Shown: positions 1 through 64,000 of the stretch, piece after piece | How positions within the stretch are numbered: position 1 is the first letter of the stretch | Layout: each line of letters begins with the position of its first letter | NCBI GenBank assembly: GCA_028534125.1 | Contig: CM052820.1 | Coordinates: 3,844,001-3,908,000, forward strand | Source: Lama glama | Lineage: Eukaryota | Length of the DNA stretch: 64,000 nucleotides | Reading direction: 5' to 3' | Notes under the pieces: model-generated | The model's database searches: none | The model's input: the letters and a program-made list of their open reading frames with translations, nothing else | What the model was told of the DNA's origin: nothing | Position numbers and translations under genes: made by a program

Positions 1-481
1 AGATTCCACAGAGCTTGCGGCAGCCAGATTCCCTTTCTGAGAACTCAGAAAGATTTAAGGACCCTTCCCACTAGAGAAGACTTGCGGATTAGAGATAGGA
101 ATTTGTGGGTTGGCTTTTGTCTAATGGATGACAATTTGACACAGAGGACACCCACAAGGTTTTTAAAGGAATCCTACCACTTTGGACTAAAAAGCACAGA
201 GGAGGTTCAAAACAAAAAGAGGTTCTGGGCCTTCAACCTAAGTCTAGCAGGAAGCAGGCTGAGAAAGTTACACAGCTGTGAGCTCAGACAGCTGAGCCCA
301 GGGCCAGGGAGGATGCCCCAGGAGCAGAACACAGCCTCAGTGCCTGGGGCAGGGTGGGAGCGACACGTGCCTGGTGGGTTCAGAACTGCTGTGGACCAGC
401 AAGAGCCACAGGTCTGCTGTCTCTCCTCCTTTTTGGAATAAAGTATGTGCTGCAGTTCTCCTGTGCCTGTGTCAGCACTGC

Positions 482-519
482 GTGTGTGTGTGTATGTGTG
501 TGTGTGGGCAAATGTGTGT
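482..519. repeat. Imperfect (TG)n microsatellite
   Basis: gtgtgtgtgtgtatgtgtgtgtgtg seen directly. Confidence 0.85.
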
Positions 520-714
520 AAGGTAACTCGTCTCTTGAGTATCTGGTCTTCAGATGGAAAGGATCAAATTCCAGGAGGCTCATCTACACGTGTACCTGAT
601 GTAGATGACAGTCCTGGCTTCAAGCCTGAGCCAGATGACACGAGGGGGTGAGACTCTGTGAATCTGGGGCTGGGGCGAGGGGACTTTGCATGTGGGAGGG
701 CACACAGAAGTAAC

Positions 715-1208
715 TAGTCTCCAAAGACGACTCTCAAAAAAACCCAGCTCCCTGTGTTGTCCTGGGCCCTCTGACTCCGTTTAACCAACAGAATGTAGTG
801 GAAATTATGCTATTGTTCCGGTCAAAGTTTTAAGAGGTACTGGTAGCTGCTGCTTTGCACCTTAGCATCCTTGTAAGAATCTGGACCACCCTGCTAGGAA
901 GACAGTGAGGAGGGAGCGGTCTTGAGACAACATGGCAGAGAACTGGGGTCTTGGATATACGATGGCCATTGACCTATTGGCATCAACCTCCAGCTGCAGG
1001 AGCCACATCTGCTGAGGCACCAGACATGTGAGTGAAGAAGTGATCTCGGATGCTCCGGCCCTAGAAGGCATCTTGTGGAGCAGAGATGAGCTGTCCCCCA
1101 TATCCCTGGTCCAATTCCTGACCCACAGAATCATGAGAAATAATGAAATGGTTAATGTTTTAAACCACTGTGATGTGGTTTAACTACCAGCAACAGATAA
1201 CCAGCGCA
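715..1208 (+). mobile_element. MaLR LTR remnant (MLT1G/H-like)
   Basis: Typical MLT1 motifs: ccagacatgtgagtgaaga, aattcctgacccacagaatcatgaga, 3' end cagcaacagataacc. Confidence 0.75.
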
Positions 1209-3029
1209 GCAGGATGGGCCGGGAGCAACAGGCTGTACTCATAACCGGCTGCTACGTCACCTCCCTGTTTCACTCTCCAGACCAACTTTAAAGCTTTAAC
1301 ATCTTTTACTTGTTTGCACAGTAAGAAATTTAAGGGCTCTGTGACATCTCAAATACTCCTCTTATCTTACTTGGAAATGGCAAATGTCCTAATTGCTATC
1401 ACCTAGCTGATTTACTGAGACATCAGGAAGACTGACACGAATGACCTACAACCAAAATATCAGATTCCAGGCAGGCACTGCTTGCTTTTTCGGCTCAAGG
1501 AACTTTTTCTGTAGTGGAGCAAAGAGCAGAACTGCCTTTGGTTGCATTCTCTGTATTAGTCACGTGTATTTTTTGCCGAGCCCCAAGAGGTCATTGAAAG
1601 CCAAAAGCAATGTTAAGTGTACAAGCTTTAAATAACTTACAAAGTTAATGTAATGAATGTAAGTGCTATCTGAAATCCATCACTCAGGGCTCGCTGCAGC
1701 CCCAAGCTATGATAAAACACCACTCATAAATTTATATTAAAAGTCTGCTCGATAGCAATTATTTACCAACAAAGATTTACTGACTGCACTAGAGACTGGG
1801 GGTTGTAACCAGGCAAATCTGTCTTTGTTTGGAGTTGGAGGGACCGGTGGCATTGGCGTCGGCTAGCACAGAGATCGTTGCGACACTGGGGGAACATTTA
1901 ACAGCCAGGGTCCTGCAAGGCCACGGAGCCCCAGCCAGCTGCAGGCTGCGCCGTGGAAAGATCAGAGCATCCGCAGGCACCCCCAGGAAGCACAGATCTT
2001 TGCTGTGAGGCAGCATTTCTCATCTGCTTTAACAGCCGCTGGAGATCACGCATGCATCTGACTGAAAGAAGAGGAGAGTCCGTGTGTGATTCAGCAGTGA
2101 TATAAATTGAATTATCCTTCTGCACTGGAGGGGGTGCCAAGAGCTTCCTAATCACCAAGTTGAAAAAGACAATTGTTTTTCCAGGGTTTTAATCCACCCG
2201 CACAAATTCAGAAACGTTTAGCATTTCTGCTGCTTAAAAAAAAAAGTGCATTTCGAGTCCTCCTTTGGTTCCATAAGGAACACCTGTGAATGGTTCCTCA
2301 GTGTCTTGTGATTCACATTCTTAGTACTTTTGGGTATATTCTCATGGTAACAGTCAAAGATTTCTGTGAATTTCTAAAATGTCGCAGACAGAGGCTGGCA
2401 TCTTTACCAGAGTCTGCTCACCTATCATTCAATTTTCGCATCTGCATGTAGTACTTTTGTTCGAATCAAGATGTTCCCTGTAACACATATTAGACTTGTG
2501 GTTTTCTTACGCTTAATTGACCTGAAGGAAGGAAAAAAAACTAGACAAGCGCATCTGGGTGAGTGGCAGGTGGATGGAATTTCATCATGAGAAACTGGGG
2601 AAGCACAGGGGTCGATCGTTCAGACGAGGGACAGGGACATCCTTCTCCTCGGGGCGTGGCCCCCCGCTGCGTCCCTCCTGAGATCCCCCTCTCGAGAACG
2701 AGACTTCTCTCTCTGTCCTGTTCCTGCTCTCTCATCGTGCTAGGCCGTCCCTCGCTGATAACAAACATACACTTTACCAAGAGCATGCCTAGACCCAGGG
2801 GGGAGGAAATTCGCACACTGAGGCGTCTGTTGTGGGGGGCGGGTCCGCGCGGCCCGCCCGGCCTGCCTCCATCACTTACACACGGCACCGCACTGACGCC
2901 AGCGAACCCCCCCGTCGTGAGTGCTGGATGGATAATCGAGAGTGTTGTGCGCGTTCCTGTTCTAATAGGAATCTCCACGCCAGTGCACTCTATTTAATAG
3001 GGACTGTGAGCGCCAGGAATTCTGCAGGA

Positions 3030-3224
3030 CTGGGGCTGGTCAAGTCTGGCCTGGGGGCCAAATCTGCCTCTTCCAGTAAATAAAGTTTCGTCGGAACGCA
3101 GGCATGTGCATTCTCTCAAACCCAGCACTGGGAGAGCTCAGGAGGGGCAAGAAAGAGCGTGTGACTCGCAAAACCTAAAACTCGCTACCTGGCCCTTTCA
3201 CAGAAGACAGACGCTGAGCCCGGC
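3030..3224 (+). mobile_element. MER58A-like hAT-Charlie DNA transposon
   Basis: gggccaaatctg...gtaaataaagttt...gcaaaacctaaaa...ctggcccttt follows the MER58A consensus as recalled. Confidence 0.7.
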
Positions 3225-3445
3225 TAAAGGACGTGGACCCACGCAGAAGCAGTCGGCAGCCACTGACTTGATTTAAAATTGACACATTGTTTTTTCCCCC
3301 CAAGGTCCCATCTTGTATCCTCCCCTTACTCCCTGCCATCCTGGTGAAGACCCTTTACACTTTAGCACCGAGCTGCGGGGTCCTGGGCTCTGGGCTCCCA
3401 TAACCTCAACTCAGACAAGCATCGCCTGGACCCTCAGGTAATAGT

Positions 3446-4409
3446 TGTTCTGGGCTGAATTACATCCCCCCAGACTTTTATGTTAAAGTCCTGACCCATA
3501 TATTTGGAGACAGGGCCTGTAAAGGCTTATGGGTAAGTGAGGCCTTTAGGACGGGCCCTAACGCAGTGTGACTGGAGTTCCTACAGGAAGGGATCAGGGC
3601 ACCTGCAAACACAGGGAGGATGGAGGACACGGCGATGATGGCCAACGACACGCCAAGGAGAGAGCTCAAAGGAAGGACGGCACCTTGATCTTCAACTTCC
3701 AGACTTCAAGACTTTGAGAAAATAAACGTCCATTTTTAAGCCCCCCCCAGGCTGTGGCACTGTCACCGAGGAGGACCCTACGGGGCCTTCCCAGACCGAT
3801 TGCCCCTCTCCCCAGGTCCTCCGCCTGTGTCTTTTCTGTAGAAAAACTTTAGCCTCCTAGGCCTTCCCTGAGTCTCAAAGAATAAATCTAATCAGAGAAA
3901 TTGAGAAAATGCAGAAAGAAAGAAAAACAGTCAAGCAAGACAAAATAATAACAGTTCATTAAACAAAGTCAAGGACCTTCAGCTCTTCCTCAAGGGCTAC
4001 ACACAATATTCTGAGTGTATCCCTGAGCTGCCCTGCAGACAAGGAAAGCCCCACCAGGTGGAAGAGGTTAACTCTGTGCTGCCCACCAGCACACAGACCC
4101 CAGAGCGGCTGGAGCCAGAAAGCTGATGCTGCTGACTTCTGACTCCCTCACCACCATCAGCAGAATGTCCACGAGCCGGCAACCTCCCCTCCCTCACCCT
4201 GTCCTTAAAAGCCTTTCCCTGAAAGCCATTGATGAATTTGGGTCTTTTCGGCACTAGCTGCCTGGACTCCTTGCTGGGCGTCCTGTGATCAGCACCACAC
4301 TTCCCTTCACCACATCCTGGTGGTGGCGGTGGTTCACTGCACACAGGCGAGTGGGTCCAGGTTTGGCTGGTAACAGACTTTGTTTAGAAAGTCCTGAAAG
4401 ACTAGTGCA
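3446..4409 (+). mobile_element. MLT1A-type MaLR LTR, split by a younger LTR (pieces 3446-3760 and 4376-4409)
   Basis: 5' tgttctgggctgaatt, internal atttggagacagggcct and ttgatcttcaacttccag; the 3' end resumes as tttgtttagaaagtcctgaaagactagtgca after the insertion. Confidence 0.8.
3761..4375 (+). mobile_element. Solo ERV1-class LTR (MER41-like cetartiodactyl family), 615 bp
   Basis: TG...CA termini (tgtcaccgag ... ggtaaca), TATA-like cttaaaagcc, degenerate TSD gcac/gac; interrupts the MLT1A. Confidence 0.8.
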
Positions 4410-5329
4410 ACGGTGTACAAACAGGCTGGGCAGGGAAATGGTCTCATCCACCGGCGCCCAGCACAACACGCGGCACAGGCCGGACCTCCCACGCTCGCCC
4501 CGCGGCTCTCCACTCCCCGCTCGCTCGAGTCCTGCTCTTCCTTCCCTGCGTGTCTGGTAGGCACCTCGAATCGAGCACACCCCAGCAGACACATGGTTCA
4601 CTTCCCCTCCATGGGCTGGGAGACCTCTGGGGGCCAGGTCTGCCTGACTAGCCTGCACAGTTATTTCTGAATAATTACCATTTATAGATATTCCTACTTC
4701 TAAAATATCTCCCCAAATCCAAAGTATCTCCCAATATCAAAGCAATCCATCAAAAACCTAAAACCAAAAGTTAAAAAGTGGGGCAGGAGTAACACCCCGT
4801 CACTCAATTAAAATGCCGCCGAATCAAATCCGGATGAGTGACCCACATGTTATAGGTTTAATGGGAAAAAGCAAGTGTGACAAAAATGACCAGATGATAG
4901 CCCCACCGTGGGTCAGAACAGCTTGTGGTTCTAGGTGCAGAAAATATTCTTAAGTGAAAGGAGAAAACCGGGAACGGGCATTCACGGGAGGCAAGAAAGT
5001 AACCCCAGGTCACTGGCTTCCCGGGTCCTGCACAAACGGAAACACCCCAGCAAGTTCACACACCCGGGGCTGAGACGCAACTAACAGATGGCCCAACGTG
5101 ACCAGTACCTGCGAGCGCGACCACTGCTCCACCATTTTCACTTTCCGCCTCGTTTAAAGTGTTTCCATAGAAACAGCAGGAAGCCCCCCTTCGCTGAACT
5201 CTTTTTTTTTTTTAATCGTAGTATCTGCTCCCCAGCCCTCCTCCAGAGGATCTATTATACCACAAATGGAAGCTTTGCTTCCAGCTGGTGGACGGGGTTG
5301 GGGGAGGGGGCCAAGGGACTAGGAGATGA

Positions 5330-5618
5330 TTCTGGATCTTTAAGCAGCTCCCCCGTGATCCCCCCCAACCTTCTGGTTAGTAATATTTCTGTCATTCTGC
5401 CAGGTTGTAGGGTACAAAGGGTTACACTTTAATTGAGCTGTCAGCATCTCGGGCCATCCTATAAAGCCCCGATTATGCACGGCGGGGTTAGTGACACACT
5501 TGTTATTGTGGGTGCCCTATTTGCGAAACCCAAGCCCGCACCACGCGCAGGTCAGCTCACCCGCGCGACCTTCCTGTCATTAGCCGCCTCTATTCCTACC
5601 TCACCGCTGAGAAAATCA
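5330..5618. promoter_or_regulatory. Ortholog of the HACNS1/HAR2 conserved enhancer (visible part; core 5459-5539; the rest probably lies in N-run 5619-5854)
   Basis: Reverse complement of 5459-5539 is GCGGGCTTGGGTTTCGCAAATAGGGCACCCACAATAACAAGTGTGTCACTAACCCCGCCGTGCATAATCGGGGCTTTATAG, matching the HACNS1 81-bp core as I recall it. Location in the long AGAP1 intron fits. Outer boundaries are approximate. Confidence 0.88.
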
Positions 5619-5854
5619 NNNNNNNNNNNNNNNNNNNNNNNNNNNNNNNNNNNNNNNNNNNNNNNNNNNNNNNNNNNNNNNNNNNNNNNNNNNNNNNNNN
5701 NNNNNNNNNNNNNNNNNNNNNNNNNNNNNNNNNNNNNNNNNNNNNNNNNNNNNNNNNNNNNNNNNNNNNNNNNNNNNNNNNNNNNNNNNNNNNNNNNNNN
5801 NNNNNNNNNNNNNNNNNNNNNNNNNNNNNNNNNNNNNNNNNNNNNNNNNNNNNN
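5619..5854. other. N-run, 236 bp
   Basis: Run of N. Confidence 0.99.
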
Positions 5855-6869
5855 AACGGAATAACCAGACAGAGAACAATGATGGGGAAGGGGAAAAGTT
5901 TGTTGGTTTTCTCCCTCTTTTTAAAAATCATGTTGACTCTGAGTAACACAGAGGAGATGTGGCTGCCCGTTCGGTCCAGCTGAACGACTCAGTCCCAACA
6001 AGAACCTAATGAATTCCAGACAGGGGTGACGAAAAAAAAAAATGCAGCTGCAATACACGACACTGGGGTAACGTGAAGCAACAACACAAAAGCCCCTCCT
6101 CACTGAAAGAAAAGAAACTAACAGCAACCTGGACCCGCAGCCCCTTCTTGAATTTCCTAGTTACTATTATCTCCTGATCGCCTTGTTTTCCTTCCCCCTC
6201 ACCCTGCCCCTTCCGTCACCGGGATTTCAGCAGCAGGGATGACAGGATCTGCATTTAGTGGCCACCGGGTGACACCTCTGGGGCCACCCCTGGACACTGA
6301 CCGCCGTCCAGGACCGGGGGACCATGCGGCGGACCAGAGCCGCTCCATCACCCTCCGGGCAGTCCTGTCCTCCCACCCAGACCCCCCCGGAGGCAAGGAC
6401 CACACACAAACCCATGGGCGCACATCACAAGCTAGCGATGAGCCCCACTCAGAGCCAGGGTGACTTCTACTAAAGAAAATCAGACTGACTTCAGCCACCT
6501 CCCTCGGAAGCCAGGCATCCAAGTGGGTCACAGAGCGAGGCTGGGGATGGAGGGACCCCCTTCGTGAGACGGCAGGCGTTTCCCAAAATACAAACTGCGT
6601 GACTGCACAGTGACAATGTGAATGCGGCAGAGAGGAGCTCCTGTACAAGCAACAGCAGAGCCTGCAGCTGCTTTTTTACTCAAGCAGATGACCCCTCAAC
6701 CCAGTCATCAGCACAGACATCACACACGCCGTGGCAACCGTTTGTTAAAATGCATGTGAGCGGGGTGTCTGAGCCCGGAAGCCAGATCGAACACATCAGG
6801 TAAACTGTGAGACGGTTTTTATTTCTCCGTCAGTCATCCATTAGTCTTCTGCAGGGGAGCTCCGTCTTT

Positions 6870-7757
6870 TCTCCCCTGACTAACACTTTTAAACGTGTTC
6901 TCCTTGGAGCACTCTGTTCTTGCTTCCTTCTAGCTGTCCTTCTACCTGTCCAGCGACAGCTCACACACCTGGCTGAGAGGCTGCCCCTGTGAGAGCTTGT
7001 TTCTTTGCAAGCTACACTCTGCCCCTAGGAAATCTCATGCACGGCCCTGACCAGCTCTCCCTGGCCCGCAGGTAGCTCATTCTCACCCTGTTCAGACCGA
7101 GCGTGCTCCTGTTCCCCATCACACCCACAGCGGACTTCCTCCAGCAGCACTGCCATACTGGTGACAGCTGTCGCTAAGCACAGTGTCCTCAGCCTCCAGA
7201 GCCTCAGCGCCCGCTGGGCCCAGAAGATCCCCCTCCTATTGCCACCCCTCGCCCAGGCGGCATCTCCTCATCAGCTTAAGCACCCCCAGCTCTGGACCTG
7301 CTCTGTCCAGTAGGGTCACCACAAGCCCTGTGTGACAAGTGAGGACTCCACCTGTGGTCGGTTCTGAGATTTGCTGTAGGTGGAAACCACACACCAGATT
7401 TTGAAGGCATAGTAAGGAAAAAAAGATAAGTTTTTCTATTGGTTACCTGTTGAAATGATTACTTTTGGAATAGACTTGGTTAAACAAAGTATTATTAAAT
7501 TTAATATCGCTTTTAAAAAACTCTTTCTAACACGAATACCAAGAGAAGAGTGATTGTATATGTGGTTCACATTCTGTTGTGCTCTGACCGTGCTGCCCCG
7601 ACCGTGGCCGATGCCCCCTGCCGCCGGGTGTCCACAGCACCAACTTCACCGGGGCAGGGACCACTCCCATCAGGCCCACGTTTCTTTCCTGAAAGCTGGC
7701 AAACAACAAATATTCAAAAAATGCTTGTTGAACAAATGAACAAATAACTGAATGATA
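6870..7757 (+). mobile_element. Degraded L2 LINE fragments with 3' tail, interrupted by MER33
   Basis: Pyrimidine-rich L2-like body and tail aaatgcttgttgaacaaatgaacaaataactgaatga. Confidence 0.5.
7299..7595 (+). mobile_element. MER33 hAT-Charlie DNA transposon
   Basis: ctgctctgtccag...acacaccagattttgaag...tgttgaaatgatt...ttggttaaacaaagtattattaaa...tgtggttcacatt; near full length. Confidence 0.8.
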
Positions 7758-10700
7758 TAACCATCACCATGAATGGTAAGCGGTTTCACGGAGAGAAAAT
7801 AATTGTGCAAGGTAACAGGACCAGTGAGGAGTGAAGACCAAATTTGGAACCAAATTGTCTTTAGGTTCCGATCCTTTTCCCCCCTGGGACTGCACCAAGG
7901 ACCTCGTGCAGACTAAGCTAGACCCTCCCCCACGGCCTGTCATTGGGACCATGTGCCTACGCCTTGCACGACACAGCAAAGTTGACTAGAAATAGCACAC
8001 TCGTAAAGAGATCTCATCACAGACCAAATCAATACACGTAAGTCTGCCTGCGCACATTCTAAGTGCAAACTGCTACCTTGGCATAAAGAAAACACCGCTC
8101 AGGGCCTGCCCCCGGGGTTCCTCTGTCTGTTTCGGAAGTTAAGATGCAGGCACGGGTGGAGGAAGGCCGTTCAAACCTGGACGCGAGCTTCTACTGGACA
8201 AACCAAAGGAGGGAACGATTACTCACTTTGCTCCTGGTTAAGAAGAGAAGAAGGTTGACACACACAGCCATGTGTCAGCTTTCAGCCAAGACCCAACGCA
8301 GGGGAGGTGCCTGGCGGGCGGGCTGCCCCGCCTCCACCCTCTCCAGCACCTGAGTGGAGAGCCCCAAGCTTCTCAGCACAGGCAGCCTCTGCTGTGATGG
8401 GAACCTGCACAGACAGGAACCCCCTGGCTGACCCTCATCTCCAGAAATACTCCATGTGCCGTTTTTTTTTTTTTTAATGAGCAGCACAAATGTTTCCTTC
8501 CACAACTGTCTACTATCCCCACAATGCCAATGACGACTACTAGCATTATTACGCCTACTTAATTTCTTGGAAACAGTACTATTGTGAACTGACAAGAAGA
8601 TGAGAGAGAAAGAGAGAGCTTGAGATTGTGTTTTCAGAAAAACAGAGCGAACCTAGTCAGGGCCACCTCCTGAGGCTGCATGCGCTCGGGGACAGCAGCA
8701 CGCAGCACATGCTCGTGCGCTAGTTTCCATTTCAGTCACCTATCAGGTGCTCTGTTACCAGGCCATCCGAGCGGAAGGGGGTGCTCCTGCTCTTGGTCTT
8801 TGTCTAACAGAGTGAGTTCCAACAAAGATTCCGGGCCACCCAGGAGGCAAGATGCAAAATGATTCTCTTTCTCCCAAGTGGTCCTGTTGTCTGACATCCA
8901 GGATGTCAGGTGGAACATTTCCATCAATTCCAGCATCTTCTCCATCATTTTCATTTGAGGAAATGTCAGGTTGCTGAAAATCGTGATCAAACGGCTATAT
9001 GTGCCAGATAAAGGGTCATTTACAGGATTATTCTCTTGGTAAGCAGGAGCCCGTGTACCCGCTAGACCACCAGCTGCCCACCAGGGACACCAGTGGGTCC
9101 TTCCACAGACAATCATCGGCTCATCTGTCTTAGAGTATTTGGGACCAAGGAGGGGGAAGACAGCCGTCAGCATACACACTGCCAAATCACAGGCAGGGGC
9201 TGCCCTGCTGAATGTACACAGTGTGTGTTGAGGACAGATGACAGTGACCGTGGGACAGCTTGGATGTACTTCTTTTCTACCAAACACCCTCTACAAACAT
9301 TCTCTCTGCTCCAATTGAGGGGGAAAAACAGAGACAGACTGCCGTTGTCATCAACGAGAAATGTGTTCCCTAATTATGGAGTAAAAATCAAGGGCCACCA
9401 ATCACACCTCATGAGTATAAAAGCTCTGTCTAAAATTCTCAGCAGCTGTCCAAAATGTGCTTACAGAAATGTCCACGTTAAAAGGAAAAGACTATACCTT
9501 ATTTTCACTCCAAAGTCCTCAAATACCAAAATTTAAAATATCAAAGGATGGTGTTCACCAAATCCTGATTCATCACATTCAGAAAAAAAAAAAAAAGACT
9601 CCAGTGATGTCGCTCTAGAAGTTGACTGTTAATCAGGACAATTTAATGATGAAACACTGCGAATACGGTGTCAGCAAGTTAAAAATGGCCTTGTTGTTTC
9701 AATACAAGAATCAGTTAGTATATACTATATATAAAGTATTGCATTTCATGCCCCATTTACTGTAACATATTAGTGGGTTCAATCATCAAGTAACAACTGT
9801 TTCCTTGCCGGGTTCAGATTCTGGGGTGGGGTGGGGAGTCTGCAGTGGGAGAACAGCCGTGGGGGTCCAGGGGGGCATACGCACGTATAGAGATTCGGAC
9901 CTGCTCCTTTTATGGACCCATCAACAATATTAAATAATTGCACATCTAGAGTCCAGCAAGTAAGACAGTCTTAGAGAATGCTTATTTTTTTAATGCAAAC
10001 GACTGAGACGTTATCAAACATGTTCTTCTTCATTTAATTATTCAAGATTACTCAGAAGGAAGACGAGACAGCAGAGCCTTCTTGCAATTATCGGATTGAT
10101 TCACTTCACTATCAAAATGTCAGAAATATTTATTAGGAAAAACAGACTACAAAAACTACCACCTCTCTGCAAAGCAAAACGCTGTACAATCTTTATGAAC
10201 CATTTGCAATCCTTGGTCACTTTTTTTTAAAAAAAAATCCCAAACTGAGAATAAGACGGGATATTTCACTTGTTGAATGTCTCTCTGATTTAACGCTGTC
10301 CTAGATACCACCCTGTTTATCTAGGATATGAGACTGGAAGGTATGGGGAGGCAGTGGTGACTGGAAATTGATGCGATTAGAAAGAGCTCGCTCTTATATT
10401 GAATCCATAAATGGTCTCCTGGAAGAAAAAACAAGGAACAACCACCCCTGGTTTCAGGTTGGTTAAGAGGTTGAAGGCTGAGCCTTCACAGAATGACTTC
10501 CAACAGAGCACAAAACTGTATTTCTCTTTTTGCCTTGGGTGCCAGGATGCTCAGAAATAGTCATGCTTTACTGAGTGTAGGTTTTCTGGTAAATTGCCTT
10601 TTCCTTTATTGCCTGGCAATTAACTTTTTATTGTTTTCATGAATGTCTGGGTTTCTTTTAGCATAAGATGAAGTTGAAAGAAGAAGAAAAACAGTTGAGA

Positions 10701-11308
10701 GGAAGGTTTAGCCTCAAAACTCAGGGCATAAGAAAGCAATTAAGAGACTGGTTTGGGAGGGGAAGGGAGCCCATGTGGTTGCTGATCCCAGTCTGGTTCC
10801 TCCTGGAGCGGTTCCCAGGGCAGCCGCACCACCTCTGCCCAGTGGTGGACGCATCAGCTCGCAGGTGTCGGACCTGAGCTGCCCTTGAATCTGTTTGTTA
10901 CTTCTTGCTGCCAAAAGAGGCACCACGCCAGGGTAGAGGCAATTCGGTCTTTGAAGTCCTTACAGCGCTGCGAGGGGCAGGCTCTTCAGACAATAGTTCA
11001 GAACTTGTTCAGCAAAGCTTGATTTTTTTTTTCCTTCAAAGGTTGAAATTTGTTCTACAGATAAAAGTAATGCCTTCAGGGAAAATAACTGTAAGGCATT
11101 CCTGACGAATTCAAGTCCATCTGAGCATCAAGCTACTAATGTGCCAAGGTACAGTCAGCTAAGAAAATACAGTTTAAAAAGCGAAACCAGAACTTAGGGG
11201 GAAAAAAAAAACTGCTCAGAAAAAATAAGGTCTGATGCTACTTGTTTTTACTTAAAAGGTGGTAGACCCAAGAACGTACACATTTATTGAGGTAACATAT
11301 TTCCATTT

Positions 11309-11460
11309 GTTTTCAAATTTTTTTTTTAGTTTTTTTTGGGGGGGGGTGGGCAGTGGGAGGTAATTATGTTTACTTATTTTTAGAGGAGGTACCGGGGTAT
11401 TGAACCCAGGACCTCATGCATGCTAAGCACGTGCTCTACCACTTGAGCGCTACCCTCTGC
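11309..11460 (-). mobile_element. Camelid tRNA-derived SINE (vic-1 type)
   Basis: Reverse complement reads GGGTAGCGCTCAAGTGGTAGAGCACGTGCTTAGCATGCATGAGGTCCTGGGTTCAA...TAATTACCTCCC plus A-tail; 15-bp TSD aacatatt(t/c)ccattt at 11294-11308 and 11461-11475. Confidence 0.92.
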
Positions 11461-12420
11461 AACATATTCCCATTTTGAAAGAAGCGGGAAGGAAAAAGAG
11501 AGGGTTGGAGATCTTAGGATGCAGGCTCTAACAGGGCAATACCAGCTTTTCCTCTCCGAGAACAGAGAAAGGGTCTCTGCCTTGGCCAATCATTCCTCCA
11601 ATTTAACTTCTAAAACTTCTCATGGGTGGAGAGGGAGTTAATAAAAGAAACAATATGTATAACAAAATGCAAGGTGCCCAGAGTACGGCTAATGGAATTT
11701 GATGCTGGCTTTAATTTTAATGAAGAAAGTTGCCAGTAGCAACAGAACTGTCAGCCGCCGCTGAGCGCCATTAATAAAGACGGAGAGGCATCAGAGCCCG
11801 GCATCAGTACAAAAGGTTCCCCTCGCTCCATGCTGTGCTAAATTGGCTGCCCAATTTTTCTTAAGTGTCCATTCTATTTAGAAGACAATTTATTAATTTT
11901 TGCCATTTATTGTCAGTTGACAGGCCATCATTTTGGAGCCCGAATTTTAGATGAAAACTAATTGAAAAGACTGGCAGTATTTATGAGGGGTATTATTTGT
12001 CAATTACAGCACAAATACTCCTTGCTACCACCGACTCGGACGCCCCTGCTCCTCGGGTGTGAGGACTGGTACTGCTGGCATTAAAATATGAGTAAGTCTC
12101 TCCCAGCTCATCAGCTCATCAATTTCAGAGGCATGAGGGGAAACCACCTTCACGTTAGAGGGACCTTTCATGGTGGATGGATACGCTGTAACTTTTGACA
12201 AAGGGGAAGAACACATCAAGTAATTGTGCACACAAAGTATAATTCACTGTGAAATAATTCATATTCATTACTTCCTATCATCTCTGGAGAAGAGTCATAG
12301 TAACTACTTAAACGGTCTGCTTTTATAATTTTATACAGTTTTAAAATAATTTCCCCAAAACTGCTATATTTTAAACAAATTCAAGTAGATGTATATGCCC
12401 TGTCTGTCAATTTTCCAATT

Positions 12421-12498
12421 TATTTTCATTTAAAAAAAACTGAACTACAGTCAGCTTATAATGTGTCAATTTTTGGTGGACAGCATAATGTTTCAGTC
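12421..12498 (-). mobile_element. Very short 5'-truncated L1 3' end
   Basis: tgaactacagtcagcttataatgtgtcaatttttggtggacagcataatgtttcagtc; TSD tcaattt(t/a)ccaa at 12407-12418 and 12499-12510. Confidence 0.75.
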
Positions 12499-13814
12499 TC
12501 AATTTACCAACTTGAAGGCTCAATGTCTTAAAGAAAAAAAACAACACTAAGCCTTACCTTTTATAAGGAAAAATTCTTTTAATCAGTAAAAAGCCCTTCA
12601 GAACCTTGCAGCTAAAAAGTTTGATCAATTCATGTTATGTTCACATCCTGCAGCATTATCTTTTCAGGTTTTAACTAATGTTTCCAAAACCTTGGATAAC
12701 ATATGCTGGAACAATGAACAGTAATTTGCGTACCAACTAAAGAAAAATTAAATGAGTAGTAATTTTACATGCCCAACTTATGTTTCCTTTCTGTACTAAT
12801 GTTGCTGATGGAATTTGTTCAAGATTGCTATAAGGTTTTAGCCATTAAGATAAGCATTTTACCCAAATGGCAATACTAAATTAAACGACGTACAGCCACA
12901 GCGTCTTGTCAATTACCTGGTCCTCCGCCAGAGAAACGACAAGTCCCTGGTATTGCCCAGGCAGCCATGCGGAGGGCAGTTACATTTGCCTAATACATTC
13001 AAGCATCCAAACAAACAAACAAAAAAACGTGGCACAGATCAAAAGGGGTATTTCAGGATGGACTTTGGCAGACTTCTGGGTTCTTCAGTGCTTTTAACTG
13101 GAAAAGCTTTCTTTGTACCAAAAGCAATTCCCAAATGACTTCTGGGCTGAATTCTCGGAAATCAGTTACAGGCACCCACAGAACATGCTTGTCTTAGTCT
13201 TTCCTTATCAGTGACTGACCTTGTATTTGCCGCCATCCCAAAGCCGGCAGGCAGGTGGAGGGGGGCCCTTTGTCATTCATGTATGGTGCACCCGTGGAGA
13301 GATGGGTGACGTGTGGGTGACACTCAAGCTATGTTTGTGTGCACATCCACTTTTGCAGTTTCTGTTTTAAAGTAAAAGCTGCAGCCAGGGTGGTATGTTC
13401 CTCCCCGGATGTGCTTCGAGCAATCGAGGAGGGATGGGGACAGGAGGGGGAAGGGGCCATGGCCAAGGTCCCCAGGTGATGCTCAGAAAAGCTCCAAGGA
13501 GCAGCACCCCAGGCATGCACCGCCTCTCCATGGAGCTACTGACGGGGGGCTCGGGACCTGGGTGGGCTCCAAGGGGGGCACTTTGCAAGGAACACTGGTT
13601 CCCATGTAAACCAACTGGGACCCATTACATAGGCTGTGATGGAGCTCGTGCATCTTTCTGCTTGTCTGCAGCAGCGTCCTGGATGAGGCCTAACCAGACT
13701 ATGGGACAGGAACCAAGCAGCTTCTCATGGCCTGAGCCGACCCATACTTACAAGAGGTCTTCAAGGCTCAGCCTCAAGCAGGCAGCATGTCTGAGGCAGC
13801 TCTCCTTCCAGTTC

Positions 13815-14240
13815 TGTTGAAGTAACTGACATGCATCACTAAGTTTAAGGCATACACCATGATGGCTTAATTTACAGATATCGTGACATGATGACCACAG
13901 TAGATTTGGCTGATGCCCATCTTCTCAGAGAGGCAGAATAAAAAGAAAAGAAAGCACGGGGAAAAAAGATTTCTCTGGCATGAGAACTCCGAGGGTTCAC
14001 TCTGCACCATGAGCCCTCACGCCAGACAGCAGAGGGGCTGGGCCGTCACACTGCTCATTACATCCCTCGTGCTTACTTAGCTCACAAATGAGTGACTGGG
14101 AGTCCGCACCTTCCCACCACCTTCCTCCAGCTCCTCCTCCCCCCACCTTCCGCCTCTGGTCACCACGAATCTGCTCTCCTTCTGTGCAAGTCTGGTTTAT
14201 TGTCTCGTTTGGTTTTCTTTAGATTCCACATACAAGAGAA
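13815..14240 (-). mobile_element. L1 3' UTR fragment (L1MA9-like), GC-shifted
   Basis: aagtttaaggcataca...atgagaactc...cctctggtcaccac...tttagattccacatacaag follows the L1MA9-type 3' end. Confidence 0.8.
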
Positions 14241-17200
14241 GAGCTGAGAAGCAACGGCGGCCCTGGCAGGGACGTTTACTGGTGGCTGTCCTGCTCTCGC
14301 CCCTCTTCTATCTCTGCCTGTGTACACCGGGCCAGCAGGTGCCCTGGGTCAAGGCCACTGCTTCGCTGGTGCACGTCGAGTCCCCGAGTCATGAGGGCAG
14401 GGCCAGTGCTGGACTGGAAGGCGGCCCACGTGGGGGTGCTCCCCAGTGAGTGCCACGGGGGGCCCTCGTCTGAGGCCACTGCTGGCTGCCACACGGAAAG
14501 GACAGGAGAGCCTGGGCTTCAGCACAGGGAGCCCGAGATCACGCGGGGCCTGAACCCAAAAGGGTTCAGAGCTGGGGGGTGCCTGCTGGTGTCACAGCAT
14601 GGGGTCACCCCTCTGCTTCCTTGCTGGGCCAGGTGAGGTGCATTTTCTCCTGGACACACGATCCAAATCACCTGGGTGAGCCACTGGGGGCGGGGACGAA
14701 GCTAAGGGAAGGAGCTGGAGCCTCAGCAATGCAGGATTAAGATGCAAATTTAAAATCCAGTGCTTCTGAGCCAGGGCTGGCCTCTGGGGAGCACAGCAGT
14801 CTCTGCTTCCAGAGTCCCCAAGGGTAAGACGCCCACTTCTCGGCAGCGTGAAGACCGAGGCTGTTTGCTCCCTCCCCCAGTGCCTGGTCGCCCACTCGCT
14901 GAAGAGCCGCCCGTCCCCCGGGTCGTGGAGACGAGAGGAGGCGGTGTGCGTAGACGTGCACTGACAAGAGAAAACCCTGAAGTTCAGGGCAATGAGTCTA
15001 AAGGAGAGGAAGATAGATGCGCTGTTTGTACTGAAACCTGGAATCACTCCATTTGTAATTCAGCATAACTCAGTGTTGTTTGTTTTTTTTTTAACTATAG
15101 TTGATTTACAATGTTGTGATCAACTTTTGAAACTCAAAAATATATCCCAGATAAAATACGCTGAGAATTAGGTTTGAAAAATGATAAAGCTGCAATTGAC
15201 TTAACAATGAAGTCTAGAAAGTCCTGATGCTGTTTAAACGAAGGAGCAAAGCGCACTGAGCATTTCAGGCAACGTCTCCTTCTGAGTAAATACACGAGTG
15301 ATCCTGCGATGCCTGCCAAACCACCATGATCCCCCGGCACAGCCGCGCCACCGTTCTCCGGGACCACTGCTGCCTGTCCGTCCCCCCCCCCCCCGATAAC
15401 CAGACCTCAGTCTCCTGCGTCAGCAGCGCCAGTGTCTCCACGGTGAGCCTGAGAACTCCGGTTTGTGGAGCATCACAAAGGAACGCCCGCATCCTCTCTT
15501 CCTTTAAACCTTCCCTGCTTTTCTTTTCCCTTACACAATTAGGTAAGAATCCATTCGTCAGCCTAGTTTAAAATAAATGATGTTGAGATTTCAGAAGTAA
15601 CATACGGAAAAGAACTGAAAACTTTCCCTCTGACGCGTCCTCTCACGACGAGCACGTCACAACGTGAGAGCTGGCCACCGTCCTGGGCTAGAGCAGAGGA
15701 CGTGAGCTAAATGTGCAGGCATCAGAACTGTTCACAGACCAGCTCCAAAACCAAGGAAGCCTAGAGAGCAGTTTCCTGTAATCTGCTCCATCAACTTCTA
15801 CATGAAAAACGTAGTAAGAAAGTAAAGCAGGGGGCAACCAGCCATCTCTGAAACTGACCATGAGACCACGTGTCAATCACTCATTCAACGCGATGACCGA
15901 CAGCTTAACAGATGATGCAAGTAAAGCTCGGGCCAGTTAAGACACCTCCCTAAAGGCAGAAGCGGCAGGGCCAGGCACCGAGCTGGCCTCGATCCCAAGC
16001 CCTCTGTGCCCACAGCCGCGTCTTGCGGCCCCGAGCTAACTCCCTGGCGTGGAGTCTGGCTGTGGCCGTGGCTGCATCGCCGTCAGCTGCCGCAGGGTCA
16101 GTGGATGGCCGGGCAGTGACAACCGCCGCTGAGGGTGGAATGAGGAAGCACCGGGCCTCACGTCTGTGAAGGAGGCACAACTGGCTGGGACGTGGAGGTG
16201 GGACAGAGCGGCTCCGCTGAGGCCACCTGGAAAACGGACACCACGCCCCGCCTCAGGGGGTGGGCAGGAGGGAGGCGGGAGCCACCCTCTCCGCCTTGTG
16301 CCTCGTGGTCTGCCGACGGGGCTGGGAGGCAGAATTCATAAAGAAGACACGGAACGTGGTCCCTGCTGCGCAACGTTCTCCGCCTGTCCACCTTGACCAA
16401 GGACGGGGCCTCAACCGTCTCAGCTGTGACGGCCACGAGGCTTGACCGTAAGGGTTTTCACGGCTTTCCTACTGGCTCTGTTGGAGGTGACCCCAGGAAT
16501 TCTGGAAGACAAGGTAACTGCTCCGTAGAGCAGCTCCACTTTCTCCCGCTGAGTAATCTGGATTCCGCATCTCGGTCTCAATCATTCCCGTGAGCCTCTG
16601 CATCTCACTCCTTTCTCTTTCCCCCAAAGAAAGCCCCGAACTGGCGTATCTACCGAAGGTACTTGCTTCGTTAAATAATGGGAGTCAGTGGGCACAGCTT
16701 GACTACAGCAGCCAGTGTTTCTATACTCGGAGGTGAAGAAGAGAATCGGAGTTTCCCAGGAATTTCTGCTAATAACATTATTTCCCAAATTAATCCTGAA
16801 AGTCATTGACGTTTATTTCCTACCGAACCCAAACCAACCAGCCACCATCCTATCCCCCATCATGTCAGTCTGTGGGCTCCTCATTTTACTCCCCACAAAA
16901 ATGAATGCGTTTGTTCTAGAAATTTCAGCACTTGTAAACGCACTTATCATACTTTGCTCCCTAAATGAGGTTGAATAATACATTCGGCCTGATTAAATTT
17001 TCATTAACACTCAGAATCATTCTTCAGTCATATTGCCTGTAAAACATTCTGGCTTTGGAGTCCCCCAGTAATTACCAGAGGGTCTTGCAAAGTGATACCT
17101 AGTGATGCAAAGAAAAACAAAATTGTCTCCTGGACGATCTAAGACAGATAACAACTGCGGACGGAAAGAAAGATCACATCCTCTTATTTGCCACCTCCCT

Positions 17201-18651
17201 GGGGGACTGAGCGATTTATCTGTACCTGCCTGGGGGTTAATTAGGAAGAAACAACTAACACCACAAGGAAGTTGACATTACAGGTTCAAGGTATTTCTAA
17301 TTCAGTATCAGAAGCAGTGAGAAAGTCACAACCTTGTTCCTTAAAAAAATCCCTCCCTTCACTTGCCTGTTAACACAAGATTTCTAACCTTTAAACAGAG
17401 AAGGGGGAAGGTTTTTCCCTGTACAGTCTAAAATGCAGCAAAGACAGATCCCTTTAGACAATGTTTGATTTTAATGCCTTACATGTGTACAATTGCTCGT
17501 GCTCCGAACACGCAAAGCTTCAATAACCGGGGGGGGGGGGGGATAAAGAAGAGGAGGAAAGTCCTTGAGGGAAGAGTCGGCACCCTCACTGACTTCCCTC
17601 CTTTGTGGGGTGGATCGCCCGGCTATAGAAATTAAGGGGTCTTTTGTAAGTTGCCCAACTTGGTGCAGAGTTCCATCTCCCCGCCTCTACCTTCCATAAC
17701 CTCGTTGTTGGAAGATGTCAAAGGTCCATCAGGGATGCTCGTGAGCTGGGACAAAGAGCGGCCGCCTGCGTGCTATCAGGCCGATCTGAGTCCACCTCTG
17801 TGTTCACTCCCACCGCTAATTCATCATGGCCCGGACAGCTGGGCTGATTGCGGGCCTCCCGGCACAATGCGGGGCCGGCTGACCATCCCTGGGCCCTGGC
17901 CGGGGGGAGGGCTGCCGGCACGGGCTCCGGCGGCCGGAGATAAGTGCTGGCTGTCAGTGCAAGGACAAAGAAGGGCAGGCCCTGGGGAGAGAAAGGAGAT
18001 AAAAAAAAAATTCTCCACAACTGCTTTATCTGATGAGGGTTATGGCTAATTAATTATAAACTCAATTACCTAACCCTTACTTCAGCAGTCTCTATCCATT
18101 AAGAGATAAAACTTGACTGACAGCTAACTTTCTCCTGCCCACACAGGCACCCAGCAGACTGCCTTCCTTCTACGTGCTAACACCCAGTTTCCTAAAACGA
18201 TCTCCAAAGCCACTCAGACCTGTCGGGCGCTTGTCAGGAGCTGGCCCGGATCAGGCCCCCCACTTCCAGCCCGGGCCCCCTGTCGCCTGCTGGGAGGGCC
18301 CTGGTCCCACGCGGGGCCCAGCCTGAGAAGGCGACACCCAGACAACAGACAATGGACGTTATGTACACGCGCCCCCGGTCCCTGCGGCATCCTGGGCGGG
18401 TCTTTTGATCTGGGTCCTGAGACTGGGGAATGGGCTGCAGGACAGGCCTCCCTCCTCCCGAGCACACCTCCCAGTCAGGACCAGGGGCGGGGCAGCAGGA
18501 GGGCTCTGCACAGTTTACATATCAATTTCCACTTCCCCCCGAAATTCTGGACAGGCCTGACCTTCTTTTCAGCTCTGCTCGCACCTCGTTTCAGAGCCGG
18601 CAGCAGCTCACAGACCCGCTTCATCAATAGACTCTATTCAGCGAAGGTTGT

Positions 18652-18791
18652 NNNNNNNNNNNNNNNNNNNNNNNNNNNNNNNNNNNNNNNNNNNNNNNNN
18701 NNNNNNNNNNNNNNNNNNNNNNNNNNNNNNNNNNNNNNNNNNNNNNNNNNNNNNNNNNNNNNNNNNNNNNNNNNNNNNNNNNNNNNNNNNN
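18652..18791. other. N-run, 140 bp
   Basis: Run of N. Confidence 0.99.
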
Positions 18792-20656
18792 GCGGCCGAG
18801 ATGTGCTGGTGGCGCATCCAAACACCGGCTCGCTCTCTGTTCTTCCCAGGAGGCGGCCAGGACCCCCTGGCTTTCCAATTGGCACAGTTTTTTCCACAGA
18901 GGGCAGTTGGGACACTTCCCACCCCCCTCTTCCTCGTCCACAGGCTCCTGCACTTGGAGCTCCCGGTGGTCTCCTGGGTGGGAAGCGGAGACCAGGACAG
19001 ATATCTGGGTGTGGCGCCGAGCCCAGTACACTGCCCCAGGCATCCTGGCCTCCCAAAAGGCTGCAAATGGTTCAAGGTGGGGAGACCGAGGGATGCTGCA
19101 GCTGGCAAGGCAATGAGAGCGTGCTCAGCACACCCTGCCTTAAAAACCCCTAAACCAGCATCGTCCCCTCCCCCCTCCAAGGCCGCGCCCGGAGCATCGT
19201 GGGGAGGGTGAAGTTTACGGGAAGGACGTGGACCTTCCTCTGCCTTTTCCCGGAGCTGTCCGAGGGTGTTCACCTCTCGTGCCCTCCAAGCCCAAACCCC
19301 GCAGCAGTTGTGCAGCCTTTTCCTCCCGGCAGCGAGAGCCAGGGGAACGCTGACACACAGTCAGGACACAGGGCCTGATGGGCGCGGAGCACGGCTGGTG
19401 CCAGCGTTCCAGGCCAGGCTGGCGCCCAGAGATCCCGGAGGGGCTGGCTGGCGCTCCCGAGGCTGAGCAGCTGGGAGGCCACCTAGAGACCACATCTCCT
19501 GGACACAGGAGAGTCCTGTCAGTGCCAGCAAGCCAGCACCGTCTGGGAGGCCCCTCCATGGGGTGTGGGGAGTGGGGGCACTGTGTTTGGTGGGAGAGGC
19601 TGGGCTGACTGAAGACGCTGGGTCGGGAACCAGCATTGCCATTGACTTGCCAAACAGCCCCGAGCAGATCAGGCACCCCCTTCCTGCAACAGGCACTGGT
19701 CCCCCCAGATGGATGCAGACTTGCAAAGCCACGGGTCCCCTGGAGCGGACCTGACATGAGTGGGCTGTGGGGCAGGCCATGGAACTCCCTGACCTCGCTG
19801 GGCCGTCAGCATCTTTCCAAGTCCCAGACAGCACGGCGCCCATCGCGTAGACAGCATGAAATGAATGTGAATACCCTTGGCAAAGCAGCTTTTGCTCAGG
19901 AATACACCACAGCTATTCCAAGTGGTCCCAGAGTGTTTCTGGTCAAACGCCTTCCTGCCAGCAGCCTCAAGTAAAGAGGAAACAGCTCACCCTCACTTGC
20001 CAACGTGGCTGCGGAATGCAAGGTACCCAGGACGACCTCGCTGCAGGGAGACGTGGAGCCCTCAGCGCAGCTGCTGGGGCCCCAGGGAGCCAGGTGAGTC
20101 TTCTTAGAACTTGAGAAATGTCACTAATTTTTAAAGTAAGATTAGGAAGAGGGGTAGCAGTTAATAACTGTGGCTACTGATTTTTCTGTATTGTTCAATT
20201 AAAGTGGATTTTTTCACTGCCGGGCCTGAGTTGCTGTCTACACAGGGGAGACCACGTGGGTTCTTCCTCCATGAGTCCCACTCCTTTGGCTCGTGTGCAG
20301 CAAACGGTCCGTGTTTTCTTTGAGGTCACGTTATCAACCCACCAGGGCTCGCGACCATCTGTGCATCGTAAAGGGGTACAGCTGAGGGCGGCAGCCCGGG
20401 GCTGAGACGCGGAGGTGGGCAGGAGTGGGGGCAGGTGTGCAGGCCCTGTAGGTGAGGGCTGGGGTGATGGGGAAGCTGGTCCTCCTCAGAGCATTAGTAC
20501 GTCTTAACTTCCTTTCCAGTCGTTGTCCTCCACTAACGAGGGAGAGCAGCGAAGGAGACTGAGGTGGCGAAGCCAGAGGCGGGGGCAGGACAGGTGAGCC
20601 GGGAGACAGCATCTCAAGGAAAGAGAGAAGCTGTACGCCACGTGCAACAGGAAGAT

Positions 20657-20712
20657 GGGCACGTCGGGTGCAAGAACACATCTCGGGCACGTCGGGTGCA
20701 AGAACACATCTC
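20657..20712. repeat. Perfect 28-bp tandem duplication
   Basis: (gggcacgtcgggtgcaagaacacatctc)x2. Confidence 0.95.
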
Positions 20713-21198
20713 CTTCCCACCCACGGGTGGGGCAGGAGCTGGGCACGTGGACTGTGAGGCAGAGAAAGACCCGGAGAAGGGAGGGCGAGGGGCCAGGTGA
20801 GCCTGCAAACTCCACGCCTGACAGGTAACGCCTGCAGCGGGCAGCTTCCCACCTGGGCTGGCATCCTCAGAGAACAAGGGCACCGTCACGGTGGACTCAG
20901 GAAGCCTCTCTCAGCCACACGTCTGTGACGCGATGCAAACCCACGCCGCGGCCCAGCCGGGGAGGGAAGACCCCGATGGGAAACTCAAAGTCAGCTGGCT
21001 TCCACCACCACCACCAATCCAACAGAGGAATCACTTTTGAATCTGATTGGAAATGATGAATACTCAGAGAGACATTCAGAAAAAACCGGTTAATTACAGT
21101 CATATGTGTCATCATAATTGGCCCTTGTTGGCCAATAGAAGGAAGACATTTGCAACTTTCCCCAGGAAATTATATTCTAAATCCTTCACGAGGTGGAC

Positions 21199-21434
21199 NN
21201 NNNNNNNNNNNNNNNNNNNNNNNNNNNNNNNNNNNNNNNNNNNNNNNNNNNNNNNNNNNNNNNNNNNNNNNNNNNNNNNNNNNNNNNNNNNNNNNNNNNN
21301 NNNNNNNNNNNNNNNNNNNNNNNNNNNNNNNNNNNNNNNNNNNNNNNNNNNNNNNNNNNNNNNNNNNNNNNNNNNNNNNNNNNNNNNNNNNNNNNNNNNN
21401 NNNNNNNNNNNNNNNNNNNNNNNNNNNNNNNNNN
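21199..21434. other. N-run, 236 bp
   Basis: Run of N. Confidence 0.99.
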
Positions 21435-24400
21435 AAAGTCATTTTTACTTAGAGCTTTAAGGAGCAACGTGATGCTGACCAGGGTACCTCTGAAGCACAC
21501 GTATGAACAGGGAGCCCTGGCCTTTCGGACCCAGCACACGGAGTGGGGCGGCGAGGGGCGAGGGGGAAGCAGTCACGGATTCGACTCTCAAACACGGGAA
21601 CAGCATTAAGAGCCCAAATGAGGGAAACTCTCCCAAATGTTTACAAGCTGGGGAAGAAGGTAAAGAAATAAACCACCGAGGTACAGCTGTGTTTCTCACT
21701 CAATTTGTTGAGAAGATGAGGAAAACTTGAGCCGTGTGCTGTGTTCAGTGGTACCGTTTCGCACCCCAAGTAAGCAATCTGGGAAACACACACGGACTTT
21801 GAAAACAGCACCTTCCACGTGAATGATCTTATCTCATCCTGAGCCCGAGGAAAGTAGCAAAGGCCAGAATGGCCATGCGCCAGAGGCGGGAAGAAAAGAT
21901 GATCAGTGTGTGTCTGCACCAGTGTCCTTCCTAAAGCAACGCTTTTTTCTGAATGGAAGCCTCTTTTCTTCCTCAGTTTCCGACTCTGTTAGCAGAACCA
22001 CCATCCTTACAGGCAGGCACCTAACCTCAAAACCTAAAACCTCATGAAACGTTCCCTTCAGCCTCCAACTGGAAATGCCAGTGGGCCCTGGGGGAGGTCG
22101 GCCTGTGCGGGCGCCCAGCCCCCGCCCCTCGCCCCTGCACCAGGTTCCCATCACCTTGTTCAACATGTTCGGACTGGGATGGGTCAACCGCTCTGTGGGT
22201 GCGGAGAGGGGAAGGCCACAGCCCTGGAGAACCGCGGAACCTCTTCTGACAGGTGTCCTTGCAAACTCTTCTGTTCCACTGGGTTTCCGCGGGGACTCCT
22301 ACACATTTACGGATGGCTTTCATCAAAAAGCTCCTCTGAGTCCTGGAGGCAAATTCCCAACTGCCTCCTTCAGATGACTGGCTCCTGCAGACAGACACAC
22401 CTTCACACACAATCTCAATAAAACATACAAGTGTGATGGAAAGTAGACCTGAGCGACAGTGAGATGAAAGTTTCTAGGGAAGAGGTGGTGGAATTCAGTC
22501 TCGGCAGAGCGGGTGTGCTGGAGGCCCCCAGGCCACCTCCAGGCCGATGACCAGCAGGAAGACTCAGGAATCGGCAGTCACGCTCACAGCCGTGGCCTAC
22601 TACAGCCGAAGGGTGCGGCTCACAACCAGCAGGGAGGCAAGGCACACGGGGGGGCATCCAGGTGCGGCCTGCAAGGGGCCCCTCCCAGTGGAGCCACACA
22701 GGACCCACTGAGCTCCTCCCCCGATGAGTTGTGACGACACAGCAGGGACGCTCAGGGCAGGTCACGCATGCACCCTCTGCCTGGCACGGGCCCAGATTCC
22801 AGGCTCCCCAGAGGAGAGCAGGTGCTCAGCATAAACCATCCTCTGCCCAGTTCAGGGAGTTTGGGGACCCCTCCCCAATTCCCGGACACCAGCCAAGGGC
22901 CCTTTTGCAAGCAGGCTACTCCAGGGACAGCAGTCAGGCCTGCAATGTGAACTCTTTCCTACAAGCTGGCCAGAAGAATGGTGGGGAGCGGGCTGGGAGG
23001 GAGGTGGGCAGGCAAGGACGTTCCAACGGCGGGAGGCCTGGACACAGGGGAACCAGGACTGAGCCAACACCACGGGGCCAGCCTCTCGAAGGGGCAGAGG
23101 CTGGACTGGCGTTTAGGGTGGAGGGTGGGCAGGATGAGACGAGGAACATCCCAGGTTCCTGACCTGGGTGACTGTGCATGTCACCGAGACAGACAAGCAG
23201 ACCTGGGGCTCAGGAAAGGAGGAAAGAGAAGAAAAGGTCCCCCACAGATGGGCAGGGCTGGGGGCAGCTGGCGGGGGCCTGGCCAGGGTCCCGAGGAAGC
23301 CCAGGACGATGGTGTGCACGGCTCGCTCGCTCCCCCCACGGGCCGTCTTTCTATCGCGGAGCGTCGGGGACAGCAGACGTTTCTGCACCCGTGCTGTGAC
23401 CACCTGCGTTCTCTTTGGCTCTGGTGCCCCCTGACATCATCATCATCACAAACGTGGTCTGACTCAGGAGGCGGTGGGGTGGGAGGGTGGGGGGGGTCAC
23501 CCCTGCACTCTCCTGATACCTGAGATCTTGGGACCACCCAGCTGTGGGCACCCCTGAGGCTCCCCAACAGCCCGGCCCTTGGGACTAAACGGTCTGGGGC
23601 GTGTTTCCTTTCCTGTCCGGGCGGCCTGCCTGGCCTGATGCAGGGCCTGTGGCCTGGAGACTGCTTTTTCCACTGCCTCACAACAGAGTCCAGCCAGGGA
23701 CCCTCCAACAGTCAGTCGTAACTGCTGCCCAGAACAAGAACTGCAGACAGGTGCGGGGGCAGGGGCGGGACAGGTGACCCACTATCGTCGCCCAGTGTGA
23801 CGGGCGCTGTGATGGTGCTGTGCAGAAGGCCGTGGGAGGAAAGCCAGGAAAGCTTCTGAGGGGAGGCAGCACTGACCCCAGACCTGGGCCCGCAGGACGA
23901 GCCAGGTGGAGGCAACGCGGTCAGTAAACACTGTGTGCAAAGGCACAGCACTGAGGGGCACTGAGGCCCGGAGACGTGGGTGGGGGACACGGCTGGGACA
24001 GAAGGAGGACAGGGACAGGCCAGGTCAGGCCTGGAGCGCTGTGCCAAGAGGCGTGAACTTCTGGCGAAGGCCGGGAGAGGGTCTGAAGCAGAGGCCCACC
24101 CTGGCGTCCTGGGAGCTGTTTCCAGCCTGCAGATGCCTTCACGCTGGCCCCTACAAATTTTTCATGTTTTTTGGAATCAGTGGCCAACATTTAAAAATGA
24201 CAAGATTTGATACACAAACCCAGATTCCTGGCTTCCTTTAAAAACCGGGACCATCTGGGAACAAGGGGGCCAAAGAGTAGGAGGACGCGGATGTAAGTGA
24301 TGGCCGCTCTCATGTGACCCAGGCCCTTAGCCATCCCCCACCCCAAGCCATCAAATGTGCCCGCTTGGCACCTGTGACGCATTTGTGTTTGTAATTCCTG

Positions 24401-26339
24401 CATTAAACTTCTTGATTCATTTGGCCACACAGTCCACTGACATGCCGGAGTCAGGTGGAAAGGTCCCGCCAGGAACCGTATTCACGAGACCAAAAAGATC
24501 CCAAAGGTTACAGACCCTGGGAGAGTTGGTTGGCTTAAAAACAGAAATCTCCAACTCAGGGCCGGAGGTGCCAAGAGCTGGGAGCTCAGGAAGATGCTGC
24601 TGCCTGCTGGATAAGACAGCACAGGAGAAGGAGATTCTGCAGGGACAGGACACCCAGAGGTTTTCAGAGGCAAGTGTGTGCAGGGCGAGGTGCAGGAACC
24701 CCAGAGAAGAGAGTGTCATCTCCCAAGAAGGAGGCCTGACAGCATCATTCACGGGGAGGAGTCGGGCTGTGTGAGGGCAGGGCTTCTGTGGAAATGGGAG
24801 TGTCATTCACTGGCCCCAGAAAATAGTCCCACTAGGAGAGAGGCCTGATCCGGACGGAGGGGGTCAGTGGGCTGGTGGGGGCATGAGGAGCAATTCTGGA
24901 ATGTCCTGTAGGAGAGGAAGGGAGAGAGTCCGGTGTGGGTGGGAAAGAGTGGATCCAAGATTGATTCCAACGAGGACGGGGGAGCCAGCTGGTGCCCGGA
25001 GCCCGGGGCGGCGAGGAACCTGGGGCATCACCACAGACGAGACGGGTTCTCTTGGCCTCGAAGGGCTCCGCGCTGAGAGCCCAGCAGGGGGGCAGGAGCA
25101 GGGCAAACACTTCCACACAGTCTGCAGACCCACATCCTCAATTTTACACAGAACTTCCCGGGACGAACACACCCTGCGTTTACAGAAGTGACGGGGCGGG
25201 AAAGCGTGACTCCATCAGGGGCTGGGTGGGCGATTCCTGCTGGCGCCTCCCAGGGGAAGCCTGCTACGACACATGCCCTTAAACTCACAGGAGTGCAAAC
25301 TAACTAAACAAACACAGCCACCGCAATCTTTCTGAAGTGTCTCTGGAGGATAAAGTAAACAGCCTGACCCGATGAACGCTGTGAAGAGTGAGGGTGTAAG
25401 CCATCCGTCAGATTACCTGTGACACGCGCCGCAGGTGACGCGGGCACGACCGCTGTGGGCGACTGTCACAGCCCCCACTATCGCTGCTGTGGGTCGGTGC
25501 CTCTGTTCACAGCGGGAGGAAACACTAAATTTCGGTGGAGGCGGGTGGAAATAAAGGTGAATCTCCCCCAGCCACATCCTTGGGTCTCCGAATTCCGACT
25601 GTGGAGCCTGTGAAGAACTCCTGCTGGAGAGCAGCCCCTCTGCTCTGGACTGTCTTCCAGCCGTAGCAGCTCACGAGCTGGCCTCACTTCCTTGCCCTGG
25701 AACATGCGGGTTTTGTACTTGATCTAAGAGACGGAGAAGGCCCAACACCAGGAGAACGTGGAGGAGGGCCACCAAGGAGGACGCTCCAGCCACATGGAGG
25801 CACCTTGTACACCTTGTACAAGGGCCATAAGCAGGTACCATTGTCATGGCCGGCCGGCCACAGGTTTCTCTTAAATGTGGAGACACCTGCTAATTCAGCG
25901 CTCAAAGCCTTTTAACCCCCTGAAGAGCGCGGGATAAGACTTCACACATAATAACGGCAGGGAGCGGCCCCCGGAGCCCGTGAGGAAGGAGACAGTGGTG
26001 GCACTCGGGCAAGGAAACAGGACACGGCGAGGAGGGACGCACGCTTGAAGTAATTCGCTCTTTCAGCAACAGCAGTAGAGAACGACTCTCAGAGCCACGT
26101 GGAAGGAACCACCTGCGGGAGGAAGTCGAAGCCGAGGCGCGATGCCTGGCACGTGGCACGTGCTTGGGAAACAAGGGGAAGTGCCTGTAGGCTGCTAAGT
26201 GGCAAGCAAGCAGGCGCGTCTCTCTGTTCACAGGTTTCCTAACGAGAAGGGCTGCTGGCAGCTTCTGAGCGGGGACTCGCGCCGGTGGACCGATGCGTCC
26301 CGTGCGACTAGGCGATCGTCAGTAACGTCCAGACCTAGC

Positions 26340-27140
26340 TTTCTCTTTTTCATCACAGTCAGGCTTCCTGAAGCGTCGTCCACACGCGCCGCCCCCTCCT
26401 GCTCATTTGCCAGCAGCCTGTAACCTGTCTTCCTCCGAGTCTTCCCCGACATCATCAGCGACCTCGCTCGCGGTGCCCTGAAGCACTGGGTACTTTTTAG
26501 TGCTTTTCCTGTTTGGTCTCCTTTGACAAGCCAAGTTCTCTTTCCTGTGTGATGACACAGTCTCTCAGTTCTTCCCCTGTACCCTGGTCCTGTTTCTCCA
26601 TTTTCTCCACGGGCTCTTCCCTGTTCACCCGTTCTTTGGACATTCGAGTTTCTCAGATGCCGTCCCAGCCCCGTGATCTCATTCCGTGCAGTTCCTCGAT
26701 CTCAGACACTCTGTGTCTTCAGCTTCCATTTCTGTGTAAATGACCCCTCAGCATTCACCTTCAGCCCAGGTCTGCCTCATGGATGCAAACATCCACCAGT
26801 CGGCTTGCTCTGGATGTTCCACAGGCTCCTCAAACTCAGCCCGTCTAAAACCACACTCACTATCTTCTGCTTCGAAGAAGCTGACCAAGCCGGAAGCCTC
26901 AGCCCCACTCCTTCTTCCTCCATCTCCCTCATCCTCCACATCTCATCCACCCATCGGTACCACCCACCCGACTCCCGTAAAGTCGCTCAGCAGGTCCTCT
27001 TCTCCCCCTTCCTGGAGCCACACGCCCACCAGGCTCCCGCTTGGATCACTCAACTACCCGCCTTCTATCAGGGCTCCCGGTCCCTCCGATCAGCCTCCAT
27101 TCTGCAGCCGGAATGATGATGCCGAAGTTCGTATTTGAGC
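26340..27140 (+). mobile_element. L2 LINE fragment
   Basis: L2 motif tggatgttccacaggctcctcaaactcagcccgtctaaaaccacactc; pyrimidine-rich strand. Confidence 0.7.
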
Positions 27141-30100
27141 ACCGCTAGTAAAATCTGGACCAGTGACTGAGGACTGCCACCCATCACAAGGCAAGGCTTC
27201 CAGAGGGAGGAGTTAGAAAGGAAGGTGGAGAGAGAGGCCTGAAGAGGGGATGGTTCTGACCCTCTCTGGGCACAGGTGGAAATATGGCCAAGAACGCAGT
27301 GTTCTCTCCCTCTGCCCGCGTCACGGTGCGGTGTCTCTAAGCCGCTGCCTTCCTGAAATGGATCGTAACAGCTGAAGCCATCAGAGCCAGTGCCACTGGG
27401 CAGCGGCCACAAAAGACTGGCCTGCAACAGGTGGGTCACCTCTGGGGAACCTGCCTGGTGCCCACCCCACTCAGTCAGGGGAGAAAAACCACAACCTTGG
27501 GCTACAATGAGACGGCGAGTCCCCCCCCAGAGATCACAGTACGATCTGATTACAAACATTCCTCTCCAGTGTTTTGAGTAAACAGCTAATATACTCTTAG
27601 CTGGAAAATTATTTTGCTCATAAATTATTTCAGATTTTAATTTTCCCCTTTTCTGGTTATGCCGCCTCCCTTCATTGACTTTCTCATTTCAAAAAGAAGT
27701 TCATAATTCTTTCTAAGTTCCTCTCATCCTGTGCGGGTGACATCTATTTCGGAGTGGAAATCGAGCTACAGAAATGCCTTTCAAATGACGATAATCTGCG
27801 AATAAGGAGGCATTTCATGTGTGGAAACACAAACCACCCCCTCCCCAGGGACTCCCGGGTGGGAGGCAGCAGCATCTTTGCCTCGGGTTTCCCTAGAGTA
27901 GTGGTTCTTAATGGGGTGGAAGTGGAACCACTGGGGAAACTGGGGTGAAACAAACCTTCCCTCCCCAGGAGCCCATTCTCAGAGCGTGGGGCCTCGCCCC
28001 TCCAATGATGTGTCTCGCTGGGTCTGTAAGTGGTCCAGGGGACACCGATGAACAATCTCTGAGAATCACCTAGAGAACAGGCCACCAGGCTCTACTGGAC
28101 CAAATGCGCCCGAATACCCCGTGGATGGTATGGACGTGCATCCGTACGTGTGCAGACGTGAAGAGAGGTGCCTCCGGGATGGAAGCCACTGGTGCAAAGG
28201 CTTTTCTGGAGCCCCTTGTGCAATATTAAGTGGAAAAGAACTAACCGCCTTGTGTTCTCAGACACCTCATTTCAGACCCATCCTACTGTTTGCAGGCTTT
28301 TTCCACAAAAGATCGCTTCACGCCAAATGCAGACAAATCCATGGGGAGAGACATGCCACGGCCACGTGCTGACTTCTGACATCTAGTCCTCCGTCACACT
28401 ATATCCAACGTGGCTAATTTCCTAAGTTCTGAAACACCGACAGTGTGTCCTTTAAATAAACCCCTTGTTCCCTGGAGGTGGCCTAAAGAATGGCTTCATA
28501 TTTCAAACTTAAATTCCTGAAGGGCTAAATTTCACCAGGAAGTCTTGGAAACTGGATTTTCACTATGAGCACCCCCGACCCCCCTCCCCCAAAACCACTG
28601 TGTTCATTTCTAATTTGTGCTTTAAAAAAAAAGTAATCAATTAGATTCCGAGAGAAAAGGCTTCATGTTCACTGAATGTCATCTATGGAAAATACTCACA
28701 AGATGAGGATGGAGGATATAAAATGCAGAACCGAGTGACTGTTCCCCTCCCCCCCCGCCCCCCCATGTCACAGCACACAGCACACAGCAGAGCCCTGTAC
28801 ACCCTGGGGCTCCCGAGACAGGCCTGGCTTTCCTGCTAGGCTGTGAGCCCCCAGAGGGCAGCCTGTCTCTCGTTCAAAGCCCTTTTCTGTTTGTAACTAG
28901 TGAGGGTGACTACCAGGTACACGGGTCAGCGAATGCCTCCTGAAATGATTTCAAGTCAATTTGATCATCTTGTAATATTCTGGCACAAACTATTTTGAAT
29001 TCATTAAGTTTTCTAAACACGTACCCATGGGAAGAACTGCAAGAACGAACATTTCAGAAAGCACGACTCCTGCTCCCGCTCCCCACTGTAAGAAGTGCTG
29101 GAGAAAATAGTTTCTTTTTTGCTTTTAATAAAATTATTTTGAAGGCAAATATTCACCACTGGCGCCTGTTGAGCATCCACAGTACCATTTAAGGACACGC
29201 GTCAGATGGCTCAGCTGTCGGTTAAACGTGCCACCCAAGCACTGCAGGTCTGTGAGATGTCTCTGTCACTCCATCCTAACCATCCACTTAACGCCCGTAT
29301 CGTCCACCTGCCACTTTTATGCTTACTTGCACTTTCTCCCTTTCTCTGAAATTAAGGGCAATACACTTATTGAGGAGAAAGGAGACGCTCCTCCTATATG
29401 TAATCACCATGGTCTAATAAAGTTGAATAGATGGTGTCTACATATATATTTACTTCAACGTGAACACAGAAATGGTGAGGGTAGTGGCTGTATCTCCTGA
29501 GCCGTGAGTAAGTGCCACCTGCTTTACAGAGGTGATCCAGTATCTTAATCCACCCAGCAACTCTGGAAGGGGGCTGTTCTGTCAAGTCCATCCTCCACCC
29601 GAGCTGCCTGAGAGCTGGAGGGAGGCTGGAGGTCTGTCCGAGGGGCACAGCTGGGAAGCAGGGTTTCATTCCAAAGCCCGGATCGTTGCACCTTCCAGGA
29701 GGTCCTGCCCCTGGACATCGGTGTCCGGGCTCATGCCAGTTGTGTATTTTGATCCTTTCTATTAAATGCTCCATCTCAGTAAACACTTACTAGTACCTTT
29801 TTGTTTTAATATAATGCTTTTATCACATCCAACCTGAGTTATCCTCAAAAGCCTTGAACACATGACCCATCCGCCTGCCCAGCGCAGGACCTCCAGTTTA
29901 CAGCAGCACCTGAGACGCGTGTGGACGTAACCGTGGAAATTAGCGTTCGCTGGTGCAACACGTTTCTTCGCTTCATTTTTGGTGCTCAGCATCCGCCTTG
30001 CCTTGGCTCCATTTCTCTGTCCCTTAGCTCTACGCACGAAGGCAGCTTCAGTGAGAACCCCAAGGGGCTTGCTTCTTCTGGAGCCGTTAGGATGCAGACA

Positions 30101-30633
30101 GGCCCGTCTTAGCGAGGCAGGGGGCCGCCTTCATCATCTCCCTGCAAAGTCAATGAGCCCTGAGCTTCTGGAGTCGCCCATGTAAACTCGTTAATTTTCA
30201 GTGCAGGCTCTTAAAAACAGGATGCGTCTCAACCTGGTTTGAAATCTGAGAACCCCAGAGGGAAAAAAGCATGATGGACAACAGGTGTCGTACTTCTGGC
30301 CAAGGCCTTGCTGCAAGCTGGCTGAATCTGAAGCATGATCTGAGTTTTGCGGCAACCCTGGTATTCCCGTGGGCACTGGACGCGCTCCCCATGGGCCCGC
30401 CTCTTTGTCCCTAACGGATTCCTCAGGTCACCAGCACCAGCACTCTGGGCTGCCTGCTGCAGCCCTCCCACCGGACTGTTAATCATTCGATATGGCTTGA
30501 TCACTGTACCTTTACCGAAGAATTAAGGTAACAGGAAATTTACGACAGTATTTAGAGCATCAAAAGTTTGCTTCCTTCAGAAACCGGCTGAAGGGCTTTA
30601 GCGGCTTGCTGTTTAGTTTACTCTTTTGATTGC

Positions 30634-30853
30634 NNNNNNNNNNNNNNNNNNNNNNNNNNNNNNNNNNNNNNNNNNNNNNNNNNNNNNNNNNNNNNNNNNN
30701 NNNNNNNNNNNNNNNNNNNNNNNNNNNNNNNNNNNNNNNNNNNNNNNNNNNNNNNNNNNNNNNNNNNNNNNNNNNNNNNNNNNNNNNNNNNNNNNNNNNN
30801 NNNNNNNNNNNNNNNNNNNNNNNNNNNNNNNNNNNNNNNNNNNNNNNNNNNNN
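30634..30853. other. N-run, 220 bp
   Basis: Run of N. Confidence 0.99.
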
Positions 30854-31249
30854 TACAAAGTATGGCGGAATCCCCAAAATGTCTTTACAATGTATTAATA
30901 ATCACGGTGACAGTCGGGGCTTCTGCAGCCACTGGCTGGCTGTTCTCAGCCTCCTCCTTCGTCCTCCTGAGACGCGGAGGCTTAGTCACTCCATCTCACC
31001 TTCGTCTTCCTTACATACTGATTAGTTACGAGGTTTAATGGGATGGGAACTTTCTGCAACTGAGACATGACCTTGCTTCAACCTGCCAGCGGGGCTGGGC
31101 GTCAAGGACCCAGAGTCCTCGGGGAACTCATGCCCGTCGGGGGAGCCAGGTATGCACCAGCCACCCCTCCCATAAGAGGAAGTGGACACAGGGCACCAGG
31201 CAACTTGCTAAAGGACCTGGGCGGGGGTGGAGGTGGAGATCTGTGCCTC

Positions 31250-31700
31250 AGATAAACATGGAAGGTTTCAAAGGGGAGGGGCTGCACGAACAGCATCTTA
31301 AGGATGAGCAGGTCAAAAACCAGATCAGGCAGATGAAGCAACAGGCTCCAGGCTGAAGCACCTCTCCGTGGACGTGCGGCGATGCCAGACACACGGCACA
31401 CTTGGAAACCGGAAAGCTTCAGGGGGCGGCGGGAGCTCGTCGGAGGCTGCAGGAAACCACACGAGGGCTGGGTGGCGGAGCAGGGCGCCCACCCTGCCAA
31501 GGGCTTGGCCGAGTTGGCGCGACAGTGGGGAGCCACTGAGGATTCTAAGTAAGGGGTGACAGAATCTAACTGGCATTTTCTGAAAGCAGTCTTTGGCCTC
31601 AGCGTGGGTCAGGGATGGAGGAGGGACATGCTGGGGAAGGCTGTCCTGCAATCCAGGAGGGCAGCGGGAGTGAGGGGAAAGGACGTGGAGTGGACATGGG
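31250..31700 (-). mobile_element. L2 LINE fragment
   Basis: ggggagccactgaggattctaagtaaggggtgacagaatctaactggcattttctgaaag resembles the antisense L2 motif. Confidence 0.65.
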
Positions 31701-33699
31701 AGGCAGGAAGGGTGTCACAGGGTTTAAGTTAGAGTCTTCCTGGTCTAATTTCTGAAAGTCATGACTATTCGCTGCAACTGAGGAATCAAATGTTCTCGAG
31801 ATATCACGCAAAAGATTCTGCCCCGCTTGCCTGGAGGGAGTCCGACGGCTCCCCCGCGTGGTCCCGGCAGCAGACCCCCCGGCTCCGCCCGCGGCCCGGG
31901 ATGGAGCCTCCGCTCCCGCCAGCTGCCCATCCGCTGTAGTGTCTTTCCCTCTCCAGTGACCTTTTACTCAAATGGCATTTTCCTGCCCTCTCGTGGGGAC
32001 CTCCTGCATAATGGTCTGCTAAGTGAACGACTGGCAAACACGAATGAGAACTCCAGCCGACAGTGCCCCCCGAAGCTGACATTCCAGATAAAACATTTTC
32101 CCAAGGCAGGCACAGGATACGTGAGTTAAGACGTGGTAACGATGCGTTCGGCTTCGGGGAACTGTGGGAGCCCCACCTTCCTGATGCTCGTGGGCTTGGC
32201 ACCGCTCAGCATGGTCACCCCCAGCCCGCCCTCGCCAGGTCAGGTTAGAGGTCAGGGTGGGAGTGGACTTGACACAGCAACACCTCCCTCGGCTGGTCCA
32301 GGCCCTTTCCCATGGAGAGGCCAACAATGGCCAAGGGGCCAATGCCCCTTTAAAACACCAGGATGGTGTTTAAAAAAAAATACATGTTGTGCCAAGTAGC
32401 AGATCAGGAACTCACTGCAGTGGGTGCAAGGAACACTTTTTAAAAAACAGCACAGAGGAGAGCAGGTTGGAGGGCAACACACAATATTCCACAGGACCTT
32501 CGTTTCAATCACGCACGTACGTGCACACCCCCCCACACACACACACACTGTGTCGCAGCGTGAGGTGTATTTCTCATTCTGTGTTGTGGCCAGCGGATTC
32601 TGAAACACGGCGAGACAGCTGGTAAAAGGTCTGTGGCCACTTCTGTGACGATCACAGCAAATAAACGCGGCCCAAGGGAGCTCACAGTCGCTTGCTCTGA
32701 TACGCTCTGGAAAGTTGAAGGCACGTGGAAGTGTAACAGGAGGACGTCACTGAAGCCTCTGACAGGAACTCATCCGAAAAAGCAGGAGGCTGAGTTTACA
32801 AACCAGCCCTCTGTGAAGCCGTGACCTCGGGCGGGGCCGCGCGCCACCGGACTGGCTAGCACTTGCCTGTCAGGAGCCCAAGGCACAAGCGCAGGAACCA
32901 CAGGGAGATGCTCTGCTGAGCGCCACCCTGGGGCTGTTCCTGTCAGTGCCTCTCGGGGTCCTCGGGCACAGGCTGCTGCCTCCCTGTCGCTCTTGCTTCT
33001 AACCTGACACCGCCCAGGGCTTGGCCATCAGACTCCTGCAGACCAGGTCTTCAGGGCCTCTACCCAAGCACGATCATTTCTGCTGAGCTGTGGAGACCCC
33101 AGAAGGCCTCAGCCACGACCCAGAGGGACCCAGAAGACGCCGTGGCCAGATCGTGCCCCACTGTCATCCATCCCTGTCCTCTCAGCCACTTCCCACGGTG
33201 TGAGCCCCCAGTGCTGGCCCCCGGGCACCCTGGCCCAGCGCCCGTGAGCCTGTGGCCTGACACCACTTCTGCACAGGTCCCGCTGGTCTCTCCCCGACTC
33301 AGGACTCAGCAAAGACCACACAACAGTCTGAGTAGACTGGCCTCAGCGCCCAGCCCGCGGTAAGCTCTCCAGAACCACGGGTATTGATGTTACTTTACTG
33401 TCTTACATTCTCCACAGAAGAGTCTCCCCAGTTCACCCCATGGAAAACCCACAGGCTTCGCTGACAGTGGCGCCCGCACCCCCCGCCCCCGTTCCTTGTG
33501 GACAGAAGGAGGTGGGGCAGCCCGGGCTTCACTCCACAGTGCCTCCTGCAAACCATTCCTGCCCACCGTCTATAAAAGCCCCTCCTTTTGAAGGAGCTCT
33601 CCGTCCTGACCCCAAAGCTTAGTTCTAAACCTGCAGAAGGTGACCTGGTGGGGTGCGGCCGGACACATCCCGTCCCGAGACACTGCAGTTTACCTAACA

Positions 33700-34345
33700 C
33701 GGAAACTCAGCTCAGTCGAGGAGGGATAACGCCATCAGCCAACAGAAGAGCAGAACGACCTGGAAGAGCCGAACAGCGAAGCAGCGAGCGGAGGAGACCG
33801 TCCAAGCACAAGTAACAAAGGAGGCAACACAAGGTGAGGAAGATTCTAGTCCGGAATTTTTGAAAATCTTCTCCACGCCAAAAGTTACTGCAAATAAAAC
33901 TGAAGTCAAAAGGTAAATGAGGAATGCACAGAACGTATATAAAAGCAAAGGGCTAACACGCTTAGTGCACAGTGAGGACTAACAGGCCAGTGAAGAAGGT
34001 ACAGCGGAGAAGGCAGCCAACACTACCTCAGGTTCCTCACACAGAACTACCCACGTAGCCAGTAAATGTGCTTTTAAAAACTGATAGTAAATAAAGACAG
34101 TTTGTTTTTAAAACAGTAGGATGCAAATCTAAAAAACTCATAAAGACTAAAAAACACTCAAATGTATATACATACACGTACACCCCCACCAAACGCAGAA
34201 CAAAGTATGTAGGAATATCACTTGTAGAAGAGTCAATTTGTGTATTTTTTTCCAGAGGACAGTTTGGAAATACAAACCTGAAGCCTTAAATTCCTATATC
34301 CTTTGACAAAGTAGATCTACTGTTAGAAACATTTCCTAGGAAAAT
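33700..34345 (+). mobile_element. Old L1 (L1ME-like) fragments
   Basis: A-rich strand; aggacagtttggaaat...atcctttgacaaagtagatctactgttagaaacatttcctaggaaaat. Confidence 0.55.
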
Positions 34346-34533
34346 GGGGGAGAATCAGCATAAAAAGGATCTGGCTCCCCGGTGTCACTGCAACCCTTCT
34401 GCCCTCCAGTAACAGGACCGGGGGTTCCATGCAGGTGACGCCTGGGAGATGCCTCCGAGGCGCAAAGGCTGGAAACCACAAGGAGGCTCCAAATGCCCTG
34501 CACAGTGTAAGGCACGTTCAGAGACAAACCTGC

Positions 34534-34660
34534 TTCATTCCACTCATTCATTCATTTATTCACTCATTTGAGAAACATTATTGAGCACCTATTATGATAT
34601 TAACTGAAACTAAGAGTCAAGGTTTCTTCTGTCATGGAGCCCAGAGCAGGTGGGACCAAC
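34534..34660 (-). mobile_element. L2 3' tail
   Basis: (cattc)n followed by aaacattattgagcacctatt. Confidence 0.75.
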
Positions 34661-34952
34661 CAGGTGGCATGCGCGCTCTAGGGAGGACCAGGGTGACAGG
34701 GGTAGGAGCAAGGGGAGCCGCAGGGAGTGGGGGCGGGCGGGTGAGAAGAGGGTCCCAGAGACAGTGAACTTGAACAGGAGTCTGAACAAACGTGGTAACC
34801 ACTGCAAGCTCAGAGTCACGGCATCATGGGCGACGTTTCTTTTCCTTTTGTCCATGTATGTTTTCTAATTTTACTACAACGAGCATGTATTACTTTTTTC
34901 CTTTAGTTTACAAAACAGTTCCATCGAGGCACCACTCCCCCCCCGCCCCCTC

Positions 34953-35016
34953 TTCTGGCCCCTGTGGCTCCTCCCCTCCCCCCCAATTCTGGCCCCTGTG
35001 GCTCCTCCCCCTCCCC
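34953..35016. repeat. Tandem duplication, unit about 34 bp
   Basis: ttctggcccctgtggctcctcccc occurs at 34953 and 34987. Confidence 0.8.
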
Positions 35017-35984
35017 AGGCATCCTGGGCTTTCTTTCAGCTCCATTCCTGCCAGGCAGCCACCCACACCCGAGCGGCCCCTTTCTGGCTTCCCTCCACCC
35101 TTCAAGCCTCACGCTGTGCTCCTGCGGACGCCCTCACCTGGGCTGCAGGTCGAGGGCCCTCCTGCGTGGCCGCTCCAGCCCAGAATCCACACACCCAGCA
35201 GCCTGCAACAAGCTTCCACCTTCCCTCCAAAGACACCTGCTCTCTGGCTTCCTTGTTCTCTTCTGCTGCTTCCCCAGCCCATCAGCCCTTCCAGCCTCAC
35301 TTCCTCGTGATGCAGTCCGTGCCTCGGGAGTCAGACGTGCTGTGGTCTGACAGCAAAGGAGAGCTTGCCTTGTGGGGAGGGGCGGCTTCCCATCCTGTGC
35401 CCACGAAGGAGGTGGGAGAGCCAGCCTCTCCCTGGAAACTGATCGAGTCGTGTGCTGGCTGCCTAACCGCCTTCTTATCCAGGGACTGGATGCCCTCCCC
35501 CAAGGCTCACCGGGGCTCCGTCTGCACCTGGTTACTCCAGGCAACAAACACAGAAGCAAACAGGCGATCGATTACTCCCCCAGCTGTTAATTACAGATGT
35601 TGACACTGACACGGGACAGGGAGAATTATTATTCATAAGAACTTTTACACAGTCCTGAATGCTTACTAGTCTTATTAATTGGAATTTTAGAATGTCTACA
35701 ATATTTAACGTATAAAATGTTTCACCCATTCTCAATTTAATACAATGTATAAAGTACTTATAAAAATTATACGTGCTTCTGAGCAACTATGCAATCAAGA
35801 GTTAATGATTTTGAGGATGTGTTTACACACAGCCTATAATGGTTGAAAAGTAAGCAATAATCTTACCAAACTGTAAAGAAAATGCTAACGAAACGCTCAC
35901 GATCAAAATGAAAGAGCACCTCAATAATGACGGCAGGGGGCGCTGCAGGGTAGTTACTAGAAGTGGAGGGGGAGGCGATCAGGA

Positions 35985-36935
35985 GAACAAGAAGGCAAGC
36001 CTCAGGCTGGAGAAATTATCTGCAAAAGACACATCTGATAAAGGAACGCTACCCAAACGACAAAGAACTCTTAAAATCAACAAATGAGAAAGCAAACCAC
36101 CCAAATGAAGAATGAGCTGAAGATCTGAACAGAAACCTCACCGAAGATCTACAAATGGCAGGTAAGCACGTGGGAAGACACTCAACTCCACAGGTCATTG
36201 AGGAATTAATTACAAACTGAACGACGACACCTGTTAGGACAGCCAAACTCTGAGACACGGACAGCATCAAAGGCTGGCAAGGCTGTGAAGCAACAGGAAC
36301 TGCCCTTCACTGCTGGTGGGACTGCAACACGGTACGGCTACATTGGAACAGCCTGTCGATTTCTCATGAAACTAAAAATACTCTTATGATACAATCTAGC
36401 AGTCTCCTTGGTATTTGAGCAAATGAGTTGAAAACTTGTGTCCACACCAAAACCTGCACAAAGGTTTACAGCAGCTTTATCCCAAATGCCACAACTTGGA
36501 AGTAACCAAGATGTCCTTCAACAGATGAACGGACAAAGTACGTTACATCCAGACAATGTCACATCATTCAGTGCTAAAAAGAAACGAGCTATCAAACAAC
36601 GAACAGGCATGGAGGAACCTTAAATGCATATTACTAAGCAAAAGCAGCAAATGTGAAAAGGCTAAACACTGTGGTTCCAACTCAACGACATCCTGGAAAA
36701 GGCAAAAGCACAGGGACAATAAAAAGATCAGCGGTTGCCAGCAGCTGAGCAGCTGGAGCACGGAGGGTTTTTACAGCAGTGAAACCATTGGATGTGATGC
36801 TGTAATGATGGACACGTCACTGTGCACCTGTCCGAAAAACAGGATGCACAACACCAAGAATGAAGAGCAGTGTGAGTATGGACTCTGGGCGACAATGGTG
36901 TGTCCGTGCAGGTGCGCTGGTTGTCACCAATGTTC
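35985..36935 (+). mobile_element. L1MC1-like LINE (ORF2 end plus 3' UTR)
   Basis: catctgataaagga, aaagaactcttaaaatcaaca, aaatgagttgaaaacttgtgtccacac, cagtgaaaccatt, acaacaccaagaatgaa, tatggactctggg. Confidence 0.85.
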
Positions 36936-37779
36936 TGTAATAAATGCACGAGATGCCAGCCTCACAGAACCGCTCCGGAGCCCACCTCCCAGGGCTACAG
37001 TTCTCATCGGCATCTCATCAGGAGTCCCCACCCCTATTTCGTTATGGGCACCTGACTCCTGAGCTTGTAAGTGTTAACTGCTGGACCCCCCGAGGGCTCT
37101 GTGAGAACAATGTGCCTGTTAAAAGCAGTCAATGTAAGATAAGTGATTAAAAAATACCAAGGGAGAAACGTTTTTTAAATACCTTTAACAACCTGCTGCA
37201 AGGTAAGTTGTCCAGGAGTGGCTGGTTAAGGCTGCGGCTTCGCACACTAGGGGCCAGAAGGCCTTCCCGGGCTCACGGGGGGACCTGAACCCCGCCAACC
37301 CCACACAGCACAGCTCCCCTCCAGAAAGGAGCCCCGAGTCCCTGTGACCTCAAAGGCATCCAACAAACAGCGTCCAGCACGCCATGGCTTCTGACCTGTG
37401 AATGTCCCCGATGGGCACCACCCCGTGGGAAGGACACTCTATTAGCAGGTCCCCGAGTTAGCCAGTGCGCACTGAAATGAGCACTCGGAGAACCAGGGAG
37501 TGGCTCCGACGGCTCTGCTGCCCGGATGGTCAGAACACTGCCTGGGCTCGTCTGGACTCGAGGGAGGACGATGCTCGTGGTGATGGACAGCATGGACTCC
37601 CCATAGAGATCACAAAGAGCAAAGAACCGTTCAATCTATGAAACACTTAAGACACCTTGTTAAATGCAACTAACTTAACTACACATACCGATGCTGTCTG
37701 GTCACCAAGACGGCCGACTCCAGTCCCACCGCCCCTGGTGTTGTCAAGGAAGTCCGCGGAGCCCAGTCCCTCCTCGTCC

Positions 37780-38070
37780 ACACCCTCTGTGGGCCTCCCT
37801 GCCACGTCCTCACTGCTCTTTCCTGGGTCGGATCGTGACCGCCTTGCACTGGGATCGCGGCCTTGGGCCCCTGCCCCTCTGTGCCTTCCAGGATGGGAAG
37901 TACAGTGGCCGCCATCGGGCTCTGCTGTACGTGGTCCTGCCCCCAGTCTTCCTCCTACTGTTTCTGGACAAAGTGACCAGGTACGTCTGTCACCACAGTT
38001 TACTTGTCGTTTCCTGAACCCCCTCCGCCTCCCCCCGACAGCATCCTCCATGGCCTGTGTCCGTGCTGCC
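37780..38070 (-). mobile_element. Possible highly diverged L1 ORF1 fragment
   Basis: tcctgcccccagtcttcctcctactgtttctgga resembles antisense old L1 ORF1; weak match. Confidence 0.35.
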
Positions 38071-38669
38071 TACCCTGGCCCCTGCAGGGGGACGCAGTCA
38101 CCTCACACCTCCTGGAAGAGTGTGTCTGGCTCTGTCAGCACTTCCCAGGGGCTCTAGCTTTCCACCCTTCATCCTGCAAACTCCTCAGGGCCCAAGGGAG
38201 CCTCCTGTCCACCTGTGTTTACCGCACAGCCCAGGGCAAAAGTGGCTACACGCCACCGCCAGGACAGATGCGGCTGTCACGCTGGCAGATCAAGCACAGT
38301 CTGAAAAATTAAAAGGTATTTATCATCAACACTAAGAAAAAAAAATGCTTGGCCCAGCATGTCCTCAAATGGTCACCCAGTGACACCCGGTGACCTCCAA
38401 GTAATGCGTGGACGGTCTGGGAAGGCAGTCCAGGAAACGGGAGGCGTGTGGGAGCTGCCGGAGGTCTCACCTTGACCTTCCACTCCCAGGGATCAGGCTC
38501 TCAAGTGAACACGTGCCCCCATTCTACCCCAGACTTCCGACTCCCAAAGTTAACCGTCAGAGGCACACGCACCACCCCACTGGGCAGTGCCTCGCTCGGT
38601 CTCCCAGGTTCTTCCAGGACAAACATGATTCTTGGGAAGCCCCAGAGAATGCAGAAGTCTCAGCGTTTA

Positions 38670-38778
38670 CCGTTCCCAAGCTGTGTGACACTGAACAAGG
38701 GCCTTAACTTCTCTGAGCACTTACTCTGTCTAAAATGGGGATGATACCGTTACCTCCACAAGGAGGTTGTGAGACTTG
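38670..38778 (+). mobile_element. MIR SINE
   Basis: agctgtgtgacactgaacaagggccttaacttctctgagc...taaaatggggatgata...aggttgtgaga. Confidence 0.8.
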
Positions 38779-38784
38779 AAATTT

Positions 38785-38898
38785 TTCATTCAAAAAATAT
38801 TTGAGAGCCTACTGCTTTAGGGGCTGGGATACACCAATGGCCAAAAAGATTGAAAAAAAAAAAAAGAATTCTGACCTCAAGGCATTTACTTCTATGGG
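38785..38898 (-). mobile_element. L2 3' tail
   Basis: ttcattcaaaaaatatttgagagcctact...gggctgggataca. Confidence 0.6.
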
Positions 38899-39879
38899 CT
38901 GACCCCTAGCAGGTAAGTTGAGGGCCCGGCCCACAGTGACACCCAGCCTGGGTTAGCTTTTATTTCATTATCCACGAAATATTTCCTCCTCTAGCAAATC
39001 GTGTGCCCAAGAAGGTACCTGCTCATTCGTTCCCAGAAACCTGAGAACTTGCCAGAAAACACTTGTCCCCAGAAAAGCAAAATCCAGGACTCGATCCAAA
39101 CTCACCTTTCTTTGGGGTACTTGTCGTAATTCTGTCAAAACACACCCCCTTCCTCTGTAAATACGACCTCGTGTCATCAGGCCCCAGAGTGGCCCAGAGA
39201 AGCTTCGGTCACCGGGCGGCCTGAGCTCAGCAGGAACCCTTCCAGGCCCACCTGCTCCAAACCTCTGGCAGCAAACCTCGAAGCTTCTCCGCACAGCCTG
39301 CCCCCCAGACGCCAGCAAGTCCCCAGCCGGCCCTGTGCAGTCGGCGTGGGAGGCAGGCACCTGGCCATCCGTGAGGCTGGCCGTGCTTCCAAAAGATCCT
39401 GGGATATTTTTGAGGGCAGGTAAATGATGGTTAAGGGAAATCCTCCATGACAAACCTGAGAAGTGTAATCCAACCTCTCCAACAGGACTGAGCGACATGA
39501 CTGGGGGTGTGACTGTCAGAGCCGGCAGCCAGCGTGACACCCACTTCACAGCTCACAGGCAGCAGAGGGAGGGGGTCAGGGCCCTGGGCACCCCGTCTTC
39601 AGAGGGCCAGGCCACGGCAGTGTCCTGACAGACCAAAGAACTTCTAGAAGTCACTGATAAGGCTCATAAGTGTATCAAAATGTCATCTACCCAGTGTGAA
39701 CCATTAAAAATTATTAGTACAAGTATTAGTGGAAATAGTCATTAAAGTGCAGAAATAGCACGAGAAATACCGTGGAGAAACAGTCCTCACCTTGGAGCTG
39801 CAGGGCCAGCACTGACTTCCTGCTCCAAACCCTCGAGCCTCGTGTGGCAGGAGACGCACCTACGGTCTCAACCCAAGGA

Positions 39880-40075
39880 GCTCGGGTCCGAGCCCTGGGG
39901 AGCCCCGGGCACTTGGGTCTGAGCCCTGGTGAGCCCTGGTGAGCCCCGGATGCTCAGGTCCGAGCCCTGGGGAGCCCCGGGTGCTCGGGTCCGAGCCCTG
40001 GGGAGCCCCGGACGCTCGGGTCTGAGCCCTGGTGAGCCCCGGGCGCTCTGGTCCGAGCCCTGGGGAGTCCCGGGG
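39880..40075. repeat. GC-rich minisatellite, 31-bp unit x6
   Basis: Consensus GCTCGGGTCCGAGCCCTGGGGAGCCCCGGGC; units start at 39880, 39911 (41 bp), 39952, 39983, 40014, 40045. Confidence 0.95.
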
Positions 40076-41102
40076 TTTGCAAAGTTCTCACGTACACTCA
40101 AAACACAAGCAAGGTCAGCCTTAGTGGGGAACCAATTTCATTCAAACATTTGGAGACACAAAGTCAGCAATTTAACTGACAAATAACAGAAAATGTTCCA
40201 ACACGAGATACGTTACGGAGCAGAACGTGAAAGTCACGTACGTTTTTAAAAATGAAATGTTTAGAGCTGCGTCCTGCTCATCCCTCAAGGGGACGTACTT
40301 CCTCTTCTCTGCAGGGTGGGAAGAAGCACAAGCCGAGGCTGCAGGCCCGCCCGGGGTCACAAATCTCCCCTCCTCCACACCCCAACTTAGGGTCACTGAC
40401 AAGACCCGGGGCTGAACTCCCCAGCGAGGGACCCACCATCCATGCCATCTGAAAAGTAAAGGCAGACTGATCTACTAACTCAATCAAGGCGGGGGCATCG
40501 GGGGAGGGGGCTATACCACCACTGCTTCTGGGGTTAAGCTAAATTTGGGTCTTTTGAATTACAGGAACTTCTGTGGAAGAACTTTCAGGATAGCTACTTC
40601 CATGAGAAAAACACTTACAGTAAGGGATGAGGAGTGGAGGAAAGGAGACAGAATCAGAAACAATAAGACCCACGTGCAGGATAATGAAGCTCAGACCGCA
40701 GCTTTCCTGTCTCCTTGGTCAGGTACCACATCTGCCCAAGCGCATCTCCGAGCAGGCAGAGGCCGGGCCTGTAGGCCCCTGATAAACCACGTTGAAGAGG
40801 AAAATGCCAGCGGTCCCATCTGGGGGTCGCTGGAAGGAGTCCATCTGAGTAACACAAAGAGTTCCTTCTCTGCCTACTGGAACCAGCGACTAGACAAGCA
40901 GCCAGTTCATCCAAGGTCTGGGCACCACGCGAGCCTAACTTGGCGCGAGTGCCCCTCCTGTTCCTGGTGCACCCAGAGCGGGATGGCTTCTACATTTCAG
41001 ACTAAACATCATTTTTCAGTGAATATACTGACCAACATGCAAACATACTTCACTTGGGAGGGAAGTGAGCCATTGGGCCAAATTTATAAAGAACTGGTTC
41101 TC

Positions 41103-41225
41103 AGAATATGAAAACGGATGTATGTACATGTATGAGTGAAACATCATGCTGTACACCAGAAATCGACATGTTGTTACTGGCTATACTTCAGTTAAAAAAA
41201 GGAAAGAAACTTGGAAAAGAGAAAA
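41103..41225 (+). mobile_element. 5'-truncated L1 3' end
   Basis: tgaaacatcatgctgtacaccagaaatcgaca...tatacttcagttaaaaaaa; TSD aaagaactggttctc/aaagaatcagttctc at 41088-41102 and 41226-41240. Confidence 0.8.
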
Positions 41226-42779
41226 AAAGAATCAGTTCTCGCCGAAACTTCATACTTCTTAATAGACACAAAGCTAGATGCAAACATCTGCTTTTCCTAA
41301 CTGAAAACAAAACAGTACCATCTATTTTTAAGGGTAGACACTGAAATAAACATCAGCTGCCCTAAAGTTAACAAAGCATAATGACATTTACCCACGTCAG
41401 GTGATCGTGGGGGAGGGCAAGAGGGAAAAACAACAGACTGACTGAAAATTGATGTAAGGATATTTTTCCAGAAGTCTTTGATGTCACTTTTTGGGCCATA
41501 AGCACAGCCAATAGGATGATAAAAAAAAAAAAAAAGTGTTCTTTGAGATGAAGCTGAGGCCACCGTGTTGGCAGCTGTCCAAAGGGCAGTCAGTTCTTCT
41601 TTCAAAACTCCAAGAGGCGCAGAGTTTCTGCCCCTCCACGTACGCAGCACAGACGCGCACAGAGCCCAATGTCCTGTCCGCCTGTCAGCAGGCAGGCAGG
41701 GAGGGGCACCCTCTGCCCACCTACGGTTCACGTCTCAGATTCACACTCAATTTCAACGCAGAGAAACGGGTCTCATTTCCTTCCAATATCATTTCTAGGA
41801 GCAATTCGCACTTTTCTGCAAATGGTGTTTTGTATGGTTATTCTTGCTGAATTGCAAACAATAAGAAAAGACTTTCATAAATCAAGTCTGCCGACTCTCC
41901 CTCTGTTGATAATAAAACGAGGGTTTCCATTAGGGGGAAAAAAATGAGGGAACCTCCCTCCAACATGAGACATAAAAACACACTTCCCTTTTGCTGAGAT
42001 TGTCTGGTCCCGCGAATGCACTGGTCACCCTGATGAGTACACATAAAACAACAATCTGCCTGTTGTGTTCAAGGCAGATATTTTTTTGTTCTGCAAATAT
42101 GAATGTGGGCAATCTGATGTAAGGACACAGCTAATCTAAGTGTGAAAAATATTTTTATTGCTCTGGGAATAGTCACTGTTAACTGAATGCAACAACAAAA
42201 AGCGGGGAGAAGAGCGCATGCAGACCCGAGGGAATTACCAAATCAATTAACAAGTAATTCAGGAACTAATTTCTATATTGCCTCTTAGCACAAAATTGTA
42301 TCTTTAATTTCTCCTGCAATAAGCATCTCTGTGATGGTCCTAACACACACTGCCGCTGTAAATGAGTTTACAAGGATCTCTTTTTGATTGGCTACACAAC
42401 ATTATTTCTTCACAGCTCAATGCTACAGTAGCCAAGTGCTCTGAGATACTTAATTATCCTGGTAGCTACCAGTTACCAATTTGCAAGACCCACAGTGAGT
42501 ACAGTACATTTTAAAGAACTAGTAATCAACTAATTAAAACCACAGTGAATTCCAGATACTCCAATTACAAACAACTGCTGTGGAATACACTCAGAGGGGT
42601 TCTGCAGGAAGGCGAAGGAGATCTTGCTGGAGGTCTGGCTGCACCATGGAGCGCGGATGCCACCCACCGAAGATCCCGCGGCGCTATCTGGAATACACGA
42701 CTGCGGTAGTTCCCGGGGAGTCACCCTGAGCCTGGATTTCAAATACAAGATGGGAGCTCAGTGGCAGATGAGACCACTC

Positions 42780-42970
42780 AGCATGAAGACCACAGGTTTT
42801 GGAAAGAGGCAGGCGGGTTTGAACCCTGTCTGGGCCTCCTGCTGGCTTTAGGAACTCATGGAAGCTGAGCCTCAGCTTTCCCTTCTGCCAAATGGGAACA
42901 GTAAGCCCAGAGCCTCCCAGGGCTGCTGGGGGATCAGCGAGCCTGCTAAATCAATGCACAATGAACCAGG
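42780..42970 (+). mobile_element. MIR SINE
   Basis: gggtttgaaccctg...ctgagcctcagctttcccttctgccaaatgggaacagtaa. Confidence 0.7.
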
Positions 42971-43030
42971 TCCCTTCAAAGGCAGTGACTTTTATGTATT
43001 ATCTCCCTCATTTTTAAAATAGATCGAACA

Positions 43031-43178
43031 AGGGCGGGGTCTAGCTCAGTTGCAGAGTGCCTGCCTGGCATGTGCGAGGTCCTAGGCTCAATCTCCAGCG
43101 CCTCCATTAAAATAAATAAATAAACAAACCTAATTACCTCCCTCCCCCTCAAACAAAACAAAACAAAACAAAAAAACC
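43031..43178 (+). mobile_element. Camelid tRNA-derived SINE (vic-1 type)
   Basis: gggtctagctcagttgcagagtgcctgcctggcatgtgcgaggtcctaggctcaatctccag...aaacctaattacctccc plus (AAAAC)n tail; TSD agatc(g/a)aaca at 43021-43030 and 43179-43188. Confidence 0.92.
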
Positions 43179-43354
43179 AGATCAAACAGCATGAAGCTGA
43201 AGCCGCCAACTTAGAAAAAGATGGCCAGTCACAAAACCATCACGACAGCTGCAAACGCTACCTGTTAGTTCCAGTCTTTTAAAAGTTCCAAAGAGGAAGA
43301 AAATCCCTGAGACGCTGGTGTTCAGAGCAGAAAGGGCACAGGGGACGCACCTGA

Positions 43355-43453
43355 CAAGATGAGACCCGGATCCTACCACGTAATGAAGTGTAACCTTGGG
43401 TGAGTCCTTTAACCTTCCCGGGACTCAGTTTCCCTACCTGTGAAAATGAAGAT
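43355..43453 (+). mobile_element. MIR core
   Basis: gtgtaaccttgggtgagtcctttaaccttcccgggactcagtttccctacctgtgaaaatgaagat. Confidence 0.75.
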
Positions 43454-44023
43454 GCCTGGCCAGCTTTTAGAAGCAGCCTGTTTGCTGTGCTGAGATGCTG
43501 TCATCCCAGTATGGACTCGAGGAGAGCGTTTGGTTATTTGGGCAAAAATGGGACGACCACAGGGGAAAATAAGTCTTATGGTTAATATACAGAATTAACA
43601 TGTATTAACACATCACACAAGTATTCACACATGTATCAGCACCTCTGTAAGTGCACACACACGTTCCTCATCCCGAGAGAAATTACCGAAGGAAAATATG
43701 TAAAATCCTGAGTAAAATTTTAATTTTCAAGCAGAAAAAATGATTCGGGACCAAACACACAGACACCTTTGGTTTGGAACAGCAGCTTTGGGAAACTCCT
43801 CTCCTACTTTCCACCGACCTGGCCCAACACCTGACCCAGAGCACTCGGGCCCGGAGCCGTTTGATAAACAGACTGACAAGTTTTTAAATGAAAGAAACTG
43901 AAGCTTAGGATGTGTTGAGACCCTACCACGTGCCCACCTTCCAAGGCTCACAGCCTCCGCTCAGCCCTGAGTTTGGGAAATGGCCCTCCAACCCCACAGA
44001 TCTGTCTCACCGAGTCCATCAAC

Positions 44024-44067
44024 CCTCCCCACAGTGCAGGCCCCTCCTCCCCACAGTGCAGGCCTCT
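44024..44067. repeat. 22-bp tandem duplication
   Basis: cctccccacagtgcaggcc occurs at 44024 and 44046. Confidence 0.8.
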
Positions 44068-44482
44068 CCTCCCCCGGGCCCCTCCCCATCCTCCTCCTCA
44101 AAGGCCCAGCGAGTTTCAAACTGTCCCCCTTGGCCTCTTCCCTCCAACGCAGGAGTGGCCAGACCAGCACTGACTTGGTTCTCAGATGGTCGGTCAATGG
44201 AAAAAGAAGGAAAGTCCCACTGTGGGGCAATCTTAGCTGTCCTTGCAGGCTCTGAAGTATTTTTGCACTGCACACGTGACTGTGTTACAAGGCCACGAAG
44301 CACCCGAAAGCACTAGCTTATATGTATGATGACTGCTCTTGAAAACCCCCCACCCAGAAGAGGCATTTTGTGGTAGTCAGACTTCTGACTCAGCTGGTAC
44401 GGCACAGCGGAAATGAGCTTGGAAACATGGCACCCAAGGTATTTGATTCAAGACTACACACATTTATCAGAAGGGAGCTTCA

Positions 44483-44575
44483 TTTTGGTTTTTCTAAATG
44501 GAGGTTCTGGAGATTGAACCCAGGGCCTCGTGCATGCAAAGCATGTGTTCCACCACAGGGCGCCCCCCTCCCCCC
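44483..44575 (-). mobile_element. Short camelid tRNA-derived SINE
   Basis: aatggaggttctggagattgaacccagggcctcgtgcatgcaaagcatgtgttccaccac is the antisense SINE head. Confidence 0.85.
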
Positions 44576-44609
44576 TTAAAAGGCCTTTCAGTTGATCAAT
44601 TTAAGGCTG

Positions 44610-45020
44610 TATATCCTAGTCCTGTTTAGTTGACAGTCACTAATTTAACTCCTTGCTTGTTGGATTGGTAGTTCCTGGGGTTTTAATATTATAAATAAAC
44701 CTGCTATAAACATGTTTTTACACGTAAGGCTTTTTTCTCTTTCTCCTTGTGAATTATCCCCTTGGGATAAATTTCCAGGAGAAAGATTACTGGGACAAAG
44801 TGAATACAACTTTTTTTATATCTTTTACATACTGATTACCCTCCATGAGGACTGGGCCAATTTTTAGTACCAGCATAACACATTTCTAAAACTCTTCTTC
44901 TTCTAATTTTCTAAGAGTAGGATTTTAGCATGTTTTGTTAATTATAAGTCTAAGTATAAAATGATTTCTCATTGTTTTAAATTTCTTATACTTTAGATAC
45001 GAGCAAAGAAAGGCCACATA
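44610..45020 (-). mobile_element. Old L1 (L1ME-like) fragment
   Basis: tattataaataaacctgctataaacat...ccttgggataaatttccaggagaaagattactgggacaaag. Confidence 0.7.
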
Positions 45021-46279
45021 ACCACCCATGTTTACTTCCTTCTCGTGGTTCTTCATTTCCAAGTCACCCCTCAGACGCCACTCACATCCCTGGCAGTGTG
45101 ATGGCATGGCTGGTATATTTATACATTTCCACAAAATTCATTTCTATGCATATTAAAAACAATATAAATTATCTTTCTACCGGAGACTGTGATGATAAAA
45201 ACATTCTTGTTGTGGCGACTAATTACAGTCACGAAGGCTATGGCTGATGTAGACTGAATAATGGGGTAAAAACTTGGCAATTATGAGAATAGCCCAGTGT
45301 TACTAAAACCTGTGGGTCTGACGTGGAACAATTTTTATACACCAGATGACACAATGGAGACATTTATTTTGGTGAAATTTCTTCTGTCGTAGAGAAGTTT
45401 TAGAAGAAACCAGTTTTCTGAAATGACACTGGCCATGGACAAAGAAAGGGTTTATTCTTTGAAGAGGAAAAGATGTCATTCTTGTGTTTCACCTAAATAT
45501 AGTGTTCTGTGTACATGAATCAGAGTTAAATTTAAAGAACGTTGAGTTAAAAAATGATTCTGTTATCTTCAAATGTAGAGGGCAACTTCTCCAGTGTAAC
45601 ATAGTCTTTAAAACAAGCACAATGTTGTTCTGGGGGAAGAGAACCATTTTACACTGCTGTCCTGCTCTGTCCACCACCGTCCCTGCCCACCTACTTGTCC
45701 TGCCCTGCGGACACTGCAGGGAGCAGCACCGTCAGAGCCCGCCCCTCCACAGCATGGAGGAGGCCCGTGTCCATGCAGCAGGGAAGGCGAGGGGACATCT
45801 CAAGTCCTGATGAGGTGTCACGGGAGACCCCACATCTCCTTGGGGACAAGGTAAGTTTTTCTGCAACGGAAGGCACTTGATCGGACATGGGCCCTGAGGA
45901 CAGGAAGAGGGTGACAGTACAGACTAAAGGGACCAACCAAAGTCGGGAGCCACACGTGTGTGAAGAAGGAAGGGAGGGAGCCCCGAGGGACCCCCTGTGC
46001 CCACGGTGTTGACATTTCTCATGAGCCAGCCAGGACCTACTGGTCAACCCCTGGGTCTACCAGGGGCCCTAGTGCCGGCTGCAGCTCAAGGCAACGGCTG
46101 GTCCAGGTGCTAGACAGCATGTGCTGCGGAGGACGGTCCCACATACAACATCCTGTCCTGCTGGAGCCCCCGGGGAGAGTAGACCACTCACCTAACTTTT
46201 GATCTGGTTTAGAAAAGACGGTCGTTGGAGGCAGATTAAATCAGGGGTGAACGGGACAGTGGAGGATCTTCTGGCAACA

Positions 46280-46470
46280 AATTCTAGAGGATTCCTGGAT
46301 CTGAATCCCAGCTCTGCCACTTCCGGCCCTGTCCCCGTGGCTGTGTGGCAATCTCCCTGAGCCTCGGACTCCTTACCCGTGAGCTTTGTCTGAGGCTGAT
46401 GGAGAAGTAAGTGAGGCCGTGTGATCACAGCTCTAACACAGTAACTGAGGCACACTAAGCACCCAGGAAG
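46280..46470 (+). mobile_element. MIR SINE
   Basis: cctggatctgaatcccagctctgccactt...ctccctgagcctcgg...ggcacactaagcaccca. Confidence 0.7.
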
Positions 46471-47548
46471 GAAGCGCCAGCTCTCACTGCAAACCTAACA
46501 CAACGATCTGTCATTGTGACGACTTTCTAAGCAGGTGGAAAGGTTAGCGAGTGAATACAGCAGGGTGTGGGTCTCACTGAAAGCCCTAAGATGCTAACAG
46601 TATTTTTTTAATGTTTCTATGTTACAAGTCTATAAATGTTAAGGGTCATCGTAGGTACTCTGTAGAAAATGTCTAACTGTGAATCAGTTTCTCAAACTAA
46701 CAAACCCTTCCAGGCCTATTTTATAACATTTCAGGAAATTTCTACATACTTTATTACAGCCATCAGGTTTGGTACCAAGGGTTGGAAAACCTGGCTGTCA
46801 GCCCATCAGTTGAAACCCAAATTCCCTAAGTGAGATGAAGGAAAGATGCTTCTGCCACACAGAGCTACTGGACAGAACGCCGCTGTCTGGCAGCCTCCCT
46901 GAGAAGGAGACCCGAGGAGTTAAGGAGACGTCCCCTTCAGAGTTTCTGCGGCAAAGGGCCCCGGAGCAGAGCGAGCAGCCAGCAGGGCCGCGTCAGGAGG
47001 AGGGAGCCTGTGCCAGCGTCCGGGGCCGCGGGGCACCAGCGCGCTGAGCGGGGCCCCCTCGTCCGGCTTCTGGAAAAGTACCTGGTCAAGCAGGGCGCTC
47101 GACTGTTGCTGTTTTCATACAAAACATGACGTTCTGACAGCCAGTGGGGCTCTTTCTGCCAGAAAGCCAAGTGCTCACTTGTTTCAGACTTTCCACGAAG
47201 AAGGAAGCCAGGGAGGGAGCCCGCGCTCGGCAGCAGCGCGCTTTCTGCAACCGGCCTCCTTCAAACGTTAACAGTTCACTGCCGCCTGGGGGGGCTTAAG
47301 TGGAAGCCCTCCAAACAGAGTGTTTCAAATACTGTATGTTTCCTATCTGGGGCATGTAGCCTCAAAAAATAGGTTCTTCTGATATTCAGACACAGAGACA
47401 CGGATAAAGCGGCCTCGCCCTGTGATGCCAGGAAGTCTAAGGCAGGACAGCCTGTGCGTGGAGGGGTCGTTACCACGGCTCCAAGGGTCACACAGGCCGG
47501 GCGCCCGTCCCCGCTCTGCTATTAACCTGCCGTGTGCTAGGGTTAGGG

Positions 47549-47911
47549 TGCTACGGGCTGAACTGTGAAGGCCCAGCACTCACAGGGTGAAGCTCTAACC
47601 CCCAGCATGACTTTAGCGGCCCCTTGAGGAGGTGGTTAAGGTTAACCGAGGTCACAAGGCCCAAATCCAATGCAACTGGTACCCTCATAAGACGAGGAGT
47701 CCCTAAGGGTGCATGCACAGAGCAAGGGCCACGTGAGGAGGCAGCGGGAAGGCGGCCATCTGCCAGCCGGGAAGGGGTCTGCACCAGAAACCACCCCAGC
47801 GGGCACCCTGACCTGGGCGTCCCAGGCCCCAGAACTGGGAGAAGAACATTTCTGAGGCCCAAGCCCCCCGTCTGTGGTGCTTCGCTGTGGCGCCCCGTGC
47901 AGACACCCACA
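47549..47911 (+). mobile_element. MLT1A0-like MaLR solo LTR, near full length
   Basis: tgctacgggctgaactgtg...ccacgtgaggaggcagcgggaaggcggccatctgccagcc...ccagaactgggag...gtctgtggtgc...caca. Confidence 0.85.
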
Positions 47912-49249
47912 TGGCACAATGCTGGACGAGTGACAGCCTGGCTTTTCTGTCGTCTGTGAAATGGGGACCAGTGTCTTTCCTACTTCACAGTCCAGAGGGA
48001 CGGCAGCACGAAGCCCCAGCACAGCTCCCCGACATTCACCACCGAGACCGACAGATCGTAACCACCCCTCGTAAACACTGTGGGGTTAAAGCAGCAAGAG
48101 GGAGGGGGGCCCCCCAATCAGAAGGAAAAGCAGGGATGGTCCCCCCGAAGAGGGGAGGCTGCTCTGGCCAGCGCTCAGGGACACGCTGTCTCCGCGGGGG
48201 CCTGGAGTCCTTGGTCTCCCACTCTCATGCTGCCCCTCGGTGGGGACGAGCCGTGACCCCCCCACAGCTGAAATCGCACCCCTCCCCGCCTCCCGGCACA
48301 AGGCAGCCAGCGCCCTGGACCACTGGACGCCCCAGCCCTTCCCGTCTGGAAACCCCGTCCCCTCCGCTCACCCTACTCCTTCTGCCTCTGGGGGCCACCT
48401 CCTCGTACCTCAAAGTCCAGTGGGGCTGTCCCCTCCATTCCTCACCCTCACCTCTCCACCGTCCCTTGGCTCCAAGGGCCCCAGGCCCCACTGCAATGCC
48501 TGCCCCCCAGTACTGGGGGTCACGGGGTGGGGGCTTCCCTCCACGTCCCCGGGCAGCCTGGGTGGTAGACATCGATCTTCTGCCTCCCCGAGCCCCTAGA
48601 AGGGTCCCCAGGGCGTGTCTACACAGGATGAACGTGGGACTGTTACACGCCCTTTGAGTCTGATAACAAACAACACCGAAGACGAGTATCTTACTGATTC
48701 ATCCATAAGCTTCTATTTGCGGATGAGGTTCTAGTTCTGAGCCCACAGGGAGCTGGGTTCCACCACCATTGGCAGTTGAACTTCTACAGAAAACAAACCA
48801 CCTTTTGGAGAAGTGAATCACTTAGATATTTTCCCAGCTCCTGGACGATGGACACACGGAGGACATACAGAGTCTCTACATGAACTTCCACTCTCCAAAG
48901 TAACATGTGTGCACGCCCCTTTATCGTGGATAAAACGTTGTACGTTATTCTATATCTCCCTCCCGCAGCCCTCACAGCCAAGGGAAGGATTGTTTTAAGT
49001 CGCTTTGCTGATTTATATTTAAATCACGGATTTTGTATTTCGATCCACATAATCTCCTTCCGCATTCTGGGCATTCTGGACAGACCATACTGCCATCCAC
49101 CTGCAGCGACCTAAGCATGAGGGGGCAGAGGAGGGTCTGCCCTACTTATTCAAAGATGGGTGACTATAAATTCCAACGTGGGCACCCAGATATTCCAAAC
49201 TGTTTTGCCAATGACACTGTGTTATTTGAGGAGTCTAATTAAATGCATG

Positions 49250-49930
49250 TGATGCACCCACCCGACCCATTACATTGATGATGGTAATTGGCCGAGTCTG
49301 TCGTGAACCAGGGCGGACGCAGTCCCCTCGGGGAGCTGTCCACCCGAGTGACGTAAATCAGCTTCGGGCCCCGGGTCCCTGTCAGTAAACTACCCGCTTT
49401 GAGGGCAGCCGGCTGGGCCGGGGCCAGGCAGGGCGGACCCGCCACGTGGGTGAGCGGTGTGTTCTCAGGGCTCTGGTGCTCACAGGTCTCCCTGTGGTTG
49501 GGGGTCGTGGACGCAGCCCCGCGGCACGAGCTCTCCCACATCGTGGGAGGGGGGCGCACCCGGCACTTTCTTTCCCTTCCAGCCTGTCTAAAGTTTCGGC
49601 CCAGTCTCTGATCTTGTTTCCTCCGTGAAAGCGGACGACGGCCGTGATCGGTGTTGCACTTCCCGGAGACGCTGAAGTGAGCAGTGTCGGTGGCTCTGAT
49701 TCTGTGGCTGCCACACAACCGCCCCCTCGTGTGGATCCCGGGTACCAGACAGCGCGGGGCAGCGGCCTGGGGCAGGCTGGCCAAGGGGATTAACTCCAGA
49801 GGATCCTTTCACTTAATTGACAATTGTGCTTTCTACTCAGCTGAGAATCAAAACCGCGCACCACTTCAAAACGGCTCGCGGGCGATGGTGAGGCGCTGAG
49901 GAAAACGCCACTCAGGCCGCTCCGCCTCTG
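49250..49930. promoter_or_regulatory. Intronic CpG-rich patch flanked by homeobox-motif clusters (candidate enhancer)
   Basis: High CpG density by eye in non-repetitive DNA; TAATTA 49236, GTAAATCA 49353, GGATTA 49787. Confidence 0.45.
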
Positions 49931-52900
49931 ATGCCCTGGGAAGGGCTTTCCCCAGCATTCAGGCGGCAGGAAAGTCTCCTCTCTCCCAGGCTGGCCAGCT
50001 GCCCCAGAGGCGGCCAGGACATCCAGGCCAAGGTCAAAAGTAAGACCTCAAAAAAGTCCCAGGAGGACACTTGTGCTTGGTGTATCCAGGGAGCATCACA
50101 GAACCCCCGAGTCTCCCGTCCTGACTAACTCAGGAACGCCCACGCCTTAGGGCCGGACTGTGAACATGGGATGGAGGTAATGACTGGACAAACACCATCA
50201 ATCGGTCGGTCTAAAGGGGGAAGGACAGACTCCAAGACAGTAGCATAAAGAAGCAAAGACAGGGTTTTTCAGTCTTTGAAATCCCACAATATTTAGCGAG
50301 AAGTTTTCCTGTTTTCTGTTTGTCCTTACAAATAAAAGATTTTCAATTGTGTAAGGGAGACAAGATAAACTGACCGAGACTTTAAAACTTCAAATGCACT
50401 CCAGTGGATGTCAGGAGGTGCGAGGCCAGGCCGGGTGGTCTGTTTCTGTGGACCGAGCGCCCGGCCGGGATCTGCCGGGAAGGGGGAGGCCAGGCTGAGG
50501 CTGGGGATCTGGACCATAATATAGAGATTAAAAAACGCGGAAGGGAAAGAAAGAAAAAAGAGCACACAGCTGCCGTCCCCCAAACAGACCTCCCATCTGC
50601 CACCCACGATTTGCATGTCACCTTCTCCGGGCTCATTTGTACTTCATTAACTGCCATTGACTTAACAAGATTTATGCAAATGACACCACAGGCGCTCCCT
50701 AACTCCCACTGCAATCAAGTGATTATGTATGTACAACTCTCCACAGCAATGAAAAATTAATACGTGACAAGCCCACTCGCCGCCGAGCCGGGCCTCTGGC
50801 TTTTTATTTTTCTTGCTTTGCTTTTCCATTTTTATTCGAATAGACCTTCTCTTGGTAGTAAAAAGGAAAAGAAAGAGAAAAGAAAAAAAGACAAGAAACA
50901 GAACTCTCTCAACCAAATCTCCACTAAGACCCAAAAAGGACAAAACAGGGCAGGTGGGCCCAGATCCAGAAGAAATGAGTTATTCTGCAGAAAGTCAGTC
51001 ATCTGCCTGATGAGAAAGCTTTCCCTGGGAAGGAAGGAGGAGGTGAAATCACCCTGTCGTGCAAAGGCTGCTCCCACGCCAGGAGAAGGAGCCCCATCCT
51101 CACAGCCAGCGAACGAGCTGCACAAACTGTGAGCCAAACGTGGTTAAAATAACCCACCGGAACACGTTTGAGTAAAGACATGAGTCAGGATGCAGGGTGC
51201 GTGGGAGACGACCTCGCCAGTGTCCTACACCGTCCCCAACGGGATTCCTGTGCGGAGCGGAAGCAAGACCTGCAAGGGCCACAAGGACCGGCCAGTCCCA
51301 GAGCCGTCACCAGCACCCGCCCACGGAGCCCTGAGGCTCAGGACCATTTCTCTGCCGTCAGTGAAGGGACCGAGAGCTGGCGTTTGGCCCAGAAGTGCAG
51401 ACCAAGCACTCTGAACGCGGGCCGAGCGTTCAGACGAGGGCGAGGGCTCTGTGCTGGTGCGAAGGGCAGGGAGTCAGGGCCGGACGAAGGGACCCGGCCC
51501 AGCCCCGGCACAGAGGAGCGGGGACACTCAGAGACGCAGGGTGCTGCGGGCACACGTTAGAAGGTTCTCCCCAGGCCAGGCAGCCTGGGGTCAGGGGTCA
51601 CATTTTAGCATGAAACACACAACTTTGCTTCCTAAGCTTTCTGGAGGTTTTTCACCAACAGAGAGTGAGGAGCGCACAGGCGGGGGCGGGGGGCTGGGAC
51701 CTGAATCCTGGCCCCGTGGCTTCGTGGACGCCTGGCCTGGAAAGCTCACCCTCCGTGGGTTTAAGATAAGTATGTAACTCAGCTGCCTCCCCCGCGGCAA
51801 CGCTGAGGATTCAGGGAGAGGCTGCCGGGAAAGTGCGCAGCGAGTAACAAGCAGCCGCTCGCTGCCCTAGGTTTGCAGCGTCTCAGCGTCTAGGGCATTC
51901 CAGCAGGCGCTGCCCCGCCAGGTTCCCTCCTCTGCAACCTCTCTCATTCTGCTGGCTGAAGTCATCACTGGGAGGGTTAGGAATTGAGACTGTCTCTACT
52001 GGTCTTGCTTCCTGCGTAAAAACAGAAAAATCTGTATGACTGTGTACAAACCCACATCAGTCCGTGTGATCCAGAGCGAGGCCGACTAGGGTGTTTTGAG
52101 CACAACTAATCTGAAAATCCAGTTCTGCCAGAATCTAAAACTTCTCTCTGGAATCTCCACATCCTGGGGTTTCCAGGAACTGGATATGATCCAGTGCCCA
52201 TTTCGCAGAGGAGGAATCCGAGGCCAGGCACCTGGTCTCCAGGAGGCGGTCCGCCCGTGGCCGCACGTCGGGGCAGCTGGGAGGACCCGAGCTGCGTGCC
52301 CTGCCTGCACCCCGATTCCCCAAAGCCAGACCGTGATTTAGAGCCCGACTGGATGATTTTGAACACTCACAACTGAAAGGCTTCCAAGGACTGGATAATA
52401 CTCATTTTACGCTTGACGGTCAACCCCAACCTGCACGCATACTGACAGCCTAGCCTGCAAAGCAAACCCTTCTGCAGAGGAGCAGGGTACAAATTCAGCG
52501 AAGGAGGGGCCCGCCGGGCTTCCGTGGATCCAGAACGCCCAGCCCCTAACCCACAGGACATGTGAATTAAGGAAACGGTCTAGTATTAAGTTCTAATATT
52601 CGCAAAAGGAAATGTCCTAGGACCAGTTTTTTCAAATGAGACGAAAAGAGCTGAATGAGTTTTATAATTCTCATTGAAACAGCATCAACAGAATGAAAAT
52701 TACGCATTAAAATTACCTTATGTGGAGAGTTACGTTTATAAATAAACCCACAAAGAAAGAACACACAGCTGTGTCCGTGGACCTGTACAGTGAAGACGCT
52801 GCTTACGAGCGAGGACAGCAGAGAAGGGAAGAGGGCTGTTCTCAGTGGGTGCCCGAGCCAGCCCGCACACTGGCTGCCCAGTGTCTGAACGTGTCTTGTG

Positions 52901-53454
52901 GAAGCCCCGCAGCCTCCCTGCTCTGGTGTCACCTTTGAGGCTGGTGGCCACACCTCCATGCAGAAACTGCCTGGCCCTTACCTGAGGCTGTGTTCCTGCT
53001 TCCAAATGGGTGAGACTACCCTGTGGGCTCTGGCCCTCGTTAAGGGTGGCCGGTGCCTACAGGGGTTCCCGCAGGACTCGTAAAACTGTCCAGGTACTCA
53101 CGGAAGAGGGTGGCAAAACGTGGTCACCCTGGAGGGACAAATCGGTCACAGAAGTGTTCCTAAGGGGCAGAGCCGTGAACCTGCCCACAGAATCCTTGCC
53201 CTCTTCAACAGATCGCGCGCTAAATCCACTGGCCTTCCTCAGCAAACTAAAAGGTGACATTTCCAGGAGCCATGGGGCCAGGTGGAACTCTTTATTTTTC
53301 TTTTCCTTGGAAAAGTAACAGCAAAGGAGGTCACGTGAATTCCCGTTTTACTTGAGACAAAAAGTCATTTGGTACCTGGCTTCTGGGCTAATGAAAACCT
53401 ATTCCAGGCGAGCAACATAGGCCAAAACAAATGCTTGAATTCGAGTCCTGTTGT

Positions 53455-53706
53455 NNNNNNNNNNNNNNNNNNNNNNNNNNNNNNNNNNNNNNNNNNNNNN
53501 NNNNNNNNNNNNNNNNNNNNNNNNNNNNNNNNNNNNNNNNNNNNNNNNNNNNNNNNNNNNNNNNNNNNNNNNNNNNNNNNNNNNNNNNNNNNNNNNNNNN
53601 NNNNNNNNNNNNNNNNNNNNNNNNNNNNNNNNNNNNNNNNNNNNNNNNNNNNNNNNNNNNNNNNNNNNNNNNNNNNNNNNNNNNNNNNNNNNNNNNNNNN
53701 NNNNNN
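53455..53706. other. N-run, 252 bp
   Basis: Run of N. Confidence 0.99.
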
Positions 53707-53922
53707 CACAAGGGGCTCTTGTATAGCGATCTGATTTACCCCCGTCGACTGGCGGCCAGCGGCCCAATGAAAGCCGGGCTACAAAGGCAGCCTTTGAAGC
53801 CAGCTCAGCCTCGAAACACTCCATATGCAGGCGGGCAGACTGCACCGCATTAGATCTGTTGTCACATTTTCCCTCTTCTTATTCTAATGATCCTATTTTA
53901 ATACACACAGGAACCTCTTCTA

Positions 53923-54291
<369 letters not shown>

Positions 54292-54951
54292 CTAAGAAGT
54301 CCATCTCCGCAGAGCCATCCTGTTTCAGAGGATCTCCTAAACTTTCCCCCGACTTTTCCACTGCAAAATTAGCTCTTAATTCTTTCTGTAAAGAGTTCAA
54401 AATTCAATTACTAGAAACCAATGGACCATATAGGAAAGTAACGCCCAACAGGAAAACACATTCAAAGGCTGCAGTTAATCCAGCCGAGAAGAAAAGGACT
54501 GCTTGCTGCTTGTTTGGGAAACCTCTGACATAAATGTATATATTTAATTAACGTCTGAAGGATTTAAAAAATTCTATTAATGACTCAGTGGTGCAATTTA
54601 ATGGTACGTCCTCGATTCGTATCAAGGTGCTGCTAACGTTCCTTTTTATTGCTTCCAGTTAGAAAAAGAAGGTTCAAAGTTAAGCTGGTGTAAGATATCG
54701 CAAAAAATTACAAAGGGAAAAAGAGGTTGAAAATATCTTTTTTGGACAAAACGTCTATGCTTTGGGGGGAAATGAGCAGCTTTGTTTGCCAAGTTGCCGA
54801 ACGGTCTTCTTGGCCGTACTATTGACGGACGTGCGCTGCCCGGGAGCTGGCAACCGGCAGGCAGGGTGGCGATGCTTCGCCCCAGGGAAGCCACGGCCCC
54901 AGCCTACCATGACTCGGGGACACCGAAGGAGCACCACGGCAAAGTCTCCAT

Positions 54952-55179
54952 NNNNNNNNNNNNNNNNNNNNNNNNNNNNNNNNNNNNNNNNNNNNNNNNN
55001 NNNNNNNNNNNNNNNNNNNNNNNNNNNNNNNNNNNNNNNNNNNNNNNNNNNNNNNNNNNNNNNNNNNNNNNNNNNNNNNNNNNNNNNNNNNNNNNNNNNN
55101 NNNNNNNNNNNNNNNNNNNNNNNNNNNNNNNNNNNNNNNNNNNNNNNNNNNNNNNNNNNNNNNNNNNNNNNNNNNNNNN
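54952..55179. other. N-run, 228 bp
   Basis: Run of N. Confidence 0.99.
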
Positions 55180-57923
55180 TCCGGTGCTGCAGTGAGGAGC
55201 TAATGAAATCCACTTTCAAAGGGTGTGAGATGGAGCAGCTGGTTTTATTATTATTATTTTTTAATATTAACAGGGGGTTGATGTCTTGGGGACTAAGGGA
55301 TAAAAGTTTCCATGACATAAACTCAGATCTGACACCACAATGGACACGCGCTTGTTAGAAAGCAGGCTTCTTCGAGGATTATAAGAAACCAGCATTTACT
55401 GAACACCTACGAAGTGCCAGGCACTGTGCACTTTTTTCCTTTAGGATGTAGAAGCCTGGAACGAAATAACAGGAAATGAAACAAGCACCGAACAGAAAGT
55501 TGCAGGAGAACATAAAACATGAGGTTTATTTAACCTTTGGGTTAAGAAGAAAAGAGAGATTTATCAATTCCTTGTTGTGAATTCTAGTTAGGTACTTAGG
55601 GATTCATTTTTCCCTTTAATTAATTCTGTAATTAATAATCTATGGTAAGAACTGTATTAACAGCCCTAAATTCTCTTTCCCCACATTTCAACTCATGGGA
55701 CAGCTGGAGCTTGAGCTCACTATTTATAAAATGAGATTCAAAGCTCGTGGTGGTAACATTTAAAATTGTTTTAAATCACCAGAGGCCACTGATGGTACCT
55801 TTAGAAGTTTATGAATTCTAGATTTCTAAATCTGGAAATCCATCTTCATTATTCTCTATTAACCAGAATAATTAACAAAACAAACATTAAAAAAAATTAA
55901 CATCTTCCTCAAGGCAGCACATCTGCCCCCACAATCACTCTGTTCTCAGAGCAGAACTTCCAGATTCCACATGAAGCAGGGTGGTGAACTAAACCTCAGT
56001 CTTGGATCACACACCCCGAGGTGAATGAGATCAGAACTTAGGTGCGACTTCACCGCCGAAAGGAAACAGAAAACTCCCGGCAACTCTTAACACTTTAGCG
56101 GAAAGAGCCATAAAGCTACCATTTCAAGGACAGAGCAGTGGTGACCTGTGAGGCAGGAGGGTCTGCTGTGTCTGTCCCACGGGGACTCCGGGCACAACAA
56201 GCTGAGGTACATACCGTAAAACGGAAATCCAGCAACTAAACTAAAACAAACCCACTGGACACAACACACTGCAGCTCTTACGAACCCCCATCAGGTTTCC
56301 TGCTGCGTCTGCCAACTCTGAGGCGACATCGCCCACAGCACATCCTGATGCTACTGGTGAGACGGTGGTGTGAGCGCCTCAGATGTGAAGCCTGCTACCT
56401 GGGGCGGGAGTGAGTGTGCAGGGCGTCCAGCCCGACACACAGCCAGACACCTAACAGGAGGGCGTCACACCCACCACAGACGGTCGGGCCGCGGGGCGGG
56501 GGTGGCGCACCGGAACAGTGACCACGCAGCCTCCGCAGACGACGAACAGAGGAAGGAAAAGCTGGGATAATATAATTACCACCTCTTTCCTCCAGACGTG
56601 TTTTCCTTTCCCCCATGTGACAAAAGGAGCTGTGAAGGGGCAGCCTGTAAGTTGCCTGCTTACAAAGACAGAAGTGTCACTGCCAAGAGTGCTCACTACC
56701 AGACGGAAACCTGCTTTCCCCTTTTAACCGGGGAGCAAGTCGCGGGACAGGACCCACGCTGTCCCCTCCAAGGGAGACAAAACACCATTCAAACAAATCA
56801 TCTATACATCGATTTTGCTGCCTTATTTTTGCACAGTTCCGTGTGCTGGGCGATGTCTTTTCACAATCTCTGGTTACTGGGTCTGCTTGGCTCTGTTTCA
56901 AGGTGTTGGCAAAACAGGGTGAGCTTTTCAAAACACCATGAAAGTGACACCGGTACCATGAAGCTTGAAAACAGGCAGAGCAAAGCAACGCAGTTTGTGG
57001 ACACAGACTAGAGGAAGTTTAAGACGTGGATACAGATGACAGACATGGAATCCAAGGGAACGCTGACCCCAGGACAGGGAGGGCTTCAGCTGTCACCGCT
57101 GACCAGTTTATTCCTTGCAGAAGTAACAGCAGGAAAACGCCCGTATCTGGTGAGCTGCATGGTGAGCACACGCGCACACGCACGCTGTTGTTGTTGTTTT
57201 TAATTCCTGTATGTTTGAAACTAGTTCCTAATAAAACATTCCAGCCGCATGTAAATTAGGGCTACTAAACCAATCACCTAAGAGCCTCTATATCACAGAA
57301 CCAGGAATTGAACGGATATAGCCTTTTAATACTTCTTTTCTCAAAACTATGATTTTTTTTCCAAAGAAATAAGCAAAATAAGATATAACTTAGCTTCTTT
57401 TTTTTGTAAAGTATTATTCCTACTGCCAACGTAAATAATTTGCTACGACAGGAGAGATTTTAAGTTCGTATTATTTTGGAAAAGATGAATATGCTTTATT
57501 CTTGCTTTAAAACATGTATAAATGCAGGCAGAAACATCTGGGAACGTTAGCCCTGAGTGGTACATTACGGTCACTTTATACGACTTACAAGCTCGGTATT
57601 GGAAACGGCATGTGTCCTACTTAATTAACTCTGGCCTCTTTATGAGCAGCTAATAAATAGGAGTGATGTCCCTTCATCTGGGCCTCACTGTCCCAGTCCG
57701 CGTGGATTTTTATTCACTGCACTTCTTGGGCACAAACTTCAGTCCTCCTCCTATGTGCTTTTTGCCGATTTAAGTCAGTAACTACCAACGATCGCCAGGG
57801 ATGAAAAGTCTGTGAGATTTTACATATTTAAGAATAGGTGCAAACCAGTAGTGAAGGAGAATGCAGTTTCTTAATTGGCTGCACTTTCAAATTAACCTGC
57901 CTCTTTTCATTCCCTGGGCGACG

Positions 57924-57937
57924 CTGACATCTAGTGG
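57924..57937 (-). promoter_or_regulatory. Candidate CTCF site
   Basis: Minus strand CCACTAGATGTCAG, one mismatch to core CCASYAGRKGGCRS; motif evidence only. Confidence 0.4.
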
Positions 57938-59639
57938 AGCATCTGTAAGGGCTTCAGCTTGAAACACCCCACGTCACTGGCACCGTCACCACTGTCACCA
58001 CCACCGTCACCACCGTTCTGTCCAGCATCAAACCCCATCATGACAAATACCCAGGACTGTAGCTGTCTTTTCCTTAATTGCTGTGATGCAAGCCCACTGT
58101 GAGGTTAGCTTCATCCACGACCCCGATTCCTGTTCCTGCAAATAACGGCTGTGCAGCCGGCTTCAATTTCTAGAATGGTTTACACTCAAACCTCTTTCCA
58201 GCACTTAGAGAGCAAGCGCCGAGCCCACACAGACTCACGGGCAGGCCTTTGCATCACCAGGTGCATTAATTATGACATAATTAATGGGGCTCTCGGTCAC
58301 CAGAAGGGTGAGTTTTCACTGGCTCCAGCACCGCCCCACTCGGCCCGGACAGCCGGGGTCCTGGCCGCTGCCGGTGCCCGGACACGGCGTGCGCGTGTGT
58401 GTGAGATGTGAGCAGCAGAGAGAGGGCGCCGTCCCTCCGCTCTCCACCTCCCCGCGGCAGGCAGAGCCCCACTTGCTCTCCAGACCATTTTCTCTTGAAT
58501 GCAGGTCGCTCTGGCAACATCTACTCCTGACACAGAACAAAACCCATCTACGCAGACAGCAGAGGGGAAGGAAATGTTTACCACTCGAGTTGCCGTTCAT
58601 TTGATTCTTCCTTGCCTTAAATTTGTCTCCTTGGTCAGTTACCCAGTGGCAAAGTCCAGGACACTATTTTCCAGGCCATTCCAATCCAGAGCTGCCCGTA
58701 TAAAGGGAGGGGATGGGCTGGAACAGCCCTATTTTAAAAGACACTTCCTGGCTTCTCATCCTTTGCCTTGAATAGAAACCAAAGCCAATGGCCAGTAAAC
58801 ATGTGCCTTAGAAGGCGTGGGTGTCCCTCTTCCCGCCACGCCCTCAAGGGAGCGGCAACGATACAGAAGCACCCCTGGTCCGCGCTCCAGAGCCCCCAGG
58901 CGCCCGCTGTGCTGTGTCCCACACGTGGCCCACCCTCTCCGCATCTTCGACCATGAGTTTCTCAATCCGCTGAGCCGTGAGTCAGGGCGCTGCCCATTCT
59001 GTGAGGTGACAGCTTCTAAACGGGAAGACCCCACCTGGGCGTACAGAAGTGTCACAGGGCTTGATAAGCCAGGAAGCGCTGTGTAGGTGACGGCCTTTAC
59101 TCTTGGCATGCTGACGAAACTTCACGGTCAAGCATCTTGTTTGTGCACAAATTTAAGCGTCTCAGATACTCACCTGTATTTTGCAGAAACCTAAATACTC
59201 CCTCCCAATCACACCGCCCTAAACTACTTCAGCTAAAGCATTAACATCAATCATTCCGTAACGTCAGTGGTGGTGAGATTAAAAACGAAAGCAAGGCCAC
59301 AAAGACGGTTTGGCCCTGCAGGGACTCTTCCCAGCAGCCTCACCGCAATGACTTTTGCTTATAGCTCGGAGAGGTTAGGAGACTTGGCCAAGGTAAGTGG
59401 AGGCCAGGGTCTGAGCCTGTCTGACCCACACTGGCCTTCTAGCAGCAGCACCTGCCAGAACGCACATGGCCCAGGGCAGTGAGCAAAGGGAAGGGGAGAG
59501 CTGGGAGGAGGGGGTGTGCGCTGCCGGCAGCAGCCCTCGGTGGTAACGACTGCCCAGTGACCGCCACGGAGCTGGTGGGAAAGGGGTGGGGGCTCTTTCA
59601 CACCCGGCAGCCATGTACACCATCAAGAACGCCACTCCC

Positions 59640-59838
59640 AACCTGATGTACAGCACAGGGAACTGTATTCAATTTCTCACAGTAACCTATAATGGAAAAG
59701 AATTCGGAAACAGATATATATGAATGTATCTGTATAACTGAATCGCTTTGCTGTACACCTGAAACTAACACTGTAAATCAACTACACATCCAGAAATAAT
59801 GAAATTTAAAAAGAGAGAAAAAAATTTTTTTAAAAATA
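59640..59838 (+). mobile_element. 5'-truncated cetartiodactyl-type L1 3' end
   Basis: tgtacagcacagggaactgtattcaa...aacctataatggaaaagaa...tgtataactgaatcgctttgctgtacacctgaaactaacactgtaaatcaactac plus A-rich tail. Confidence 0.88.
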
Positions 59839-59989
59839 ATGTCATCTCCAAATAAGGGCAGAGGCCCAGATGACAGATTCCTGGACACCCCTGCAGAGGC
59901 CTCCTTCAGTTCAGGACAGGAAATACTGAACTTTGTATCCAAGTCAGCAATCATCAACCAACTGAGAGGAGAAGTTGAATGGTTTAAAG

Positions 59990-60202
59990 CAGGGCCCCTG
60001 ACCCCAGAGGCTGGAAATGTCTTCGCTGGGGAAGGGGGCCGACCTGGGCGCTGCAGAACGTTGAGCAGCTCCGTGGCTGTCACCCTGAGGAGACGTCAAC
60101 AGGACCATGCCCATCCCTGCCCCCAGCTGAGACAACTCAAACTTTCTCCAGGAACTGTCAAATGGCCCCTGGGGAGCAAAACCACCTGGCTGAGAACCAC
60201 TG
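59990..60202 (-). mobile_element. MER20 DNA transposon
   Basis: gacaactcaaactttctccaggaactgtcaaatggcccctggggagcaaaaccacctggctgagaaccactg is the antisense MER20 5' end. Confidence 0.8.
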
Positions 60203-60409
60203 GTTTGAGAGCACATACTAGTAACACACAACCTAGTCCTGGAAGGGAAAACACTCTTCTTGAGTCGAATGACCGCAGTCACATGGCAGCCTGCCTGGAT
60301 TCTGTGCTCGGAGTTCTGGGCTCGGCTGCAGAGCCCTCCGTGATTGACTGGTAATGTCTGCTGTGTGCAGGGGAAGGGACAGTAGCAGCACTTTGGTGTC
60401 CTCTGTAGC

Positions 60410-60560
60410 TCAGGGCTTCTCTGCATCCCCACCGCCAGGGGGCTTTTAACAACCTCACACGCCTAGGCCCCACCCACAGATTCTGAGTTCATAAACCTGA
60501 GCCCTGAGAGCTGACGGTGAGTTTGAAAATGCTCTGCAGATGGTTCTAAAGAGGAGTCCA
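60410..60560. mobile_element. MER5-like remnant containing a CTCF-like core (CCGCCAGGGGGCT, 60432-60444)
   Basis: gcctaggccccacccacagattctgagttca resembles MER5A. Confidence 0.45.
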
Positions 60561-60912
60561 AGTGGACCGACAGCCTGATGTCAGAGTCTAAACACCCCTG
60601 CGGAGAACGGGGTCGGTGGATCGATCTGACTTACACATCGCACCTGAAAGGCTGGAAGCAAACGTGTGGGAATCCTGGCAGAGTCCTGTCACCTCCTCAC
60701 GTCTTTAGCCTGAGACCAAGAAAGTCACAGGGCAACAGCTACCTTTCTACAAACCCTGCATTCTTTGTTTCTGACACACGTTTCAGGACTCCCTGCAACA
60801 GAGACCTCCCCGGTGTCCTCCCCATCCACACCCGAGCCTGTCATCGTTCTCTCAGCCTTCCACGGAACTCAGCGCCCCTCTCGGTAGTCTGGTTTGGGTG
60901 CTACAACCATCA

Positions 60913-61323
<411 letters not shown>

Positions 61324-62337
61324 TCATTCTAGAACAGACTCGTCCGCTCAGAGCCGTTTTGACTTAAGAAAAGTGACTTAAGAAAGAGAAGTCTTTATCA
61401 TTAACTTAAAAAAAATGGAGAGTTAAAATGCCATTACTTTTCTGTCTCCTCTGGAAAAGGAAAGAGTTGGATGAACTAGGTGGTTTCCACCGTCCCTTCA
61501 GAGCCCGAGATCAGACGCAGAGACGGCGCGATTTTGCCTCGTATAACCACGGCTCCCATTTTGAAAATGGCATCTTGGAAACGCGAGTGTTTTGAGGAAG
61601 ATACTTCAAGATTCCACCTTTGCCCGCAGTGGAGAAGTTACCATCCCTGGCTGCACCCTCCCAAGCACCACTGTGAGCGCACTTCCTGACTCCGCAAGCA
61701 GCTAGCGGAAAACACTAAACCTTCTTACTCATCCTTTTAGAAAGCGCCAGTGCAACCCCTACCTGCCCAAGAGACGTCAACCGCAGACATGAGTGCAGGC
61801 GAAACAACGCCAGCACGTCCCTAATGGGCTTTTGGTGCAGTTCTTCAAAGTGACAATGACAGTTTTTGTTTGCTTCCAAGTAAATAATTTAGAGAAATGC
61901 TGCAATGGAAAGACACTAGTTTCTGCAGGGCCGGAGGGAGAAGGTAGTCAGTCGTAAGTGAGGGCCGCTACCACACTGAAGTGCAGAGTGGGGTTAGCCA
62001 CTGAGATCTCCCCACAGCTGCTCAACCCACAAGCGGACAAGAACGAGGCCCAACACGGGGTGATTTAAATCAGCAGCAGAGACCGCGGCGCACACCCCGC
62101 AGCCCCGCTCCAGCCAGCATGCCTCCTAACACAGGCAGCATGAGGACGGGGAACGGTAAAGAGTGATGCCCATAAAAGCCGCTTGGCCACAGCGGTTAGT
62201 GAAGGAGATGTTAAGTCAATTACCAACATGCTGTTATTTACAAAGTTGAAAAGAAAACCAATCCACCTTGGAGCTGGCTGAGAACACTCAGGGCTCAGAC
62301 CTGCCCCCCAGCCCCGCCTCCCACGCGCCCGGCATAC

Positions 62338-62465
62338 CTGGCTGATGTGCACCGCGGACACCTGGGCCGAGCAGACAGACGAGTGGCTCGGGGAGCTGGG
62401 GAGCGACTTGCAGGGCCCTATGGACAGCTGCTGCTTCTTCCTAGTGGCAACAATCTTCTGGGCAA
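62338..62465 (-). CDS. AGAP1: AGAP1 coding exon (about exon 7), 128 bp: (V)AQKIVATRKKQQLSIGPCKSLPSSPSHSSVCSAQVSAVHISQ
   Basis: Translation matches AGAP1 at the end of the GTPase-like domain. Acceptor ctcctag|TT GCC CAG, donor CAG|gtatgc. Enters mid-codon, exits phase 0. Confidence 0.97.
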
Positions 62466-64000
62466 CTAGGAGACAGGGGGACAAACGGCATCTCCGTGAG
62501 GCTGGTTTCCAAATCCAGAGACTGCGGCAGAGGCCCCGGGGGTCGTCCCTGCCGTTCACTTTACCCTGATTTTCATCTGGGCACATGACGACCAGAACAG
62601 ATACGCCATCTCCTGGGGCTGCCTCTGGTCCATCCCCGCACCCCAGCTAAAGAAGGACACGCAAGCAAGCTCTGGGCACCGGGCTGGCGGTAGGAAGGCC
62701 ACCTGGCAGCACGCAGGAAACCCCCTTGCGGGAGCTGACCTTGGCCATCCTTCCTCACGTTCCTTCTCTCTATGTGAAGCCACGCACGCTGTGTGTAGCC
62801 CTGGCAGTGATCTTAGGGATGGAAGTCCACTTGGTGGGATGCCAGATAAAGGGGCCAGGCCTTCAGCTTGGCAGCCTGCACAGACCACCTAGGAAGCCTT
62901 GCATGTGAAACAGAAAAATACACACCTATCTTGTCTGAACTATTCTAATAACAGGACTTTTATCCCCCAATTACCTGCAGCAATAATAATCCTAAATATA
63001 TCAGGGTAATTTAACCCGACTTCCTTGAAAATCAAAAATCTGTTTTTTGCAGAGCCTAAAGAACTACTCTGAACTCTACCAGCTACTGCAAAGAATTATA
63101 TTCAAGGGCATGTAATTATATCAAAGACTTTTTTAAAAATTTCGATATATTGCTATACATGTTGGGAGTTTATCTTAATCAATACAAGTCTAAATTCAAC
63201 CAGCCATGACTTCTCTCGGCAAATAGGCTCGCTGATCAAGCATGTTGGATTTAACTGGAAAGGAAGTCAACGGTTAGAAAGCTCTTCCTGCACCAATAGG
63301 TGTCACTGCAGGGGAACAACTACAGCTTTTGTCTGCATAAATGTGCGTCCTTGGGGACGAGCTGTAATTAAGTTCAATGATATGCAATCCTTGTCTTTGC
63401 CCAGATAGTTGCTGTTTTTAAAGATCCCTTGCAGACGAGCACACCACTGTCCTCAGCAATAGGTTATCATCTAGGCGAGCACACAGTGTCCACAGATAAT
63501 TTCTTTTCCAAATGGATACAGTTTTAAGAAGGAGCTGGTTTGTCCACAGCTTACGGCTTTCATGTAAATGAATGATAGTATAAATATGATTAAGTGAAGA
63601 TGCAATGTATAAAAAATGGCTCACAGAGATGAAGCAGCAGCTTCATTAGTTACATCCCACCTCCAATCGGCCTCTTACCATCCTGAAAGGACGGTATCAA
63701 TTAATTTATCTCCCTGCAGCATATTGATCATAACCTTCATCAGCTAATCACGTTTAAATTACAGAGGAATATCGCAACACTCTGTCATTTCAAAACCATT
63801 GGCGTATTGATCCGTGGTCTTTGAAGACGTGCATTAGAATATTTTAAAAATCATTATGTGAGCTCAAAAATAAAATTTAAGATCAGATTCCAACAGCCAT
63901 AAAACATGTGTCACACAGGTGAATGGAAATTCCAAGACCAGAAATAAATTAACCTAAAATCATGATTATTTGGGTGATTTCCAATTTACTTTTTTGGGGG

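Follow-up and report, generated by a model that had tools for sequence, protein, structure and literature searches.

A putative llama ortholog of the HACNS1/HAR2 enhancer core in the AGAP1 gene, mostly in the ancestral state

AGAP1 exons and a conserved non-coding element

The DNA analysed here is a 64,000-nucleotide stretch of the llama (Lama glama) genome, hereafter the window. Mapping of the hamster AGAP1 protein onto it gives three collinear exons on the minus strand, at 62466..62320, 61152..60994 and 54153..54061:

62320..62466, minus strand: AGAP1 exon, amino acids 225-273 of hamster AGAP1, 87.8% identity
60994..61152, minus strand: AGAP1 exon, amino acids 267-319 of hamster AGAP1 isoform X4, 100% identity
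54061..54153, minus strand: AGAP1 exon of 31 codons that ends in RAIPIKQ, the last before the PH domain, 100% identical to hamster AGAP1

The RAIPIKQ exon had been named in a preliminary description of this DNA, and it runs from 54153 to 54061, flanked by a polypyrimidine-AG acceptor and a GT donor. Its assignment to AGAP1 stands: the 31 residues are 100% identical to residues 320-350 of hamster AGAP1 (XP_027298224.1), compared to 71% for the best AGAP3-like protein. A protein search with the exon alone also returns a Tupaia protein and a third protein named AGAP1, both at 97%. In hamster AGAP1 the match sits in the interval that separates the Ras-like from the PH domain. The exon at 62320-62466 is less similar to the hamster protein than the next two, which may reflect alternative exon boundaries or real divergence. 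The hamster protein gives no later AGAP1 exon in 1-54060, a region in which up to five blocks of N could hide small exons.

Further along the same strand lies the element that concerns us. It is described by the following features, in which the sequence used for comparison is a 30.9-kb JGI metagenome contig (Ga0065711_1030980, L001), the single match obtained when metagenome contigs were searched for a 23-mer of the core in its ancestral state:

5459..5539, minus strand: 81-bp cluster of HACNS1 substitutions, putative ortholog, ancestral at 11 of 13 sites, 75 of 81 nt identical to the metagenome contig
5333..5618, minus strand: the 3' portion of the predicted HACNS1 ortholog (546 bp) that is free of N, ancestral at 14 of 16 sites, 86.6% identical to the metagenome contig over 290 nt
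5619..5854, no strand: block of N inside the predicted 546-bp element, 236 nt, starting 80 nt upstream of the core on the minus strand
5134..5332, minus strand: less strongly conserved continuation of the block on its 3' side, in common with the metagenome contig (77.8% in the alignment of 5134-5618)

The conserved non-coding element thus delimited measures at least 485 nt unmasked and up to 236 nt masked. The RAIPIKQ exon ends 48,522 nt upstream of position 5539, the distance that the preliminary description had given as 48.5 kb. Because three collinear AGAP1 exons lie upstream and none is seen later, we place the element within the body of the AGAP1 gene, on the downstream side of the RAIPIKQ exon and in AGAP1 orientation. 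The mouse HACNS1 locus is annotated as "intron (edited locus)" (PMC8758698).

The earlier claim that the element lies in non-repetitive DNA is borne out, as the block 5134-5618 is single-copy in the window, where its other matches extend to 12-20 nt at best, and the 5459-5539 site contains no tandem repeat. Six blocks of N of 140-252 nt occur in the window (5619-5854, 18652-18791, 21199-21434, 30634-30853, 53455-53706 and 54952-55179), two of which bracket the RAIPIKQ exon.

The element at 5459-5539 is non-coding. Its strong conservation could in principle mean that an exon has escaped annotation or that the DNA encodes a structured non-coding RNA, and part of the 1.6-kb stretch around it is found in some RNA sequencing runs, as intronic pre-mRNA would be too. 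The region contains stops in all six frames, however, and the 36 mismatches to the metagenome contig are spread 12/12/12 over the three codon positions. Folding of 5459-5539 gives no RNA-structure signal, with energies no better than those of shuffled sequences on either strand (z of 0.62 and 0.06). We therefore consider an exon or a structured RNA highly improbable. Words from 4000-5618 are present at 97-100% in 14 DNA or probable-DNA sequencing runs under four organism labels. Six RNA-seq runs (metagenomes labelled reproductive system, gut, lung and whole organism) hold 7-17% of the same words. These may come from AGAP1 pre-mRNA that retains the intron in this species, or from a relative's copy of the conserved part.

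Register of the core on the published HACNS1 sites

Few human accelerated regions have been studied as thoroughly as HACNS1. Dutrow et al. 2022 (PMC8758698, Supplementary Data 1-2) list 22 differences between human and chimpanzee across a 1.2-kb HACNS1 interval, with the hg19 position and both alleles of each. The 546-bp HACNS1 element corresponds to hg19 chr2:236773664-236774209, and 13 of the differences, from 236774003 to 236774083, occupy exactly 81 bp (PMC8758698). The same count of 13 substitutions in an 81-bp subregion is attributed to Prabhakar et al. in a passage quoted in PMC10691551. Ten of the core changes are fixed and human-specific, and all ten replace A or T by G or C (PMC8758698).

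We projected these positions onto the window along one ungapped line on the minus strand, in which the window position equals 236779542 minus the hg19 position. The hg19 plus-strand alleles thus correspond to the minus strand of the window, which is also the AGAP1 strand. On this line the 81 nt from 5459 to 5539, coordinates taken over from the preliminary description, coincide exactly with the published cluster hg19 236774003-236774083, and the minus-strand letters given there for this span are exact, as judged by the reverse complement of the window. The description had also given nine human letters of the core; in position, spacing and allele all nine agree with Supplementary Data 2 of Dutrow et al. 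The ungapped projection of hg19 236773664-236774209 falls on 5878..5333, which includes the masked block at 5619-5854. Farther out, where primate-mouse identity is only about 70%, with gaps (PMC8758698), an ungapped projection is no longer meaningful, as was to be anticipated.

Tabulation of the published human and chimpanzee alleles against the window gives the chimpanzee allele at 11 of the 13 core sites (overlay on 5539..5459) and at all three further sites of the unmasked element (236773924, 236774129 and 236774168), that is, at 14 of 16. The core was thus correctly described as mostly ancestral, although it had been overlooked that 5539 (G) and 5512 (C) agree with human. With six differences from the metagenome contig in 81 nt and the ancestral letter at 11 of 13 human-changed sites, 5459-5539 is not an accelerated copy.

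Since identity with HACNS1 was tested by the 16 published allele positions and by synteny, it has to be asked whether the element is some other conserved non-coding element, or a chance likeness. Two unrelated registers in the window do reach 13 of 16. The register set beforehand is nevertheless the unique maximum, at 14 of 16, among 127,510 registers on both strands of the whole window; a binomial estimate predicts about 0.03 registers at this level per whole window and a probability of about 3e-7 at a pre-fixed register. The exact coincidence of the 81-nt span with the published cluster, the agreement of the nine human letters and the fit of AGAP1 context and orientation all argue against this alternative, to which we attach hardly any weight. 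The evidence supports the minus strand of 5459-5539 as the ortholog of the HACNS1/HAR2 81-bp core in a non-primate mammal, an assignment made from allele positions and synteny.

Conservation in a distant vertebrate and two core sites with the human letter

Five collinear blocks, spread over about 13 kb, align between the metagenome contig and the window. Sequence between the blocks is unalignable, so the contig comes from a distant species. It is ruled out as human DNA: the 23-mer used for its retrieval spans five positions where humans differ and so cannot match human DNA, and the contig is ancestral at nine of the ten core sites fixed in humans, at 12 of 13 core sites overall, and carries the chimpanzee allele at 15 of the 16 published sites. 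It contains no tRNA-like SINE, no B1 or Alu hallmark and almost no simple repeats, and has 41% GC. The 64-kb window itself has no Alu- or B1-type hallmark either, by a search for a short motif that makes for a weak test; this tells against the window being of primate or rodent origin.

Positions 6964-7437 of the contig match 5134-5618 of the window at 77.8% over 490 columns, and the identity rises to 86.6% over the 290 nt of window 5329-5618, in a comparison with this one distant vertebrate. The core is the best of the unmasked sub-blocks, with 75 of 81 nt identical (92.6%), and is crossed by a run of 43 identical nucleotides. The matches on either side of the masked block 5619-5854 are collinear, 562 nt apart in the contig and 525 nt apart in the window.

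Two further conserved non-coding blocks, 1522-1847 and 11643-12093, are collinear with the contig, with core identities of 90.5% and 91.3%; they lie to either side of the HACNS1 ortholog, about 3.5 and about 6 kb away. Weaker collinear matches occur at 6143-6239 and 9618-9799. One possible role for these flanking blocks is that of enhancers belonging to the regulatory domain of the HACNS1 ortholog.

A scan of genome contigs with the core 23-mer returned one match, in Fictibacillus solisalsi (NZ_FNHW01000001.1, exact, L002:3332-3354), and a scan of viral contigs returned none. The bacterial match was rejected as chance, its flanks being unrelated and about 0.02 such matches being expected. In a collection of 596 Gb a 23-mer alone is no proof of homology.

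Short motifs within the element are conserved in the contig as well:

5574..5579, minus strand: TGACAG, adjoining TAAT and GGAAG, conserved in the metagenome contig
5438..5443, minus strand: second TGACAG, conserved in the metagenome contig
5389..5394, minus strand: third TGACAG, conserved in the metagenome contig
5497..5502, minus strand: CAAGTG, which the human allele at hg19 236774042 turns into CACGTG

TGACAG belongs to the MEIS/TGIF class of sites, TAAT is a homeodomain site and GGAAG is of the ETS type. Within about 290 nt the minus strand holds TGACAG three times, where the density in the window predicts 0.26. These candidate sites probably bind the factors of the enhancer, and a combination of MEIS/TGIF, homeodomain and ETS-type sites would suit an enhancer of limb and pharyngeal arch. 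The CACGTG E-box is absent at 5497..5502 in both the window and the metagenome contig.

At the two core sites mentioned above the llama copy differs from chimpanzee, and the metagenome contig sides with it at one of them. At 5539 (hg19 236774003) the window and the contig both have G, the human letter, whereas chimpanzee has A; since the site counts as human-specific by the definition of Dutrow et al., A is also the letter of macaque, orangutan and marmoset (PMC8758698). With G common to the window and the contig, the anthropoid A looks derived, and by parsimony over two non-primates the human G would be a reversion. We put this forward as a lead and do not count it among the results. At 5512 (hg19 236774030) the window has C as in human, whereas the contig shares T with chimpanzee and the other primates. 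As the contig lacks the C, the llama letter points to a T-to-C change parallel to the human one, somewhere on the lineage of this animal. That both proposals hold, a human reversion at 236774003 together with the same T-to-C change as in humans at 236774030, is in our judgement an evenly balanced question. The contig otherwise resembles the llama copy in its five collinear blocks, its 43-nt identical run and its three TGACAG.

Proposed enhancer function and significance

The function of the human, chimpanzee and mouse versions of HACNS1 has been studied in mice. Knock-in of the human element increases H3K27ac in the limb bud, not only at the locus but also at the Gbx2 promoter, which lies about 216 kb from the element in mouse, and HACNS1 and GBX2 fall within one TAD (PMC8758698). 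The fraction of Gbx2-positive limb cells is 23.7% in the HACNS1 knock-in, compared to 0.95% in the chimpanzee line and 0.64% in wild type (PMC8758698). The chimpanzee and mouse loci carry H3K27ac in the pharyngeal arch (PMC8758698), and a 2026 preprint carries this work on to the timing of development in the two tissues, arch and limb.

By analogy with these versions, the llama element would control GBX2 in development from a distance, as an enhancer with activity in the pharyngeal arch and only weak activity in early limb-bud mesenchyme. It resembles human HACNS1 (HAR2, 2xHAR.3, chr2q37), the GBX2 enhancer inside AGAP1, in locus, orientation, 81-bp core and flanking conserved element. It differs from it in having the ancestral letter at 11 of the 13 sites of the core, or 14 of 16 when the flanking sites are counted, and in lacking the human-gained CACGTG E-box, and thus represents the conserved background and not the accelerated form. 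The ancestral allele state is common to the chimpanzee and mouse orthologs (panTro4 chr2B:241105499-241106044 and mm9 chr1:91610534-91611083), and with an ancestral core and no human-gained sites the llama copy is expected to behave like these two. [quoted passage not shown] We hold it very probable that the locus combines these properties, as an ortholog of HACNS1/HAR2 in AGAP1 that serves as a long-range GBX2 enhancer with a weak, ancestral limb state.

The target could be another gene in this species, either the host AGAP1, inside which the element lies, or another neighbour, and GBX2 itself is outside the 64-kb window. In the knock-in mice, however, chromatin outside the locus changed significantly at the Gbx2 promoter alone (PMC8758698), and we regard a target other than GBX2 as very unlikely.

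A second alternative accepts the orthology and changes the role of the core. The 81-bp ancestral core itself may be a negative module that silences limb activity of the flanking enhancer, intact in the llama and disrupted in humans through GC-biased gene conversion. The core is treated as a negative module by Sumiyama and Saitou (2011), and an ancestral repressor broken in humans in this manner is ascribed to Duret and Galtier and to Sumiyama and Saitou, both as cited in a passage of PMC10691551. The uniform A/T to G/C direction of the ten fixed human-specific core changes fits this proposal, and so does the standing of the core as the sub-block best conserved in the metagenome contig, as would be anticipated for a functional module. 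On the other side, Dutrow et al. (PMC8758698) and the 2026 preprint favour a gain of function in humans and list the binding sites predicted to have been gained. Sequence alone does not separate a repressor core from an ordinary enhancer to which humans have added sites. We give the silencer proposal some credence, short of an even chance, and retain the HACNS1 ortholog with a weak ancestral limb state as our reading of the locus.

HACNS1 orthologs across vertebrates are included in the public UCSC 100-way alignment (Dutrow et al., Fig. 1B, PMC8758698), and the llama element is what one would expect as the ortholog of this known and deeply conserved element; as such it is already known and adds little new biology. 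We found no paper on HACNS1 in camelids in the literature searched, and the explanation of the llama copy does not call for one. The analysis demonstrates that a known enhancer can be recognised from raw sequence, to the base, and supplies a laurasiatherian outgroup copy of HACNS1. It also flags two "human" core letters as occurring outside primates. If the proposals for 236774003 and 236774030 are true, there would be fewer truly novel human changes to count in the core, and the llama copy would provide natural single-site variants for dissecting which of the HACNS1 changes matter.
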